Assembly (NCBI GenBank): GCA_937983075.1
Contig: CALKAQ010000062.1
Span: 41,277-105,276, forward strand
Source: an uncultured bacterium
GTDB taxonomy: Bacteria > Bacillota > Limnochordia > DTU080 > JAAYLA01
Direction: 5' to 3'
Length of the DNA: 64,000 nt
The position numbers and the translations under genes were made by a program. The stretch's first letter is position 1. Each line of letters opens with the position of its first letter. Under the pieces are notes generated by a model, which had not been told where the DNA came from, did not search any database, and saw only the letters and a list, made by a program, of their open reading frames with translations. Shown here one piece after another: positions 1-64,000 of this stretch.

Positions 1-1168
1 CTTTGCGCGGTTCATTCGGTACATAATCGAGGTCACAATCAGGATCGGGAACCTCGTAGTTAATGGTGGGCGGTATGACCCCGCGGTTGATGGCCAACAC
101 GCACACAATCGCTTCGACTCCGCCGGCTGCACCCAAAAGATGCCCGGTCATCGACTTCGTTGAACTTACGGCCACGCGATACGCATGCTCGCCGAAAACA
201 CTTTTGATCGCCAAGGTTTCGAAATAATCGTTGTAAGGAGTCGAAGTTCCGTGGGCGTTGATATAATCAACGTCCTCCGGCGCCAAATTGGCGTCCTTCA
301 AGGCGTTTCGCATCGCACGCGCCGCACCCTCTCCCTCAGGCGCCGGCATCGTGATGTGATGCGCATCGCCACTCGCCGCATACCCGACGATTTCCGCATA
401 AATGCGGGCACCTCGCCGCTTGGCATGTTCCAGTTCTTCGAGTACGAGGATACCGGCGCCTTCACCGAGCAAAAAGCCGTCTCGTTCCTTGTCAAAAGGC
501 CGGCTCGCTTTTTCGGGTTCATCATTGCGCACGGAAAGAGCTTTAGCCGCAGCAAATCCTCCCAAGGACAGTGCGGTTACGGCAGCCTCCGAGCCGCCTG
601 AAATCATCAGGTCGGCATCACCGTAGGCGATAATCCGGTAGGCATCCCCCAGGGAATGCGTTCCGGAAGCACAGGCAGTGACGGAACAACTGTTATGGCC
701 TTTCAGGCCAAACCGAATCGACACCTGGCCTGACGCCATATCAGGTATCATCATGGGAACGAAGAACGGGCTGATTCGGCCCGGTCCTCGTTCAATGAGA
801 ATGCGGCATTGCTCTTCAAGCGTATGAATGCCGCCGATTCCTGATCCGATAAGAACGCCTGCGCGATCTCGATCAATTTGATCGAGATCGATCGCAGCAT
901 CTTCCAGAGCCATTTGGGACGCGGCGACGGCAAATTGAGCAAAGCGGTCCATGCGACGCGCATCCTTGCGGTCCATAAAATCGGCAGGGTTAAAGTCTTT
1001 CACTTCAGCCGCGATACGCGTGCTGAATTCCGATGCGTCGAACTGCGTAATTTCTCCGGCACCGGAGCGTCCTTCCATGAGTCCTTCCCAAAATGACTCA
1101 ACATCGTTGCCGATAGGCGTGAGCGCCCCCATCCCCGTGACAACCACTCGCCGCTTCGCTTGACCCAT
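1..1168 (-). CDS. fabF: 3-oxoacyl-ACP synthase II (KAS II), C-terminus outside window
   Basis: Not in the ORF track because it runs off the window edge. The minus-strand frame is open from ATG 1168 to base 1. Hand translation starts [21 protein letters not shown] and contains TACASG, HGTSTP and GHLLGAAG active-site contexts. SD AGGTGA lies about 6 nt upstream. It follows acpP as in fab operons. Confidence 0.92.
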
Positions 1169-1203
1169 CCTTATTCACCTGCCCCCTATGAAGGACACAG
1201 CCG

Positions 1204-1437
1204 TTACTCAACCCGCTGTTTGATGTAATCTACCGCGTCGCCGACGGTCTGAATTTTCTCGGCATCCTCATCCGGAATTTCGAGATCAAATTCTTCTTCG
1301 AACGCCATGACGAGCTCAACGATGTCCAAAGAGTCAGCACCGAGATCGTCTACGAAAGAAGCTTCGGGCGTCACTTCGTCTTCCTCGACACCTAGCTGCT
1401 CCACTACCAATGCCTTCACTCGTTCGAACGTATCCAT
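1204..1437 (-). CDS. acpP: acyl carrier protein
   Basis: 77 aa. [19 protein letters not shown] carries the phosphopantetheine-Ser (DSL) motif. It sits between fabG and fabF. Confidence 0.97.
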
Positions 1438-1493
1438 AACTGTTCAACAGACCTCCTGCAGATTGATTGGTATAAAAATTAACGTACCTAAAC

Positions 1494-2237
1494 TTAACGC
1501 ATGACAAGACCGCCGTCGACCACCAGCGTGTGTCCGGTAATGTACCGTGCCTCATCGCTGGCCAAAAATACAACGGCATGAGCGACATCCTCGGGTTGAC
1601 CGATTGTTCCGAGCGGAATCGCTTCGATAATTCGCTCCCGCACTTTCTCGTCGAGAGCGTCGGTCATATCGGTTGCAATATAGCCAGGTGCGATGGCGTT
1701 GACGGTGATGCCACGTGACGCTGCTTCCTTCGCGAGGCTTTTGGTAAAGCCGATGACTGCAGCTTTAGCGGCGGCGTAGTTTGCCTGGCCTGCATTGCCC
1801 ATCAGGCCAATCACGGACGTTATGTTGATGATACGACCCGAGCGCTGTTTCATCATGGGACGAAGCACGGCCTTGGCGCATCGATACATCGATTTGACGT
1901 TGACCTCCATGACGTCGTCCCAATCAGCGTCTTTCATGCGCAATAAAAGGGTGTCACGCGTGATTCCCGCGTTGTTTACGAGTATGTCGATGGAACCGAA
2001 AGCTTCCTGGACGTCACGGACGAGATTCTGGACGTCTTCTTCCACCGTGACGTCACAGCGAAATCCCCGGGCAATCCCTCCTTGCTCCACGATCGCTTCG
2101 GCTACTTGAATCGCTTTTTCGCCGTCGCGGCCGCATACGGCAACGTGAGCACCTTCTTTTGCAAGGTGCTCCGCTACGGCTCTGCCGATTCCCCGGGTAC
2201 TCCCCGTTACAATAGCCACCTTGTTTGCCAGTCTCAT
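1494..2237 (-). CDS. fabG: 3-oxoacyl-ACP reductase
   Basis: 247 aa SDR with TGSTRGIGRA, NNAGI and YAAAKAA (YxxxK). Its operon position is between fabD and acpP. Confidence 0.93.
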   Translation of the reverse strand: MRLANKVAIVTGSTRGIGRAVAEHLAKEGAHVAVCGRDGEKAIQVAEAIVEQGGIARGFRCDVTVEEDVQNLVRDVQEAFGSIDILVNNAGITRDTLLLRMKDADWDDVMEVNVKSMYRCAKAVLRPMMKQRSGRIINITSVIGLMGNAGQANYAAAKAAVIGFTKSLAKEAASRGITVNAIAPGYIATDMTDALDEKVRERIIEAIPLGTIGQPEDVAHAVVFLASDEARYITGHTLVVDGGLVMR

Positions 2238-3193
2238 CTTACATCATCCCCTTTTGCCCACGCAAGGACTTCATCCCAGCCGGCAGGATCATCAAACCGC
2301 ACGGTCTGCACATCGCGCCGAATGCGTTTAATGAGACCGGAAAGCACCCTGCCCGGGCCTATTTCAAGAAACGTGTCCACTCCTTGCTCAGTCATAAATT
2401 CAACGGATTCCACCCAGCGGACGGGGGAACTTACCTGTTCGATCAGCGACTGTCTGATTTCCTCCGGGGATGCAACCGGACGCGCCGTCACATTGGCGAC
2501 GACGGGGACTTGTGGCGTGCGGATTTCGACATCAGCGAGGGCTTCCCCGAGCTTGCGGCCTGCTTCAGTGAGCAATTTCGAATGAAACGGCCCGCTGACA
2601 TTCAAATGTACCGTCCGCTTGGCCCCGGCCTCGCTTGCTCTCGCTGCCACCGCTTCAACGGCCTTTTTTTCGCCTGCGACGACCGTCTGATCGGGCGCAT
2701 TCAGGGTAGCCGGTACGACGTGGCCCATTCCTTCGCTTTCGACCGCAGCACAGAGTTCGGCGACCCTCGCACTGTCAAGCCCGATAATCGCCGCCATTCC
2801 GCCTTGACCGGCTGGAACCGCTTGTTCCATCAACTGGCCACGAATGCGCACGGTTTTCAACGCCGCGGCAAAATCCATCGCACCGGCGGCAACGAGTGCG
2901 GAATATTCACCCAAACTATGCCCAGCAACAAACACCGGTTGTAAATGTTCTTGTTGCTTTACCAGTTCGAGCAGAGCGCAACTCACCGTCAGCAGGGCCG
3001 GTTGTGTGTTTTCTGTGCGCAGCAGCTCCTCTTCCGGCCCTTCGAAGCACAAGCGCTTGAGGTCAAAACCGAGAACGTCGTTGGCTTCGTCGAATCGAGC
3101 CATGACTTCGGGAAAAGCCTCAGCCAATTCCTTCCCCATGCCGACTACTTGTGAACCTTGACCAGGGAACACCCAAGCCAGCTTTCTAGACAT
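2234..3193 (-). CDS. fabD: malonyl-CoA:ACP transacylase
   Basis: 319 aa with GQGSQ and GHSLGEY motifs. Its stop overlaps the fabG start by 4 nt. Confidence 0.95.
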   Translation of the reverse strand: MSRKLAWVFPGQGSQVVGMGKELAEAFPEVMARFDEANDVLGFDLKRLCFEGPEEELLRTENTQPALLTVSCALLELVKQQEHLQPVFVAGHSLGEYSALVAAGAMDFAAALKTVRIRGQLMEQAVPAGQGGMAAIIGLDSARVAELCAAVESEGMGHVVPATLNAPDQTVVAGEKKAVEAVAARASEAGAKRTVHLNVSGPFHSKLLTEAGRKLGEALADVEIRTPQVPVVANVTARPVASPEEIRQSLIEQVSSPVRWVESVEFMTEQGVDTFLEIGPGRVLSGLIKRIRRDVQTVRFDDPAGWDEVLAWAKGDDVR

Positions 3194-4172
3194 AGGGACG
3201 CACCTCCTCTGCCCATTCGAGCACCGCTGCAGCCCACGTCAATCCGGCACCGAATCCGACCAGCACCAATCGATCACCGGCCGCAATGCGCCCTTGTTGA
3301 AACGCTTCTACTAACGCAATCGGAATAGAAGCCGCCGAGGTGTTTCCGTACTTGGCGACGTTTACAAACACACGTTCCGGCGGCAGATCGAGCCTGCGGG
3401 CCGCGGCATCGATGATGCGTATGTTCGCTTGATGGGGTACGAAAAGATCGATGTCGCTTGGCTCCAAACCGGCCTTTTCAACGACATGTACGGCAGCTTC
3501 TCCCATGATGCGAACGGCGAACTTAAATACGTCGTTTCCCGCCATTTCGATGCAAGCCGGACCGTTCGCTCGCTCGGCAGCACCCGGACCGCTGCCTGCG
3601 ATGCGCAATTTATCTCCGCCGCTGCCGTCCGCGCCCAAGTAGGTTGCCATGACGCCTTGTCCCGAAACCGGCCCCATCAGAACGGCACCGGCGCCATCGC
3701 CAAAAAGCACACACGTGCTTCGGTCGGTGAAATCAGTGACCCGACTGAGCAGATCGGCACCGATCACCAAAATGTACCGATAATTCCCGGACGCAATCAT
3801 TTGGGATGCAACGTCCAAGCCGTAAACAAAACCAGAACATCCGGCCGACAGATCAAATGCGCCCGCATTGGTGCAGCCGAGCTTGTTTTGAACCAAACAA
3901 GCCGTTGAAGGGAACAACATTTCCGGCGTCACCGTGGCGACAATGACAAGATCGACCTCTTCAGGATCGACTCCGGCATGATGCAGTGCTTTGGCACCCG
4001 CTTGAGCCGCCAGTTCCGATGTCGTCATCCCTTCCGGTGCTATCCGCCGTTCTTTGATGCCTGTTCGAGTGGTAATCCACTCATCGGATGTGTCTACCAT
4101 TTTTTCCAAGTCTGCATTGGTCAGCACCTTGTCAGGCACTGCCATCCCAAGTCCTAGGATTCCTGGTCTCAT
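3186..4172 (-). CDS. fabH: 3-oxoacyl-ACP synthase III
   Basis: 328 aa with the AGCSGFVYGL catalytic Cys context, HQAN and GNTSAASIP. Confidence 0.95.
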   Translation of the reverse strand: MRPGILGLGMAVPDKVLTNADLEKMVDTSDEWITTRTGIKERRIAPEGMTTSELAAQAGAKALHHAGVDPEEVDLVIVATVTPEMLFPSTACLVQNKLGCTNAGAFDLSAGCSGFVYGLDVASQMIASGNYRYILVIGADLLSRVTDFTDRSTCVLFGDGAGAVLMGPVSGQGVMATYLGADGSGGDKLRIAGSGPGAAERANGPACIEMAGNDVFKFAVRIMGEAAVHVVEKAGLEPSDIDLFVPHQANIRIIDAAARRLDLPPERVFVNVAKYGNTSAASIPIALVEAFQQGRIAAGDRLVLVGFGAGLTWAAAVLEWAEEVRPYV

Positions 4173-4173
4173 C

Positions 4174-5184
4174 TTATCCTTCCTCTTTTTGCGTGCGGGT
4201 TTGGACCATTTCAGCGATCACACCCGGCAAGTCAACCTGAACGGATTCCATCGCAACGCGAATGGCATTCTTAATCGCTTTCGCATTGGAAGATCCGTGA
4301 GCGATGATGCAAACTCCGTCGACACCGAGCAGTGGTGCGCCGCCGTATTCGGTATAGTCCAGTCGCTTTACAATGCCCTTGAGGGCCGGCTTCAACAAAA
4401 GCCCTCCCAAACGGGAACGCCAGCTCGCTTGAATGCCTTGTCGGAGCAGCCCGAAAATGCTTTCCGACATCCCTTCGGCAAATTTCAGCACAACATTTCC
4501 GATAAAGCCGTCGCAGACCAAAACGTCGACTTTTCCTTTAGTGATGTCCCGGCCTTCAATGTTGCCGACAAAGTTGATAGAACCGTCTTCCTTGAAACGA
4601 CTATACGCTTGCAGGACAAGATCATTGCCTTTGCTCGCTTCTTCGCCGTTGCTCAGAAGTCCAAGACGCGGCCGGGCGATCCCCAATATGCGTTCGGCAT
4701 ACGCCAAGCCCATCAGCCCGAACTGGTACAGATGGCTGGAACGGCAATCGACGTTGGCTCCGACATCGACGACCAGGCAGCCACCGGTCTCGGTCGGCAA
4801 TACGGTGCCGATCGCCGGCCGTTCGATTCCCTGAATGCGGCCTAAGCCGAGCAGCGCCGCAACCATGGTAACCCCTGTATTGCCGGCGCTGATCATCGCA
4901 TCAGCTTGCCCTTCTTTCACCATCCGGGCCGCAATGACGATCGGCGCTTCCTTATGCTTGCGAACAGCTTCGGTGGGGACGGCATCCATACCGATGTCGT
5001 CGTTGGCGGGGACGACGTGGATTGCTTTCTGCCAATACGGTGAACGCTGAACCAAAGGCACGATCTGATCTTCTTTGCCGATGAGGGTTACTTCACAGCC
5101 GTATTCCGCAACTGCCAGTTCTGCCCCCCGTACAATTTCAATGGGAGCGTGATCTCCTCCCATGGCGTCAACTGCAATTTTCAC
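4174..5184 (-). CDS. plsX: phosphate acyltransferase PlsX
   Basis: 336 aa. MKIAVDAMGGDHAP is a typical PlsX N-terminus. It lies downstream of fapR as in Bacillus. Confidence 0.95.
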   Translation of the reverse strand: MKIAVDAMGGDHAPIEIVRGAELAVAEYGCEVTLIGKEDQIVPLVQRSPYWQKAIHVVPANDDIGMDAVPTEAVRKHKEAPIVIAARMVKEGQADAMISAGNTGVTMVAALLGLGRIQGIERPAIGTVLPTETGGCLVVDVGANVDCRSSHLYQFGLMGLAYAERILGIARPRLGLLSNGEEASKGNDLVLQAYSRFKEDGSINFVGNIEGRDITKGKVDVLVCDGFIGNVVLKFAEGMSESIFGLLRQGIQASWRSRLGGLLLKPALKGIVKRLDYTEYGGAPLLGVDGVCIIAHGSSNAKAIKNAIRVAMESVQVDLPGVIAEMVQTRTQKEEG

Positions 5185-5789
5185 GCTTGGCCTCCCCCCG
5201 GCGAAATCGGCTTCGTGGCAGTCCTGTCATTCGCAAACGAAAAGACGGTAAACATGCCACGAAATACAACTTTGTCTTGCACCTTGCTTTCAACGCTCAC
5301 CAACCATTTCGAACCCCTTCGCTGAACAACTTGTGCTTCCGCCACAATCGTTTCGCCCACATTGACAGGCTGCAAAAAGCGCATTCGGACCGAGCCGGTC
5401 AGAGCCTTTTCAGCGTCGACGACAGCCACGGCGAGCGAATTGGCCTGCCCGAATATGTAATGACCACGAACAATGGGCTGATCGATGAATCCCATCGAAC
5501 GATCGGCGACCAAGCTCGAGCGCCCTGACTGCCCGAGTTTGAGGTCAAGCAATTCCCCCATCACATCGTCAATCAACATCGACCGGATTTGCTGCACGCG
5601 GCTCGCCAATTCACGGGCCCGCTCCCGCATTTCGGGCAGCCCCAGCTGGAGCCGGTCCAGTCGGATCGTCTGTACACTGACGCCGAAACGGGCGGCAAGA
5701 GCAGCATCCGTCAACAGCGGATCCTCTTCGAGTGCTCGAAGCAACGCCTCTTGCCGTTCTTGTTTTCGCTTGCGCCTTACCATTTTCAA
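5181..5789 (-). CDS. fapR: fatty acid/phospholipid biosynthesis repressor FapR
   Basis: 202 aa with an N-terminal HTH (GVSVQTIRLDRLQLGL) and a hot-dog thioesterase-like domain. It is the first gene of the plsX-fab operon, and its stop overlaps the plsX start. Confidence 0.88.
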   Translation of the reverse strand: MKMVRRKRKQERQEALLRALEEDPLLTDAALAARFGVSVQTIRLDRLQLGLPEMRERARELASRVQQIRSMLIDDVMGELLDLKLGQSGRSSLVADRSMGFIDQPIVRGHYIFGQANSLAVAVVDAEKALTGSVRMRFLQPVNVGETIVAEAQVVQRRGSKWLVSVESKVQDKVVFRGMFTVFSFANDRTATKPISPGGGQA

Positions 5790-5853
5790 CGTCCTCTGCA
5801 GACCTGCATATAATCAAGCCAGTCCAATGGCCGGCAATATCTATGACAACATA

Positions 5854-5897
5854 TTAACATCTGGTACTAATTATACGAAAAAGTGATTGGCACGCAA
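5854..5897 (-). promoter_or_regulatory. sigmaA-type promoter with FapR-operator-like inverted repeat
   Basis: On the minus strand: TTGCGT (5897-5892), a 16-nt spacer, then TATAAT (5875-5870). This is immediately followed by TTAGTACCAGATGTTAA (5870-5854), an imperfect palindrome resembling the Bacillus FapR box (TTAGTACC..GGTACTAA half-sites). It lies about 65 nt upstream of the fapR start. Confidence 0.6.
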
Positions 5898-5957
5898 GGG
5901 ACAATTGCCCAATGCAAACTATCTTTTTCTTCAGGCAAAACGAGCCTCTTGGCGCGC

Positions 5958-5994
5958 AAAAGGTGTCGAAACGGCCGATGCCGCCGACACCTTT
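5958..5994 (-). terminator. rho-independent terminator after rpmF
   Basis: Stem AAAGGTGTCG/CGACACCTTT with a 16-nt loop, about 25 nt downstream of the rpmF stop. On the minus strand the 3' arm runs into TTTT. Confidence 0.55.
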
Positions 5995-6019
5995 CTCGAG
6001 GAAATATGTGACGCAAAAA

Positions 6020-6208
6020 CTATGCTTCTTCGGAAGCTACCTGGATGACCGCGCGGCCATCGTAGTAACCGCAGTGGCCGCATACGTGATGTGGGCGCCT
6101 TGGTTCCTGGCACTGAGGGCAGGTTACCAACGTAGGTGCGACGAGCTTCCAGTTCGCGCGTCGCTTAGCCGACCGTGCTTTCGATTGACGCCGCTTTGGT
6201 ACTGCCAT
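6020..6208 (-). CDS. rpmF: 50S ribosomal protein L32
   Basis: Internal ATG at 6208 gives MAVPKRRQSKARSAKRRANWK..CPQCQEPRRPHHVCGHCGYY (L32 with zinc ribbon). SD GGAGGAG lies 7 nt upstream. The longer track ORF (to 6328) is an artefactual extension. Confidence 0.95.
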   Translation of the reverse strand: MAVPKRRQSKARSAKRRANWKLVAPTLVTCPQCQEPRRPHHVCGHCGYYDGRAVIQVASEEA

Positions 6209-6249
6209 AATCGTCTCCTCCTCGTCCGAACGGAAACCTCTTGATCGTT

Positions 6250-6768
6250 TTATTGCTCTTTCGCATCCGTCCGGAGCTGCCATTCCTTGAGTGCGGCAAG
6301 TCGGGGATCGATCGTTTCCATGCGACAATCACACGCAGTCTCATTGCGATCGACGCCGCACTGCGGACAGATTCCCTCGCAATCCTCCCGACAAAGCAGC
6401 TTCATCGGCAGTGCGAGGACAATCTGTTCCTGCACGGCCTCCGTCAAATCGATTTCGGATCCGTGAAAAGAGCGTATTTCCTCATCCAAATCGTCAAACG
6501 AATCCGGTGATCCATTCGTATCAACTGCATCGTCGTCAGATTCGGCTGCCGGGCGATAGACCTCATGCAAAGGGACTCGCAAATGCCACGGATATTCTTT
6601 CAAGCAGCGGCTGCATGTCAAAGCGAGATCCGCCTCGACATTCCCTTGCACTAAATAACAAATGCCCGTATTTGTGACACGGGCTTCAACCCGAAGCGGT
6701 GTACCATCGATAAAGTGTATTTGTTCATCGGGTGACTCGGGTTCCGGCTCTTCAAACTGAACCAGCAT
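6250..6768 (-). CDS. yceD: DUF177 (YceD/YlbN) large-subunit biogenesis protein
   Basis: Sits directly upstream of rpmF as in most bacteria. It has the C-terminal CxxC..C.C cluster (CREDCEGICPQCGVDRNETACDC). The start is placed at ATG 6768, with SD AGGGTG 5 nt upstream. Confidence 0.85.
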   Translation of the reverse strand: MLVQFEEPEPESPDEQIHFIDGTPLRVEARVTNTGICYLVQGNVEADLALTCSRCLKEYPWHLRVPLHEVYRPAAESDDDAVDTNGSPDSFDDLDEEIRSFHGSEIDLTEAVQEQIVLALPMKLLCREDCEGICPQCGVDRNETACDCRMETIDPRLAALKEWQLRTDAKEQ

Positions 6769-6902
6769 GGAGGCACCCTTTCGCCCTTTGATGGAGCCAA
6801 CGTGCACAATCACCGGAATCACCTCATCAATTATAGCGATGGCCTTTCCAGGCTGTCAAGGCTGCGAGGGGCAGCAGCTTCATGCCACCCCCCGTCTCTT
6901 CG

Positions 6903-7889
6903 TCAGTTGCCGAGCCAAATTTGGCCGACATTGGTGTATCCGGCAGCCATTAATATTTTTTCATGATGATCCGGATCTAATTTACCGTTCAAATGCAGTC
7001 GACTGCCCAAGAAATGTATACAGAAATGCCCGTCGAATCCGTTGCCCTCCACGGCACCCGAGCCATGCGGCTGCCCGTTCATGGACGCAGCAATGCGACG
7101 GCCGTCAATTTCGACGATGATGGCACGCCGTTCCCAACTCCACTGGCCGCCATAAATCTCGCGCATGATGCGAGCGTCCTCCGCGGTCAACGGTTCCGAG
7201 TCAGCGTGCAGCGTTCCGTAATACCGCTGCACGTAAAACGACCGTCCGGTTTCCACGTCAATCACCCGAGCCGTCGTGAAGCTGCGGTACAGTTGCTGCG
7301 CTTCCGACCAGTGCAAGAGTTCAACCGGTCCGCCCGCCACCCAATGCACTCCTGTGCTTGCCGGGACACTGCCGAAAGGAATGACCAGCACCTGACCGAC
7401 ACGAATTCGGTCGGGATTGGCAATTTGATTGGTCTCGACGATCGTGCTGATACTCACGCCGTACATGCGGCTGATCTCCCAGAGCGTATCACCGGGCGCT
7501 ACGATATGTTCGTGCGCACGAGGCAAAGCATTTCCCAAGCTGCTCCATGTCTGAGGCCCGACGATGCCGTCGGCGGTGATGTTCGAGTCCGACTGGAATT
7601 GTTCCACCGCCCGCTGCGTAGCCGGCCCGAAAAAGCCGTCCGGCTGATCGGAAAGATAACCGAGTTGATAAAGGGCGTGCTGCACCAAGATGACCTCAGG
7701 TCCTTGATCGCCACGCCTGACGATCGACCGGGCGGATGATCCGTAAGAGTCGACTTCCGTGGCTCCGAAGGCAGAAACCGAGGAAAGGAGTACCAACGTG
7801 ACGAGCCATCCGACAGCGGCGGCTAGGATTCGGCGTCCCCCGGCGCCGAAAGCGGCAAACGAATTATTTTTCCTTGAGGCAAGCAACAT
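6903..7889 (-). CDS. secreted peptidoglycan-binding protein (PG_binding_1 + LysM + C-terminal domain)
   Basis: 328 aa with an N-terminal TM/signal segment. It has a PGB1-like repeat (GDQGPEVILVQHALYQLGYL..DGFFGPATQRAVEQFQ) and a LysM (HIVAPGDTLWEISRMYGVSISTIVETNQI..IRVGQVLVIP). Confidence 0.75.
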   Translation of the reverse strand: MLLASRKNNSFAAFGAGGRRILAAAVGWLVTLVLLSSVSAFGATEVDSYGSSARSIVRRGDQGPEVILVQHALYQLGYLSDQPDGFFGPATQRAVEQFQSDSNITADGIVGPQTWSSLGNALPRAHEHIVAPGDTLWEISRMYGVSISTIVETNQIANPDRIRVGQVLVIPFGSVPASTGVHWVAGGPVELLHWSEAQQLYRSFTTARVIDVETGRSFYVQRYYGTLHADSEPLTAEDARIMREIYGGQWSWERRAIIVEIDGRRIAASMNGQPHGSGAVEGNGFDGHFCIHFLGSRLHLNGKLDPDHHEKILMAAGYTNVGQIWLGN

Positions 7890-8604
7890 GCTTCAACCAC
7901 ACTCCTGCATGACGGTAAACCTGAATTGTGGGGACTTCAATCGCATGAAAGTCCAGCGGACCCAGCGGATGAACCACATCCGCACCGAGCATACAATTTC
8001 CGCTTGACATCATTTCGCTGTGCCAAGCGTTGGCCAGACGAACAGCCGCTGCTGCCGGCTCTGCTTGACGGTCGTCAAACGCCTGTGCGGGAATCATGCC
8101 GATGAGCGATTCATCCGTCAAAATACCTGTCTCCTGCAGCCAGGAAGGCGTCAAATGGCCGGCATCAACCCAGCGGCGTCGTCCGTCTGCGAGCGGAGGC
8201 AGCCAACCGGGCAAACCAGCGGCTTTCCGCACGGCATCAGCCAGCGGCCCTTCACGAAACGCGACCCGTTCGCCGGACGTCAAATCGAGAGCGACAATCG
8301 TGAGCGGACGCGACAACTCTTCGATCTTTCGACCGCGCACGAGCAATTCCACCCAGCCGAACAAATCAGTGTCCGCTTGGTCCCACGACAAATGAGCCAA
8401 CACGCCCGCTGCGCGTTGAAGATCCGTCTCGCACGCCCAAAGTGCACCGACCAACGCCCCGAGTCCGGTCGCAACGACCCTGGGCGTGAAGCCGGCCTCG
8501 TCGATCGCTCTCATGAAGCCTAATTGAACCAGTGCAGGCGCACCGGTATACCCAAGGCGAATCAGGGGTCGACCCTCGTCTGGTTCTCGCATCATACTCG
8601 GCAA
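7864..8604 (-). CDS. patatin-like (YlbK-like) protein lacking the nucleophile serine
   Basis: 246 aa, alignable to patatin/YlbK and in the ylbK position next to ylbJ. The GGxRG motif is replaced by GYTGAP, and GxSxG is replaced by ATGLGALVG (no Ser). Confidence 0.7.
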   Translation of the reverse strand: MPSMMREPDEGRPLIRLGYTGAPALVQLGFMRAIDEAGFTPRVVATGLGALVGALWACETDLQRAAGVLAHLSWDQADTDLFGWVELLVRGRKIEELSRPLTIVALDLTSGERVAFREGPLADAVRKAAGLPGWLPPLADGRRRWVDAGHLTPSWLQETGILTDESLIGMIPAQAFDDRQAEPAAAAVRLANAWHSEMMSSGNCMLGADVVHPLGPLDFHAIEVPTIQVYRHAGVWLKHVACLKEK

Positions 8605-8738
8605 CAGCTCCTACATAGGATTGTACGGACAGAAGACGGATCCTCTTTTCGCGTAGAGTTTTTTCAACAAGGCTCATGGGCACGCCAGGGTGACTGCCGC
8701 AGATCATGCAAGCGTGATGAACTTAAGGGGGAAATCGA

Positions 8739-9968
8739 TTGGCTTTCGGCGCACATCGGAAAGAAATTCTTTCCGCGGGGGTCATCGGCGCATGCGTTCT
8801 CGTCCTGACGTTTTTTGTCATCCGCTATCCCGATCAAACGTTCCAGGCGTCTTTCGAAGGACTGCAGCTTTGGCTACGGACCGTCCTGCCGGCCTTGTTT
8901 CCCTTTTTCGTGATCTCGGAAATTTTAATGGGAATCGGAGTCATTCATGCGCTCGGCGTTATGTTGGAGCCCATCATGCGCCCTCTGTTTCGTGTGCCGG
9001 GCGTCGGCGCTTTTGCTCTGGTCATGGGCCTGGTATCCGGCAACCCTCTGGGCGCAAAAATTACCGGACAATTGCGCCGTGACGACTTATGCACTCGGGA
9101 GGAAGGCGAGCGCCTCGTCGCTTTCGCCAATACCGCCGGTCCCCTGTTCATGATCGGGGCCGTTGCCGTCGGAATGTTTCATGACGCTTCGCTGGGTTTG
9201 CTCATTGTCGTCTCCCACTACTTGGCCGTTCTCCTCGTCGGATTGTGTTTTCGGTTTCACGGAGGCAAAAGTGAAAAGACAGGCCGCAGAAGTCGCACCG
9301 GTCTGCGCGGCGGCCTCATCCGCCGCGCCATGCAGGCAATGGCAACTGCCCACCGGCAAGACGGACGCCCTTTTGGCCGCCTGCTCAGCGATGCAATTCG
9401 GGAATCGATGGCCTCGATGATATTCATTGGCGGCACGATTATGATGTTTTCGGTCTTGATTCGCATCTTGTCGATTTCCGGTGCGCTGCAATACGCTGCT
9501 GCAGCGTTAGGCGCTTTCATCACGCTCTTCGGTGTTGACGCGGAATTGATTGCACCGCTGACGCACGGAATCGTCGAAATGACCAACGGCGCTCAATCCA
9601 TCAGCCAAGCTTCGGCCGAGCTTGTCCAACGCCTTATGGCGATCGGCTTCATATTGGGCTGGAGCGGCCTTTCTGTTCACACCCAGGTGGCGGCCATGTT
9701 GTACGGAACGGACATTCGGTTCGCTCCGTATTTCATGGCACGCTGCCTGCATGGCATGGTGGCTGCGGCGCTGACGTGGCTGCTTTTTCCTGTGCTCAGA
9801 GCAAGCGAAAACACGACGGTGCCTGCCATCGCCACGGTAATTGAACAGCTATCCTACTGGGGACAGCTGGGCGTGATGTTCGGTATGATCGCCGGAGCGG
9901 TCGGCCTCTTGCTGTTGCTTTCGTTCGTAATGATCGTCATTCGCCGTATTCATATCGTTCGCTTTTAG
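8739..9968 (+). CDS. ylbJ: sporulation integral membrane protein YlbJ
   Basis: 409 aa polytopic membrane protein with nucleoside-recognition-like halves. Its synteny next to coaD/rsmD and the patatin-like gene matches Bacillus. Confidence 0.8.
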   Translation: MAFGAHRKEILSAGVIGACVLVLTFFVIRYPDQTFQASFEGLQLWLRTVLPALFPFFVISEILMGIGVIHALGVMLEPIMRPLFRVPGVGAFALVMGLVSGNPLGAKITGQLRRDDLCTREEGERLVAFANTAGPLFMIGAVAVGMFHDASLGLLIVVSHYLAVLLVGLCFRFHGGKSEKTGRRSRTGLRGGLIRRAMQAMATAHRQDGRPFGRLLSDAIRESMASMIFIGGTIMMFSVLIRILSISGALQYAAAALGAFITLFGVDAELIAPLTHGIVEMTNGAQSISQASAELVQRLMAIGFILGWSGLSVHTQVAAMLYGTDIRFAPYFMARCLHGMVAAALTWLLFPVLRASENTTVPAIATVIEQLSYWGQLGVMFGMIAGAVGLLLLLSFVMIVIRRIHIVRF

Positions 9969-9979
9969 CGTGAAACGCT

Positions 9980-10432
9980 TCACCCGGCTACGAGCTGAGC
10001 CCTTCCTTTGCGAATAATTTGAAGCGTTTGCTCGAGCGACTCTTCCAGTGAATTGAGAACAGAGAGGGCATACTCATCCGCGCCCATCTGGATTTCGCGT
10101 GCTTGAGCCCGAGCGGCTTCCAAAATCCGTTCAGCATCTTCTTTCGCTTTGCGTACGATTTCGCTTTCCGATACAAGTTTTGCAACGTATTCCTCGGCTT
10201 GCGCCAAGATGCGTTCCGCCTCGGCTTCGCTCTCTTGCATCAAACGTTCACGTTCAGCGGAAAGCCATTCGGCGCGCTTCACTTGTTCGGGAATCGAATT
10301 GCGAATTTTATCGAGCAAATCGAGGACTTCTTCTGCGTTGATCAAGCTTTTTCCGGTCAGAGGGATCTCAGGTGCGGATTCAATCAATTGGTCAAGCCGA
10401 TCGAGCAGGATAACCAAATCCATCCGACTCAT
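9980..10432 (-). CDS. coiled-coil protein (ATP-synthase b/E-like heptad protein)
   Basis: 150 aa, Glu/Ala/Arg-rich continuous heptads (AEAERILAQAEEYVAKL..AKEDAERILEAARAQAREI). The 4-nt overlap with the coaD stop suggests co-translation. Confidence 0.6.
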   Translation of the reverse strand: MSRMDLVILLDRLDQLIESAPEIPLTGKSLINAEEVLDLLDKIRNSIPEQVKRAEWLSAERERLMQESEAEAERILAQAEEYVAKLVSESEIVRKAKEDAERILEAARAQAREIQMGADEYALSVLNSLEESLEQTLQIIRKGRAQLVAG

Positions 10433-10950
10433 GCATCTCCCTTCCCCTCGCTGGCCGACATTTTGCGTTGTAGTCTTTCAAGCACACCTTCGGGTACAAG
10501 CGCGGCCACGTCGCCGCCGAAAGTTGCCACCTCCCGAATAATGGAAGAACTGATAAAAGAGTATTGGTGGGAGGGTACAAGAAAAACGGTTTCGATGTCC
10601 GGTTCCAAATGGCGGTTCATCGCCGCCATTTTAAACTCCACTTCGAAATCGGACACGGCGCGCAGCCCGCGGACAATGGCACGCGCTCCTTGCTTACGGG
10701 CATATTCGGCTGCCAAGCCGTCGAACTGTTCACAAACGACGTTGTCGAGATGAGCCGTAGCTTCCAACAACATTTCCACGCGCTCATCCGGAGTGAAGTA
10801 CGGCTTTTTCTCGGGATTGTGGAGTACCGCCACATAGAGTCGATCGAACAACTTCGCGGCACGTTCGATGATATCCAGATGACCCAATGTCACCGGATCA
10901 AAACTGCCGGGATAGATACCAATGTGAAGCTCGGGCGTACCCATTTTCAA
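10429..10950 (-). CDS. coaD: phosphopantetheine adenylyltransferase
   Basis: 173 aa. IGIYPGSFDPVTLGHLDII carries the nucleotidyltransferase (T/H)xGH motif. It lies downstream of rsmD. Confidence 0.93.
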   Translation of the reverse strand: MKMGTPELHIGIYPGSFDPVTLGHLDIIERAAKLFDRLYVAVLHNPEKKPYFTPDERVEMLLEATAHLDNVVCEQFDGLAAEYARKQGARAIVRGLRAVSDFEVEFKMAAMNRHLEPDIETVFLVPSHQYSFISSSIIREVATFGGDVAALVPEGVLERLQRKMSASEGKGDA

Positions 10951-11000
10951 ACGACACCGCTCCTAGCGAATTTCAACGTATTCAGTAAGTTTCAGGCCAC

Positions 11001-11624
11001 CTAGACCGTTTTTTCGCCGGCCTGATAGATGCTCAATCGGGTATCCCCGTACGTGAGCAGTCGAATCAGTGCCAAATTCTCCACACTGGATTCCAACTCC
11101 TCTTGAAATCCGTGCTCAACCACCAGCAATCCCCCCGTGTCGACAATGCCGCAAGCCGCACAATCAGCCACCACTTGAGGTGCCCATCCCGCGTGATACG
11201 GCGGATCGGCAAACACCAAGTCAAAACGGCGATCGGACTTGGCCAGGCGCCGCAGGGCGGACCGAACGTCGATGGGCCAAACTTCGGCTTTGCTTGCCAA
11301 GCGCGTCAGCTCCAAGTTTTTGTGAATCACGCGCACCGCTTGACGCGAACGTTCCACACATAGAGCACTTGCCGCCCCCCGACTCAACGCTTCAATGGCC
11401 AATGAGCCGCTGCCGGAAAATAAATCGAGCACACGCGCCTCCGGGACATAGCTGGCGATGACCGAAAACAACGATTCCTTCACTCGATCCAAAGTAGGGC
11501 GCGTATCCGTCCCCTTCAAACTGATCAGACGGTGGCCTTTTGCCGAACCGGCAATGACCCGCATTGGCTCACCTCCTCCGGCTTCTTCCCGCTCCGCCTG
11601 CACGCCGCTGCCGTTTCCCGTCAT
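11001..11624 (-). CDS. rsmD: 16S rRNA (guanine966-N2)-methyltransferase
   Basis: 207 aa with the DLVFADPPY motif. The ATGA start/stop overlap with recG implies translational coupling. Confidence 0.88.
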   Translation of the reverse strand: MTGNGSGVQAEREEAGGGEPMRVIAGSAKGHRLISLKGTDTRPTLDRVKESLFSVIASYVPEARVLDLFSGSGSLAIEALSRGAASALCVERSRQAVRVIHKNLELTRLASKAEVWPIDVRSALRRLAKSDRRFDLVFADPPYHAGWAPQVVADCAACGIVDTGGLLVVEHGFQEELESSVENLALIRLLTYGDTRLSIYQAGEKTV

Positions 11625-13708
11625 TCGTCAGTCACTTCATGCAGGCGGCGACGGATCAGTCGCTCTTTCCATTCGACCGGAATCGAATCGATCAACGCGG
11701 CCAATTTTTCGTCATTTTTGTCGCGCCACGAATTGACCAGCGTGAACAAGTCGATGTCGCGAGCCAAATCGACAAATTGAAGGTCCGTCAGGCCCCACTG
11801 GCGCATCCCGATAAATTCACCGGGACCCCGGAGTTTCAAGTCTTGCTCGGCCAAATAAAACCCGTCCGAACTCCGTCGAATGGCAGCAAGACGTTCTCTG
11901 GAAGCAGCGGTAGGTCCGTCGCTGATCAAAATGGCGTAAGCCTGACGATCTCCGCGCCCGACTCTCCCCCGCAGTTGGTGCAATTGAGCCAGGCCAAACA
12001 GATGTGCCGCTTCAATGACCATAATCGTCGCATGGGGAACATCCACGCCGACTTCGATGATGGATGTCGCGACGAGTATCGGAACGCGACCGGCGGCAAA
12101 CGCCTCCATCGCGGTCGCCTGCCGTTCGGCTGACATACGTCCGTGTATGAGCGCGACTTGATCTTTCCCCAGCTCCTGCTGCAAGTGCCGGTACATCTCT
12201 TCGGCTCCCAGACCGCCGTCGTGATCGTCGCTGTCAATGTAGGGACAGACAACAAACGCCTGCTCCCCTGCCGCCGTTCGCCGACGCAAAAAGTCCACGA
12301 CTTCAGCGCGGCGGCGCGTCGGTACCCAAAGCGTCTCAACCGGACGCCGTCCAGGCGGCTTTTCATCCAGCCTGGATACAGGCAGGCCGCGATAAACCGT
12401 CTCGGCCAATGTTCTTGGAATCGGCGTCGCGGAAACGATGAGCATACGCTCGGCCCCTTTCGCCGCCAACGCATCGCGCTGAGCCACTCCAAAGCGATGC
12501 TGCTCATCGATGACCCCCAGCCCGAGGCGCCGAAAACGCACGCCCTCTTGCAGCAAAGCCTGCGTCCCGACAATGATATCGATCGTCCCGTTTTGCAAAT
12601 CGGTGAGGATTCGGCTGCGTTCGTCCGCCGAACACAAACTCGTCAACAGCTCAAGCCTGACATCGAGACCGCGCAGCAGACTGCGCAAACTGTTGGCATG
12701 CTGCTCCGCCAAAAGACGTGTTGGCGCAATGAGCGCGCCTTGCCCTCCGAGTTCCACCGCTTTGAGCAAAGCGTAGGCGATCACGAGTGTTTTGCCGCTG
12801 CCGACGTCTCCGGTGAGGAGTCTCTGTGTGCCGATGGGTTGTTCGACTTCGGCGTCCCACTCGGCCATTGCCCGGCGCTGTGCACCGGTAGGCTCAAACG
12901 GCAGATGACGCAAAAAGGCTTCGCAAAGCGGCCGACGGGGCGACCCGCTTGAGCTTGCAGGCGCCTGGACGTTCGATGGCAACTTCGGAGTTGGCGCCGG
13001 CAACAAGGCGATTTCGAGCAGGGCCAGCGAACGCCGCCCACGCTCGGGGTCTTCGGGTGTTTGCGGTTGATGCAGAAGCCGAAGCGCATGGAGCACGTCC
13101 GCAGCTGCGGCTGCTCCGGAAATCTCAGTCGTCGCTTGCATCAATACGTGGTGAATGCTTTCCCGCAACAGCTTCTGAGAAATCCCTTGAGTTAAAGGAT
13201 AAACGGGAATGACCCGGTCTGCGACAGAGCTGTTGTGCACCACAAACTCGGGCTGATCAAAATGGGGAACACCGTCGCGCCAGCGCAAGACGGCACGCAG
13301 ATGAACGCGGGTGCCGGGCTTTACCGACGGCGGTGGCATCCTGCGCCCCCTGACCGGCCGCAGCAGATGAATGGGAAACCGCCTTGGGCCAACGCTGAAA
13401 ATGACGCTTTCGATGACGAGGTGGGGTCGCTGCCAGCTGCGACGTACGTTCGCCGCCACCACTTCTCCGGGCATCAACACACCCGCACCGTCGTCAAGCG
13501 CATCAACAGCTTCAAACGTGGGACAAAAGTGAAATACCTGATATCGCCGCGGCAAATGAAGCAATAAATCGCCCCATGTTTGAATGCCGAGGACCGCCAA
13601 CCGCTCAGCCCGCACCGGACCGATGCCCGGGATCGCAGTAACTGCTCGCGTCCAAAAAGAAGCGTCACGGGGCAATGCCGACAACACCGAGCGTTCCGGG
13701 CCCTGCAT
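11621..13708 (-). CDS. recG: ATP-dependent DNA helicase RecG
   Basis: Has GDVGSGKT (Walker A), DEQHRFG, the wedge-domain region, and IPGIGPVRAERLAVLGI..DLLLHLPRRY near the N-terminus. The start is uncertain: ATG 13708 is chosen, while the track ORF extends to 13825 and overlaps degV. Confidence 0.9.
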   Translation of the reverse strand: MQGPERSVLSALPRDASFWTRAVTAIPGIGPVRAERLAVLGIQTWGDLLLHLPRRYQVFHFCPTFEAVDALDDGAGVLMPGEVVAANVRRSWQRPHLVIESVIFSVGPRRFPIHLLRPVRGRRMPPPSVKPGTRVHLRAVLRWRDGVPHFDQPEFVVHNSSVADRVIPVYPLTQGISQKLLRESIHHVLMQATTEISGAAAAADVLHALRLLHQPQTPEDPERGRRSLALLEIALLPAPTPKLPSNVQAPASSSGSPRRPLCEAFLRHLPFEPTGAQRRAMAEWDAEVEQPIGTQRLLTGDVGSGKTLVIAYALLKAVELGGQGALIAPTRLLAEQHANSLRSLLRGLDVRLELLTSLCSADERSRILTDLQNGTIDIIVGTQALLQEGVRFRRLGLGVIDEQHRFGVAQRDALAAKGAERMLIVSATPIPRTLAETVYRGLPVSRLDEKPPGRRPVETLWVPTRRRAEVVDFLRRRTAAGEQAFVVCPYIDSDDHDGGLGAEEMYRHLQQELGKDQVALIHGRMSAERQATAMEAFAAGRVPILVATSIIEVGVDVPHATIMVIEAAHLFGLAQLHQLRGRVGRGDRQAYAILISDGPTAASRERLAAIRRSSDGFYLAEQDLKLRGPGEFIGMRQWGLTDLQFVDLARDIDLFTLVNSWRDKNDEKLAALIDSIPVEWKERLIRRRLHEVTDE

Positions 13709-14510
13709 GCGTTCCAATGGTCGGGCCGAGGAGATGAACGGAAAGCTGACTTCCCGGGCATGCGGCTTCGATTTGTTCCTTGAGTGACCGGGCATCATCC
13801 GGGGCAGCGCCGTGGACGATGGCACCGCGGACAGCTTGACCTCCGACCGCTTCCTTAAAGCGCTCGATCACCATGCTGTATGCGCGGTTTTTCCCCCTTG
13901 CTTTCCCCGCCGGCGATACGACTCCGTCTTCCAACGTCAACACAGGCTTTACGTTGAGAATTCCGCCCAAGAGCGCCTGTGCCTTTCCGATACGCCCGTT
14001 TTTCGCCAAGTATTCAAGGGTGTCGACGACAAAATAAACCTTGATCCGCGGAATCATCGAGCGTACGGCCTCGACAATCGCTTCGAACGTTTCGCCTTCG
14101 CTTCTCCGACGCGCCGCTTCTCTGGCCAGCAGACCGATGCCTAGCGAGGCAGACAACGAGTCGATCACTTCGATTTTGACGCCGGTCATTTCGCGTGCGG
14201 CAAGTACGGCCGATTGAACTGTACCGCTCAAGCGGCTGGAAAGGTGAATGGAGATGATGTGGGTCGCGCCCTCGTCACGCAGTCTTTCGTAAGTGCGCAA
14301 AAACTCCGTGGGAGAAGGCTGCGTCGTGAAGGGCATGGTTTTGCTTTCACGCAGTTTTTCATAAAAAGCGTCCGGCGTCAAATCGACACCGTCTTGATAT
14401 TCTACGTCGCCAAACGTAATCGTCAGCGGCACAACCTCGATTCCCTCAGCGGTGCACAATGAAGCGTCGAGATCGGCGCCGGAATCCGTCACGATGCGAA
14501 TATCACTCAC
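13665..14510 (-). CDS. DegV family fatty-acid-binding protein
   Basis: 281 aa. IRIVTDSGADL is a typical DegV N-terminus. It sits between yloV and recG. Confidence 0.88.
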   Translation of the reverse strand: MSDIRIVTDSGADLDASLCTAEGIEVVPLTITFGDVEYQDGVDLTPDAFYEKLRESKTMPFTTQPSPTEFLRTYERLRDEGATHIISIHLSSRLSGTVQSAVLAAREMTGVKIEVIDSLSASLGIGLLAREAARRRSEGETFEAIVEAVRSMIPRIKVYFVVDTLEYLAKNGRIGKAQALLGGILNVKPVLTLEDGVVSPAGKARGKNRAYSMVIERFKEAVGGQAVRGAIVHGAAPDDARSLKEQIEAACPGSQLSVHLLGPTIGTHAGPGTLGVVGIAP

Positions 14511-14559
14511 GCTTATCCCTCCCCTGACCCTGCCCTTGCGAGCGAAAGCCTTTCGTCAT

Positions 14560-16275
14560 CTACTCAATGGCTACCAGATAATCGTAAAACGGCTGTCCGC
14601 CCGCGTAGCATTCTACTGTTGCCTCCCGGTATTGACGGGACAGACGGTCAGCGGTTTCCCTGGCTTGTTCCACATCGACGTCAGCACCATAGTACAAGGT
14701 GATCATTTCCGCCTGACCATTCCATAGGTAGGCGACGAGTTCTTCCAGAACCTCTTCATAATCAGCGCCGGCTGAAATGATTTCGCCCCCGACTACGCCG
14801 ATGACTTGGCCTTCTTGGATGAATCGCGTTCCGTTGCGCACGGAACGCACGGCGCGGGTCAATTCACCGGTGCGAACACCTTCCGCAGCTTGGGCCATGG
14901 CTGCGACCAATTGCTCGACGGGCCGCGTCGGATCGAATTCCACCATGGCCGCCACACCCTGGGGCATCGAAGTCGTTGGCAACACATGCACTTCTTTTTC
15001 ACACAGCTCGGCCGCTTGACGAGCAGAAAGGACGACATTGCCGTTGTTCGGCAGAACGATCACAGTACGTGCAGGCACCCGTTCAATGGCATCACGGATT
15101 TCTTGAGTACTCGGATTCATGGTCTGGCCGCCCGCTACGGTGACCGATACGCCCAGCTCTGCAAATATGTCTTCGAAACCCTTTCCATGCACAACGGCAA
15201 CAACACCAACGGTTTCCTCAGTATCCGACACCGCCGCTTCAGCAACCGATCCGGAGGACGAACCATTCAACAAGCCGCCCAAATCGCCCGCAGCACCCGA
15301 GATCTGCTGATTTCGGCGTTTCGCTGCGGCGGCTTCGTTCTGCAGAACCATGTTGTCGATTTTGATATCTGATAAATGGCCGAGTTCGCCGCCTATTTCA
15401 AGCGCTTGTCCCGGATGGTTCGTATGCAGATGGACCTTGATAACCGAGACGTCGCCCACGACAAGCAGCGAATCGCCTAACGGCATCAGGCGGGAACGCA
15501 ACGCATCGACATCGACGTCTTCACAATGAATGAGAAACTCGGTACAGTACCGAAACGTAATATCCGCCGGATGTATGGCATGTATCGCGTCGGCCCGCGC
15601 GAATTCATCGGCTTCCTCGTATGTGTCCAACTGTTGCAAGGATGCACGTTCATCCAGGGCTTCAGGCGTCTTCAGTGCCCGCAAAGCTCCTTCGAACACG
15701 ATGGCCATGGCTTTTCCGCCGGCATCAACGACTCCGGCGTCGCGAAGGAGCGGCAGCAACTTGGGCGTTTCTTCGACGGCATCACATGCGGCTTGGTGAC
15801 ATATTTCCAGCAGATGCAAAATATCGGTCGCTTCTCGGAACGCCTCGCGAGCGGCTTCTGCGGCTCGCCTGCCGATTGTCAGCATGGTGCCTTCCGACGG
15901 TTCCATCACAGCCGAATATGCCCGCCGACTTGCGAACTCCAAAGCCGCGACGATATCTGCCAAGCCGGCTTCCGCCTTGCCTTTGAGTCCGTCAGCAAAT
16001 CCTCTTATGTATTGTGAGAGGATGACGCCCGAGTTGCCTCGAGCCCCGAACAAAGCGCCACGCGCCGCAGCTTCCGCAACGTCGTCAACCCGTTGCGACG
16101 TACATGCTGCCGCTTGCCGCACTGCCGCCCGCAACGTCAACGCCATGTTGGTTCCTGTATCTCCATCCGGAACCGGAAAGACATTGAGCGCATTGATATA
16201 TGCACGATGGCGCTCAAGCTGCCTTGTCCCCATCTCTAGCATCCGGAGTATGTGGATGCCCACCAACGATTGCAA
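14560..16275 (-). CDS. yloV: DAK2 domain fusion protein YloV
   Basis: ALNVFPVPDGDTGTNM is the Dak2 signature, followed by the C-terminal YloV domain. The start is placed at TTG 16275 (SD GGAAGGTG 6 nt upstream); the track ORF runs to 16317. Confidence 0.85.
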   Translation of the reverse strand: MQSLVGIHILRMLEMGTRQLERHRAYINALNVFPVPDGDTGTNMALTLRAAVRQAAACTSQRVDDVAEAAARGALFGARGNSGVILSQYIRGFADGLKGKAEAGLADIVAALEFASRRAYSAVMEPSEGTMLTIGRRAAEAAREAFREATDILHLLEICHQAACDAVEETPKLLPLLRDAGVVDAGGKAMAIVFEGALRALKTPEALDERASLQQLDTYEEADEFARADAIHAIHPADITFRYCTEFLIHCEDVDVDALRSRLMPLGDSLLVVGDVSVIKVHLHTNHPGQALEIGGELGHLSDIKIDNMVLQNEAAAAKRRNQQISGAAGDLGGLLNGSSSGSVAEAAVSDTEETVGVVAVVHGKGFEDIFAELGVSVTVAGGQTMNPSTQEIRDAIERVPARTVIVLPNNGNVVLSARQAAELCEKEVHVLPTTSMPQGVAAMVEFDPTRPVEQLVAAMAQAAEGVRTGELTRAVRSVRNGTRFIQEGQVIGVVGGEIISAGADYEEVLEELVAYLWNGQAEMITLYYGADVDVEQARETADRLSRQYREATVECYAGGQPFYDYLVAIE

Positions 16276-16474
16276 GCTTTTCACCTTCCGTACTGCCTTT
16301 AAATTCCACCAAGTCACCTTGGAACATGCGGCTCACTCAAGCCCCATACGGGTTCGTGAGAATAGATTCCGAATCCTGCCGACGAACAACCGGCGAACAA
16401 CCTCCTTCGTCCACCTTAGTCCCCTGCTTCGAATTCCCCGTGTCGCATGAGCGCCCCGCTTCATCCAACCAAAC

Positions 16475-16503
16475 TGGACATGTGCAACCACTTATGCTAG
16501 GAT
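16475..16503 (+). promoter_or_regulatory. putative sigmaA promoter of rpmB
   Basis: TGGACA (16475-16480), a 17-nt spacer, then TAGGAT (16498-16503), about 70 nt upstream of the rpmB start. This is a sequence match only. Confidence 0.35.
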
Positions 16504-16574
16504 GAATGAGTATGATTCCATGTCGTCGAAGGATCGGCGATAATTTTCTAGTTTACGTTGAGGAAGTGATCGCG

Positions 16575-16766
16575 TTGGCACGTCGATGCATCGTCTGTGC
16601 AAAGCAAACTCAAACCGGCAACAACATTTCTCACTCGCACCGCAAGACACGTCGTACGTGGAAAGCCAATGTTCAAAGGGTGCGAATCAAAATCGGCGAA
16701 ACGCCTACGCGTGCTTATGTGTGCACCAAGTGCTTGAAAGCCAACAAAGTGCAGCGCGTTGTTTAA
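16575..16766 (+). CDS. rpmB: 50S ribosomal protein L28
   Basis: (M)[37 protein letters not shown] matches L28. TTG start at 16575 with SD GAGGAAG 8 nt upstream. The track ORF start at 16506 is an upstream extension. Confidence 0.93.
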
Positions 16767-16813
16767 GGGCATGAGCCAACCGCAACACTCAACGATGTTT
16801 CGCCGTAAGCTTG

Positions 16814-16846
16814 AAGGGGGAAGGAGTCGACCCCCTTTTTTGTTTT
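16814..16846 (+). terminator. rho-independent terminator after rpmB
   Basis: AAGGGGG-(10 nt loop)-CCCCCTT followed by TTTTTGTTTT. Confidence 0.6.
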
Positions 16847-17469
16847 CTGCGGTGGGAAAAATGATGCTAAACCGTACGACAAATCCCTCTATGAGTATGT
16901 GCCAGGAATGTGAAAGTTGTCGGTTGTCGTATGGAAACGTTTGTATTTGAACGGTGAATGGGAATGAGAAAGCGGTTTGCAATGCCTGAAGGATCGATCC
17001 ACAACCCGTCTGTGGGGAGATATGTACGACGAGATCGACTTGTTGCAGACCGTGCCGCAACGAACGAGCCGTGACCGCTCGCGTTCATCCCGTATTCGAG
17101 CTGCGGCTGCCGACCGGGATCCCAAGGCATTCGCCTTATCGTTCCCGCACCAGTCGATCACCAGCCATGCCCTGAGGGAATTTCCCAATGGGTGATTTTT
17201 TATATGTCAAATCTTGGCTCTGCGAGCCGCGCACGCTTGGTTGCGCTTTCCCACGATCGTGGTTGCTTGTCCGTCAAGTCCCCCTTTCCTTTCGATGCTA
17301 AATGCCTTGGGAATTTCCAGTCGGCAAATTCATTATAGCCAGAGATCTCCTCCGAGTCAACAGAATTAACCATCTACTTCAAATATAACTTTAAGTACGC
17401 AAATATAACGACAATTACAAACCCCTTCTCCGGTAATCTTCGGTACGTCGCACCGGATCGCGCCCAGAC

Positions 17470-18132
17470 CTATACCTGAGCGACGATGTTTTCCAGATGT
17501 CGCAAAGCCGCTTGAGGATCGGGCGCGCCAAAAATGGAGGATCCTGCTATTAACACGTCGGCGCCGGCTGCATACGCTTGATCTGCCGTATCGGGCCCGA
17601 TTCCTCCGTCGACACCGATTTTGGTTTTCAGCCCACGGGAATCAATGATTTCACGCAACGCGGCCACCTTTTCCAGAGTGCGAGGAATAAACGCCTGACC
17701 ACCGAATCCGGGATTGACCGTCATCACCAATACAAAATCGACGTCGGGCAAAATCCACTCCACCATGGCAACCGGTGTATGCGGGTTGAGAGCGACTCCT
17801 GCACCGATATCGTACGCACGAATTTGTTGCACCGTGCGATGCAGATGGGTGCACGCTTCCACGTGCACCGTGATTTGGTCGGCCCCTGCTTGAACAAACG
17901 CTTCGAGGTGCCTCTCCGGCTTCTCGATCATTAAATGGACATCGAAAAAATGCTGCGAAAGCGGCCGCAAGGCCGAAATCACACCTGGACCAAAACTAAT
18001 GTTCGGAACAAATGCGCCGTCCATCACATCGAGATGGAGCCAAGCGGCGTCCCGCACTGCGTTGACTTCTTCTCCGAGTCTGCTGAAATCGGCCGCCAAA
18101 AGCGATGGAGCCACGATAGCCTTCCTTGACAC
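17470..18132 (-). CDS. rpe: ribulose-phosphate 3-epimerase
   Basis: AIVAPSLLAADFSRLGEEV..LHLDVMDGAFVPNISFG is the Rpe signature. GTG at 18132 has SD GGAGGT 6 nt upstream; the alternative ATG is at 18153. The track ORF to 18420 overlaps rsgA and is an extension. Confidence 0.92.
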   Translation of the reverse strand: MSRKAIVAPSLLAADFSRLGEEVNAVRDAAWLHLDVMDGAFVPNISFGPGVISALRPLSQHFFDVHLMIEKPERHLEAFVQAGADQITVHVEACTHLHRTVQQIRAYDIGAGVALNPHTPVAMVEWILPDVDFVLVMTVNPGFGGQAFIPRTLEKVAALREIIDSRGLKTKIGVDGGIGPDTADQAYAAGADVLIAGSSIFGAPDPQAALRHLENIVAQV

Positions 18133-18133
18133 G

Positions 18134-19051
18134 TCAGTACCTCCGCGCCTCATATTCGATAATGTCTTGCAAAATACGCAAGTAGCGTTCGTACCGTCCT
18201 TTGTCGAGACCGCCGCTTTCAACCAGCTCCTTAATTCGGCAATCCGGCTCGCGCCAATGCAAGCAGCTGGCCCCAAAACGGCACTCTGTTCTCCGGACGG
18301 CAAACTCCGGATAGTAATCGGACAAAGCTTCTTTGGGAATTTCATGAACGTCGAGTGTGGAAAAGCCGGGGGAGTCAGCGATCCAGCCCTTTTCTGAAAT
18401 TGGGAACAGCTCGACCGCACGGGTCGTGTGCCGACCGCGGCCGGTGCGCTGGCTGACGGATTGGGTAGCTCGTTTGAGCTCAGGCACTAAACAATTCAAT
18501 ATGGATGATTTTCCGGCTCCCGATTCCCCGGCGAGAACCGTAACATGGCCCGCAAGCTTTCGGCGCAGTTCATCGATGCCTTGACCGGTCACACCGCTTG
18601 TGAAAACCACCGAATAATTGGCAGCCACGTAAGGTGCGGCGATCTCCTCGGCGACTTGTGCATCAACAAGATCGACCTTGTTCAAAGCCAAGACGATTTT
18701 GCCTACCGTATACTCACACAAAACAAGCAATCGGTCCAAAAGATCCAGGTTCGGCGTCGGCTGCGTCAAGGCGACGACGACCAAAACTTGAGTGACATTG
18801 GCAACTTGGGGCCGCTTTAGTGTGACGTCGCGAGGTAAGATTTCTTCAATTACACCTTCGTTGTTCGCAAGCGGTAAAATGCGAACCCGATCGCCGGGCA
18901 ACAAGCGCTCCCATCCTTGGCCACGGCGATCTTGCATGAAACGGCCGCGCAATTTGCATGCATAAGCAATACCTTGTTCATCCACCACCCAACTCAGTCC
19001 GCCGATCGTCCGGGTAACAATGCCTTCAATCAGCTGTTCTACATCAGACAA
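18134..19051 (-). CDS. rsgA: ribosome small-subunit GTPase RsgA (CpgA/YloQ)
   Basis: Circularly permuted GTPase with ALNKVDL (NKxD) before GESGAGKSS (P-loop), plus a C-terminal zinc knuckle CRFGASCLHWREPDC. The start is uncertain: TTG 19051 lies after SD AAGGAG, and ATG 19141 would overlap prkC. Confidence 0.88.
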   Translation of the reverse strand: MSDVEQLIEGIVTRTIGGLSWVVDEQGIAYACKLRGRFMQDRRGQGWERLLPGDRVRILPLANNEGVIEEILPRDVTLKRPQVANVTQVLVVVALTQPTPNLDLLDRLLVLCEYTVGKIVLALNKVDLVDAQVAEEIAAPYVAANYSVVFTSGVTGQGIDELRRKLAGHVTVLAGESGAGKSSILNCLVPELKRATQSVSQRTGRGRHTTRAVELFPISEKGWIADSPGFSTLDVHEIPKEALSDYYPEFAVRRTECRFGASCLHWREPDCRIKELVESGGLDKGRYERYLRILQDIIEYEARRY

Positions 19052-19073
19052 GTACCGGTATTCACTCCTTTGC

Positions 19074-21221
19074 TTACCGTGCTCCGCGAATGAGCCCTTG
19101 GGATTCGAGGACTCCTCCGATCCATACTTGGTACATGGCATCCTCACCGCGCCCGGTGATGAGCTGGGAGATCCTCGAGCCCCCGCTATGTGTATTGCGG
19201 TATACACTCCGAGCCGAAATGTTGTCGATGATGACGATTTCAACTTCACGATCCGGGCCTGGAGGAACGCTGATGTTGATAAATGCTTGAACCCAGTTTT
19301 CACCAGGCGGCGTATCATTTACCACTTCGTTCTGCGGACTCTCAACGCCAGGTTGATTGTGTGCCAAAGTGAGCGGCCGATAAGCAAAGCGAATGCCCGT
19401 CCCCACTTCGACATCACTGCCCGGGTTCAAATCTTGGGCGATGATATGCCCGGGTTCTACACTGGGATCATCCTCCGGGTAGATATCGGTAACTACCAAT
19501 CCGAGCGCCTCGGCCAATGCAACCGCTTCGTCGATGAACATGCCCGAGAAGTTCGGCACCGCGAACGTTGCGACCGGCGGCGCGCCTGTGCTGAAGACAA
19601 GATTGACCTTGCTGCCGACCCGCACTCTCGTGTCGGGCTCAGGCTGCTGGGAAATAACGAGGTCCGGCGGCATATTCGGATGATACGCATGGTCGATTTC
19701 GCCGATTTCCAGGCCGAACTGCGCCAGCCGCAAGCGAGATTCGCGCTCCGACAAATTGGTCAAGTCGGGTACATTCACCATTTCCAGTCCGATGCTGACG
19801 TGCACGCCGATCTCGCGCCCGGCTCGCACCACACGGTCAGCCTCCGGATCTTGTCGCACCACCGTGTTCACAGGCAATTCGGAGTTGACCTCACGCGTGA
19901 CTCGCAAGCTGAGACCTTCAGCGGCAAGAATGCTCTCCGCATCGCTGATGCTCAATCCGACAACGTTGGGGACACGAACTTCAGGCCGCCGCAGCAAGGT
20001 TTGCAGGCCATGCTTATGAAAGGCGCCCACACTAACGCCTATTGCGAGGAAGAAAACAAAGATCGTCCCAAGCAAGAGATAACTTCGCCGCTTCTTGGGA
20101 GCCTTTCTCCTCGGCACGTCTGCATGACCTCCTCCGCTCTCTTCGTCCAGGCCAGACTCTTGTACGCTTCCTGCATGGAATTTCTGACGGCGACTTGGGT
20201 TCGGCACTCGAATAATTGTATGCTCGTCGGATAGGGTTGTACTCAGTCCGTGATGTGGCACCGATCCTTCGTCGATGTGTGTTGCCGCCACCGTGATTTC
20301 ATCGGACGCCGTCGGCAGCGTCTGTTGCTCAACTTCGGCGTCGTCGCCCGCAGCGGCGTCAGCGACCCAAGGCAAGGACGGAGGTTCATCCGAGCCGTTT
20401 TGCACCAACGGGCGCAGACGCTGGAGCATCGCTCCGGCATCGGGAAAACGATTGGCCGGGTCTTTGGCTAGTGCTTGCAGAACAATGGATTCGAGTTCCT
20501 CGGGGATATCATCAACGAGATCGCGCAGCGGTTTCGGATCTTCTTCAACATGTTTCAGAGCGACGCTGAGCGGGCTGTCTCCTTGGAACGGCATGCTGCC
20601 GGTGAGCATTTCGTACAAAAGCACGCCCAAGGAATAAACGTCTGAAGAAGCTTCGACGCTTCGCCCTTTGGCTTGCTCGGGTGATACGTAATACACCGAC
20701 CCAAAAATCGTTCCGGTTTGCGTCAGCGTTGCAGCGGTCGCCGCTCTGGCGATGCCGAAATCGGTGACTTTGATATGGCACTCATCGGTTACGAGAATGT
20801 TGTGAGGTTTGACGTCCCGATGCACAAGCCCCCTGCGATGGGCCGCATCGAGCGCTTTGCACACTTGCTGTGCGATATGCAAAGCTGTAGGGACCGGCAA
20901 CCGTCCGTGCTTGCGGAGAATCTCCTTCAGGTTTTGCCCTTCGATGTACTCCATCACGATGAAGTGCGTTCCGGCGTCGGATCCGACATCGAAAATGCTT
21001 ACGACGTTCGGATGCGAAAGACTCGCGGCGGCCCTTGCCTCGCGCTCAAATCGAAAACGAAAATCGGGATCGGCAGCATATTGCGGATGAAGAACTTTCA
21101 CGGCAACGGTGCGTTCAAGCAGAAGGTCGTTGGCGCGATAAACGACGGCCATTCCGCCTTCTCCCAATTTGGCCTCGATCTCATATCGATTGCCGAGAAT
21201 CGTGCCGACCAATAACTTCAC
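19074..21221 (-). CDS. prkC: Ser/Thr protein kinase with PASTA repeats (PrkC/PknB)
   Basis: Hanks kinase motifs (GEGGMAVVY, VAVK, HRDVKPHNIL, DFGIA, SPEQ), one TM segment, repeated PASTA units (VPNVVGLSISDAESIL.., VNVPDLTNLSERESRL.., FAVPNFSGMFIDEAVAL..), and a C-terminal beta domain. GTG start at 21221 is just after the upstream stop. Confidence 0.92.
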   Translation of the reverse strand: MKLLVGTILGNRYEIEAKLGEGGMAVVYRANDLLLERTVAVKVLHPQYAADPDFRFRFEREARAAASLSHPNVVSIFDVGSDAGTHFIVMEYIEGQNLKEILRKHGRLPVPTALHIAQQVCKALDAAHRRGLVHRDVKPHNILVTDECHIKVTDFGIARAATAATLTQTGTIFGSVYYVSPEQAKGRSVEASSDVYSLGVLLYEMLTGSMPFQGDSPLSVALKHVEEDPKPLRDLVDDIPEELESIVLQALAKDPANRFPDAGAMLQRLRPLVQNGSDEPPSLPWVADAAAGDDAEVEQQTLPTASDEITVAATHIDEGSVPHHGLSTTLSDEHTIIRVPNPSRRQKFHAGSVQESGLDEESGGGHADVPRRKAPKKRRSYLLLGTIFVFFLAIGVSVGAFHKHGLQTLLRRPEVRVPNVVGLSISDAESILAAEGLSLRVTREVNSELPVNTVVRQDPEADRVVRAGREIGVHVSIGLEMVNVPDLTNLSERESRLRLAQFGLEIGEIDHAYHPNMPPDLVISQQPEPDTRVRVGSKVNLVFSTGAPPVATFAVPNFSGMFIDEAVALAEALGLVVTDIYPEDDPSVEPGHIIAQDLNPGSDVEVGTGIRFAYRPLTLAHNQPGVESPQNEVVNDTPPGENWVQAFINISVPPGPDREVEIVIIDNISARSVYRNTHSGGSRISQLITGRGEDAMYQVWIGGVLESQGLIRGAR

Positions 21222-21226
21222 CCACT

Positions 21227-23971
21227 TTAATGCACGGGCAGCGAATCTGCGGTCCCGAACAATGACTTGACTATAGCGTCGGCAATCGGTGCAGCGCCAT
21301 GTGCGCCGCTTCCACCGTTTTCCACAAGCACAACGAGGGCCAAAGACGGCTGCGAGGCCGGAGCAAAACCGACAAACCAAGAGTGAGGCGCCCCATGAGG
21401 ATTCTCCGCCGTGCCTGTTTTGCCCGCCAACAGCGTGGCATCAGCAGCCCCCGACGCGGTGCCGTACGCCGTTGCGGCACGCATGCCCTGCTGCAGCAAA
21501 GCGGCCGTTTTTGAACTCATAATGCGTTGAGGGCCGGCCTCACCGCCCGCACGGACATCCGCAGGCTCGAGTACAATTCGCGGCTCGACATAAAAGCCGC
21601 CGTTTGCAATGGCCGCTGCTGCTACAGCCATTTCAAGCGGCGTGACCAATACCTCGCCTTGTCCGATGCCCGCCGCCGCAAGAGCCGCCTGCGTTTCCAG
21701 CCTGCCCGTGCTTCCTTTCGCCGTCGGCAGGGGCAGACCAAACTCTGCACCGACGCCCATGGCCTGAGCCATCGTGCGCAACGCCTGAGATCCGGTTTGC
21801 GTCGCCAGGCGAGCAAAAATCACGTTCGATGAAAACGCCAACGCCTCCGTGAGATGCAACGCACCCATTGACCGTCCGCCGGCGTTCCGGATGACGGTGC
21901 CATCGATGATGGCTGTGGGTGCATCTTGCAAAACCGTTTGCGGATCAACGGCCCCTGCTTCCAGTGCAGCTGCCAACACGATCAACTTCCAGGTCGAGCC
22001 TGGGGGGTACAATCCTTGCAAGGCCCGGTTGAACATAGGGGCTTCGGTTGCCGATGCCTCCATGGATTCCCGAAGTCGCTCGCTCGAAAAGGTCGGGGAG
22101 CTGAGCATGCCGAGGATTTCGCCTGTCCAAGGATCGAGAGCGACGACGGCGCCTCGGTCAGCCGGACGCCAAGCCGCCTCGATGGCAGCTTGTACACGAG
22201 CGTCGATGGTGGTGTGAACTTGTTGCGGCCTGCCGAAATGAAGGCGCTCACCCAGCGTTGAATGCAAAGCTCGGCGCCCGGAAAGTTGACTGTCAAATAC
22301 GGCTTCCAAGCCGGCCAGACCGTAAAGCGGGTGCCGATAACCGACAATATGGGCTAAGTAGCGAAACTCTGAACCGGCGTGATTATTATTGCCTGAAGTC
22401 GAGTTCAAACTTTCTCCACTGCGGGTAGTGATTCCTGCCCGTGCCGCTTGGCCGGTTGTCCCTCGAACGCTGGTGTGCAAAGGATGCGCTTTGAGTTCAG
22501 GACCTTGAATCACTCCCCAATATACGAGGGCGAGAAAAACCGCAGTCAAACCGACGACGGCACCGCGCAACAGCGGTGCAGTGTTCAAACGAAAGCCGTA
22601 CGACGAACTTTGGAGCGCGCTGTCCCCCGAGCTGATATATCCGAATATCAAAAAGGTCGCTACAAGCGAACTGCCTCCGTAGCTGACAAGCGGCAGCGTG
22701 ATGCCGGTCAATGGCAGGAGACGAACGGATCCGGCTAAGATCAAAAGCACTTGGCTGACAAGAAGAATGCTCAATCCGAGCGCAATTTGCCGTCGAGTTC
22801 GCTTGGGCTGCTGCCGGCTCAAACGCAGCATCCGTTCAATCAACCACGCGTAGCCGACGAGGACAAGCAGCACCCCACCTGCCCCTACCGCTTCGGCCAG
22901 AACGATCAACGGCAAGTCCGTCACGGCGGCCGGCAGCGCAGTCGCCGCCAAATTCCCCCATCCGCTGCCGAAGATGCCGCCGCGAGCAATCGCAAAAAGC
23001 GATTGAATCGACTGGTAGCCGAAACCGTAAGGGTCGTCCCACGGACGCAGCCAGGCGATGAACCGGGTTTGAATGTGCCCGAACATCACCACCCCGGTCA
23101 AGGCAAGGAAAATCATGCCGACCAGTTGCACAGCAAAAGAACGCCAATGAATTCCCCCTCGACTGAGCGACCAGATCGTCCCAGCGAAACTCAGTACGAG
23201 CAGCGGTCCAAAATCGCGCTGCCACAAGGTACATAGGACAAATAGACTTGTCAGTGCGAATGCCCACCTGACGTCGTGTGGCACCTCCTGCGCCTCGCCG
23301 CCGGAACCTGCTTGTGAAGGCGCATTTGGCTGTGAGTTGACGTTCCAACGAGACATTACGCTGCCCCAAAACATGATCAGCTGAATTTTAGCAATCTCCA
23401 CGGGATAAAACAGAAAGGCCTCCTCGTCAAGCGAAGATCGGCCGCTGGCCGCCAACATGCCGATGAAAGCCGTAACCAGCATAAAAGCAACCGCCAACAC
23501 GGTAAGCGGAAGGGCATGAGCTTCCCACAATTTGACCATCCGTGGGTTCGCAGCAACGACGAATGCCGCAACGGCAATGATGAGCCAACGGGCTTGCTGA
23601 AGTGCGAGCGTCGGCGCAATTTGATGGATCGCAGACAACCCAGCGGCAACAAGCAAGGCGACGGGGAACAAGAGTCTTACGTCCGAGCGGGGGGCCAAAC
23701 CGGCAATGAAAAAAGCGAGCCCGTAAAACAAGCCCACTTTTGGTGATTCGAGCATAACACCCGACGCCGCTAAGATGCCGAATCCGATGCAAATGGCGGC
23801 GAGAAGAGAAATCCGGGAGGTGATGTAGATGCCATCAGCTCTAGCCCTCAGATGGCGGTATGCGGACCAATACGACAGTGATATTGTCAGGTCCCCCTTC
23901 CTTGTTCGCCTCGGCAACCAATTGCTCCACAGCAGCCTCAAGAGTAGGAATCCCGGATAGGATGCTTTCAA
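21227..23971 (-). CDS. fused SEDS glycosyltransferase (FtsW/RodA family) and class B penicillin-binding transpeptidase
   Basis: Single ORF with no internal stop. The N-terminal half has SEDS motifs (RDFGPLLVL, RPWDDPYGFGYQSIQSLFAIARGGIFGSGWG, LPAAVTDLPL, PLVSYGGSS at about 22668-22687). An extra TM follows, then transpeptidase motifs STWK (21986-21997), SSN and KTGTA (21407-21421). The coordinates give the maximal ORF; the true start is probably internal (about 23755-23941) because the first 130 nt overlap prpC. Confidence 0.85.
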   Translation of the reverse strand: MKASYPGFLLLRLLWSNWLPRRTRKGDLTISLSYWSAYRHLRARADGIYITSRISLLAAICIGFGILAASGVMLESPKVGLFYGLAFFIAGLAPRSDVRLLFPVALLVAAGLSAIHQIAPTLALQQARWLIIAVAAFVVAANPRMVKLWEAHALPLTVLAVAFMLVTAFIGMLAASGRSSLDEEAFLFYPVEIAKIQLIMFWGSVMSRWNVNSQPNAPSQAGSGGEAQEVPHDVRWAFALTSLFVLCTLWQRDFGPLLVLSFAGTIWSLSRGGIHWRSFAVQLVGMIFLALTGVVMFGHIQTRFIAWLRPWDDPYGFGYQSIQSLFAIARGGIFGSGWGNLAATALPAAVTDLPLIVLAEAVGAGGVLLVLVGYAWLIERMLRLSRQQPKRTRRQIALGLSILLVSQVLLILAGSVRLLPLTGITLPLVSYGGSSLVATFLIFGYISSGDSALQSSSYGFRLNTAPLLRGAVVGLTAVFLALVYWGVIQGPELKAHPLHTSVRGTTGQAARAGITTRSGESLNSTSGNNNHAGSEFRYLAHIVGYRHPLYGLAGLEAVFDSQLSGRRALHSTLGERLHFGRPQQVHTTIDARVQAAIEAAWRPADRGAVVALDPWTGEILGMLSSPTFSSERLRESMEASATEAPMFNRALQGLYPPGSTWKLIVLAAALEAGAVDPQTVLQDAPTAIIDGTVIRNAGGRSMGALHLTEALAFSSNVIFARLATQTGSQALRTMAQAMGVGAEFGLPLPTAKGSTGRLETQAALAAAGIGQGEVLVTPLEMAVAAAAIANGGFYVEPRIVLEPADVRAGGEAGPQRIMSSKTAALLQQGMRAATAYGTASGAADATLLAGKTGTAENPHGAPHSWFVGFAPASQPSLALVVLVENGGSGAHGAAPIADAIVKSLFGTADSLPVH

Positions 23972-24554
23972 TGCGCTCGTGGTCCAAAACTGCCGTCAAG
24001 CCATCGGTGCAGAGCAAAAACAAGTCTCCTGGAAGGGTTTCTTCCCGCAAAATATCGACGTCCACCTGAGGTGAGGTTCCCAGCGCCCGCGTGAGGAAAT
24101 TCCGTTGAGGGTGCTGCGCAGCTTCGCTTTCGCTCAACGTTCCCGTCCGGACGAGCTCCGCCACCACCGAGTGGTCCAACGTGAGCTGCTGCAGCTTGTC
24201 GTTTCTCAGTCGATAGCAACGCGAATCACCGACATGGGCAACGAGAACATGGGTGGTTGTGATATAAGCTACCGTGAGCGTCGTTCCCATGCCGGCGTAC
24301 TCAGGCTTTCTCTGGCTTTCGCGCCAAATCCGATAATTTGCTTCCGCGACCGCTTGGTTCAGCCATTCCAAGGTAACCTTATCGGTCTTGGCTATCAGCT
24401 CTTTCATCGTATCGATCGCCATTCGACTGGCGACCTCGCCCGCCGCATGCCCACCCATCCCGTCCGCGACGGCAAACCACGGTGGTTCAGCCCAGCAGGA
24501 ATCTTCGTTCTCCGTCCTAACACGGCCCTTGTCCGTTTGTACCGCAACCCGCAT
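23841..24554 (-). CDS. prpC: PP2C-family Ser/Thr phosphatase (PrpC/Stp)
   Basis: 237 aa with GRVRTENEDS, ADGMGGHAAGEVAS and LLCTDGL motifs. It lies upstream of the kinase. Confidence 0.92.
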   Translation of the reverse strand: MRVAVQTDKGRVRTENEDSCWAEPPWFAVADGMGGHAAGEVASRMAIDTMKELIAKTDKVTLEWLNQAVAEANYRIWRESQRKPEYAGMGTTLTVAYITTTHVLVAHVGDSRCYRLRNDKLQQLTLDHSVVAELVRTGTLSESEAAQHPQRNFLTRALGTSPQVDVDILREETLPGDLFLLCTDGLTAVLDHERIESILSGIPTLEAAVEQLVAEANKEGGPDNITVVLVRIPPSEG

Positions 24555-24564
24555 GATCTAATGT

Positions 24565-25629
24565 TCACTCTCCCACCGGCACCAACTTGCGACTTTGACG
24601 ACGAAGTTGGCCGCAGGCTGCATCAATGTCCGATCCCTTTTCTTTGCGAACCGTCACAGGGATTCCCGCCTGTCGAATTGCTTCCGCAAAGGCCCGCACT
24701 TGTTCCATGTCAGGCCGTTCGAATCCGGTCTCCGCAACCGGGTTGAGCGGTATGAGATTCACGTGGCACAGCATTGATTCGAGCCGTTCGACAAGTTTTT
24801 GCGCCATGTCGATGGAGTCGTTCACATTCCGAATAAGAACGTATTCGAACGTAACGCGGCGGCCCGTTTGCGCGATGTATTCCCGGCATGCCTCGAGCAA
24901 GATGTCGATGGGGTATTTACGGTTCAACGGCACGAGTTGGTCACGCAACTCGTCGGTAGGAGCATGCAGGCTTACCGCAAGGACGACCTGCAAATTTTCG
25001 GCGGCTAAGCGACGTATGCCCGGCACAACCCCGGAAGTGGAGATGGTGATGTGGCGTTGACCGATACCGAGGCCTTGCGGATGAATCATGGTTCGCACGG
25101 CACGAAGCACCGCACGATAATTGGCCAACGGCTCGCCCATCCCCATGAGCACTACGTTGCTGATTCGCTTGCCTGCTTCTTGCTGCAGCCGAACGAGTTG
25201 ATCGATGATTTCACCTGCCGTTAAATTGCGGATCAGTCCGCCGAGAGCCGTGGCACAAAATGCGCAGCCAATACCACATCCGGCTTGCGACGAAATGCAT
25301 GCCGTGAGTCTGTCACCTTCGGGAATGAGCACGGCTTCAACCGTGACACCATCCGCCAATTCAAAGAGAAACTTCCGGGTGCCATCGGCTGATTGCTGGT
25401 GCAGTTTCGGATACACTCGACTGACAAATGCTTCTTGAGCCAAACGTTCACGCAAGGAAATCGGCAAATTGGTCATTTCCGAAAATTGATGAACGCCGCG
25501 CCGATACATCCATTCCATCATTTGCCTTGCTCGATACGCAGGCTCTCCCCATTCGACGACCAACCGTTCCAACTCCGAAGGCGAAAGACTCTTGACATCG
25601 ATGCGTTTGTCCGCGAGTTGTTGGGACAA
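24565..25629 (-). CDS. rlmN: 23S rRNA/tRNA (adenine-C2)-methyltransferase RlmN (radical SAM)
   Basis: 354 aa with ISSQAGCGIGCAFCAT (CxxxCxxC) and MGMGEPL. Confidence 0.93.
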   Translation of the reverse strand: MSQQLADKRIDVKSLSPSELERLVVEWGEPAYRARQMMEWMYRRGVHQFSEMTNLPISLRERLAQEAFVSRVYPKLHQQSADGTRKFLFELADGVTVEAVLIPEGDRLTACISSQAGCGIGCAFCATALGGLIRNLTAGEIIDQLVRLQQEAGKRISNVVLMGMGEPLANYRAVLRAVRTMIHPQGLGIGQRHITISTSGVVPGIRRLAAENLQVVLAVSLHAPTDELRDQLVPLNRKYPIDILLEACREYIAQTGRRVTFEYVLIRNVNDSIDMAQKLVERLESMLCHVNLIPLNPVAETGFERPDMEQVRAFAEAIRQAGIPVTVRKEKGSDIDAACGQLRRQSRKLVPVGE

Positions 25630-25828
25630 TACGAACGACCCCTTCTATTTTATTCTTTCTTCATGCACAGATCGGAATTCCTTCTCAGGATACGGATTAT
25701 GGTGGATTTCATCTACGGTTGCAGGCACATAATACTGCTTGTTTGAAACCGAATGAACCGGTCGTGTCACCGCTGCGACAGTGGAAGATGCGACACGCCG
25801 ACACAAGAACTTGGCCGGGAGGTAAACC

Positions 25829-26122
25829 ATGTCAAAGATGTCAAAAGTGCATTTCATGACGTCCTACTTTGAATATCTGCTGCGGGCAGGAATTCGGAGC
25901 GAAGACGATTACATCGGCGACGCGTCACGTTTTTTGCGGTTCCTCCTAGCGAACACCTGCTCCGACGACGTATATGCATTTTTTGAAAGCTGCCGGGCCT
26001 CCCCCGGATACCGCCGAAGAATGCAGCGGACGTTGCGCCGCTTTTTTGAATACAGTCGTGAACATCTGGAAATCGAACCCAAAGCACTTGAAGCTTTCAC
26101 TCATGGCGAGAGCAAGCCTTAG
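25829..26122 (+). CDS. stand-alone tyrosine-recombinase core-binding (SAM-like N-terminal) domain protein, possible integrase remnant
   Basis: 97 aa. The pattern F..YL...G.S..D.Y..D..RFLRFL....(gap)..F......S.G.RRRM.RTLRRFFEY fits the phage-integrase N-terminal SAM-like domain. No catalytic domain follows. It ends 50 nt from the 3' end of tRNA-Pro. Confidence 0.5.
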   Translation: MSKMSKVHFMTSYFEYLLRAGIRSEDDYIGDASRFLRFLLANTCSDDVYAFFESCRASPGYRRRMQRTLRRFFEYSREHLEIEPKALEAFTHGESKP

Positions 26123-26143
26123 TTTGAATTTAACCAGATATAG

Positions 26144-26168
26144 AAAAAAGACCGCTTGGTTGCGGTCT
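26144..26168 (-). terminator. terminator of tRNA-Pro
   Basis: On the minus strand: GACCGC-AACCAA-GCGGTC followed by TTTTTT, immediately after the tRNA CCA end. Confidence 0.7.
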
Positions 26169-26171
26169 GAC

Positions 26172-26249
26172 TGGTCGGGGTGCTGGGATTTGAACCCAGG
26201 GCCTCTTCGTCCCGAACGAAGCGCGCTAGCCAAGCTGCGCCACACCCCG
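26172..26249 (-). tRNA. tRNA-Pro (anticodon CGG), CCA encoded
   Basis: The reverse complement CGGGGTGTGGCGCAGCTTGGCTAGCGCGCTTCGTTCGGGACGAAGAGGCCCTGGGTTCAAATCCCAGCACCCCGACCA folds as a cloverleaf. It has a 7-bp acceptor, D arm GCGC/GCGC, anticodon stem CTTCG/CGAAG with loop TTCGGGA, and T arm CTGGG/CCCAG with TTCAAAT. Confidence 0.93.
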
Positions 26250-26285
26250 TGAATGAAACATTTGGTTTAACAACGGCACAAGGAA

Positions 26286-26314
26286 AGTATACAACAGTAT
26301 CGCCAACATGTCAA
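26286..26314 (-). promoter_or_regulatory. near-consensus sigmaA promoter for tRNA-Pro
   Basis: On the minus strand: TTGACA (26314-26309), a 17-nt spacer, then TATACT (26291-26286), about 37 nt upstream of the tRNA 5' end. Confidence 0.6.
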
Positions 26315-26474
26315 ATCCTAAATTGAACTAAAAAGCTACTGCGCACACGTATCTCTCGGCACGGTTCAAGCATAGACTGAGTGCGAAGCGCAATTGCCAA
26401 GGCACATCGGGCCGCTTCACCGGCCAGACAGCTTGCAGCCCCACTCCCCTGGGGTTCGCCCGAGGTGAACATAC

Positions 26475-26720
26475 ATGCACGATATGTTAGCCGAGAAACT
26501 GTTGATGTTCGAGCGCCTTCTCTTAAAACACGATTATCAAGAGCTTTTGCTGCGTACTCGTCCCAGACAATTGCACGAGAAGGCCCTGCGAATCATCCGA
26601 CTAAAAGAAGAACAGCTTCAGCTTCTGGATGACCTCATACGCGAAACAGCAACCGCCCACAGCTCGATTCAAGGAGACTTGTCGGGACGATTTCGTCCGA
26701 GCCAAGCCGCCGAGGACTAA
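26475..26720 (+). CDS. small helical hypothetical protein (81 aa)
   Basis: Good SD (GAGGTG 7 nt before the ATG). The sequence is Leu/Glu/Arg-rich and predicted helical (EKLLMFERLLLKHDYQELLL..IIRLKEEQLQLLDDLIRE). No family is recognised. Its stop overlaps the spo0A stop. Confidence 0.55.
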   Translation: MHDMLAEKLLMFERLLLKHDYQELLLRTRPRQLHEKALRIIRLKEEQLQLLDDLIRETATAHSSIQGDLSGRFRPSQAAED

Positions 26721-27505
26721 TAGGTGCTCAATGTCGTTGAATAGCGCAGTTCATCGGCAAGCTTGGCAATGACAACGGAATTGGTCGGAAACCTCCCTTT
26801 GCGTTGGCCGTTGGAAGCAAGCGATTCGATGAACTCGCGATTTCCCTTCTCCCATGCAGCCAGTACGGCATTTCGAATCGCTGCTTCGACTCCGCTCGGC
26901 GTAGTGTCATACTTCTCGGCAAGATGAGGATACAAATTCTTGGTCAGCGAGCCGTTCAACATGCTCTCATCACGCAACACGGTGAGAACGGCTTCCCGCA
27001 AATATGTATACCCTTTGAAATGCGCCGGGATCCCCATCTCCTGCAAAAGACGGGTGACGCCCCTGCGTTCATCCATCGACGAGGCCGTTTGTTTATAAAC
27101 TTCGCCCGTTTCCCGGATTTCCGTGCTGCTTGGCCGCTGCGTGCCGAATTGCCGGATTCGTTTGACCAGAAGGTCGAGGTCAAATGGCTTGACGATAAAA
27201 TAGTCGGCGCCAAGTTCCGTGAAACGTTTGACCAAATCGTCCCGGCTTAAGGCGGTGAGCACAATGACCCGCGGAACGCGCTGCAACGACAGGCGCCGCA
27301 TCCGTTCCATCACTGCCAAGCCGTCCAGGTGTGGCATGGTGATGTCGAGCAGCACTACGTCCGTCTCGATTTCTTGCAAGCGCTGCAAAGCCTCCTCGCC
27401 GTTGTAAGCGACACCGACGACTTCAAGATCGTGCTGCGCCCCCAAAAATTCACTCAGTGTCTGGCACAACTCGACGTTGTTATCGACAATAAGTACCTTA
27501 ATCAA
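26717..27505 (-). CDS. spo0A: sporulation master regulator Spo0A
   Basis: 262 aa, TTG start. It has a receiver domain (VLIVDNN..DVVLLDITMPHLDG) and a Spo0A-specific C-terminal domain (GIPAHFKGYTYLREAV..TKNLYPHLAEKYDTTPSGVEAAIRNAV..AW...PTNSVVIAKLADEL). Confidence 0.95.
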   Translation of the reverse strand: MIKVLIVDNNVELCQTLSEFLGAQHDLEVVGVAYNGEEALQRLQEIETDVVLLDITMPHLDGLAVMERMRRLSLQRVPRVIVLTALSRDDLVKRFTELGADYFIVKPFDLDLLVKRIRQFGTQRPSSTEIRETGEVYKQTASSMDERRGVTRLLQEMGIPAHFKGYTYLREAVLTVLRDESMLNGSLTKNLYPHLAEKYDTTPSGVEAAIRNAVLAAWEKGNREFIESLASNGQRKGRFPTNSVVIAKLADELRYSTTLSTY

Positions 27506-27637
27506 AGAAAGGACACCCCATTTCTTTTGGTTTAAGGTTATTATTTCTATTCATTACGGTTAATGTCCAGCGTACAAATTCCTCTTTTTATGTAAATGCA
27601 CCTTAGAGATTGAGAAAAATGCACTAGGAACAGTTTC

Positions 27638-29038
27638 CTACAAACGGATCAAACGGGCGACAAAAAAACCGTCCGTATCATTCAGGTGCGGCCATAGTTG
27701 CAAGCGGCCGTGTTGAATTTGCCGTTTTTGCCGGTCGGTGATGGTGGATTGCAACGATTCAGGCAATCGATCGTAGAAAGGATCCGGACGAAAGTCCGGA
27801 TGGTGCGTCAAAAACCAGTCGACATTTTGTCCATTTTCCTCGTCATCGACACTGCATGTGCTGTATAGGAGGACGCCTCCGGGCTGAACCAACTTCGCGG
27901 CTGCCGCCAAAATTTCCCGTTGCAGCGTGACCAGCGAGGCAAAATCGGCTTCAGAACGGGCCCAACGGAGGTCGGGCCTTCGCCGCAGCACGCCGGAACC
28001 GGAACAAGGAGCGTCGACTAAAACGGCTTCTCCAGGCGCGCCTTGGACATGTCGGGCGTCGCCGACGAACGCCTTCACCGATTGGATGCCGAGACGGCGG
28101 CAAGCCTGTTCGACAAGCCGCACGCGGGCGGGATTGACGTCAAGTGCATAGATGGTGCCGTAATCACCCATTCGTTCGGCCAAGTGCGTCGTTTTGCCGC
28201 CGGGAGCGCTGCATACGTCCCATACCCGTTGACCGGGCTTCGGGTCGATGACGATCGCTACGAGTTGCGAACTTTCGTCTTGCGGCGTGCAAAGCCCTTG
28301 TTGAAAGGCTTGCAATTGTTCAACGCCGCCTCCGCCCTTAATCCGGACGGCATCGGGCAAAACGGGTGAAGGCGCCACCTCCACGCCTTCGTCTTTCAGG
28401 CTGCCGATCAGCTCATCGACCGTACAGCGCAGTCGGTTGGTTCGCAACACAATGGGCGCCGGCTCATTGTTGCTTCTGGCGTAGGCTGCAGCATGATCCG
28501 CGCCGTATTGTCGAATCCACCGTTCAATCAGCCACGCAGGATGCGACGTCGTCACGGCTAAATGCTGAACGGGATCCGTGTGCCAATCAGGCGCTTCAAG
28601 GGCGTTCCATCCCCGGGCGACCGCCCGACATACGGCATTGACGAATCCGGCCGCATGCTGGGTGGCCCGATGTTGCTTTACTATGCGAACCGCTTCGGAG
28701 CAAACCGCATGTTCCGGGATGGACCGGAGGTGAATGAGCTGATAAGCAGCGAGTCGCAATGCGTTGCGCACAACGGGATGTTGGCTCGCCAGCGGACGTG
28801 AGACGAAGTGGCTCAGAACCCAGTCCAATTGCCCTTGCCACCGCACAGTGCCATACGTGAGCTCCGTGGCAAAAGCCCGGTCACGAGTGTCGAGCTGACT
28901 TTGCCGGAGCAAACCGTTTAACACCAAATTGGCATACGCCTCATCTTGCTCGATACGGCAAAGCGCCTGCAAGGCCACTTCGCGTGCGCTTTGCAGGCGC
29001 TGAGGTTTTCGCCTGTGAGTAGAACTCGAAGCTGTCAC
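27638..29038 (-). CDS. rsmB: 16S rRNA (cytosine967-C5)-methyltransferase RsmB
   Basis: 466 aa with a NusB-like N-terminal domain, VWDVCSAPGGKT (SAM motif), DAPCSGSG and YSTCS catalytic Cys motifs. Confidence 0.92.
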   Translation of the reverse strand: MTASSSTHRRKPQRLQSAREVALQALCRIEQDEAYANLVLNGLLRQSQLDTRDRAFATELTYGTVRWQGQLDWVLSHFVSRPLASQHPVVRNALRLAAYQLIHLRSIPEHAVCSEAVRIVKQHRATQHAAGFVNAVCRAVARGWNALEAPDWHTDPVQHLAVTTSHPAWLIERWIRQYGADHAAAYARSNNEPAPIVLRTNRLRCTVDELIGSLKDEGVEVAPSPVLPDAVRIKGGGGVEQLQAFQQGLCTPQDESSQLVAIVIDPKPGQRVWDVCSAPGGKTTHLAERMGDYGTIYALDVNPARVRLVEQACRRLGIQSVKAFVGDARHVQGAPGEAVLVDAPCSGSGVLRRRPDLRWARSEADFASLVTLQREILAAAAKLVQPGGVLLYSTCSVDDEENGQNVDWFLTHHPDFRPDPFYDRLPESLQSTITDRQKRQIQHGRLQLWPHLNDTDGFFVARLIRL

Positions 29039-29040
29039 GC

Positions 29041-29757
29041 TTAATCCCTCGCGAGATTGCGCAAGAACAATAGACGGAGGAGCTGCATTACAGCCATCGC
29101 CGTAGCCGCTACATAAGTAAGAGCAGCGGCGGTTAAAACGGCACGGCTGCCTTTGACTTCGTCTTGCTGCAAAAATCCTCCCGCCGTCAAAAGCTTCATC
29201 GCACGTGCGCTCGCGTTGAATTCAACCGGCAGCGTAACGACCTGAAATGCAACCGCTGCAATGAAAAACCAAATGCCGATGTTCATCAGCATTGCACCGA
29301 GGTTGCCGGCGCCGGCCCCCGCACTAAACAGAAAGCCCAGGAAGAACAACGGAAAAGCGGCGCTGGAACCAATTGCGGCAATCGGGAAAAGATTCGTACG
29401 CATCGTCAACGGAACATACGCTTCAGCGTGTTGCAAAGCGTGCCCTGTTTCGTGGGCGGCAACACTGAGCGAAGCGAGGGAACGCCCGTGAAACACTTCG
29501 GGCGAAAGACGCACCGCACGGCTGCGTGGGTCGTAGTGATCGCCCAAGCGCTGTGGAATCTGTTCAACGGGCACATCGCGCAGTCCCGCTCGATCGAGGA
29601 TCGCTCGCGCTACTTGCGCTCCGGTGTATCCGGCGCGAGCCGGCACCTGCAAGTACTTAGCGAACGTGCTTTGAACCTTGGCTTGCGCGTACAGCGCAAA
29701 AAGCATTGCCGGAATGAGAAACAATATCGTTGGATCGAAAAACGTGAAAAACGGCAT
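29041..29757 (-). CDS. YugP-type membrane zinc metallopeptidase
   Basis: Starts at ATG 29757 (SD GGGGGGAG 6 nt upstream). It begins MPFFTFFDPTILFLIPAMLFALYAQAKVQSTF, carries the AAHETGHALQH (HExxH) motif, and has C-terminal TM helices. Confidence 0.8.
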   Translation of the reverse strand: MPFFTFFDPTILFLIPAMLFALYAQAKVQSTFAKYLQVPARAGYTGAQVARAILDRAGLRDVPVEQIPQRLGDHYDPRSRAVRLSPEVFHGRSLASLSVAAHETGHALQHAEAYVPLTMRTNLFPIAAIGSSAAFPLFFLGFLFSAGAGAGNLGAMLMNIGIWFFIAAVAFQVVTLPVEFNASARAMKLLTAGGFLQQDEVKGSRAVLTAAALTYVAATAMAVMQLLRLLFLRNLARD

Positions 29758-29845
29758 TTGAAACTCCCCCCTTTTGCCCGCCAAAACGGACGGGCAAACC
29801 ATGCAACCATGCGTGCACTGGCACAATCGGCCTTCCTAACCATTT

Positions 29846-30805
29846 TTATACGTTTTCAACTTCTCCACTGTCAAGACGCCCCAAACGCTCGCCTACCTCG
29901 ACACGATGCCCGTTGCAAAACGCGTCGGCAGTCAGGCGCTTGCCGTTCTCCGGTTGCAGCTCGGTCAGTAAAAGGATGCCCTCCCCCGTCTGAACGTGTA
30001 TGGCATTTTTTTCAACGGCCACAATCTCACCGGGTTCTGCACCGGAAACTCGGTCGTCCACTTGGGAACGCCATATTTTGAGACGCTTGCCCCTGAAATA
30101 GGTATACGCACCGGGACGAGGCCGTAGGCCTCGGATCACGTTGTGCAGCTGGAACGCGGGGAGCTGCCAATTCAAGCGCTCGTCTTCGGGCCCGATTTTC
30201 GGTGCGTACGTCGCCGCCGTATGATCTTGAGGTATGCGTGGCGCCGTCCCTTGCTCCAGTGCGGCCAACGTATCCACCAGAAGTCGGGCGCCGATCGCGG
30301 CGAGCCGGTCGTGCAAGCTGCCGCTGTCCTCATCAGGTTCAATCGTCACCCGTTGCTGCAAAATGATGTCGCCGGCGTCCATTTCTTCACTCAAAAACAT
30401 GGTGGTGACACCGGTTTCGATTCGCCCGTCCATGATCGCTCGCTGAATCGGGGCGGCGCCACGGTACTCCGGCAACAAAGAAGGGTGCACGTTGATGCAG
30501 CCAAACCGCCCGAGGTTGAGAATGGATGGAGGCAACATGGCTCCAAACGCGACCACGCAGGCAGCGTCGGGCCGCAGCGACTCGAGCTTGGCTTGAACGT
30601 CGGGATCACGCATGCTCGTCGGCTGTACGACTTCAAGCCCGCGTGCAAGTGCTTCTTGTTTAACGGGCGGAGCCTGCAGCTGCTTGCCACGACCGGCAGG
30701 GCGATCGGGCTGCGTGACAACGAGCACGACGTCGTGGCCAGCTTCGACGACAGCCTGAAGTGACGGGACTGCGAATTGCGGCGTCCCCATAAAAACGATA
30801 CGCAT
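29846..30805 (-). CDS. fmt: methionyl-tRNA formyltransferase
   Basis: 319 aa with MRIVFMGTPQFAVPSL, the HPSLLPEYRGAAPIQ motif, and a C-terminal tRNA-binding domain. Confidence 0.95.
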   Translation of the reverse strand: MRIVFMGTPQFAVPSLQAVVEAGHDVVLVVTQPDRPAGRGKQLQAPPVKQEALARGLEVVQPTSMRDPDVQAKLESLRPDAACVVAFGAMLPPSILNLGRFGCINVHPSLLPEYRGAAPIQRAIMDGRIETGVTTMFLSEEMDAGDIILQQRVTIEPDEDSGSLHDRLAAIGARLLVDTLAALEQGTAPRIPQDHTAATYAPKIGPEDERLNWQLPAFQLHNVIRGLRPRPGAYTYFRGKRLKIWRSQVDDRVSGAEPGEIVAVEKNAIHVQTGEGILLLTELQPENGKRLTADAFCNGHRVEVGERLGRLDSGEVENV

Positions 30806-31350
30806 TAACTTTGTTCGGCCTCCTTGCCGATATTCGTGTTCCCCGCGTCGTTCTCGGACGAAGCCGCGGTCTCGTTTTCATCGCTCTCATCGGCTTCAGC
30901 GTCTCGGGCAATTCCCGTTGCCTTGTCAATAAACAAGATGCCGTCCAAATGATCGATCTCATGCTGCAACGCACGAGCCAACCAGCCTTGGGCATCCACC
31001 TTCTTGGGTTTTCCCTTCGCATCCAATCCGGTGACGACAACCCGTTCGTAGCGTTCTACGTAGCCGTAGACCCCTGGAATGCTCAGGCACCCTTCCCGGT
31101 CGATGACCGACCCTTCACCGTGGACCAGCTCCGGGTTGACCAAACAAATCGGACCTTCACCGACATCGACCACAATCAGCCGTTCCGAAATGCCGATTTG
31201 AGGTGCGGCCAACCCCACACCGTCAGCGGCATACATCGTATCCAACATGTCCTGCAGCAGCTTCGTCACCCTTTTGGTTACTTTCGGTACCGGCTTTGCT
31301 TTTTGTCGTAGTACGGGATCCCCTTCCAGCCTGATTTGCAGAACTGCCAA
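30805..31350 (-). CDS. def: peptide deformylase (with acidic C-terminal tail)
   Basis: 181 aa with GVGLAAPQIG, EGCLS and HEIDH motifs. A tail of about 35 aa rich in Asp/Glu/Ser follows the catalytic domain. Confidence 0.95.
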   Translation of the reverse strand: MAVLQIRLEGDPVLRQKAKPVPKVTKRVTKLLQDMLDTMYAADGVGLAAPQIGISERLIVVDVGEGPICLVNPELVHGEGSVIDREGCLSIPGVYGYVERYERVVVTGLDAKGKPKKVDAQGWLARALQHEIDHLDGILFIDKATGIARDAEADESDENETAASSENDAGNTNIGKEAEQS

Positions 31351-31421
31351 TGCCTTTCATCCCTTTCCCTCATCCAAATAGGCTAAGAAGCTGCCTGTAC
31401 TGTACAATAATCTTCCGCTGC

Positions 31422-33716
31422 TTACAAGAGCGAAACAGCGCCGATATCGACAGCCACAGCGACTTCCGCGTCGCGCTGCGCTACCGCCTGCAGCCCGGCT
31501 TCAGCACCCTTGCGAACCGTGTCCGTGTCTCCTTTGATCAATAGATGCCAGCGGTGTTTTCCTTTCAGTTTTTCCAAAGGAGCGGCGGACGGGCCGACGA
31601 GCTGCTCCGGCGAATTCAGGACGGACATGCACCCTTTGGCAGCTTGTTTCGCTGTAGAAGCCACTTTGTGCTGGTCCTCGCCCCAGACAAGGATGCGCGC
31701 CAGCTCGGCATATGGTGGATAGCTGGTTTGTTGGCGATACTCAAGTTCCTGGCTTGCGAATCCCACATAATCGTGGGCTGCAGCGGCCCGAATGGCGTAA
31801 TGATCAGGAGAATATGTCTGGAGGAATACACGTCCTGCGGTGTCCCCACGCCCCGCTCGTCCGGCGACTTGGGCCAAAAGCTGAAAGGTACGCTCCGCAG
31901 CGCGAAAATCGGGGAAATGCAGTGCAATATCCGCGTTCAGCACCCCGACCACCGTGACCCCAGGAAAATCGTGACCTTTAGCGATCATTTGCGTGCCGAT
32001 GAGAATATCCGCCTCTCCAGCGGCAAAACGGCGCAAAATGTCATAATGAGCCCCTTTGCGCGCCGTCGTGTCACGATCCATCCGCAGGACGCGCGCTGCC
32101 GGAAACGCCTTGCTCACTTCGAGCTCAACTCGCTGAGTCCCCGCGCCGAACGGGCGCAAATACGGGCCTTTGCACTGTGGACATGCCGTCAGCACACTCG
32201 TTTCATATCCACAGTAATGACAACAAAGGCGCAAGGGCTGCTGATGATACGTGAGGCTTACCTCGCATGCGTGGCAACGCGGCACGGCCCCACATTCGCG
32301 GCACAAAAGAAAGGAAGCATAGCCCCGCCGATTGAGCAGCAAGATGGCCTGCTCACGCCGAGCCAACGCTTCATGCAGCGCAGCCGTGAGCGAGCGGCTG
32401 AACATCGTCCGGTTGCCTGCGAGCAATTCCTCTCGCATGTCGACGATTTCGGTGGCCGGCAAAGATCGCCCGCCAATGCGCTCAGGCAGGACAACGTAGT
32501 CGATGCGTTTGCTGCGGACCATGTGATACGTTTCCAGGGACGGCGTGGCACTGCCTAAAAGCAGCACTCCCCCTAGGGACTGCATACGCAGCCGCTGCTC
32601 CGCAACTTCACGTGCGTGATAGCGCGGCGCCTCTTCTTGCTTATACGAAGCCTCATGCTCTTCGTCAATAATGATCAAACCGAGGCGTCCGGCAGGAGCG
32701 AAGATTGCGGAGCGAGCCCCGATGACCACATCGACCTCCCCGCTCCGAATGCGCTGCCATTCATCGTAGCGCTCTCCGCTGCCCAAAGCGCTGTGCAAGA
32801 CGGCGACCTTGTCGCCAAAGCGTTTGCGGAAGCGATCGACGGTTTGCGGGGTCAGTGAAATTTCAGGCACCAAAACGATGGCTTGGCGCCCACGCTGAAT
32901 CGCTTCCCCGATCGCTTGCAAATACACTTCAGTTTTTCCACTGCCGGTGACCCCGTGGAGGAGGATCGATGTAAACGAACGCTTGTCTAAAGCCGCGACA
33001 ACCGCATCGACGGCTCGCTGCTGATCCGGTGTGAGCACCGGACGTTCCGCTGCCGTACCGGGCATGTTTTGCACGCCCGGGAGCCTCAGGCGGCGTACAG
33101 TTTCATAGCGAAGATAGCCTTTGCCTTCCAGTGCGCGCAGCGGCCCGTACCCCGCGGACACCGCCATTTGAGCTGCCGGTATGGGGCCGTCGGCGTGCAG
33201 CAACCGGCGCAGAACTTCGGCTTGCCGCGGCGCCCGCTTCTCCAAGCCGTCTGCAATGCGGCGCGCCTCATCGGGCGGAATGGCGAGAGAAACGCCTTGA
33301 ACCGTTCGTTCTTGAACCGGCCTCCGGCGTCGCCGTGAGCTTCCGGGCGGCAAAAAACATTGCAGCGCTTGCACACGCAAGCACAAATAGCGCTCGGCCA
33401 TCCATTCGGCGACGGCAACCTCGGCTTCAGTAAAGGCCGGTTCCTCTTCGACGAGTTCGATGATATCTCTCGGACGAACGACGTCGGGTGCGTCGGACGT
33501 CAGCCCTACGACGAACCCTTCCACACGTTGGCGCGGGCCGAACGGTACATACACCCGATGTCCGACTCGCAATTTGGTCTGCAAAAATGCGGGGATACGG
33601 TAATGAAACGGATGGTCGACTTCAGCGACACGCACATCGACGACTACTTCAGCCCATGTCGCTCTGTCTCGTTCCGTCAACTTCGGTGGAATCTCCTCTC
33701 GCCCTTGGTCAGCCAA
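31422..33716 (-). CDS. priA: primosomal protein N' (replication restart helicase PriA)
   Basis: 764 aa, TTG start. It has HGVTGSGKTEVY (Walker A), DEEHE, and the Cys-rich zinc region (CRECGAVPRCHACEVSLTYH..CHYCGY..CPQC). Confidence 0.93.
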   Translation of the reverse strand: MADQGREEIPPKLTERDRATWAEVVVDVRVAEVDHPFHYRIPAFLQTKLRVGHRVYVPFGPRQRVEGFVVGLTSDAPDVVRPRDIIELVEEEPAFTEAEVAVAEWMAERYLCLRVQALQCFLPPGSSRRRRRPVQERTVQGVSLAIPPDEARRIADGLEKRAPRQAEVLRRLLHADGPIPAAQMAVSAGYGPLRALEGKGYLRYETVRRLRLPGVQNMPGTAAERPVLTPDQQRAVDAVVAALDKRSFTSILLHGVTGSGKTEVYLQAIGEAIQRGRQAIVLVPEISLTPQTVDRFRKRFGDKVAVLHSALGSGERYDEWQRIRSGEVDVVIGARSAIFAPAGRLGLIIIDEEHEASYKQEEAPRYHAREVAEQRLRMQSLGGVLLLGSATPSLETYHMVRSKRIDYVVLPERIGGRSLPATEIVDMREELLAGNRTMFSRSLTAALHEALARREQAILLLNRRGYASFLLCRECGAVPRCHACEVSLTYHQQPLRLCCHYCGYETSVLTACPQCKGPYLRPFGAGTQRVELEVSKAFPAARVLRMDRDTTARKGAHYDILRRFAAGEADILIGTQMIAKGHDFPGVTVVGVLNADIALHFPDFRAAERTFQLLAQVAGRAGRGDTAGRVFLQTYSPDHYAIRAAAAHDYVGFASQELEYRQQTSYPPYAELARILVWGEDQHKVASTAKQAAKGCMSVLNSPEQLVGPSAAPLEKLKGKHRWHLLIKGDTDTVRKGAEAGLQAVAQRDAEVAVAVDIGAVSLL

Positions 33717-33812
33717 CTATACGGTGGCATTGCCCGTGGGAAACCGTAGGCTGCTGAGAGCCGAGTTTCCCACATTCACCGCCAGATGCCGAAAGCCAGC
33801 AAGGGTAGCCTC

Positions 33813-34025
33813 TTACTTGATTCCACCGGTTCGAGTGCGTTCGTAGCGGAGTTTTCCGTTGGCTAGCTCATGGAGGGCGATGGTAACGGGGCGATCCGAG
33901 TCAACCTCGACCAGCGGACGGCTGCCTTCGAGAATTTGGCGCGCACGCTTGGCGGCGGCCACGACAAGGGTGTAACGACTGTCAACGCGTTCCCTTAATA
34001 CGTCGATCGGCGGTTGGTTCATCAT
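33813..34025 (-). CDS. rpoZ: DNA-directed RNA polymerase subunit omega
   Basis: 70 aa. SRYTLVVAAAKRARQI is the RpoZ signature. It lies downstream of gmk with an overlapping stop/start. Confidence 0.9.
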   Translation of the reverse strand: MMNQPPIDVLRERVDSRYTLVVAAAKRARQILEGSRPLVEVDSDRPVTIALHELANGKLRYERTRTGGIK

Positions 34026-34651
34026 GTCAGCCGCATTCCTCCCTCTAAATACTTTGACAGCAGCACATCCTTTTCCAGGCGCGAAACCCGGTTTTTCTCG
34101 GCCCGGATGACAGCCTCGAGCGCCCTCGCTGCCTTTTGAATGTCATCATTCAAGATCCAATAATCATAGTATGAGATCGCCTGCAACTCTTCAAGTGCCG
34201 CTTCAAGCCTTAAGGAAATCGCATCTTCGCCTTCAGTGCCTCTGTTGATGAGCCGATTCCGCAGCTCAGCAATCGAAGGCGGCAACACAAAGACAAACAC
34301 GCCGTCAGGCATACTGGCCTTGATCTGCTTTGCCCCCTGGATGTCAATGTCGGTAATGACGATTTGACCTTGTTCCAGACATTCTTCAACAAACCGCCGT
34401 TCCGTGCCGTAACGATAACCGCAAAATTCGGCCCATTCGAGGAACCGGTTCTCCTCGATGAGTCGATCGAACTCCCCATCGTCGACGAAATAATAATCGA
34501 CCCCATGTTTTTCACCCGGTCGGGGTGGTCGGGTCGTTACAGATACGGAGTAGCGCAGGTCGGGTATAAGAGGCAGCACGGCGTTGAGAAGTGTGTTCTT
34601 GCCCGCCCCTGACGGGCCGCTGATCACCACCAAAAACCCACGACTTCTCAC
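34022..34651 (-). CDS. gmk: guanylate kinase
   Basis: 209 aa with GPSGAGKNT (P-loop) and SVTTRPPRPGE..G.DYYFV. Confidence 0.95.
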   Translation of the reverse strand: MRSRGFLVVISGPSGAGKNTLLNAVLPLIPDLRYSVSVTTRPPRPGEKHGVDYYFVDDGEFDRLIEENRFLEWAEFCGYRYGTERRFVEECLEQGQIVITDIDIQGAKQIKASMPDGVFVFVLPPSIAELRNRLINRGTEGEDAISLRLEAALEELQAISYYDYWILNDDIQKAARALEAVIRAEKNRVSRLEKDVLLSKYLEGGMRLT

Positions 34652-34698
34652 CCTTGTCCTCCATTCTCTACATCTACTTTACCACATGTTGCAACCAA

Positions 34699-34974
34699 TC
34701 AGTCATCCAAATCGGCGGAATTTGCAGCCTGATCGCGACCGGCAAGGCGGTGAGCGACCGTTTCAGGCTGCACGGCGGACAAAATCACGTGATTGGAATC
34801 GGTGATAATAACAGCACGCGTCCGCCTGCCGTACGTCGCATCGATTAAACGTCCTCTGTCACGCCCTTCCTGTACGATACGCTTGATCGGGGCGGATTCG
34901 GGGCTGACGATCGATATGATGCGATTGGCGGCAACAATGTTGCCGAAACCGATGTTGATCAGTCGGATCTCCAT
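34699..34974 (-). CDS. remA: extracellular-matrix/biofilm regulator RemA (YlzA, DUF370)
   Basis: 91 aa. [64 protein letters not shown] is close to the RemA consensus. Confidence 0.92.
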
Positions 34975-35021
34975 AAAGCCGGGATAAGCTCCCTTCTGCT
35001 ACGGCGTTGGCTGAGCCTATA

Positions 35022-35333
35022 TCATGATTCCAATCGTTGCACAAGCTCGGCCTTCTGCCGCTTGCCCAAACCCTGAACGCGTCGATTCGGCGGAATGCCC
35101 AAATCTTCCATGATTCGAGCCGCCGTTACTTTCCCGACTTGTGGCAATGACGTGAGCAAGTATTGCACGCGCATGCGCCCGATCGCCTCGTCATCGACAC
35201 GCTCAAGCACGGCTGCAAGCGACAGTTCACCGCATTTTAATTGCTCCCGGATGCGAGCACGACGGGTCCGCAATTCAACCGCCTTTTGGAGCGCCTGCCT
35301 GCGTTGTTCGTCAGTCAGCTGCGGCAACCCCAT
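35022..35333 (-). CDS. mihF: integration host factor, actinobacterial type (mIHF/sIHF-like)
   Basis: 103 aa. MGLPQLTDEQRRQALQKAVELRTRRARIREQLK..L..VL......IGRMRV..LL.SLPQVGKVTAARIMEDLGI.PNRRVQGLGKRQ parallels, as I recall them, the Mycobacterium/Streptomyces mIHF sequences (..LPQLTDEQR..). Confidence 0.8.
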   Translation of the reverse strand: MGLPQLTDEQRRQALQKAVELRTRRARIREQLKCGELSLAAVLERVDDEAIGRMRVQYLLTSLPQVGKVTAARIMEDLGIPPNRRVQGLGKRQKAELVQRLES

Positions 35334-35354
35334 GGGCCTACCCCCTTGTCGACC

Positions 35355-36233
35355 TCATTCGACGTTCTGCACTTGCTCCCGAACTTTTTCGATCTCGCTC
35401 TTGATCGCTACGACATGATTGCTGATTTCCGTATCATTCGCTTTGCTGCCGATCGTGTTGATTTCACGATTGAGCTCCTGAAGCAAAAAATCGAGTTTGC
35501 GGCCCACTGCAGAGCCACTTTGACAAGAAGCAAGAAATTCTTGAACGTGACTGCGTGCCCGCACGATTTCTTCGGAAATATCCGCCCTTTCTGCAAAAAG
35601 GACGACCTCAGCCGCTATGCGGTCCGGATCGATGGAAACGTCATTCTGCCACTCAGCGACCCTGCGTTGGAGCCGTTCGTGGTAGAGTTGGACGACTTCG
35701 GGGGCTCGTTGGGCGATTTGCTGCAACGCTCCGTCAATCCATTGAATTCGGGCAGAAATGTCGCTGGCCAGTCGTTCGCCTTCAGAACGACGCATTTCCA
35801 CCAATTTGTCCAACGTGCTCTGCAATGCAAACTCAAACGAAGGCCAGACCGTTTCGACGTCAACCTCTTCTTCGGTTACGCGAATAATGTCGGGAAGGGT
35901 TACGAGGGTATCGACGGAGAGACGCCCTTCAAGATCAGCAATCTTTCTTGCTTCTTGTATTGCGTCCATATAGTTTCGGAGCAACTCCGTATCTAGGCTC
36001 ATCGTTCGCCTTTTGCCGGAGAATTCCTCCACCAAAACGAAAATTTCTATTCGCCCACGGGCGACCCGTTCGGACACCACTCGCCGCACTCGTTCTTCAA
36101 GTGCCATGTAAGGCCGAGGCAGCCGAATCGAAATATCGAGATAACGGTGGTTGACGCTGCGCGCTTCGCAACGTACCCTGCGTTCGTCATCCTCGTACAC
36201 GGCGGATCCATAACCCGTCATACTGCTTAACAT
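35355..36233 (-). CDS. yicC: YicC/YloC family stress-induced endoribonuclease
   Basis: Starts MLSSMTGYG (ATG 36233, SD GGGGGG 6 nt upstream). It has the C-terminal DUF1732 motif (GRKLDFLLQELNREINTIGSKAND). Confidence 0.88.
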   Translation of the reverse strand: MLSSMTGYGSAVYEDDERRVRCEARSVNHRYLDISIRLPRPYMALEERVRRVVSERVARGRIEIFVLVEEFSGKRRTMSLDTELLRNYMDAIQEARKIADLEGRLSVDTLVTLPDIIRVTEEEVDVETVWPSFEFALQSTLDKLVEMRRSEGERLASDISARIQWIDGALQQIAQRAPEVVQLYHERLQRRVAEWQNDVSIDPDRIAAEVVLFAERADISEEIVRARSHVQEFLASCQSGSAVGRKLDFLLQELNREINTIGSKANDTEISNHVVAIKSEIEKVREQVQNVE

Positions 36234-36289
36234 GCTGGCCCCCCCTAGCTCGGCCATATTCTAACACCGAGGCCAGGGGGAAGTAAATG

Positions 36290-39046
36290 CTATCCCACAC
36301 GCACCACCGAAAACCGTCGGATAAAGCGTTGGCGCAAAAATGTGACCATATAGCTGAGCACCTGCCCCCAAGCCGAGAAAATCCCGACGAGCACCCAGTC
36401 GTACCAGCTCAACGGCACCGTGCGGAAAACCGCCGTGACCGGAGGCCAATAGATCACCGCCAGCTGCATCGCAAACGAAATGATCACCGCGCCGACAAGG
36501 TAGCGATTGCCCAAGATGCCGGCCTCAATCGCCGTACGGTGTTCCGAACGGCAACTAAAAGCGAAAAGCAGCTGCGATGTCACCAGCGTGGTGAACGCAA
36601 TGGTGCGCGCCCAATCGATCGCTTCGGGACGCAGCCATATGGCTGCAACAAACGCTGCCACCGTAGAACCGCCGATCATCAAGCCGCTGAACAGGATCTT
36701 CCAATGCAAGCGGCGAGAAAAAATGCCTTCGTCCGCAGGGCGCGGCGGTCGGTTCATGATGTCTTTTTCCGGCGGATCGATGCCCAAGGCGAGTGCGGGC
36801 AAGCCGTCCGTCACTAAATTCATCCACAAAATTTGCAACGGCTGCAGCGGCAAGGGGAGCCCGACCAACACCGCTGCGAGCATCGCAAAAACCTCGCCTG
36901 CGTTGCATCCGAGCAAATAACGGATAAACTTGCGGATGTTTTCGTAGATTCCACGGCCTTCTTCGACGGCTGCCACGATGGTCGCAAAATTGTCATCGGC
37001 AAGCACCAACGCGGACGCCTCTTTGGTAACGTCTGCCCCGGTTTTCCCCATGCTGATGCCGATATCCGCTTCTTTGACCGCAGGAGCGTCATTCACGCCG
37101 TCCCCCGTCATGGCTACGATTTCACCCGCCTGACGGAGCGCACGGACGATGCGAAGCTTGTGTTTGGGTGAGACTCGGGCAAAACATCTCGTGGTCTCTA
37201 AGCAGCGTGACAATGCCTTGTCGTCCATCGCCTCGATTTCACGCCCGGTGACCACCGAATCGCTCGAGCCGAGCAGATGAACCATCCGCCCGATTGCAAG
37301 CGCCGTTGCGGGATGATCTCCGGTCAACATGATGGTACGAATGCCGGCACGATGGGCACGCATGATGGCCGCTTTCACTTCGTCACGCGGCGGATCGAGC
37401 ATGGCAGCAAGACCGACAAACGTCAATCCGCTTTCTGCTGCCTCCAACCCCGTTTCCTTAGCAGGAACCTGACGATAAGCAAAAGCAAGTACACGCAGCG
37501 CTTGCTCGGCGTACGCCTCGGTTTGACGTTCAATCCGTCGCCGCATCGCCGCGGTCAACGGCTGCGATTCACCGTTGATTTGATAATGGGTGCACTGCTG
37601 CAAAACCGCAGCGGGCGCCCCTTTCACCAACGAAAGATAACGGCGGCCATCCCTGACGATGACACTCATCCGTCTGCGCGCCGGATCAAAGGGATGCTCC
37701 AACAAAACCGGATATCTGCGCTCGAGATGTTCCCGCTGAAGTCCTCCTTTTAAGCCGGCGACCAACAGCGCTCCCTCCGTCGGGTCTCCAGACACACGCC
37801 ACGCATTGGCGCCGTGCTTCGACTTCTTCTTGCTGGCCTTGTTTTCGTCGCTCGGCATGACTTCCGAAGCATTGCACAGTACGCCGATACGCAACGCCAA
37901 TTCCATGTCGGGATGTTCACGCGGATCGATAGGACGCTGATCAGGCATTTTGAACGAACCGACAGGCTCGTACCCGATGCCGGTAACATGAACCTCCGTG
38001 TCGTCGGGCATGTAAAGTCGCGTCAACGTCATTTCGTTTTTCGTCAACGTCCCGGTTTTGTCGGTGCAGATTACGGTAGCACAGCCGAGTGTTTCGACCG
38101 ATGGCAGGCGACGCACGATGGCGTTTCGTCGGATCATGCGCTGTACGCCGAGCGCGAGTGAAGCGGTGACTACGGCAGGCAAGCCTTCCGGAATTGCCGC
38201 GACGGCCAGGCTGACGCCGATCAAAAACATCATGTAGAGCGGCAGACCGCGAGCAATTCCGCCCAGCACGATAGACAAAACGAGAACGGCGCAGACCAGT
38301 ACAAGCCATTTGCCGAGCTGCTGCAACCGTCGCTGCAATGGTGTGGCTTCTTCTTCGCTGCTGCGGATCATCTCGGCGATTTCGCCGATCTGCGTATTCA
38401 TTCCGGTCGCGGTAACCAAAACCCGTGCTCGTCCCCGGGTGACCGCCGTGCCCATGTACACCATGTTGGCTCGATCAGCGGGTTCCTCCGCTTCGGTGCC
38501 TTGGTGCGCTGCGTCTTTCCGAACAGGAATCGATTCCCCGGTGAAAGGACTCTGATCGACCTCGAGTGACATGCTCCACAGCAGCCGGCCGTCGGCAGGT
38601 ATGCGATCTCCGCTTTTGATGAGCAATATATCGCCCGGGACGATGGTATCGGCCCCGATTTGCTGCCGTTTTCCATCCCGAATGACCGTGGCCGTCGGCG
38701 CCGTAAGTTCTTTCAAAGCCTCAAGGGAACGTTCCGCACGGTATTCCTGGATGAAACCGAAAACGGCGTTCAATGCCAGAATAGCCCCGATGGCGATCGC
38801 ATCGACCGTCTCCCCGAGAAAGAAGGAGATGGCCCCGGCACCCAGCAGCACGAGCACCATAAAATCAGAAAACTGATTGAAAAACAATCGGAGAGGATGG
38901 ACGCGCGGACGTCCCGCAAGAAGATTTCTGCCGAACTCCTCCAGGCGCCGCTTGGCCTCATCACTAGTGAGACCCCGCGCCGGATCGGTTTTCAGCCGCT
39001 TGGAGCAGACATCCGTTGAGCTAACGTGCCAGGGGAAGCCTTTCAT
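36290..39046 (-). CDS. P-type cation-transporting ATPase (Ca2+/YloB-like, P2A)
   Basis: 918 aa with ICTDKTGTLT (phosphorylation site), TGES, MLTGDH, and TGDGVNDAPA. It has 10 predicted TM segments and matches the position of Bacillus yloB next to yloC. Confidence 0.9.
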   Translation of the reverse strand: MKGFPWHVSSTDVCSKRLKTDPARGLTSDEAKRRLEEFGRNLLAGRPRVHPLRLFFNQFSDFMVLVLLGAGAISFFLGETVDAIAIGAILALNAVFGFIQEYRAERSLEALKELTAPTATVIRDGKRQQIGADTIVPGDILLIKSGDRIPADGRLLWSMSLEVDQSPFTGESIPVRKDAAHQGTEAEEPADRANMVYMGTAVTRGRARVLVTATGMNTQIGEIAEMIRSSEEEATPLQRRLQQLGKWLVLVCAVLVLSIVLGGIARGLPLYMMFLIGVSLAVAAIPEGLPAVVTASLALGVQRMIRRNAIVRRLPSVETLGCATVICTDKTGTLTKNEMTLTRLYMPDDTEVHVTGIGYEPVGSFKMPDQRPIDPREHPDMELALRIGVLCNASEVMPSDENKASKKKSKHGANAWRVSGDPTEGALLVAGLKGGLQREHLERRYPVLLEHPFDPARRRMSVIVRDGRRYLSLVKGAPAAVLQQCTHYQINGESQPLTAAMRRRIERQTEAYAEQALRVLAFAYRQVPAKETGLEAAESGLTFVGLAAMLDPPRDEVKAAIMRAHRAGIRTIMLTGDHPATALAIGRMVHLLGSSDSVVTGREIEAMDDKALSRCLETTRCFARVSPKHKLRIVRALRQAGEIVAMTGDGVNDAPAVKEADIGISMGKTGADVTKEASALVLADDNFATIVAAVEEGRGIYENIRKFIRYLLGCNAGEVFAMLAAVLVGLPLPLQPLQILWMNLVTDGLPALALGIDPPEKDIMNRPPRPADEGIFSRRLHWKILFSGLMIGGSTVAAFVAAIWLRPEAIDWARTIAFTTLVTSQLLFAFSCRSEHRTAIEAGILGNRYLVGAVIISFAMQLAVIYWPPVTAVFRTVPLSWYDWVLVGIFSAWGQVLSYMVTFLRQRFIRRFSVVRVG

Positions 39047-39150
39047 ACCTGGGGAATCACCTCAGCTTGACCTAAAATCTTGCTTCCCCATTCGTATGAA
39101 GCAACCAAGCTGGTCATGCCTTCTTTTGAGAGCGATTCCCCAAATGTCAA

Positions 39151-39951
39151 TTAGAAATCATCGCAGTTCAAATTACCGAACCATTGTTCTGCGTCGATTT
39201 CACCGTCTCGCCAAAGAACGTACTCGACAAAATAACAAGCTGCTTCATGGTTTCCAAGCGCAGCGTGAATCCTGGCCATTTGCACATGATAGGGGAGGTA
39301 CCAAACCAGGTCTGGATTCACGGTTTCAAGCACTTCGAGCGCTCGTTCGGGCTCTCCGCTCTCCAAATAGGCCCCCGCCTTGAGCACCAAAGCGCGGATG
39401 TGATACGGCTTCTGTTCAAGGGCGGTTTCAAGGTGCTCAAAAGCTGCGTGGTATTGCTGGCGGCGCAGCGCGATCTCGGCCAAGCCGACATTCGCCGGCA
39501 CCACCGCGTATCCGTTGTCAAGGGCATCACGATACAGCTTTTCGGCTTCGACCAGCCGTCCACGTGTCACGTAAAAATCAGCGAGCAGCACCCAGACGGC
39601 CGGATCGTCCGCCTGTTCCGCGGCACGGATATAATGCTCTTCCGCCAACGAATATTCGCCAAGAAACTGGTAGGCCATGGCTGCCATGAGGAGCGGCTCG
39701 GCCTGATCCGGACGCAGTTCAGCCGCCTCAGCAAAAAGTCCCGTCGCTTCACGAAAAAACAGCCCTTTAGGATTTTGCGTGCTGGCGGCAAACCAAACGT
39801 ACGTGTAGGCACGCTGTAAAATTTCCTCATACGGCTCATCCTGCGACGCAGCAAAAACGTGACCTATACATATCGCGCACAGCAACAGCAACGTTGCTGT
39901 ACGACGGCCAGGAATGCGCATGAAAACACTCGACTCCTCTCGCCCCGTCAA
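39151..39951 (-). CDS. secreted TPR-repeat protein
   Basis: 266 aa with a signal-like N-terminus (RRTATLLLLCAICIGHVFAAS). It has several 34-aa TPR-like repeats (AYQFLGEYSLAEEHYIRAAE.., LADFYVTRGRLVEAEKLYRDAL..). Confidence 0.7.
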   Translation of the reverse strand: MTGREESSVFMRIPGRRTATLLLLCAICIGHVFAASQDEPYEEILQRAYTYVWFAASTQNPKGLFFREATGLFAEAAELRPDQAEPLLMAAMAYQFLGEYSLAEEHYIRAAEQADDPAVWVLLADFYVTRGRLVEAEKLYRDALDNGYAVVPANVGLAEIALRRQQYHAAFEHLETALEQKPYHIRALVLKAGAYLESGEPERALEVLETVNPDLVWYLPYHVQMARIHAALGNHEAACYFVEYVLWRDGEIDAEQWFGNLNCDDF

Positions 39952-40916
39952 CTTGGTGCACGCAGCCCCCGCCCCCTCCCCGCGGAGCCGCTTGACGCAA
40001 AATGAAGCAACGGCTGCATGTCATTCGGGAGGGAACTCACCCATGTATAAGGGCGTCCGCTAATGGGATGATGCACATGCAGCCAATGAGCATGAAGGGC
40101 CTGACGTTCGCACAAGCCTGGAATCGCCCTTCCATACAAAACGTCACCGACGATCGGATGCCCAATGTGCGCAAAATGTACCCGAATTTGATGCGTGCGT
40201 CCGGTGAGCAGCGTGACCTCAACCAACGTGGCATGCTCGATTTCCGGTAGACCTTGCCAGCGCCCAATCACTTGAAAACGCGTTGTCGCCGGCTGACCTC
40301 CGGCGCTCACACAGCGGCGTGTCAATTGGCCGGGAATTCTGGCGATAGGTGCGTCAATTTGACCTTCCGAGGCTTCGAGATGGCCTTCGACGATGGCGAG
40401 ATACTTGCGCTGGAGCCCGCCGTTTTGCATCGCTCGCATTAGACGATGATGCGCATGGGGGTGTTTCGCAAACAGCACCAGGCCCGAAGTATCCTTGTCG
40501 AGCCGCGTCACCGGACCGGCTGCACCGCCCTCGCCGCGTGAGCGCAAGTAATGAGCGACGCCATTCGCCAAAGTTCCCGAAAGAACGGGTCCGGATGGGT
40601 GAACCAGTACACCCGCAGGTTTTTCGACCACGAGCAAATGATCGTCTTCGAAGATGACCCGAAGGGGCATCGGCTCGGGTGACACGCCGCCGTCCCGATG
40701 ACCGGACAAATAAAGGGCAACATTGACCCCTGGGCGTAACACGGTGTTGAGCCCGGCCACTGCGCCGTCCACTTCACAGCGTCCTTCACGTCGCAGCCGC
40801 CCGAGCAAGGTGCGTGACATGCCAAAGTGAGTACGCAGCACGTTGTGGAGCGTCTGGCCTGCGAAGAAAGACTCAACCGTAAAAGTCAAGAACGGCCGCC
40901 GCTGTGGGTGAGACAC
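39948..40916 (-). CDS. rluD: RluA-family 23S rRNA pseudouridine synthase (RluD-like)
   Basis: 322 aa with an S4-like N-terminus, VTRLDKDTSGLVLFAK (catalytic Asp motif), and TGRTHQIRVHF. Confidence 0.85.
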   Translation of the reverse strand: MSHPQRRPFLTFTVESFFAGQTLHNVLRTHFGMSRTLLGRLRREGRCEVDGAVAGLNTVLRPGVNVALYLSGHRDGGVSPEPMPLRVIFEDDHLLVVEKPAGVLVHPSGPVLSGTLANGVAHYLRSRGEGGAAGPVTRLDKDTSGLVLFAKHPHAHHRLMRAMQNGGLQRKYLAIVEGHLEASEGQIDAPIARIPGQLTRRCVSAGGQPATTRFQVIGRWQGLPEIEHATLVEVTLLTGRTHQIRVHFAHIGHPIVGDVLYGRAIPGLCERQALHAHWLHVHHPISGRPYTWVSSLPNDMQPLLHFASSGSAGRGRGLRAPS

Positions 40917-40941
40917 GCATTCCCCTCCTACGCTCGCGCCC

Positions 40942-41148
40942 CTATCTCAAACGCTGTCGGGCTCGTGTCAGCAAGTGAATTTGCGAACGAACGAGCTGTT
41001 CACATTCGTGGAGCACGTCGATGAGATCGACGTAATCAGACGCTTCCAAGCCCGATCGACTCTCCGCAAACAAACGCTGGGTTTCGTGCAGATGATCGAG
41101 CAAGCGACCAATGGTATCCGCCGGTGTAATTTCGCTCACCTCCGCCAA
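40942..41148 (-). CDS. hypothetical small helical protein (68 aa)
   Basis: The ORF sits compactly between rluD and the ABC permease on the same strand. No family is recognised. Confidence 0.4.
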   Translation of the reverse strand: MAEVSEITPADTIGRLLDHLHETQRLFAESRSGLEASDYVDLIDVLHECEQLVRSQIHLLTRARQRLR

Positions 41149-41188
41149 GATGGATTCGCCCTACGGGGCAGTGCAACCTGCTAAGCCC

Positions 41189-42406
41189 TTACGCCCGAAA
41201 GACGACGTTTTCCTTTTTGAAACAGTAGAGAGCCAGGCCGAGTGCAGCTGCGGCACTGACCGCAAGCGAAACCAACGTGATGATCCAATGCAACGCGGAG
41301 CCCGTTGCGGTGAGCGTCTCCTGAAAGACGAGCAGCACATTCAACACCGGCACGGCATAAGTCCACAAGGCGTAGCTCGATTCCAAGCCACCGAAGGAGA
41401 CGTACATTCCAGGCAGCATCACGGCGAACGTCAACACCGTCATATACGCTTGGCCTTCACGGAAACTGCGGGCATATACGCTCATGCTCAATTGAACAGC
41501 GGAAGACAACGCGACGAACAAACCCATTAAGACAAACAGTGCGAGCGCGTCGAACAGTGTAATACGCAGCGCCAACTCAGCATCGGACATCAGGCGCGGC
41601 AAGAGATAAATCACCGAAACGGTCATGCTGAGAATCATCAGCGCAACGGCTGCAAACGTGACCGTCCAAATGGCCGCGAATTTGCCCAGAACAAGACTCG
41701 TCCGTGATACCGGCGCCATCATCAAGCTTTCCAGACTGTTCCGTTCCTTCTCGCCCGCCCCGGCATCGAGCGCCGTGTACATACCCCCCGCTACGGCGCC
41801 GAGCGCACCGAACAGCGGCAGCAGCGAGGCCAGCAGCATACCGCCAAGGAATCCGTCCGGATCGGGCGTGATGTCGTGAAACGCGACAATGCGCACGGGC
41901 TCGACCAGCGATCCAGGCAAACCGCGGGCTGCCAGACGTTCTGCCGTGATTCGCTCGCTCCACACTTGCAGCAGCGCCTCAACGCGGCTTACCGCCCGCG
42001 TGGAACCGGAGCGTGACGCGTCGAAGATCACTTCGAGTTCAAGCGTCCCCTCGTCCATTGCATAAGACGAACTGTCGGCAAGCGCAATCGCTGCGTCGAT
42101 GTCGCCGTTCGCCAACCGCTCACGCGCTTCCGCCTCGGTGAGCCCCGGATCGAGCAACCACTCGATGCCGTCCACCCCAGCAAACATCGCCGCGAGATCT
42201 GCCGGTGCTTCAGAGCCAATCCACAGCACTTTTGCCGGAATCTCGGCACTTTGGCGAAATTGCCGCTCCATCATTACAGGTCCGGCCAAGACGAGCAGCG
42301 GCATAATCACGAGCGGCAGCAACACCATCATGTACAGCGTGCGTTTGTCCCGCAATGTTTCCAGCATTTCTTTTCGCCAAATGGCCCGAATATGCTCTCG
42401 ATTCAT
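41189..42406 (-). CDS. ABC-2 type transporter permease (NatB-like)
   Basis: 405 aa with an N-terminal TM, a large extracytoplasmic loop, and 5 C-terminal TMs. Its start overlaps the upstream ATPase gene by 4 nt. Confidence 0.8.
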   Translation of the reverse strand: MNREHIRAIWRKEMLETLRDKRTLYMMVLLPLVIMPLLVLAGPVMMERQFRQSAEIPAKVLWIGSEAPADLAAMFAGVDGIEWLLDPGLTEAEARERLANGDIDAAIALADSSSYAMDEGTLELEVIFDASRSGSTRAVSRVEALLQVWSERITAERLAARGLPGSLVEPVRIVAFHDITPDPDGFLGGMLLASLLPLFGALGAVAGGMYTALDAGAGEKERNSLESLMMAPVSRTSLVLGKFAAIWTVTFAAVALMILSMTVSVIYLLPRLMSDAELALRITLFDALALFVLMGLFVALSSAVQLSMSVYARSFREGQAYMTVLTFAVMLPGMYVSFGGLESSYALWTYAVPVLNVLLVFQETLTATGSALHWIITLVSLAVSAAAALGLALYCFKKENVVFRA

Positions 42407-43155
42407 TGCGCTACCCCCGCTGCGGCAGATTCACCGTAAGCTAAAGCGATAAACGCGTCTTCCAAGGTGCTTGCGTTGGCCTGTCTGCACACCTTATCGA
42501 TGCTTCCTGAAGCTAAGATGCGACCATCGCCGATAATGGCGACTTTATCGCAAACGCGCTCGGCTTCCAGCATGTAATGGCTCGAAAACAAAATGGCTCG
42601 CCCCTGCCGACGTGCTTCGCTGATGAAATGAATGACGCCTCGACTCGCCAATACGTCAAGCCCGGCCGTCGGCTCATCCAAAATGAGCACCGGAGGATCA
42701 TGGAGAATGCAGCGCGCCAAGGCCACCTTCTGCTTCATTCCCTTGGAAAACGTATCGGTTCGCTCATTCTTGACCTCTTTCAAGCCGAACTGCTCCAATA
42801 GCTCATCAATGCGTTTTTCCAGCTGACTGCCATGCATTCCATTGAGTTTGCCGTAAAAACGCAAGTTTTCCGCTGCCGTCAAACGGCCGTACAATCCGGG
42901 ATCCGTAGGCAGCACACCGATGGACGTTCGCACCTTCTCCGGCTCACGCACGACGTCGTACCCGGCGATCGTTGCTTTCCCGGCGGTTGGAAGCAAAGTG
43001 GTTGACAGCATGCGCAGCGTGGTCGTCTTGCCCGCCCCGTTGGGCCCCAAGAGCCCGACGACTTCCCCCGGTTCCACACGCAAGTCGATTCCTTTGACCA
43101 CCACTTTCGTACCGAAGCGCTTCTCTAATCCCGTCGCATGGATCATCAGGCTCAT
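42403..43155 (-). CDS. ABC transporter ATP-binding protein (NatA-like)
   Basis: 250 aa with GPNGAGKTT, the signature variant FSKGMKQK, and the Walker B motif LILDEPTAGLD. Confidence 0.9.
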   Translation of the reverse strand: MSLMIHATGLEKRFGTKVVVKGIDLRVEPGEVVGLLGPNGAGKTTTLRMLSTTLLPTAGKATIAGYDVVREPEKVRTSIGVLPTDPGLYGRLTAAENLRFYGKLNGMHGSQLEKRIDELLEQFGLKEVKNERTDTFSKGMKQKVALARCILHDPPVLILDEPTAGLDVLASRGVIHFISEARRQGRAILFSSHYMLEAERVCDKVAIIGDGRILASGSIDKVCRQANASTLEDAFIALAYGESAAAGVAQ

Positions 43156-43242
43156 CCTTCCGGTTGCAACCTAGATTTCTTGCTGAAGAAAGGTTTGAGG
43201 CATGTGCATCAGTGAACTATATACGCAAGGAGGTGCATTCCG

Positions 43243-43491
43243 TTGGAACATGATCTCAACGAACAGCAAGGCCCTTACGAGCCGATTGACTGCGCCTTTC
43301 ACGATGAACTGGTTTCCTGGGCGACTCTGCAGCGACCCGTCGAGATTGTGTACAAGAACCAAACGGGAGATCAAGTTACGACACAAAGCCGCATTGCCGA
43401 CGTGTTCACCAAGGACGGCGCTGAATACGTCCGGCTGCAAAACGGCGAAATCATTCGGCTCGACATGCTCACGCAAGTGCGTGAAATCTAA
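43243..43491 (+). CDS. rof: Rof/YaeO-like (Rho-binding antiterminator family) protein
   Basis: 82 aa. YEPIDCAFHDELVSWATLQRPVEIVY...TTQSRIADVFTKDGAEYVRLQNGEIIRLDMLTQV parallels E. coli Rof (YQPINCDDYDNLELAC...ASDLVSRKNVEYLVVE..ELRLDKITSF). Confidence 0.65.
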   Translation: MEHDLNEQQGPYEPIDCAFHDELVSWATLQRPVEIVYKNQTGDQVTTQSRIADVFTKDGAEYVRLQNGEIIRLDMLTQVREI

Positions 43492-43618
43492 GTACGCTGC
43501 GACCGCTTACACCGCCACCGCTGCTGCGCAGGAAGCACGCGAACAGCGGTGGTGGCGTATTCGGATCGTTCCCCGCGCGTTCGCTTTTCGTCGGCCCGCG
43601 CCGATCACCTTTTCCCAC

Positions 43619-45010
43619 TTAACCCCTTCGTGTCAGCAAGGCACAACATTCCACATGTGCCGTGTGGGGGAACATGTCGACAGGCTGCACTTCGATCGTT
43701 TCATAGCCGAGTTGGTGCAGACGGCTTAGGTCACGTGCCAAACTGGCAGGATTGCACGAAACGTAGACGATGCGCCTCGGCCCTACTGCAGCCATAGCGG
43801 AAAGCACGGTTTCCTCGCATCCTTTGCGGGGAGGGTCGACGACGATGACATCGGCATGGACTCCTTCCCGCGCCAACCGAGGCATTTCAACGGCCGCATC
43901 TCCGGCGATGAACCGTGCGTTGTCGATGCCGTTCAAGGCGGCGTTTTCCTCGGCATCCGCAATGGCTTCGGCTACCCATTCGATACCGATGACTTGAGAG
44001 GCTTCCCGGGCCAGAAACAAAGTGATGCTGCCAATGCCGCAATAGAGGTCAAAGACAGTTTCCGTGCCGGACAAAGCCGCATATTCGACCACCTTGCCGT
44101 AAAGAGTTTCGGTCTGCTCGGGATTGACTTGGAAAAACGACACCGGCGATATTTTGAAGGCGAACGGCCCTAAGTAATCCATGACATAGCCCGCTCCAGC
44201 CAACACTTTCGATTTCCGCCCGAGCACTACATTCGTGCGCTCGGGATTGATATTTTGTACGACGCCCACCAGCTCCGGCATACGTTCCATCAGCTTCTGC
44301 GCAATTTCGCGCCCATGGGGAAACGCCTCGTCTTTCGTAACAAGAACCGCCAATACTTCACCGGTTCCACGCCCGACGCGGGCGATTACGTGGCGCAGCA
44401 CGCCGGAATGCGTATGCTCATCATAGATCGGCACACCGTACTCGGCGGCTAACGCCTTCACTTCACGCATCAGCTGATTGCCGAGCGGGTGCTGAATGTC
44501 GCACGACTCAATATCGACGATATGATGCGAGCGCGGCGCAAAGAAGCCGGCGACGACTCGGCCAGATTGGTGCCCGATCGGAAATTGCGCCTTGTTGCGG
44601 TATTCCCAAGGTGTATGCATTCCGATCGTCGGATGGACGACAACATTCGCCACGCCACCGATTCGCGTGAGCGCATCGACCACTTGCTGCTGCTTCAACT
44701 CGAGCTGCTTTTCATATGCAATATGTTGCAGTTGACAGCCGCCACATTGCTCGAATACGGGACATCTGGGCGTCACACGGTCGGCCGACGGCAGGAGCAC
44801 GCTCTCCAGCACAGCCCGGGCGTAACCTCGCTTCACTTCAACCACTTGAGCACGCACGTGATCGCCAGGTACTGCTCCCGGAACAAAAACGACCATTCCT
44901 TCATAGCGGCCGACGCCTTCGCCGCGGTGTCCGAGACCATGGATCGGCAGATCGATAGAATCTCCGGCTCTCACGGGAGAAGTCAAGATGTTCTTTTGCT
45001 TCGTACTCAT
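43619..45010 (-). CDS. 23S rRNA (uracil-5)-methyltransferase, RumA/RlmD family
   Basis: 463 aa with a TRAM domain at the N-terminus, an Fe-S cysteine cluster (CPVFEQCGGCQLQH), SAM motifs (DLYCGIGS, VDPPRKG), and the catalytic YVSCNP. Confidence 0.88.
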   Translation of the reverse strand: MSTKQKNILTSPVRAGDSIDLPIHGLGHRGEGVGRYEGMVVFVPGAVPGDHVRAQVVEVKRGYARAVLESVLLPSADRVTPRCPVFEQCGGCQLQHIAYEKQLELKQQQVVDALTRIGGVANVVVHPTIGMHTPWEYRNKAQFPIGHQSGRVVAGFFAPRSHHIVDIESCDIQHPLGNQLMREVKALAAEYGVPIYDEHTHSGVLRHVIARVGRGTGEVLAVLVTKDEAFPHGREIAQKLMERMPELVGVVQNINPERTNVVLGRKSKVLAGAGYVMDYLGPFAFKISPVSFFQVNPEQTETLYGKVVEYAALSGTETVFDLYCGIGSITLFLAREASQVIGIEWVAEAIADAEENAALNGIDNARFIAGDAAVEMPRLAREGVHADVIVVDPPRKGCEETVLSAMAAVGPRRIVYVSCNPASLARDLSRLHQLGYETIEVQPVDMFPHTAHVECCALLTRRG

Positions 45011-45143
45011 GTCGACAGTTTACCACGCTCCCGGCGATTCATTAAAGATGGTGCTGGCGGACTGCGCACGATACAGGACTGGAAGATGAAACGGCGAAAA
45101 ACGCGACGGATCAAGTCTCGGATCGGAGCGACACGGAAGGAAA

Positions 45144-45800
45144 GTGGTTATGGAATGCGTTCTCTGCGGCTCTCGCCGTGTTACCCATTTTGCTCATGTC
45201 CACGCCAGAGACTATCTTGCCTGTCCAACGTGCGATCTTGTATTCATGGCACCCGAATATCGCCTCGACTCCGAAGCCGAAAAAGCCCGCTATGTGCTGC
45301 ATGAAAACGACCCCACCGATGCACGTTACCGGGCTTTCCTCAACCGCCTGGCACAGCCTCTCATGGAGCGGCTGCCGCCTGGTGCGCGCGGTTTGGATTA
45401 CGGTGCGGGACCGGGGCCGACCCTTTCCGTAATGTTCGAAGAACAAGGCTTCCCGATGGAGATTTACGACCCGTTCTTCGCCCCGGACCGTTCGGTTCTC
45501 GAGCGGAGATACGACTTTATTACGTGTACAGAAGCAGCCGAACACTTTTACTCGCCTGCGAAAGAATTCGCCCGGTTTGACGCCATGCTCAAACCGGGTG
45601 GCTGGTTAGGCATCATGACCGAGACGCTCACCGATCCGGCCCACTTTGCCGACTGGTGGTACGTGCTCGAGCCGTCGCATGTATGCTTTTACCGTACGTC
45701 AACTTTCGAATGGATCGCGGCCCGCTTCGGTTGGCACCTCGAAATGCCGCGCAGGCAGGTAGCACTTTTTAGGAAAGTGGCATTGAAATCATCACCGTAG
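45144..45800 (+). CDS. class I SAM-dependent methyltransferase with N-terminal zinc ribbon
   Basis: 218 aa with CVLCGS...CPTCDLVF, then LDYGAGPG (SAM motif I). Confidence 0.75.
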   Translation: MVMECVLCGSRRVTHFAHVHARDYLACPTCDLVFMAPEYRLDSEAEKARYVLHENDPTDARYRAFLNRLAQPLMERLPPGARGLDYGAGPGPTLSVMFEEQGFPMEIYDPFFAPDRSVLERRYDFITCTEAAEHFYSPAKEFARFDAMLKPGGWLGIMTETLTDPAHFADWWYVLEPSHVCFYRTSTFEWIAARFGWHLEMPRRQVALFRKVALKSSP

Positions 45801-45856
45801 TTTTGCGGACCATCGAAAACCCAGCAGACGTTGCACACATCTTGGAGCGACGTGCT

Positions 45857-46645
45857 TCACTTGCCTTTCGGCGCAACTCTCCCCATGCTTTTGCGATGGA
45901 AATACGCTTCCGCCTCGTCACTGTACAACCACAATCCGAAAGCGACGATCATCGCGACGGCGAAAACGGTATTTGCGATGACCATGCTGCCTCCGACACT
46001 GGATCCGACAAATACTAAAACCGCCATCCCGGGCAAACGCCCGAGCAGACAAACGAGCAAGAGATGGGACAAACGCAGACGGGTCACCCCTGCGATAAAG
46101 CAAATGGCGTCATCGGGCAGTGCCGGCAGCAGAAACATCATGAAGAAATTCCACAGGCCGCCGCTGCTTGCAAGGTAATCAAACTTTTCGAGCAAGGCTT
46201 GCGGCACGAATCGCCGCACCACCCGTTTGCCAAAAAGGCGTCCGAGCCCCATCGCGACGAACGAGCCGATCGCTAGACCGAGCATGGTCAATAAAAGGCC
46301 ATGCCAAAATCCAAACAGATAGCCACCCAGCAAGCCAATCAATTGGCCGGGGATCGGTGCGAAAATGACTTGCAGCGTTTGCAAGCCAAGAAATACATAC
46401 GATTTGGCTTCTCCATAATCATCAAGCAGTTGCGTAAGTGTATCACGGCTAGACGCCCAGTCGCCGTTTTGCAGTTGCTGCAGGATTCGTTGATATTGCT
46501 CCGGCAAGAACGGCTCGGCAACATAAATAAACACCGTCAGGATGACGGTAAACACAGCGGCGGCAATGATGATTGGAAGCGCTGCGATCAGCTTCTTGCG
46601 GAGCCGCTGGAGCAGCTGTGTGAAAAAATTTGCTATTGTCAACAA
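45857..46645 (-). CDS. TVP38/TMEM64 (DedA-related, SNARE-associated) membrane protein
   Basis: 262 aa polytopic protein with FAPIPGQLIGLLGGYLFG and LLPALPDDAICFIAGVT motifs typical of the family. Confidence 0.75.
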   Translation of the reverse strand: MLTIANFFTQLLQRLRKKLIAALPIIIAAAVFTVILTVFIYVAEPFLPEQYQRILQQLQNGDWASSRDTLTQLLDDYGEAKSYVFLGLQTLQVIFAPIPGQLIGLLGGYLFGFWHGLLLTMLGLAIGSFVAMGLGRLFGKRVVRRFVPQALLEKFDYLASSGGLWNFFMMFLLPALPDDAICFIAGVTRLRLSHLLLVCLLGRLPGMAVLVFVGSSVGGSMVIANTVFAVAMIVAFGLWLYSDEAEAYFHRKSMGRVAPKGK

Positions 46646-46776
46646 AAGACTCTCCTAACCCTTGCGGCATGAATCAGCTAATCGAGTTGCCCTGCCGAGG
46701 TTAAGCAAACTTGCACCGGCATTCCCTTGTTCCAGTGCCAACCCTATATTTTGCTGACGGCTGGAGCAATCCTCTC

Positions 46777-47475
46777 TCACCTCTGGCGTATGCGGTAACC
46801 AAAACCTCGCACGTTTTCGATATAAGGTGCGTGAATTCCCGCCTTCTTGCTCGCCTGCGCCAGCTTGGTCCGCAGTAAATAGATATACGATTTCACATCT
46901 TCGGCTGTCGCGTCGTCCCTCTCCGGCCAAACGATTTTGCTGATCGTCTCGGTATCGCACACAGCACCGGGTTCTCGACAGAGCAAATGCAAGAGCACAT
47001 ACTCTTTCGGACTGAGGCGCAGCGGGTGGCCTGCGAGCGACACTTCCTTTGCGCGATCGTCGATCGTGAGCGGCCCAACGGTCATTACCGTTCGTTCCGT
47101 TTCCCTCGGTTCGGTGCTGCGGCGACGCAGGACGGCTCGGATGCGGGCTTCAATTTCTTTGAGATCAAACGGCTTGGTCACGTAATCGTCTGCACCTTCT
47201 TCGAGGCCTCGCACTTTGTCCGCCGTTTCACTTCGCACCGTCACCATAATTACCGGCGTATCACATATCCTACGGATTTCAGCCAGCGCTTCCCAACCGT
47301 CCCGCTCGGGCATTTCGACATCGAGCAAAATCATGTCCGGATCATGTTCAATCACTTTGATTACCGCTTCCCGACCGTCCCTTGCCACCGATGTTTGATA
47401 TCCGGCCGCCGTTAAATATTTTTGCAGAAGAGTTGCCGATAACGGGTCATCCTCAGCAATGAGAACTCGAGTCAT
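46777..47475 (-). CDS. OmpR-family response regulator
   Basis: 232 aa with a receiver domain (VLIAEDD, ILLDVEMPERDG, KP) and a winged-helix output domain (..LSPKEYVLLHLL..VRGFGYRI). Confidence 0.92.
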   Translation of the reverse strand: MTRVLIAEDDPLSATLLQKYLTAAGYQTSVARDGREAVIKVIEHDPDMILLDVEMPERDGWEALAEIRRICDTPVIMVTVRSETADKVRGLEEGADDYVTKPFDLKEIEARIRAVLRRRSTEPRETERTVMTVGPLTIDDRAKEVSLAGHPLRLSPKEYVLLHLLCREPGAVCDTETISKIVWPERDDATAEDVKSYIYLLRTKLAQASKKAGIHAPYIENVRGFGYRIRQR

Positions 47476-47478
47476 TCT

Positions 47479-49044
47479 TTAGGATGCCTCCTTGGAAGGT
47501 TCCCCCGTTATATCCACAAGCCCCGGCAAAGTCACCGTAAACGTAGACCCCTTGCCTAATACCGATGTCACTGAAATCTCGCCGCCATGCAAGTCTACAT
47601 AACGTTTGGCTACCGTAAGGCCCAGACCGATTCCTTCCATTCGTCCGGCCGGCTTGTCCGCGCTTCCGTTCCGCGCGCTGGATGCCCCATGATTGCGCAC
47701 CCGTTCAAACGGCTCGAAAATCGTTTCCAATTGATCTGCCGGGATGCCAATGCCCGTGTCGATGACACTTAACCATACCTTGCCATCACCGTTCCTCCCA
47801 CCGCGCAATGTAATCGAGCCGGCTGTCGTATATTGAACGGCATTGCCGATCAAATTGATGAACACTTGACGCAGCCTCGTGCGATCTCCTTGAATGTACA
47901 GAGCATCGGGCATTTCGTCGTGAAACACGATATGGCGTGTCCGAGCAGCAGGACGTACGTGATCCCATGCCTGGCGTGCCAATGCGACGAGGTCGAACGT
48001 TTCAACGTGGTTGGGAGCCTCGTCATGTTCCGACTTAATGAAATGCAAAATGTTTTCAATCAGATCCAGCAAGTGATTGGCTGACGCAAGCATGGCTTCT
48101 ACGTCTTCACGTTGGGCTTCGGTCAGCGGTCCATCCACTTCTTCAAGCAGCAATTGCGCGTAGCCGCGCAGCGCATGCAGCGGGGTTTTCCATTCGTGGC
48201 TCATCGTTGCCAAAAAATCACTTTTCACCTGATCGGCTCTTGCCAGCCGGACATTGGCTCGCTCCAACTGGGCGGTTCTCGATGCGATCGCATCGGCCAT
48301 GCGGTTGAATTCAACCGCCAACTCTTCGAGTTCGTCTCCGGTAGCGATGTCGGCTCGTGCCGACTCATCGCCCCTGGCGAGACGTCGCACCGAATCAAGC
48401 AGGCGATTCAACGGCCCAAAAACCCTTCGGTAAAGCCAAGTCGCGACGATCAACCCGGCCAAGCTGAACAGAAGCGCGATCCACATGGTCGTGTGCACGA
48501 TGTTGCGAATCTGCTCTTGCATCGGTGCGAGCGACAGTCCAAAGCGTACGTAGCTCGGTCCGCTTTCACCCGAAGGCAACGATGTGAAAAAATCGTAGTA
48601 GCGTTCTCCTTCCTTTTCTTTCTCGCGCACCGAGCTGTCGTCGGCAGGTTCTAATTCCAGTGACGGCAGCCAACCCTCTTCGGCAGATGCCACGACTTGC
48701 TCGCCGTCGAGAACCACTTGTACGTACAGCGCCTCATCCAGCATCACGCGATTGGCCAGCACGAGAAGGCGCGTTTCGCGTTCCAGAGGATCGGTTAAGG
48801 CGTCCGCCGCGAGCACATCTCTGGCAAGCTGCTTCAACATGATGCGCCCCCGATCTTTGGTGAGCGCATCGAGCGTATCCGCCATTCGATGAGCCGTCAA
48901 TAACGCAATGCTGGCGCTAAGCACCACCGCAAACGTGACGAGTGCGGCGACAAACCGCGTCCGTATCCCCCATGGTCGTTGAAAAAGTGCCGGCCGCACT
49001 CGTTTACGCCCGGATAGCTTGTCATGGTCGCGCATATGCATCAC
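47479..49044 (-). CDS. sensor histidine kinase (2 TM, periplasmic-type sensor, HAMP, HisKA, HATPase_c)
   Basis: 521 aa with H-box SDFLATMSHEWKTPL, N-box LINLIGNAVQY, and G-boxes DTGIGI and GIGLGL. It lies 4 nt from the response regulator gene. Confidence 0.9.
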   Translation of the reverse strand: MMHMRDHDKLSGRKRVRPALFQRPWGIRTRFVAALVTFAVVLSASIALLTAHRMADTLDALTKDRGRIMLKQLARDVLAADALTDPLERETRLLVLANRVMLDEALYVQVVLDGEQVVASAEEGWLPSLELEPADDSSVREKEKEGERYYDFFTSLPSGESGPSYVRFGLSLAPMQEQIRNIVHTTMWIALLFSLAGLIVATWLYRRVFGPLNRLLDSVRRLARGDESARADIATGDELEELAVEFNRMADAIASRTAQLERANVRLARADQVKSDFLATMSHEWKTPLHALRGYAQLLLEEVDGPLTEAQREDVEAMLASANHLLDLIENILHFIKSEHDEAPNHVETFDLVALARQAWDHVRPAARTRHIVFHDEMPDALYIQGDRTRLRQVFINLIGNAVQYTTAGSITLRGGRNGDGKVWLSVIDTGIGIPADQLETIFEPFERVRNHGASSARNGSADKPAGRMEGIGLGLTVAKRYVDLHGGEISVTSVLGKGSTFTVTLPGLVDITGEPSKEAS

Positions 49045-49113
49045 TACGTCGTTGCCGCAAATTCATGGAAGGAAACACCCCTCGAACACCAAATTTGCTT
49101 TTAAAGGGGGGGA

Positions 49114-49821
49114 ATGAACGGAGAGATAGGCATGCAGCAAATGAAAGCTTTAAAAGCGGTGAGCGCCGTGTTGAACAAGATCAAAAACGCCCGTGGCCGA
49201 TACATCAGCGTCTTGGCAATCTTCGCCTGCTTAATGACGACGATGCACCCCTTGCCGGCAAGAGCAAACCATTCGGCTTCGGCAACGCCTCCTCCGACGC
49301 AGGTGATTACCGAAAACGAAGGCCCTGCAAAGGCACAAGCGACACAAGCTGCAATCGAACGGCAACCCCGCTTTTTATACAGTGTATCAAAGGATTGTAC
49401 ATTGGCATGCTTGGCTAAACACCTCAATTTGCCTGTCACACGCTTAATGACCTACAATAAGGGATCTTATTACACAAGTGATCACGTGTCCGCAGGCACG
49501 CAGCTGTTCATTCCGATTCGGTTTCCCTTGCACCCCGATATGACGGTTCTTAAAGTCGACGTACGAGAGCACCGTTACGTAGCGGCCTACGGATTTCCTG
49601 TTTCATTTTCGCAAGTTGCGGAAATCCAAGCGTGGTATGAAAAGCAATTGCTCGCCTACGGCTACGAAATCATCAGCGGCCAAAACAACGGTGCCGTTCA
49701 TTTTAGCGGCGGTTGGGTCGCTCGCGGCACCGTTGAGTTCTCACCTGGTGATGATGCGCATCCGACGTTGATTGATGTCGCCCTCGTCATTGACGAAAAT
49801 TTCGACAGCTATCGGCATTGA
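49114..49821 (+). CDS. secreted hypothetical protein with LysM-like segment
   Basis: 235 aa with a signal/TM segment (YISVLAIFACLMTTMHPLPARA). It has a LysM-like stretch (YSVSKDCTLACLAKHLNLPVTRLMTYNK..VSAGTQLFIP). The alternative start is ATG 49132. Confidence 0.6.
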   Translation: MNGEIGMQQMKALKAVSAVLNKIKNARGRYISVLAIFACLMTTMHPLPARANHSASATPPPTQVITENEGPAKAQATQAAIERQPRFLYSVSKDCTLACLAKHLNLPVTRLMTYNKGSYYTSDHVSAGTQLFIPIRFPLHPDMTVLKVDVREHRYVAAYGFPVSFSQVAEIQAWYEKQLLAYGYEIISGQNNGAVHFSGGWVARGTVEFSPGDDAHPTLIDVALVIDENFDSYRH

Positions 49822-49850
49822 GCCGCAGGGACTAGACGAGACATACGTCA

Positions 49851-49884
49851 ACGAAGCGAAGCGGCCTAAGCCGCTCCGCTTCGT
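49851..49884. terminator. bidirectional hairpin between convergent genes
   Basis: ACGAAGCGAAGCGGC-CTAA-GCCGCTCCGCTTCGT, a stem of about 14 bp with one mismatch, between stops at 49821 (+) and 49891 (-). The U-tract is weak (GTCTTCGTTC). Confidence 0.5.
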
Positions 49885-49890
49885 CTTCGT

Positions 49891-50172
49891 TCATGGAAGG
49901 TCGTATGGCAGGTTGTCGTCTTCCGCTTCGTCTTCCGGCGCCGACACTTCGTTAGGCGATTCAGCACCAGGTAGTTCGTTATCGGCCTCATCCGATGGCG
50001 GGGGTTCAATTGCAGAAGGGGGGATGCTGTTTTCCATCAAACTTTCAGGTTCAGCGGGGCCCAGGTCCTCATCCTTCGCCCCACAGCCTGCCGCAACGAC
50101 TGCAGCGACCAACAACAGCACAACTGGTGCGATTGCCCGCTGCTGCTTCAACCTTCGCATCACTGAGATCAT
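49891..50172 (-). CDS. small acidic lipoprotein
   Basis: 93 aa with lipobox LVAAVVAAGC after a basic N-terminus. The mature part is very Asp/Glu/Pro-rich. Confidence 0.6.
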   Translation of the reverse strand: MISVMRRLKQQRAIAPVVLLLVAAVVAAGCGAKDEDLGPAEPESLMENSIPPSAIEPPPSDEADNELPGAESPNEVSAPEDEAEDDNLPYDLP

Positions 50173-50233
50173 CCCCTTGCATCATCAGGTATGCCTCACG
50201 CATGCCCTGCCGTCGCCCTGCCCATCCGTTGCT

Positions 50234-50833
50234 TCAGGCGTCTGTTGGGTCAGCAATCAGGTCTTGCAACAGCTTCAGCGCTTCGGTGATTTGCCTTTCG
50301 GCTGCCGTCAACACTTCACCGTCCACGTCTTCCTGCAGGAGCAAGTTCCTGGCAAGGAGCAACCGTAAGAGCGCCTCGGTTTCAGCGGTTTCGTCGCCTT
50401 CTTCAACAAGCGCCGCGAGATCAACGTCGGCAAAGTCTTCCTTCTTTGCGCCCGCGATCGCTTCGACATAAGCAATAGCCCCTTCACCGTATTTGATCGA
50501 TGCCAGGGCGTATTCTTCGTCAAAATGTTCGTCTTCCGGACCTACCAGAAGGTTCACGACATACGCCGCAATGACCGACCATTCAGCAGGGGCGGCCTCT
50601 GCCAAGACTTCCTCGCGCAATTCCATTTGCGCCAGAGTGAGAAGTTTGACCGAGGCTTCCAATGGGTTGACCGCTTCGGCCTCCATCATAGTTGCCAACT
50701 CGTCAATGATTTCGAGCTGCTCAACATCATACTCTGCCGCGATCGCGTTCAAGGAGCCAATCGGGCCGAGAAGCGATGCGCTTACAAGTGCTAGTGCGAT
50801 GACGGGTACGAACCGACGCTGCATGAGAGTCAT
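50234..50833 (-). CDS. secreted acidic helical hypothetical protein
   Basis: Start at ATG 50833 (SD GAAGGAGGA 6 nt upstream) gives MTLMQRRFVPVIALALVSASLLGPIGSLNAIAA, a signal peptide. The rest is Glu/Ala/Leu-rich. Confidence 0.6.
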   Translation of the reverse strand: MTLMQRRFVPVIALALVSASLLGPIGSLNAIAAEYDVEQLEIIDELATMMEAEAVNPLEASVKLLTLAQMELREEVLAEAAPAEWSVIAAYVVNLLVGPEDEHFDEEYALASIKYGEGAIAYVEAIAGAKKEDFADVDLAALVEEGDETAETEALLRLLLARNLLLQEDVDGEVLTAAERQITEALKLLQDLIADPTDA

Positions 50834-50990
50834 GGCTTTTCCTCCTTCTACGGTCTCTATGCCCATGGTGTACATCGGTGGGCGATGCGTTCCTGCGACG
50901 GCAGCGCTGGAGCATGCTCTCCGATGCCATCGTAAAGCTCTTGGCGTTCCGGCACCATAGAAGGCGGGTCATAAAACAGTGGAAAATAGG

Positions 50991-52826
50991 TCAAAAGAAC
51001 ACGGCCCGAATCAAGAGGATGCTCGCCGTCATGACCACAAAGAACAAGGGAAGGCCAACCCGTACGAAATCGACAAACCGATAGTTGCCCGGCCCTATCA
51101 CCAATGCGTTCACCGGCGACGAAACCGGCGTGATGAAGGCAGCCGACGCAGCGAGCGCGACCGTCATGCCAAACGCTTGCGGCGGCAATCCGAGTTCAGT
51201 GGCAAGCGCAATAGCAACGGGTGCCATCAGTACAGCGGTTGCCGTGTTCGATATAAAGAGACCGAGAATGGCGGTAACGGCATACACCGCAATCAGCATG
51301 ATCATGGGATCGGCATCGCCCATGGCGCCAAGGAGCGCCTGCACCGCCAAATCGACGCCTCCGGTATTTTGCAATGCGATCGAAAACGGCAGCATACCGA
51401 CGATTAAAAACAGCGTGGGCCACTGAATCGCTCGATACACCGTATTGATGTCGATACAGCGGAAAAGTCCGAGCAGCAGGCACCCGATGAGCGCGGCTTG
51501 CACGTTTGGCACAGCTCCTGTCACCATCAATGCGATGACAACCGCCAAGGACGCGATCGCCAAAGGAGCCCGCGCCGGCAATGCAATGACATCGTCCAGC
51601 TCAGCAGGCATATTGAGCACGATGATTTCCCGTGGGTCGGACCGCAACCGCTTAATCGCCTTCCATGGCCCGGCTACGAGCAGCGTGTCTCCGAGCCGAA
51701 ACACCACATCCTGCAGCGATTCGGTTATGGGGGTTTTGCCCCGCTTGATCCCGACAATGGAGAGCTTATAAGTAGTGCGAAAACCTGCAGTGATCGCGGT
51801 TTTCCCAATCAAGCCCGATTCAGCCGGAATTATGAGTTCAACCATGCCCACGGTTTGCGAGGCGTCCGTCAAATAATCATCCGACATGGGCAATTCGAAT
51901 AGGTCGAAACGTTGACACAGACCGTCCAAACCCGCAGGTGGCTCCTTGAAATCGACGAAAAGGACATCACCTGCTTCCAACACGGTTTCTGCCGACGGCT
52001 CCACAATTTGCGCAGCAAAACGGCGTTGTCGTTCGATGGCGAGGACATTCATGCCGTGCTCTGAGCGAAGCTGCAGTTCTCTCAGCCGCTTCCCTACCCA
52101 AGGTGATCTCACACCAATGCGGAGGCGGTATTCCCGCCCGGTGAGGCCATATTCCTCTACCCATTGTGATAAGCGAGGCTTTCGAGCCTTTTCCTTCGTT
52201 TCTTCCGCCGGCTTCCTCCGAGAGAGCCAGTGGCGGGTCATAATCATGTAAATTACGGCAACGATGAGAATCGGCACACCAAATACGGTGAACGAAAAAA
52301 ACTGAAAGCCTTCGTATCCGGCACGTACCAGTTGGCTATGCACAACAAGATTCGGCGGTGTTCCGATGAGTGTCATCATCCCGCTAATCAACGCACCCAC
52401 ACTGAGGGGCATCATCAACTTTCCCGGAGCGATGCCGGTGTTTCGGGCGATACGCAACACCGCCGGAATAAAAATGGCGACGACACCGGTTGAACTCATC
52501 ACGGACCCGATGGTGGCGACAACTACCATCAAAAATGCGATCAACCGCGTTTCGCTGTTCCCAGCACGCCGCACCAAAGCATCGCCAAGCCGCTGGGCGA
52601 CGCCTGTACGCACAAGCCCTTCCCCGATCACAAACAGGGCGCCAATGAGCACGATATTTGGATCGCTCAATCCGGAGAGGGCATCGGAAACGGAAATCAC
52701 CCCGGTGAGCGGCAGCAAAGTCATCATGATCAGGGCCACTGCGTCCATGCGCGGCCGATTCAACATAAACATGACGATGGTTGCCGTCAGAAGCAGTGAA
52801 ACAATAGCGAGTTCCCAAGTCATCAA
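50991..52826 (-). CDS. SLC13/DASS-type permease with two central TrkA-C (RCK_C) domains
   Basis: 611 aa with two multi-TM halves (..SSTGVVAIFIPA.., ..SNTATAVLMAPVAI..). They flank two TrkA-C-like repeats (RLRIGVRSPWVGKRLRELQL.., ELIIPAESGLIGKTAI..). Confidence 0.82.
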   Translation of the reverse strand: MMTWELAIVSLLLTATIVMFMLNRPRMDAVALIMMTLLPLTGVISVSDALSGLSDPNIVLIGALFVIGEGLVRTGVAQRLGDALVRRAGNSETRLIAFLMVVVATIGSVMSSTGVVAIFIPAVLRIARNTGIAPGKLMMPLSVGALISGMMTLIGTPPNLVVHSQLVRAGYEGFQFFSFTVFGVPILIVAVIYMIMTRHWLSRRKPAEETKEKARKPRLSQWVEEYGLTGREYRLRIGVRSPWVGKRLRELQLRSEHGMNVLAIERQRRFAAQIVEPSAETVLEAGDVLFVDFKEPPAGLDGLCQRFDLFELPMSDDYLTDASQTVGMVELIIPAESGLIGKTAITAGFRTTYKLSIVGIKRGKTPITESLQDVVFRLGDTLLVAGPWKAIKRLRSDPREIIVLNMPAELDDVIALPARAPLAIASLAVVIALMVTGAVPNVQAALIGCLLLGLFRCIDINTVYRAIQWPTLFLIVGMLPFSIALQNTGGVDLAVQALLGAMGDADPMIMLIAVYAVTAILGLFISNTATAVLMAPVAIALATELGLPPQAFGMTVALAASAAFITPVSSPVNALVIGPGNYRFVDFVRVGLPLFFVVMTASILLIRAVFF

Positions 52827-52909
52827 CGCTTCAATCGTTCCAATCTTGGCAGCCCTTAGGTGCCGATATTTTGTCCGACATGTGACTTCAATATCTTGTG
52901 CCTACACCG

Positions 52910-53305
52910 TTACTGAATGTAAATCCGGTACGACGTGATTTCTTTTATTTTAGCCTTCTTGCCGAAACCGCTGAATCGATAGACATCGCAATACTCCATG
53001 CGGCTGCCGTCTTGCATGATGACTGTAGCATTTGCCGCAGCCGTATTGCCGTGAGTAATGATATGGTGGATACGCAACTCCGTGGGTTGACCCGCACGAT
53101 CGTTGGCCATTTGCGCACGAATAGCTTCGATGCCAACATGGCGTGGACCGCCGACAACAACCCTCACGGCTTCGTCAGCCAGTTGGTCAAGGAACTTCTG
53201 TCCGCGATCTCCCCAGTAATCAATGCTTATTTCCTTTATCAGCAACTTTTTCGGAGCGTTCCCGCAATCTTCGACGCACTCAACTAGCAACGATTTCGCC
53301 TCCAT
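52910..53305 (-). CDS. NTF2-like (SnoaL-type) small protein
   Basis: 131 aa whose length and alpha+beta cone pattern fit the family (..IHHIITHGNTAAANATVIMQDGSRMEYCDVYRF..). The assignment is low-specificity. Confidence 0.5.
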   Translation of the reverse strand: MEAKSLLVECVEDCGNAPKKLLIKEISIDYWGDRGQKFLDQLADEAVRVVVGGPRHVGIEAIRAQMANDRAGQPTELRIHHIITHGNTAAANATVIMQDGSRMEYCDVYRFSGFGKKAKIKEITSYRIYIQ

Positions 53306-53320
53306 ATATTAGGACAAGCG

Positions 53321-53845
53321 CTACACCTCAGCCAGCTCTTTCTGTGCGATAATCATGTCAACCACATCAGCCACCGAATGTTCCGAGTTGTCTATCCACA
53401 AACCGATGTTCTGGAGTTCGGCGCGAATAATTTCGTCAAGATGAGCCCATAGATGCGCCACGGTCTTCTCCGGCCGATTTTTATCCCTTTGCAAGGCAAC
53501 TTCAACCGGGGGACCGAGGGTGACCAGACGAACTTTATAACCGTCAAGGTGTCGTCGGTACTCTTCTACACGATCCCGACTGACAACGACGTAATCAAGT
53601 ACGGGAGTGAAGCCGTCTTGTGCAAATGATTGAGCGAGCAGACACTGGTTGCGCACATTCAGATGAATTTGGCGCTCCGCTTCGTCATCCGGTTCTCCTC
53701 CGGGCCAAACACCTCCTGTCACAATGAATTCTTGCAAGCGATCTCCTTCAATATGAACACCTTTCTCAAAACGAGCAGCCAGTGCGTGAGCTGTCGTCGA
53801 TTTGCCTGAACCTGGAATGCCATTGATGATCCAAACGTCTCTCAT
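53321..53845 (-). CDS. P-loop kinase (AAA_33 / phosphotransferase-like)
   Basis: 174 aa with WIINGIPGSGKST (Walker A). Its size and layout resemble small-molecule/nucleotide kinases. SD AGGGGGG lies upstream. Confidence 0.65.
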   Translation of the reverse strand: MRDVWIINGIPGSGKSTTAHALAARFEKGVHIEGDRLQEFIVTGGVWPGGEPDDEAERQIHLNVRNQCLLAQSFAQDGFTPVLDYVVVSRDRVEEYRRHLDGYKVRLVTLGPPVEVALQRDKNRPEKTVAHLWAHLDEIIRAELQNIGLWIDNSEHSVADVVDMIIAQKELAEV

Positions 53846-54178
53846 CGAACAATTACCCCCCTACACAGAAGAAGCGCCCTCGGCCGTTCGCCCAACGTCT
53901 TGATACACAAGCGTTCCTGACTATGCTTCCGCTTTTCGCCCCATATTTTTGGATACCCTTTATAAAATCATCCGGCACATACTTTGATCAAGGTGAGGTC
54001 TGTGGTTCGATTCACTTGTACAATAAGCTGGGAAGGTGAAGGAATGGGGAAGGTTTTGAACTTGTTGCGGCGCTATTGGCTATTTAGGATAATCAAGCCC
54101 ATGGCAAAGCAGGCGGCACACATGATGAGCGCCCCTTTCTTTGCCGATTGACTCTGTGCTGATATCGAGCGAAGACGT

Positions 54179-55039
54179 CTAACCCGACATAAGATCGTCC
54201 AAAGCCTGATCCAAGGACTCGAGCAGCTTCTTTTCCTGGAGTTCTGCCCAGGCACGCTGCGCCTGTACCCGCCGCAGGTATTCCCGGTACTTTAAGTTGC
54301 TTTTCCGTACATCTTCATGAAGATCTTTAAGATGGTACCTCGGCACTTCATCCGGCACGCAGTGGATGATGATGTAATTCCCTTCGATCCAAGCGCGGCG
54401 CCACCTGGAGTGTCTGGGAAACCGCCGTTCGGCTTCGAAAATTTGTATCCACTTTTCCGGGGGAGCGGATGAGATTTCCAGATAGACGTGGAAGAGGAGT
54501 TTGTCCGGATCGGGACGATACGTCTTGTCCTTGGCAATCCCGACGATGCGGATGTCTTCGAAATCTTCGAGATGAGAAACATGCGGCGTCCCTTCGGAAG
54601 GAACCCACTCCGGCATCTTAAGTGATGATTCACACACTGTCATGGCGGGGCAGAGTATTTGCAGCAGTTGTGCCAACGACCGGTCGAAAGCGGAGGGATC
54701 TGTGAAGTCGGCGTAGATTCTATCTTTCAGAAACAAGGGGATGTCACACGGTTCAAGCAAAATGGGAAGCACTTTGATTCGGCGCCCGGCAATTTCCTCG
54801 GTGATGGCAAGGAAGAGTTCTTTTTGAACCCACCTCGATTGCACCGAGTTGCGTGAGAGGATGACCGCTACGAAATCCACTGTTTCAAATGCCTGGCTTA
54901 TCCTCTCGATGAGCGAGTCGCCGATCCCGAGTTCCGCATCATCTATCCAAACATCGACACCGTATTTTTTCAGACTGTCAGCTAGCTTTCGCGCAAAGAA
55001 CTTGTCCTTCCAACTGTGGCTCAGAAACACCGCGGGCAT
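54179..55039 (-). CDS. TIR-domain protein with uncharacterised C-terminal domain
   Basis: ATG 55039 (SD AAGGGGGA 7 nt upstream) gives 286 aa. The N-terminal ~135 aa are TIR-like (MPAVFLSHSWKDKFFARKLADSLKKYGVDVWIDDAELGIGDSL...FVAVILSRNSVQSRWVQKELFLAI...KVLPILLEP). The C-terminal ~150 aa are unassigned. The track ORF start at 55108 is an extension. Confidence 0.8.
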   Translation of the reverse strand: MPAVFLSHSWKDKFFARKLADSLKKYGVDVWIDDAELGIGDSLIERISQAFETVDFVAVILSRNSVQSRWVQKELFLAITEEIAGRRIKVLPILLEPCDIPLFLKDRIYADFTDPSAFDRSLAQLLQILCPAMTVCESSLKMPEWVPSEGTPHVSHLEDFEDIRIVGIAKDKTYRPDPDKLLFHVYLEISSAPPEKWIQIFEAERRFPRHSRWRRAWIEGNYIIIHCVPDEVPRYHLKDLHEDVRKSNLKYREYLRRVQAQRAWAELQEKKLLESLDQALDDLMSG

Positions 55040-55104
55040 TGCTCTTCCCCCTTTGAAAGCCGACGTTAGTCGTATAAAGCCTGCAGGGATTCTCCTTTGC
55101 CGTC

Positions 55105-55251
55105 TCACTTGATCGATGACAGCGTCACCGCACAGCCTCGCGATGACTTCGACTGTTCCAGCGCGTCAAAACCACCTCCACAAAATCTAAAATTTAAAAC
55201 AATAGAACCTCCCTTCTCCAACACCACTTGTTTAATGAATATTTTTTTCAC
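55105..55251 (-). CDS. 48-codon ORF with strong SD (possible HesB/IscA-like fragment or leader peptide)
   Basis: Not in the track (under 60 aa). AGGAGG (55262-55257), 5 nt, then GTG 55251. Hand translation gives MKKIFIKQVVLEKGGSIVLNFRFCGGGFDALEQSKSSRGCAVTLSSIK. The DNA is AT-rich. It ends 65 nt before the TIR start. Confidence 0.35.
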   Translation of the reverse strand: MKKIFIKQVVLEKGGSIVLNFRFCGGGFDALEQSKSSRGCAVTLSSIK

Positions 55252-55310
55252 GCCTGCCTCCTTCTTCCTTTCGGACGAGCGACCTAAGATGAATAGTCCA
55301 ATGGTCCGCC

Positions 55311-55514
55311 TCAGCGCTCTCCACCGACTGTCGGGCGAATCAGTCCGAAATACGCCCCAACCGGATCCTGAACAACCGCAAATACGTACTCTCCATCTTC
55401 TTCTCGCACCGCTTTGATCACTTCGCCCCCTTCTTCCTGTACACGCCGCACGCTTTCAGCCAGGTCTCCCACCGTTAAGTAGATGATCCACACCGGCGGT
55501 AAGTCGGCATTCAC
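55311..55514 (-). pseudogene. truncated glyoxalase/VOC-family gene (C-terminal half only)
   Basis: 67 aa (..VWIIYLTVGDLAESVRRVQEEGGEVI.....YVFAVVQDPVGAYFGLI) equals one beta-alpha-beta-beta-beta module of a VOC protein, about half the normal length. No room exists for the other half before the DUF4256 stop at 55548. Confidence 0.5.
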
Positions 55515-55547
55515 ACCCCGCGCATGACATATTGCTGCTGCCGCCCA

Positions 55548-56090
55548 CTAGACTTTCAACAGACCGCGGAAGCCTCGGCTGGCATAGTAGGATTCAGCGC
55601 TGTTGTGGTACACGAAAACCCGGTTGTAACAACGATCACAAAATAGAGCGCCACCAAGCGTGCGGATGCTCTCAGGCGTTTTCACCCAGCTGGAAGTCTT
55701 TCTGTCGAATTCCCCCAGCTTTTGCAATTCCCGATATTGCTCTTCCGTGAGCATTTCAATGCCCATCTCAGCCGCCATTTCCATGGCGCTGCCCTCGGGC
55801 TTGTGTTTTTTTCGCGCCTCGAGCGCGGCACGGTCGTAACAAAGGCTCCGTCGGCCCGCCGGACTTTCTGGAGAACAATCGTAAAAGATGAATGCTCCGG
55901 ACGCTTCATCATAACCAACCACATCGGGTTCGCCGCCGGTTCGTTCCATTGCCGAAAGTGAGCGGAGCTTTTCCGGCTGTGCCTGCAGCCTTGCTTCCAC
56001 CGCGCTCCAGTCGATTCCGGGATGACGATTCATGTTTTTCTCGAAGCGCTCTTTAAGCGTTTTGATCAGCTCTTCATATGCTGCTTCCAT
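55548..56090 (-). CDS. DUF4256 family protein
   Basis: 180 aa. The overall pattern (..MERTGGEPDVVGYD.....FYDCS.ESP.GRRSLCYD..A...RK..KP..SA..MA..MGIE.LTEEQYR.LQ....D.KTSSW..TP..IR.LGGALF.D) matches my recollection of DUF4256. Confidence 0.6.
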   Translation of the reverse strand: MEAAYEELIKTLKERFEKNMNRHPGIDWSAVEARLQAQPEKLRSLSAMERTGGEPDVVGYDEASGAFIFYDCSPESPAGRRSLCYDRAALEARKKHKPEGSAMEMAAEMGIEMLTEEQYRELQKLGEFDRKTSSWVKTPESIRTLGGALFCDRCYNRVFVYHNSAESYYASRGFRGLLKV

Positions 56091-56127
56091 TGGGTTACCC
56101 GCCCTTCCTTACTTATCATTCACTCGA

Positions 56128-57015
56128 TCATCCGCCGTAGCGGCGTAATATGCGATCAACGGCTGGGCCATAAGATTCACCAAAGAGATTCAGATGGACT
56201 AGCAAGTAGTAAAGCTGATATAACGCTTCGCGATCTTGGTGGCCGGGGCGAACCGGAAATTCCTCGTTGTAGGCCCTGTAGAACTCCGGAGGAAAGCCGC
56301 CAAAAAGACGTGACATCGCTAGATCCATTTCACGGTCACCATAGCAGACGGCAGGATCGATGAGAGCAGGTCCGTGACGCGTGGCAAGCCAGTTTCCCCC
56401 CCACAAATCGCCATGGAGGAGCGAAGGTTCAACTTCCGCTTCGTCGATCCATTCCGGCAATCGATCGAGGAGACGGTCTGCAAGTCGGCGCCGGTTCGAT
56501 CCAAAGCGGCCTTTTTGTGCAGCAAGCTCCATTTGCGGCAGCAGTCGAGCTTCACGATAAAAATCAATCCAGCTCGGCTGCCAAGGATTGTTCTGCGGCA
56601 ACATGCCGATGAAATTGTTTTCCTCGAAGCCGTAACGGTCCCGTGTCATCCGATGCAGGTGAGCGAGCCCCCGTCCAAGCTCCGCTCCCTGCTCTCTTTC
56701 GGCGCCAGCCGCCGGTTCAAGCCACTCGAGCAAAATGCCTTCGGCGTCGACGGCAAACACTTCTGGTACGCGCAGTGCCCGGGCTGTTCGCAATTCTTGC
56801 AGTCCGCGTGCTTCCGCTGCGAAGAAATGTTTTGGCGCGTCGAGGCGAATTTTTGCCAGCCAAACTTGGCCATTTGCCGCTTCGAGTCGGAAGACTTGAT
56901 TGATATCGCCGCCGGCTAGCCGAGTCCAACGCAGGTCGTCAAGCGAAGTTGCCTCTGCAGCCTCAGTGAAGAGGCGGCGCACGACCGCCGCCTCCTCCTC
57001 AAAACGGCCAATCAT
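56128..57015 (-). CDS. fructosamine/ketosamine-3-kinase family protein
   Basis: 295 aa with FFAAEARGL and the catalytic LLHGDLWGGNW. Confidence 0.85.
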   Translation of the reverse strand: MIGRFEEEAAVVRRLFTEAAEATSLDDLRWTRLAGGDINQVFRLEAANGQVWLAKIRLDAPKHFFAAEARGLQELRTARALRVPEVFAVDAEGILLEWLEPAAGAEREQGAELGRGLAHLHRMTRDRYGFEENNFIGMLPQNNPWQPSWIDFYREARLLPQMELAAQKGRFGSNRRRLADRLLDRLPEWIDEAEVEPSLLHGDLWGGNWLATRHGPALIDPAVCYGDREMDLAMSRLFGGFPPEFYRAYNEEFPVRPGHQDREALYQLYYLLVHLNLFGESYGPAVDRILRRYGG

Positions 57016-57187
57016 TTTTTCACCTCTTTTGTCCCAGCAAAACCAACCGTCAATTTTGGTGTTCTACGACATGAAAGGCGTGTAGCGCTTCCTCCACAGT
57101 TTCAGCAAAGTAAACATGACGTCCACGGTTGCACTCGCGAATAAAAGCCTTCAAACTATCACCGAGAATGTCTTGAGGCGATTTCCA

Positions 57188-57751
57188 TCAGAACCGCCAA
57201 CCGAACGAAACACCTACATCGCCGGGTGTATCGAACCTGACACCAACATAATGCTGTGTGGACAGCATGTAATTCACGGCAAGGATTGTCATTTCAACCG
57301 GGTTGCCACAAGCCCACACGGTCCGCTCGCTTGCACCTCGAGCGAGCGATACATGCATCGCTCCGAAGTCGGCCCCCAGGCCTACTTGCCAGCGTTGATG
57401 ACAGTAAATGTCAGCCACAAATCCTAATCCCTGTTCGACGAAAAATTCAAACGCCAGCGAATCAGTCAGCGCATACGCTCCCTTGAGGTTGACATTGCCT
57501 TCAAGCGCAATTCCGGATAGATCGATGACAACTCCACGAACGCCAGGGGTCAACGTTAAAGCGCCGAATGAAAGGCTGTAATCGAGCTGGACGGCCCCGT
57601 ACGCGGAGCCGTCGATGCGGCCTCCGCTCAATTCCACTCCCCAGGCCGATGCCGCATGAACCGCACTCACCGAGGTGAATGCCAAAGCAGCGATGAGAAG
57701 AATCCCCATCGTCAAAGCGCCAATTTTTGCTTTTGCGCCATGAATGCTCAT
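57188..57751 (-). CDS. small OMP-like beta-barrel protein with signal peptide
   Basis: 187 aa with a signal peptide (..LLIAALAFTSVSAVHAAS). It shows alternating hydrophobic/polar strands throughout. The C-terminus VGVSFGWRF has a terminal Phe and hydrophobics at positions -2, -4 and -6. Confidence 0.6.
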   Translation of the reverse strand: MSIHGAKAKIGALTMGILLIAALAFTSVSAVHAASAWGVELSGGRIDGSAYGAVQLDYSLSFGALTLTPGVRGVVIDLSGIALEGNVNLKGAYALTDSLAFEFFVEQGLGFVADIYCHQRWQVGLGADFGAMHVSLARGASERTVWACGNPVEMTILAVNYMLSTQHYVGVRFDTPGDVGVSFGWRF

Positions 57752-57862
57752 TTCGCCATTTCCCCTCTTTCGTGATCAGGCACGAAACAACAGCCGATGT
57801 CCTCTCCGCTAGCCATATGTCCACCAATCGCTTCACAAATTCGAAGATGTGTGTCCCAGAAA

Positions 57863-58591
57863 TTACCTTGGATCTTCAAAACCGAATATCTCGCCACGCA
57901 GGTATTTCTGGCGCAATTCTTCGGGAAATTTTTCAATCGCATAACGCAACATCGTGCGCGGCATCCGACGGTAGCGAGGTCGCAAGAACGCTTCCAACAC
58001 GTCTTGATCCCTTTTGCCCACTTCACGCAGCATCCAGCCCACGGCCTTGTGAATGAGATCGTGAGAATCGGCAAGCAGCATGTCTGCCAGACGCAATGTA
58101 TCCTCGAATGCTCCGGCTTTGATGTAGTGAAACGTCGACAAAATCGCAATGCGGCGCTCCCAAACCGACGATGAGCGGGCGAGATCGTACAGCACTGAGC
58201 GGTCCCGATCCACGAGATGACGCCCTACGATATGTTCCGCAGACGTATCGACCAAATCCCAGTTATTGATATAGGCGGTGTGATCCAAATAGAGTCGATA
58301 AATGGCGTCGCGCTTCGCCTCATCCTTGCTCCGATCGTATGCACGAACCAAAATCAGCAACGCCAGCAGCCGCGCTTCATGGTATGGTGAGCGTAGCAAT
58401 GTCCGGCAATCAGCAAGGTCCAGTTCCTCATATTTTTTGGCCAGCCGACGCAAGACGGGAACGCGTATCCCCAAAAAGCGGTCGCCTTCCCCGTACTCGC
58501 CGGGTCCCGTCTTGAAAAAGCGCGCCGAATGCGCAGCAATTTCCTCGTTCGCGAGAGCGTGAAGTTCTCTCTCGATTTCGGTTTCGGGCAT
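57863..58591 (-). CDS. DNA alkylation repair protein (AlkD-like HEAT-repeat glycosylase family)
   Basis: 242 aa with ..FFKTGPGEYGEGDRFLGIRVP.LR..AK......L..S...E.R.LA......INNWDLVD......KA.GWMLRE, typical of the family. Confidence 0.75.
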   Translation of the reverse strand: MPETEIERELHALANEEIAAHSARFFKTGPGEYGEGDRFLGIRVPVLRRLAKKYEELDLADCRTLLRSPYHEARLLALLILVRAYDRSKDEAKRDAIYRLYLDHTAYINNWDLVDTSAEHIVGRHLVDRDRSVLYDLARSSSVWERRIAILSTFHYIKAGAFEDTLRLADMLLADSHDLIHKAVGWMLREVGKRDQDVLEAFLRPRYRRMPRTMLRYAIEKFPEELRQKYLRGEIFGFEDPR

Positions 58592-58610
58592 CGGGTCACC
58601 TCTGTCGAAT

Positions 58611-59231
58611 TCATTTCATACGCTCAACGCAAGCCGCAATGGCCTCTACAGGCGGAGCGACTCGGCTGTGGAACGTCGCCGTGCGAATGTCCATGATCCG
58701 CCATCCTTGCGATTCCGCAAATCGTGACCGCAGCTCGTCCTCAGTGACTTTCCTGGGGACGTTCTCCGCTGCAAATTCCACCGCGAACTCATGCAGATAA
58801 TACCGCCCGCCCACGACCAACGCTTTGGCGAGATCTGCAACGAAAGCGTCGGTTTCCTCTTCATCGAGCAAATGAAGAAATCCTGAATCGACAATCGCCC
58901 TGAAATGCGTGCCGATGAGCGAAGGCTGCTTGGCGTCCGCAACCTCAAATCGCAGCAAATGAGCCACATCCGGGGGCAAATGTTCGCGCTTTCCCTTGGC
59001 TTCGGCGATTGCCGCCTCGACAAAATCAATCCCGATCACTTCATGCCCAAGTTTCGCCAGATAAATTGCCAGATCGCCGGAACCGCATCCGACATCCAAA
59101 ATGGGCCCTTGCGGCGGAAAATCTTCCAGGAGGGCCACCATCGCCGGTTGGGGCTGGCCAATGTCCCAAGGTGCCTTTTCACGGTACACCGAGTCAAAAA
59201 AAGCATGAGGATCGGGGCCAAACCTGCCCAT
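58611..59231 (-). CDS. class I SAM-dependent methyltransferase
   Basis: 206 aa with ILDVGCGSGDLAIYLA (motif I) and VIGIDF (motif II). Confidence 0.8.
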   Translation of the reverse strand: MGRFGPDPHAFFDSVYREKAPWDIGQPQPAMVALLEDFPPQGPILDVGCGSGDLAIYLAKLGHEVIGIDFVEAAIAEAKGKREHLPPDVAHLLRFEVADAKQPSLIGTHFRAIVDSGFLHLLDEEETDAFVADLAKALVVGGRYYLHEFAVEFAAENVPRKVTEDELRSRFAESQGWRIMDIRTATFHSRVAPPVEAIAACVERMK

Positions 59232-59365
59232 ACAACTTAACCTCCTTGTGCCACATCAGACGTATCCACGTCAACAAGGAAAACCATGCTGCGCGTGATT
59301 TTCTTAGACTCCGGAGTTCTCTTCATGCATCCACACTTCCTTTCACGCCGCACCACTTGCGGAAA

Positions 59366-59405
59366 GAAAAAGCAAAAGGCCGCTCATGCCAAACGAGCGG
59401 CCCTT
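59366..59405 (-). terminator. rho-independent terminator after the FMN reductase gene
   Basis: On the minus strand: AAGGGCCGCTC-(9 nt)-GAGCGGCCTT followed by TTGCTTTTTCTTT, 22 nt downstream of the stop. Confidence 0.7.
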
Positions 59406-59427
59406 GGATTACACGGTTTGCAGTTGG

Positions 59428-60012
59428 TTAGACCGTGGTTAAGCTCTTTTCACGGGCTTCTTTCAGCGCTGCGGCCCACCAGGCCAATTCATCCAGCATC
59501 TTGGTGACGAGAGGCGGCAGGTAATCCAGATCTTCCAAAGCCTTGTTGCCCTGGAGGGCCTCCATGAAGTCGCCGCCTTGAATATGCACTGAAGCCGTGA
59601 TCGGCGCCATCTGCATGTTGGCGACGATCAAGCGCAGCTGTTCGATGGCACGCGCTGCTCCTACCGCACCGTAGCCCACGAAAGCAACGGGTTTTCTCAC
59701 CCATTCTACGTACGCATAGTCGAGCGCGTTCTTCAGCACGGCTGGCGGTGCATGGTTGTACTCCGGCGTGATGATCACGTAGCCGTCAAATTCCGCGATC
59801 TTTTTCTGCCAACGCACGCCTTCTTCGTTTTGCGTCGGCGCAGCAATGTTGGATGCGACCTCATTGAAAAACGGCAGTTTATAGTCGCGGAGATCAAGCA
59901 GTTCAAATGTCATGTCCTCGCGTTGCTTCGCAAGCTCCATGAACCATTTGGCCGGCTTGTCGGCGAATCGTGTCTCACGGGTAGAACCCAATATCACGCC
60001 AATCTTCAGCAT
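59428..60012 (-). CDS. NAD(P)H-dependent FMN reductase family oxidoreductase
   Basis: Start at ATG 60012 (SD GAAGGAGAA 6 nt upstream) gives MLKIGVILGSTRE... with ..IITPEYNH..P..LKNALD.. typical of FMN_red. Confidence 0.82.
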   Translation of the reverse strand: MLKIGVILGSTRETRFADKPAKWFMELAKQREDMTFELLDLRDYKLPFFNEVASNIAAPTQNEEGVRWQKKIAEFDGYVIITPEYNHAPPAVLKNALDYAYVEWVRKPVAFVGYGAVGAARAIEQLRLIVANMQMAPITASVHIQGGDFMEALQGNKALEDLDYLPPLVTKMLDELAWWAAALKEAREKSLTTV

Positions 60013-60152
60013 GAGCGATTCTCCTTCTAGCTGCACTGCTTATTGCAGAGTTGTCATGTGCTATTATAGGGGTATGTTGTCCAATCCGGCTAGTACGCAC
60101 ATTAAGGTGTTTTAGTTTCCCCGAGGATACTCAATCAAGTGAGGTGATCGCG

Positions 60153-60509
60153 ATGACTCCGGATCCTTCACGCTGCCAAGTCAACGCCGCACTCGAAGCG
60201 ATCGTGGGAAAATGGAAAACCTCGATCCTGCTGAATCTTCTTTTTAACGGCACGATGCGCTTCAGCGAGCTCAAAGCCGCGATCCCCGGCATCACCCAAA
60301 AAATGCTGACGTCAAGCCTGCGTGAGCTCGAAATGCAAGATCTCATACAGCGGGTCGTCTACCCCCAAGTTCCCCCGAAGGTCGAATATTCGTTGACCGA
60401 ACACGGACTTACATTAGTCCCTATTCTCAAACAACTGCACGATTGGGGCAGCCAACATATCAAACATTTGGAAGCCAAACAAGAAAATGAATGGGCAACC
60501 GGCTCATGA
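60153..60509 (+). CDS. HxlR-family transcriptional regulator
   Basis: Start at ATG 60153 (SD GAGGTGA 6 nt upstream). It carries C.V..ALE.IVGKWKT.ILL.L...GTMRFSELK..IPGITQKMLT..LRELE..DLI.R.VY.QVPPKVEYSLTE.G. It is divergent from the reductase gene, a classic HxlR pairing. Confidence 0.88.
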   Translation: MTPDPSRCQVNAALEAIVGKWKTSILLNLLFNGTMRFSELKAAIPGITQKMLTSSLRELEMQDLIQRVVYPQVPPKVEYSLTEHGLTLVPILKQLHDWGSQHIKHLEAKQENEWATGS

Positions 60510-60628
60510 CATCGCCGGAATTGCCGTAAAAGAGGGTTCTTCGCTCCGGGGTCAAATTCGAATGATGTTCTCCGAACCGTACCCGGTACAGCTCAGGAGG
60601 CAATATCCGAATAGGAGGGCCTGCTCGA

Positions 60629-61459
60629 ATGTCCGAATGGTTAATTGAGAAGGAGAGTGACAGCCTCGATATCCGTCACCGCATTCTCAACGTCGTTTAC
60701 GAAGAGCAATCGGAATTTCAACACATTGCTGTTGTGGACACGGTCGATTTCGGCCGCATTCTCGTCCTCGACGGAGTGATCCAAACGACGCTGCGAGACG
60801 AGTTTATTTATCATGAAATGTTGGCTCACGTGCCCTTGTTTACGCATCGTTCTCCGCGCCGTGTGCTTGTCATCGGCGGCGGGGACGGTGGAACGGTCCG
60901 AGAAGCTCTTAAGCATCCGGAAGTGGAAAAGGTCGATTTGGTGGAGATCGACGGGCGAGTCATCGAAGTATCGCGCAAGTATCTTCCTGAGCTAGCCTCT
61001 GCATTCGACGATCCTCGAGTGACCGTTTACGTTGAAGACGGTGCGAAGTTTGTGGCTCGATCGGCGGGTCAATACGATGCGATTCTCATTGACGCTCCCG
61101 ATCCTGTAGGTCCTGCCGAGGCCATTTTCAGCGACACGTTTTATGCCGATGTGCGCAAAGCACTCCGACCCGGCGGGGTGATGTCCGCACAAACCGAGTC
61201 GCCGTTTATGCAAGGCGATTTGGTGGCCGCCATTTACCGCCGCATCGGAAGTGCATTTGAGACACAGCGTCTCTATTTGGCTCAAGTGCCGACGTATTCA
61301 CTCGGACTTTGGAGCTTCACTCTGGCAACGGTTGATCCCGAACTGCTTGATCTCCCGCCGCGTACGTCTGAGCACGTGACCACACGCTACTACACACCGG
61401 AGATCCACAAGGCAGCGTTTGCACAGCCGAAATTCGTTCAGGATCTTCTTGCGAAATGA
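60629..61459 (+). CDS. speE: spermidine synthase
   Basis: 276 aa with YHEML.H and VLVIGGGDGGTVRE, plus DLVEID and DAILIDAPDPVGPA. Confidence 0.92.
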   Translation: MSEWLIEKESDSLDIRHRILNVVYEEQSEFQHIAVVDTVDFGRILVLDGVIQTTLRDEFIYHEMLAHVPLFTHRSPRRVLVIGGGDGGTVREALKHPEVEKVDLVEIDGRVIEVSRKYLPELASAFDDPRVTVYVEDGAKFVARSAGQYDAILIDAPDPVGPAEAIFSDTFYADVRKALRPGGVMSAQTESPFMQGDLVAAIYRRIGSAFETQRLYLAQVPTYSLGLWSFTLATVDPELLDLPPRTSEHVTTRYYTPEIHKAAFAQPKFVQDLLAK

Positions 61460-61462
61460 GTC

Positions 61463-61510
61463 AAAAAAACCCTAAGCAGTTTGTCTCCGCTTCACAGTGG
61501 AGACAACTGC
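61463..61510 (-). terminator. hairpin with T-tract (minus-strand sense), between speE and the membrane protein gene
   Basis: On the minus strand: CAGTTGTCTCCAC-TGTGAAGC-GGAGACAAACTG, then CTTAGGGTTTTTTT. It lies about 80 nt downstream of the 61591 stop and abuts the speE stop. Confidence 0.45.
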
Positions 61511-61590
61511 CAGGGTCCGTATGAAGAAGCATCCCGGATCGAAAGGTTTGCGGTGGAATCCCCCCAACTTGTCATATTTGTTGACGTCGC

Positions 61591-62106
61591 TTATTTCCTT
61601 ATCATCGCCATGGATTCCGATTGCCGCAACGCGTAGTTTCTTCGGCTCTGTAAGAACGCCTTGACCGCAGTAAATATGACCACAGCCGAAAGCAACTGCA
61701 GAATATTGTGCTGGAGGTCTGGTGTGACGACCCTCCCGCTGATCGCCGGCAGAATTTTCATCGTTGCATCGTAGCCATGTTCAATGAACCAGTCGGTATT
61801 CCCCTTACCGAAAAGATACGGTATGTACCACTGCCTAAATTGAAGTGAAAGCCATACGATGGAAATAACAAGGGCCGCAAAGGTAAGCAAAGGCCGCCGC
61901 GTGAGGACCAATCCAATAAAAATGACAAACTGAGTCCACCCCGCCAAAGTACTCGGCCATAAAGGCCCCGCTTCGGCTAAATTATTTAACGGATACAAAT
62001 CTACATGATTCGACACTGTAAAATAAAGCAACATCAACAACGCGCTCCCGACCGCTACCGAAGCCCAATCAAGACTTGACTTCTCAGCCAGTCCGCGCTT
62101 TTGCAT
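61591..62106 (-). CDS. hypothetical integral membrane protein (4-5 TM)
   Basis: Start at ATG 62106 gives MQKRGLAEKSSLDWASVAVGSALLMLLYF.. followed by further hydrophobic helices. The track ORF start at 62271 overlaps the rhodanese gene. Confidence 0.6.
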   Translation of the reverse strand: MQKRGLAEKSSLDWASVAVGSALLMLLYFTVSNHVDLYPLNNLAEAGPLWPSTLAGWTQFVIFIGLVLTRRPLLTFAALVISIVWLSLQFRQWYIPYLFGKGNTDWFIEHGYDATMKILPAISGRVVTPDLQHNILQLLSAVVIFTAVKAFLQSRRNYALRQSESMAMIRK

Positions 62107-62158
62107 ATTCCAATTCCCCTTTCCCATATTCGTGAAGCGTTTCAACGTTTTCGGCCGA

Positions 62159-63055
62159 TTACGATTCCGCCCCCACAGCCACCGGATTGTCCGGATGCGA
62201 ACACCATTCGCTCCAGCCGCCAACATACAGCTTGACGCCGGACACGCCTGCACGCTCCAACGCCAGCACATTCAAGCAGCCCGTTACGCCCGATCCACAA
62301 TGTACGATGACTCCCTCCTTGTTATCCATGATCGACGCAAAACGCTGCGCGAGCGCATGGGTATCGAGCATCAAACCGTCAGGCCCTACATTGCCTTGCC
62401 AAGGTAAATTCACCGCCCCCGGGATGTGACCTGCTACCGGATCCAACGGTTCCACCTCGCCGCGGTAGCGCTCCGGCGCCCGAGAATCGATGATGATCCC
62501 TCGGCGAGCGGCCGAGGCGCTGCGCACCTCGTCCATCGTTGCCAACATGTGTGGCTGCAAGCGCGGAACGAACGTCCGTGGCACGGGCTGAGGCACCTCA
62601 GCCGCGACCGGCTTTCCGGCCGCACGCCACGCCGTGTACCCACCGTCCAAGAGCGTTGCGCGTTGATGTCCAAGATAGCGCAGCATCCACCAGAGCCGAC
62701 CGGCCATCCCGCCTTTCTGATCGTCATAACAAACAACGGTGACCCCATCGCCAATGCCGGCTGCGCCGAACAAAGCCACCATATGCTCCACGGTCGGCAA
62801 CGGATGGCGACCTCCCATGGACATGGGGTCTGCATGCGATGCAGTCGCCGGCCGCGACAAATCGCGCTCCAAGTCGAAATAAATCGCCCCCGGGATGTGA
62901 TCGCGTTCATAGGCCTTTCGGCCGGCTTCGGCATCCGCCAAGTCAAATCGGCAGTCCGCAATCACGATGTCCGGTCGGCCAAGGCGCTCCGCCACCCACT
63001 CTACACTGACGATGCTGTCGAAATGATCTGGATGAGTTTCGTTCATGTCGCACAC
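62159..63055 (-). CDS. tandem-rhodanese sulfurtransferase (3-mercaptopyruvate sulfurtransferase type)
   Basis: 298 aa with two rhodanese domains. The active-site loop HCGSGVTG (CGSGVT) is typical of the SseA/3-MST type rather than the CRKGVT thiosulfate type. Confidence 0.85.
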   Translation of the reverse strand: MCDMNETHPDHFDSIVSVEWVAERLGRPDIVIADCRFDLADAEAGRKAYERDHIPGAIYFDLERDLSRPATASHADPMSMGGRHPLPTVEHMVALFGAAGIGDGVTVVCYDDQKGGMAGRLWWMLRYLGHQRATLLDGGYTAWRAAGKPVAAEVPQPVPRTFVPRLQPHMLATMDEVRSASAARRGIIIDSRAPERYRGEVEPLDPVAGHIPGAVNLPWQGNVGPDGLMLDTHALAQRFASIMDNKEGVIVHCGSGVTGCLNVLALERAGVSGVKLYVGGWSEWCSHPDNPVAVGAES

Positions 63056-63191
63056 TCCTCCGTGTCAACGAATAGTACTGCAAACCGCATAGAAGTTCCT
63101 TGAAAAACAAACCGCGCTGCGTGAGCGGCGGTTCATATGCTCTCCCCGCCTCCCACCGCAGCGCGGCTCCGTGCACGTACCTTACGGCACG

Positions 63192-63539
63192 TTATGCGTC
63201 ATCGTCGTCCTTGTCGAGTTTCGCCTTGATTTTGTCCACGAGATCGGGCACGGTGTCGATGAGCCTGTCGATGGCGCCTCCCGTACCCGTTTGAATAAAC
63301 TTCACATCGCCGTCTTTGATGACGAGCATGCCGGCCACCTTCATGCGAGCGCCACCGCCGCCACCCGTGCCCGAAGCCTGCTGATTCTTCTTGCCGTCGT
63401 CACCCGTCCCGGCTCCAAAACCAAAGGTCACATTCACAATGGGAATCATTTTGATCCCGTCGATCTCAATGACGTCGCCGATGACCGTTTTCGTGCTCAT
63501 GCCTTCAATGACCTTGTTGATAATCATATCGACATTCAT
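63192..63539 (-). CDS. gerW: sporulation/germination protein GerW (YtfJ)
   Basis: 115 aa with ..VIGDVIEIDGIKMIPIVNVTFGFGAG.G........GGGGGARMKVAGMLVIKDGDVKF, the YtfJ/GerW family pattern. Confidence 0.85.
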   Translation of the reverse strand: MNVDMIINKVIEGMSTKTVIGDVIEIDGIKMIPIVNVTFGFGAGTGDDGKKNQQASGTGGGGGARMKVAGMLVIKDGDVKFIQTGTGGAIDRLIDTVPDLVDKIKAKLDKDDDDA

Positions 63540-63581
63540 GCTGTCAACCTCCCATGTTCGGCTAATCTCACATGTGCGTTT

Positions 63582-64000
63582 TCAATGCACTCTGGAGAAA
63601 CGGCTTTTCATACGAGACCACCAAATGCGCCGTACGCCGCGTCGCAGCAACGTGCGAATCATCACGACAACCGCCTGAACGGGATATATGCTCAGTCGTA
63701 CGTGCAGCCAACCTTCGAGCCTCGCTTCGGTGAAGTCGGGGGTGAGCTTGAGCTGCGGAGGCAGCGGTCGTATCGCTTTCAGGGCTTCGCACCACCCGGT
63801 CATCGCCGGATCTGCAAATCCGTAGACGATATCACCTTGAGCTTCGAAGCGAGGCACCCGCCAAAGCTGGGCAATGCACCACCGTATTTCGGGCAGAAGC
63901 CCCTTCACATCCGCCCACGACGTTTTCGGGCCGCTTCTCGCCTTGGCTTTGCGGTGCCGTTCCACCGCCCCCCGCCCCTTGCGCTCGCGAGCCGGCTGGC
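63582..64000 (-). CDS. DUF2953 (YtfI-like) protein, N-terminus outside window
   Basis: The frame stays open upstream of the track start (63965) to the window edge. The position upstream of ytfJ matches Bacillus ytfI-ytfJ. The family call rests mostly on synteny. Confidence 0.5.
   Translation of the reverse strand, partial: QPARERKGRGAVERHRKAKARSGPKTSWADVKGLLPEIRWCIAQLWRVPRFEAQGDIVYGFADPAMTGWCEALKAIRPLPPQLKLTPDFTEARLEGWLHVRLSIYPVQAVVVMIRTLLRRGVRRIWWSRMKSRFSRVH

Follow-up and report, generated by a model that had tools for sequence, protein, structure and literature searches.

Organization of the TIR-CTD locus

Within the window, that is, the whole stretch of 64,000 nucleotides that was analysed, the list of open reading frames places an intact frame at 54179..55039 of the reverse strand (coordinates including the stop codon), a real gene encoding 286 residues. 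[quoted passage not shown] A longer form initiated at GTG (to 55108, 309 aa) has an unlikely start, because homologues all begin with M-x-x-[IV]-FLSH and because reading of the sequence revealed a Shine-Dalgarno-like AAAGGGGGAAGAG at 55042-55054, upstream of the start of the 286-aa form.

The gene is flanked by its own intergenic DNA. The upstream non-coding region (55040..55310, -), in which this ribosome-binding site lies, shares 69-71% identity, with indels, with the relative L005. Rfam returned zero matches in it in a scan that spanned 52-57 kb, and a 48-codon ORF inscribed in it was rejected as a gene, its frame being broken in L005. In the downstream non-coding region (53846..54178, -) a weak terminator-like hairpin was located at 54097-54114; in the terminator scan downstream of the gene, such sites were no commoner than in shuffles. 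Near 54077, the comparison with L005 exposes the boundary between a diverged TIR block and a near-identical kinase block.

Outside the TIR unit lies a 67-aa ORF (55311..55514, -), which is what remains of the 3' part of a VOC/glyoxalase gene. Its match to Glyoxalase_6 is weak and limited to the C-terminal end of that profile, and the ORF aligns to positions 3777-3972 of L005, where a 276-aa VOC gene ends. Two L005 segments, 2119-3776 and 3973-5861, have been lost from the window by deletion upstream of the TIR gene. It was these deletions, and not insertion of the TIR gene, that truncated the VOC gene, and the earlier view of this ORF and of the 48-codon ORF as insertion debris was abandoned.

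Composition and history of the locus

The stretch had also been taken for an AT-rich islet. The GC content of 53846-55310 is indeed low (0.506, which ranks within the bottom 0.6% of stretches of the same length), but the shortfall from the mean of the window (0.558) is just about 5 points, the low-GC zone extends from 52.6 to 55.3 kb such that it takes in both neighbouring genes, and the GC3 (z = -0.14) and codon usage (log-likelihood z = -0.46) of the TIR-CTD gene are ordinary. Neither the absence from close relatives nor the codon deviation expected of such an islet was found, and the gene occupies the same locus in the relatives L005-L010. Compared with L005, it has a dS of 0.74 and an ω of 0.16, a sign of purifying selection, whereas dS is 0.93 in the transporter, 1.02 in the DNA_alkylation gene, 1.42 in the methyltransferase and 0.07 in the flanking kinase. 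Given the ordinary codon usage, the synteny and the background-level dS, we rejected a recent horizontal acquisition or a genomic island, and with it the proposal of a recently inserted islet: the TIR-CTD gene is a long-standing, stably inherited resident of the locus. The contrast between 0.74 and the 0.07 of the kinase had raised the idea of TIR-specific recombination or diversifying selection; this was rejected too, because divergence is as high or higher in the transporter, DNA_alkylation and methyltransferase genes, and it is the near-identical blocks that stand out.

The TIR domain

Residues 1-130 (54650..55039, -) were delimited as the TIR domain from Pfam TIR_2, AF2/Foldseek and PDB sequence matches. 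TIR_2 covers residues 4-126 (E=5.8e-29, 101.5 bits vs a cutoff of 28), and the Pfam TIR profile gave 41.7 bits against a cutoff of 21.3. The AF2 model of this part has the alternating β and α elements of the flavodoxin-like TIR fold. When the whole AF2 model was searched with Foldseek, the best 50 matches were all TIR domains, with BtTir, PdTIR and AbTir at the top (E about 1e-7; TM-score, normalised by target length, about 0.7), and among PDB sequences the TIR part matched 3h16 and 7uwg (E about 1e-11).

A WxxxE motif of helix αC, W70-V-Q-K-E74 (54818..54832, -), was aligned in the PDB sequence search to WPQKE in PdTIR and WTNYE in AbTir. Its putative catalytic Glu, E74, is located where the preliminary description had placed it, and neither W70 nor E74 varies among 48 family members. 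The functional residues of AbTir are W204/E208, E208 being catalytic (PMC10641520). Judged from its sequence, the TIR domain of TIR-CTD is probably NAD-cleaving. Effector-type TIRs are its best match, since retron-TIR outscores Thoeris ThcB4 among NCBIfam models (70 vs 25 bits) and PDC-S66, bSEFIR and SAVED-TIR outscore ThsB in PADLOC. The same TIR clade (40-55% identity) is found elsewhere fused to TM, kinase, EEP, vWA and repeat modules, a shuffling among many modules that is typical of conflict systems.

The linker, the CTD and the tail

Residues 131-157 (54569..54649, -) constitute a flexible, disordered linker, with a pLDDT below 50 at residues 136-157 in the AF2 model, a length that differs among family members and fast evolution (ω = 1.17 vs L005). 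The core of the CTD, residues 158-257 (54269..54568, -), is modelled by AF2 as ββαββ plus the start of a long helix that spans residues 231-284; modelled alone, the CTD reached a pLDDT of 87.9 and a pTM of 0.78. Residues 140-286 had been said to fit no nameable family, and this was confirmed: they had no match in the Pfam, NCBIfam and PADLOC models or among PDB sequences, and the fold check that had been suggested, a Foldseek search of PDB folds with the CTD-only model, assigned no fold family (none significant, best E 0.19). The α/β sandwiches of the DCoH/PCD, Pcc1, Rpb11 and ACT types were rejected as homologues, with non-significant TM-scores of 0.3-0.46. The CTD is a new domain, undescribed in Pfam, NCBIfam, PADLOC and the PDB in both sequence and fold.

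Conservation is stronger in the CTD than in the TIR domain: its ω is 0.05 vs L005, and 24 columns are invariant in the alignment of 25 sequences. Among the invariant positions are E204, R205, F207, P208, R209 and H210 of the motif E204-R-R-F-P-R-H210, in the loop after the CTD helix (54410..54430, -), followed by W213 and R214. Together with C227 and H236, H210 may make up a metal site. The remaining part (54182..54268, -), defined from AF2 and conservation, comprises a helical tail (258-275) and a terminal motif. Residues 259-275 are charged and almost devoid of large hydrophobic residues, and at the end of the tail, in L276xxxL280xxL283xF/S285, positions 276, 280, 283 and 285 are conserved as hydrophobic; the L276xxxL280xxL283 motif is found in stand-alone CTD homologues too. 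A classical heptad coiled coil was rejected for the tail, as 259-275 is nearly free of hydrophobics and a dominant 3.5-residue period is absent; the tail, through which together with the CTD an oligomerisation could be driven, departs from that type of structure.

Distribution and genomic contexts

Clustered at 90% identity, the homologues of TIR-CTD number at least 338 and come from five or more phyla; over 100 match the full length with 50-60% identity. The distribution is patchy, covering Planctomycetota, Verrucomicrobiota, Bacteroidota, Bacillota and Gammaproteobacteria, and the nearest named relatives of the protein belong to other phyla. Across ten independent contexts (the window and nine others) we found no conserved neighbour or partner gene. 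Three of the ten are defence-like: L032, with GAP1-N1, PycTIR-like and HTH-TIR genes; L110, with PLDc_2, helicase, GmrSD and TA genes; and L014, where a second TIR gene adjoins. Most of the contexts, this window included, are housekeeping DNA. Other family members adjoin IS3 transposase genes or TA pairs, and the member in L110 is split by a frameshift.

In agreement with the preliminary description, neither ThsA, STING, Argonaute or cyclase genes nor helicase or nuclease genes were found within about 10 kb in the window. The adjoining AAA_33/CPT/zeta-like kinase was rejected as a partner because the adjacency is limited to this lineage. A contig scan with the neighbouring CitMHS transporter retrieved four alphaproteobacterial MAG loci at 54-56% identity, and a Spore_YtfJ gene is present on the same contig as the TIR-CTD gene, which suggests that the host is a spore-forming Bacillota.

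The CTD outside TIR-CTD proteins

A CTD profile matched 577 cluster representatives, a large family lacking annotation. Stand-alone proteins of about 130 aa account for 112 of 167 representative clusters, and the CTD is thus an autonomous module. Some of the stand-alone genes sit in mobile-element-like DNA, adjoining integrase, primase, DnaB and Cro-like genes; PHROG annotation of the genes flanking stand-alone CTDs gave a single uninformative match. The CTD was also found fused to a degenerate GGDEF-like N-terminus (P0220), and separate CTD genes beside other TIR proteins were encountered in none of 68 loci.

The sole library family matching the CTD is phrog_26863, composed of phage proteins of unknown function, to which the likeness is remote. 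The match is weak and repeated, being obtained with five of the eight members tested (E 3e-5 to 2e-2), and it spans nearly the whole 87-position profile. Pfam at E ≤ 5 revealed no recurrent family in 56 stand-alone members. In IMG/VR viral contigs, neither the CTD alignment nor two stand-alone proteins retrieved a match, and tblastn with the CTD and two stand-alone proteins yielded zero in the 50,697 phage records of INPHARED and in PLSDB plasmids.

Comparison with known TIR systems

Bacterial TIR proteins are a main route for sensing infection and collapsing NAD+, and the switch-on of each of them depends on its non-TIR module. Single-protein TIR defence systems exist, so the idea of a self-contained sensor-effector is reasonable for TIR-CTD. 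SpbK, from ICEBs1 of B. subtilis, is a single-protein TIR antiphage NADase in which trigger-induced clustering of TIR domains was demonstrated (PMC12847820). Like TIR-CTD, it is a single chain of comparable length (266 vs 286 aa) lacking a partner gene, in which a flexible linker of some 20-30 residues joins a small non-TIR domain to a TIR NADase; induced clustering is the model that we propose for TIR-CTD. However, the sensor of SpbK is N-terminal, such that the order of domains is reversed in TIR-CTD, and it is a 4-helix bundle unrelated to the ββαββ sheet and long helix of the CTD; moreover, SpbK is encoded in a conjugative element, whereas TIR-CTD has a chromosomal gene in a syntenic position. 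The PDB matches, by sequence (E up to 1) or by fold, included no chain under the name SpbK.

By sequence (E about 1e-11 to 1e-12) and fold, the closest TIR domains are those of AbTir, BtTir, PdTIR and TcpB-type proteins, with which the WxxxE is shared, but in these an N-terminal helical or coiled-coil part precedes the TIR, whereas in TIR-CTD the TIR comes first and an unrelated α/β domain after. The E. coli proteins TIR-II, V, VI and IX are single-gene TIR proteins that restrict phages in dependence on conserved TIR active-site residues (PMC11350192); unlike TIR-CTD, they contain TPR/ATPase modules or are short and made of a TIR alone, and the CTD was reported in none.

Among defence-database models, retron-TIR (type XII), PDC-S66 and bSEFIR scored best for the TIR part, but the matches are confined to this domain, and the TIR of PDC-S66 is C-terminal. 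A type XII retron was rejected, there being no reverse transcriptase and no Rfam match in 52-57 kb, and the NCBIfam match covering profile positions 342-457 only, at 70 bits vs a cutoff of 600. Thoeris (ThsB plus ThsA) was discarded with no SIR2, Macro or SLOG gene within about 10 kb or beside distant homologues and ThsB_TIR below its cutoff. Neither does TIR-CTD fit a TIR effector of CBASS/Pycsar, as no cyclase is nearby, SAVED_TIR matches the TIR part only and CAP12-PCTIR_TIR gave 21.9 vs a cutoff of 24.7. SPARTA was rejected with no Ago gene nearby and the PADLOC Aga_TIR models matching residues 3-146 only; in Foldseek alignments to TIR-APAZ chains, the RMSD outside the TIR domain was about 25 Å.

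Proposed function and alternatives

We propose that TIR-CTD is a self-contained, single-polypeptide TIR enzyme of the conflict/defence type that would cleave NAD+ upon SpbK-like induced clustering through the new domain, a reading that we judge to have an even chance of being right. A one-gene role in phage defence is plausible. This is close to the self-contained sensor-effector of the preliminary description, of which the stand-alone gene, the catalytic-type Glu, the unassigned CTD and the lack of a linked partner in ten contexts were sustained, whereas only three of the ten resemble defence islands. Arguing for defence are the WxxxE TIR, the effector-type best scores, the modular build, the patchy spread among phyla, the three defence-like contexts, the phage links of the CTD and the single-protein precedents; against it, no defence model of PADLOC or NCBIfam corresponds to the CTD, the contexts are mostly housekeeping, inheritance is stable and composition ordinary, and searches of IMG/VR, INPHARED phages and PLSDB plasmids did not recover the family.

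In the proposed mechanism, the C-terminal module would be the control part and at rest would keep the TIR domains separate or paired in an inactive form. Binding of a trigger by the CTD would gather several copies of TIR-CTD; candidates for the trigger are a multimeric component of a phage or mobile element and a ligand with a phosphate group, which the invariant ERRFPRH-x-x-WR patch would hold. The clustered TIR domains would then build a head-to-tail interface that creates the active sites, and the cleavage of NAD+, by depletion or through an ADPR-derived product, would stop the growth of the infected cell.

A sensor that tracks fast-evolving phage proteins would not usually be conserved above the TIR domain, as the CTD is; such conservation is easier to reconcile with a ligand that is itself conserved, either cellular or a small molecule. 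TIR-CTD could instead serve ordinary physiology (stress, dormancy or sporulation) as a regulated NADase or an enzyme of nucleotide signalling, its TIR switched on by binding of a conserved cellular ligand or complex to the CTD, and the invariant Arg/His-rich patch kept across phyla, the stable, syntenic gene of ordinary codon usage, the mostly housekeeping neighbourhoods and the fusion to the GGDEF-like N-terminus are all consistent with this. We nevertheless consider it rather unlikely in view of the patchy cross-phylum spread with the nearest named relatives in other phyla, the lack of a conserved neighbour or pathway context, the several members in defence-like or IS-flanked DNA, the stand-alone CTDs in mobile-element-like DNA and the shuffling of the TIR clade. 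If true, a bacterial TIR would here have a role outside immunity, which is rare.

The weak matches to ThsB-type TIR models and to ThcB4 of Thoeris type III, together with the closest solved TIRs, AbTir and BtTir, which make cADPR isomers, would suit a Thoeris-like signal generator whose cyclic ADPR isomer activates an effector encoded elsewhere in the genome. Such pairs of signal and effector are normally linked in defence systems, yet ThsA-like SIR2, Macro and SLOG genes are missing within some 10 kb of this gene and next to the homologues examined, and ThsB_TIR reached 17.5 bits, below its cutoff of 21.2, which makes this reading improbable. Least probable of all is that the gene forms a selfish module resembling a toxin or an addiction system, or that it is decaying and has no current function: some members do adjoin TA pairs or transposases, the one in L110 is frameshift-split and deletions occurred near the window locus, but the frame here is intact and under purifying selection over a dS of about 0.7, hundreds of full-length homologues are intact, and no conserved antitoxin-like small gene adjoins, the 48-codon ORF not being conserved.

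The self-contained enzyme that we favour would belong to a compact, widespread family whose control domain has no entry in Pfam, NCBIfam, PADLOC or the PDB, is conserved above the enzyme itself and exists in more than 100 stand-alone clusters. Characterisation of the CTD would supply the TIR toolkit with a new module for sensing or assembly and give a name to a sizeable uncharacterised protein family. A bolder version, which we regard as a long shot, is that the CTD may be a domain family native to phages and mobile elements that bacteria captured as an "integrated decoy" on a TIR NADase, such that TIR-CTD would co-assemble with the CTD-like protein of the invader, or with the target of that protein, clustering the TIRs and collapsing NAD+. 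Such an origin is suggested because the stand-alone genes of about 130 aa adjoin integrase, primase and DnaB genes and because of the relatives in phrog_26863. TIR-CTD would then be a bacterial counterpart of the integrated-decoy domains in plant TIR-NLRs, and the phage link, if true, would mean that hosts borrow domains of their invaders for detection.

The TIR gene and its WxxxE motif

The open reading frame at 54179-55039 on the reverse strand, proposed in the preliminary description as an orphan TIR gene, proved to be a real gene of 286 aa with its ATG at 55039. An alternative in-frame GTG at 55108 would give a 309-aa form; we place the start at the ATG because all homologues in the family alignment begin with M-x-x-[IV]-FLSH and a purine-rich ribosome-binding site, AAAGGGGGAAGAG (55042-55054), lies 2 nt ahead of it. 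Residues 4-126 match Pfam TIR_2 (E=5.8e-29, 101.5 bits against a cutoff of 28), and the protein also matches Pfam TIR (E=1.4e-10). The group nearest to its TIR domain is formed by PdTIR (3h16, 5.7e-12), AbTir (7uwg and 8g83, about 3-6e-11) and BtTir (7uxr), the closest solved structures by sequence, which a fold search with an AF2 model of the protein retrieved again. In HMMER alignments, WVQKE was aligned with WPQKE of PdTIR and with WTNYE of AbTir, whose WxxxE motif comprises W204 and the catalytic E208 (PMC10641520). As W70 and E74 are also invariant in the 48-member family alignment, the earlier recognition of a TIR domain with a glutamate at the catalytic position was correct.

In the defence libraries, effector-type TIRs scored above ThsB and ThcB4 for the TIR part: retron-TIR 70 bits and Thoeris III ThcB4 25 bits in NCBIfam, and PDC-S66 72.6, bSEFIR 63.6, SAVED-TIR 50.8 and ThsB 40 bits in PADLOC. 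For each of Thoeris, retron-TIR, CBASS/Pycsar TIR effectors, SPARTA and PDC-S66, a defining feature was looked for and was absent, and membership in these systems was rejected.

A conserved C-terminal domain with stand-alone members

The AF2 model based on the family alignment places the TIR domain at residues 1-129 and a disordered linker (pLDDT below 50) at 136-157, followed by a C-terminal domain (CTD) made of strands 165-174 and 183-189, helix 195-204, strands 216-219 and 222-227 and a helix at 231-284; modelled alone, the CTD is confident (pLDDT 87.9, pTM 0.78). That this part could be assigned to no family was borne out by our searches: the CTD matched nothing in Pfam, NCBIfam or PADLOC, its profile matched no PDB sequence, and Foldseek with the AF2 model found nothing significant in the PDB (best E 0.19), the TM-scores of 0.3-0.46 to DCoH/PCD, Pcc1, Rpb11 and ACT-type small α/β sandwiches being non-significant. 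The best match in BFVD was one unnamed viral protein (E 0.026; TM-score normalised to query length 0.62). A heptad coiled coil was rejected for the tail, where residues 259-275 are charged and nearly devoid of large hydrophobic residues; an L-x3-L-x2-L-x-F/S motif is conserved in the final ten residues, also in stand-alone CTD relatives.

A search with the complete protein gave 338 relatives at E ≤ 1e-3, counted as clusters at 90% identity; over 100 of these span the full length (284-300 aa) at 50-60% identity. Named sources are Planctomycetota (including Ca. Wujingus and Brocadiaceae), Verrucomicrobiales, Bacteroidetes, Bacillota and Gammaproteobacteria (Nevskia). Conservation across the family alignment is higher in the CTD than in the TIR domain. 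Invariant CTD positions include P176, S190, P193, W197, F201, E204, R205, F207, P208, R209 and H210 as well as W213, R214, C227, E231, H236, D239, D243, N248, Y251 and R252.

A CTD-core profile run against 1.84 billion representatives recovered 577 proteins at E ≤ 1e-3, with 230 at ≤ 1e-10. Stand-alone proteins (modal length 127-133 aa, domain start at residue 2-10) made up 112 of the 167 classified representatives and TIR+CTD proteins 40; the other 15 had short or unannotated N-termini of other kinds, one resembling a degenerate GGDEF domain. The CTD is an autonomous and widespread module. Pfam searches of 56 stand-alone members gave no recurrent family. The one repeated match, to the functionally unannotated phage family phrog_26863 of PHROGs, is weak and spans nearly the whole 87-position profile: the window CTD matches it with an E of 9e-5, and of seven stand-alone members four do so with an E of 3e-5 to 2e-2. 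Three of the stand-alone genes are on long contigs, where they adjoin a D5-type primase and many small ORFs (L106, 6001-6375), an integrase, an HNH gene and a Cro-like repressor (L107, 6001-6390), and thymidylate synthase, DnaB and an HTH gene (L108, 6001-6390), surroundings reminiscent of mobile elements or phages. When IMG/VR, INPHARED and PLSDB were searched directly for the CTD family, nothing was found; the putative phage link is based on the PHROG profile and gene context. The novelty lies in the non-TIR module: it represents an unannotated domain family of high conservation, which includes numerous stand-alone proteins and has a remote relative among phage proteins.

History and composition of the locus

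P0002, a protein 80% identical to the TIR-CTD protein, is encoded on contigs L005-L010 of relatives, in the order FN3K, DUF4256, a 156-aa gene, RibD_C, VOC (276 aa), α/β-hydrolase, TIR, AAA_33 kinase, SnoaL and CitMHS transporter. By BLASTN, positions 2119-3776 and 3973-5861 of L005 are missing from the window, and at 55311-55550 of the window, corresponding to L005 2119-5861, four genes between DUF4256 and TIR are gone: the 156-aa gene, RibD_C, most of the two-domain VOC and the S15/αβ-hydrolase. The 67-aa "VOC" ORF at 55311-55514 aligns with the final ~200 nt (~65 codons) of the 276-aa VOC gene of L005. What had been read as insertion debris is therefore a scar of deletions lying upstream of the TIR gene, which was already present. 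The 48-codon ORF regarded as another upstream neighbour is interrupted in L005 and is not a gene.

Between the window and L005 lineages, dS was 0.07 for the kinase and for FN3K, 0.11 for SnoaL, 0.47 for DUF4256, 0.74 for TIR-CTD, 0.93 for the transporter, 1.02 for DNA_alkylation and 1.42 for the methyltransferase, such that the divergence of the TIR-CTD gene is at the background level for the locus. The gene has been kept at this locus since the two lineages split, under purifying selection (ω = 0.16 overall; 0.18 in the TIR domain, 1.17 in the linker, 0.05 in the CTD core and 0.04 in the tail). Same-locus retention, background-level dS and this ω rule out a freshly inserted islet.

The AT-richness described for 53846-55310 stood in rank only: its GC of 0.506 (0.558 for the window) ranks within the bottom 0.6% of windows of that length, and the two flanks of the gene, at 0.489 and 0.480, compare with 0.520 ± 0.050 on average in unassigned stretches, but the dip is small and the low-GC zone (~52.6-55.3 kb) takes in the SnoaL and kinase genes. 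The TIR-CTD gene itself is unremarkable among 55 gene-like ORFs (GC z = -1.3, GC3 z = -0.14, codon-usage log-likelihood z = -0.46). With its small dip, ordinary codon usage and retained position, the locus lends no support to an island. No Rfam family matched in 52-57 kb, and promoter-like and terminator-like sites around the locus were not commoner than in shuffles.

Window 50991-57015 is a mosaic against L005, in which the kinase, SnoaL and FN3K are 96-100% identical and TIR, transporter, DNA_alkylation and methyltransferase have dS of 0.7-1.4, with a sharp boundary near 54077, ~100 bp beyond the TIR stop codon. This suggests that some blocks were recently exchanged by recombination or that the metagenome contigs are chimeric. 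The downstream neighbour is a 174-aa P-loop kinase (53321-53845, reverse strand) with matches to AAA_33, chloramphenicol-phosphotransferase-like and zeta-toxin profiles. It shares 99.4% identity with the copy in the relative and adjoins the TIR gene in this lineage only; 55 contigs carry exactly this kinase sequence, and 17 carry that of the TIR-CTD protein.

Genomic contexts

The absence of a partner held on a wider view: across ten independent contexts no conserved neighbour was found, the gene usually being flanked by intergenic spacers of its own, and within ~10 kb in the window only housekeeping or unannotated genes occur (tRNA methyltransferase, VTT, an OmpR/HK pair, transporter, SnoaL, kinase, DUF4256, FN3K, DNA_alkylation and methyltransferase). 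Three contexts are defence-like. In L032 (4160-13808), a conflict-type cluster holds GAP1-N1, a CAP12/PycTIR-like TIR (PDC-S35), two unannotated genes, an N-extended TIR-CTD protein (494 aa) and an HTH-TIR (PDC-S66-like), with three different TIR proteins inside 7 kb. L110 has PLDc_2, ResIII helicase, GmrSD, nucleotidyltransferase and TA-like genes, and a frameshift divides its TIR-CTD gene (5773-6654) into a TIR fragment of 69 aa and a remainder of 217 aa, either a pseudogene or a sequencing error. In L014, a second TIR protein adjoins the gene. In L026 (1516-6176), IS3 OrfA-like (HTH transposase) genes lie on both sides of the family member, an arrangement that looks like a composite transposon; in L012 the member is accompanied by a transposase fragment and a MazE/PIN pair, and L011 has HicAB ~6.6 kb away. 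L018, L034 and the window lack such defence-, transposon- or TA-type genes near the TIR-CTD gene. Together, these contexts are suggestive of a candidate conflict gene. In L016 (9432-14554), KilA-N, OmpA-like, caspase-like (Peptidase_C14) and DUF945 genes lie downstream of the family member and may form another conflict module.

A metagenome scan gave 12 full-length members and 68 loci sharing the TIR part only (40-57% identity), the latter joined to transmembrane segments, protein-kinase-like, EEP-like or vWA-like domains, helical repeats or other ~130-aa tails; none of the 68 has a separate CTD gene. The TIR clade is modular. Fusion examples are L038 839-1813, L040 1778-3661, L063 4916-6424 and L089 9992-11221, and a 257-258-aa form with another unannotated tail recurs among L037-L104.

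Possible function

The active sites of TIR NADases arise between TIR domains upon self-association. In the one-gene defence protein SpbK of B. subtilis, a 94-residue sensor domain is followed by an 18-residue linker and the TIR domain, and docking on the dodecameric phage portal clusters the TIRs and turns on NAD+ cleavage (PMC12847820); E. coli is protected by several TIR systems that consist of one protein, and this protection depends on the TIR active site (PMC11350192). By analogy with both, the TIR-CTD protein would work in an SpbK-like manner, with CTD and tail as the clustering or sensing part. Since the CTD is very highly conserved and bears an invariant ERRFPRH-x-x-WR patch, we argue that the trigger itself is probably conserved. 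It may be a small ligand that bears phosphate, a nucleic acid, a guarded host complex or a CTD-like invader protein, a fast-evolving phage structural protein being less likely.

What is established is a TIR domain whose WxxxE motif is intact, joined by a flexible tether that evolves quickly to an autonomous C-terminal module under strong constraint; no partner gene is linked to it. We put a defence or conflict NADase at about even odds, ahead of the other readings. A physiological NADase switch seems unlikely. A generator of a Thoeris-like signal whose effector is unlinked is quite improbable, and a selfish or decaying module is more improbable again. The function as a defence NADase is inferred, and the protein is a good candidate for experiment.

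Unannotated N-terminal extensions are found in a recurrent 388-aa form, seen in Brocadiaceae and Bacteroidetes MAGs, and in longer forms. They measure ~100-200 aa in many members (P0056, P0074, P0101 and other 388-aa forms; P0123, P0137, P0149), have no Pfam match except DUF7669 in P0149, and may be extra sensor domains.
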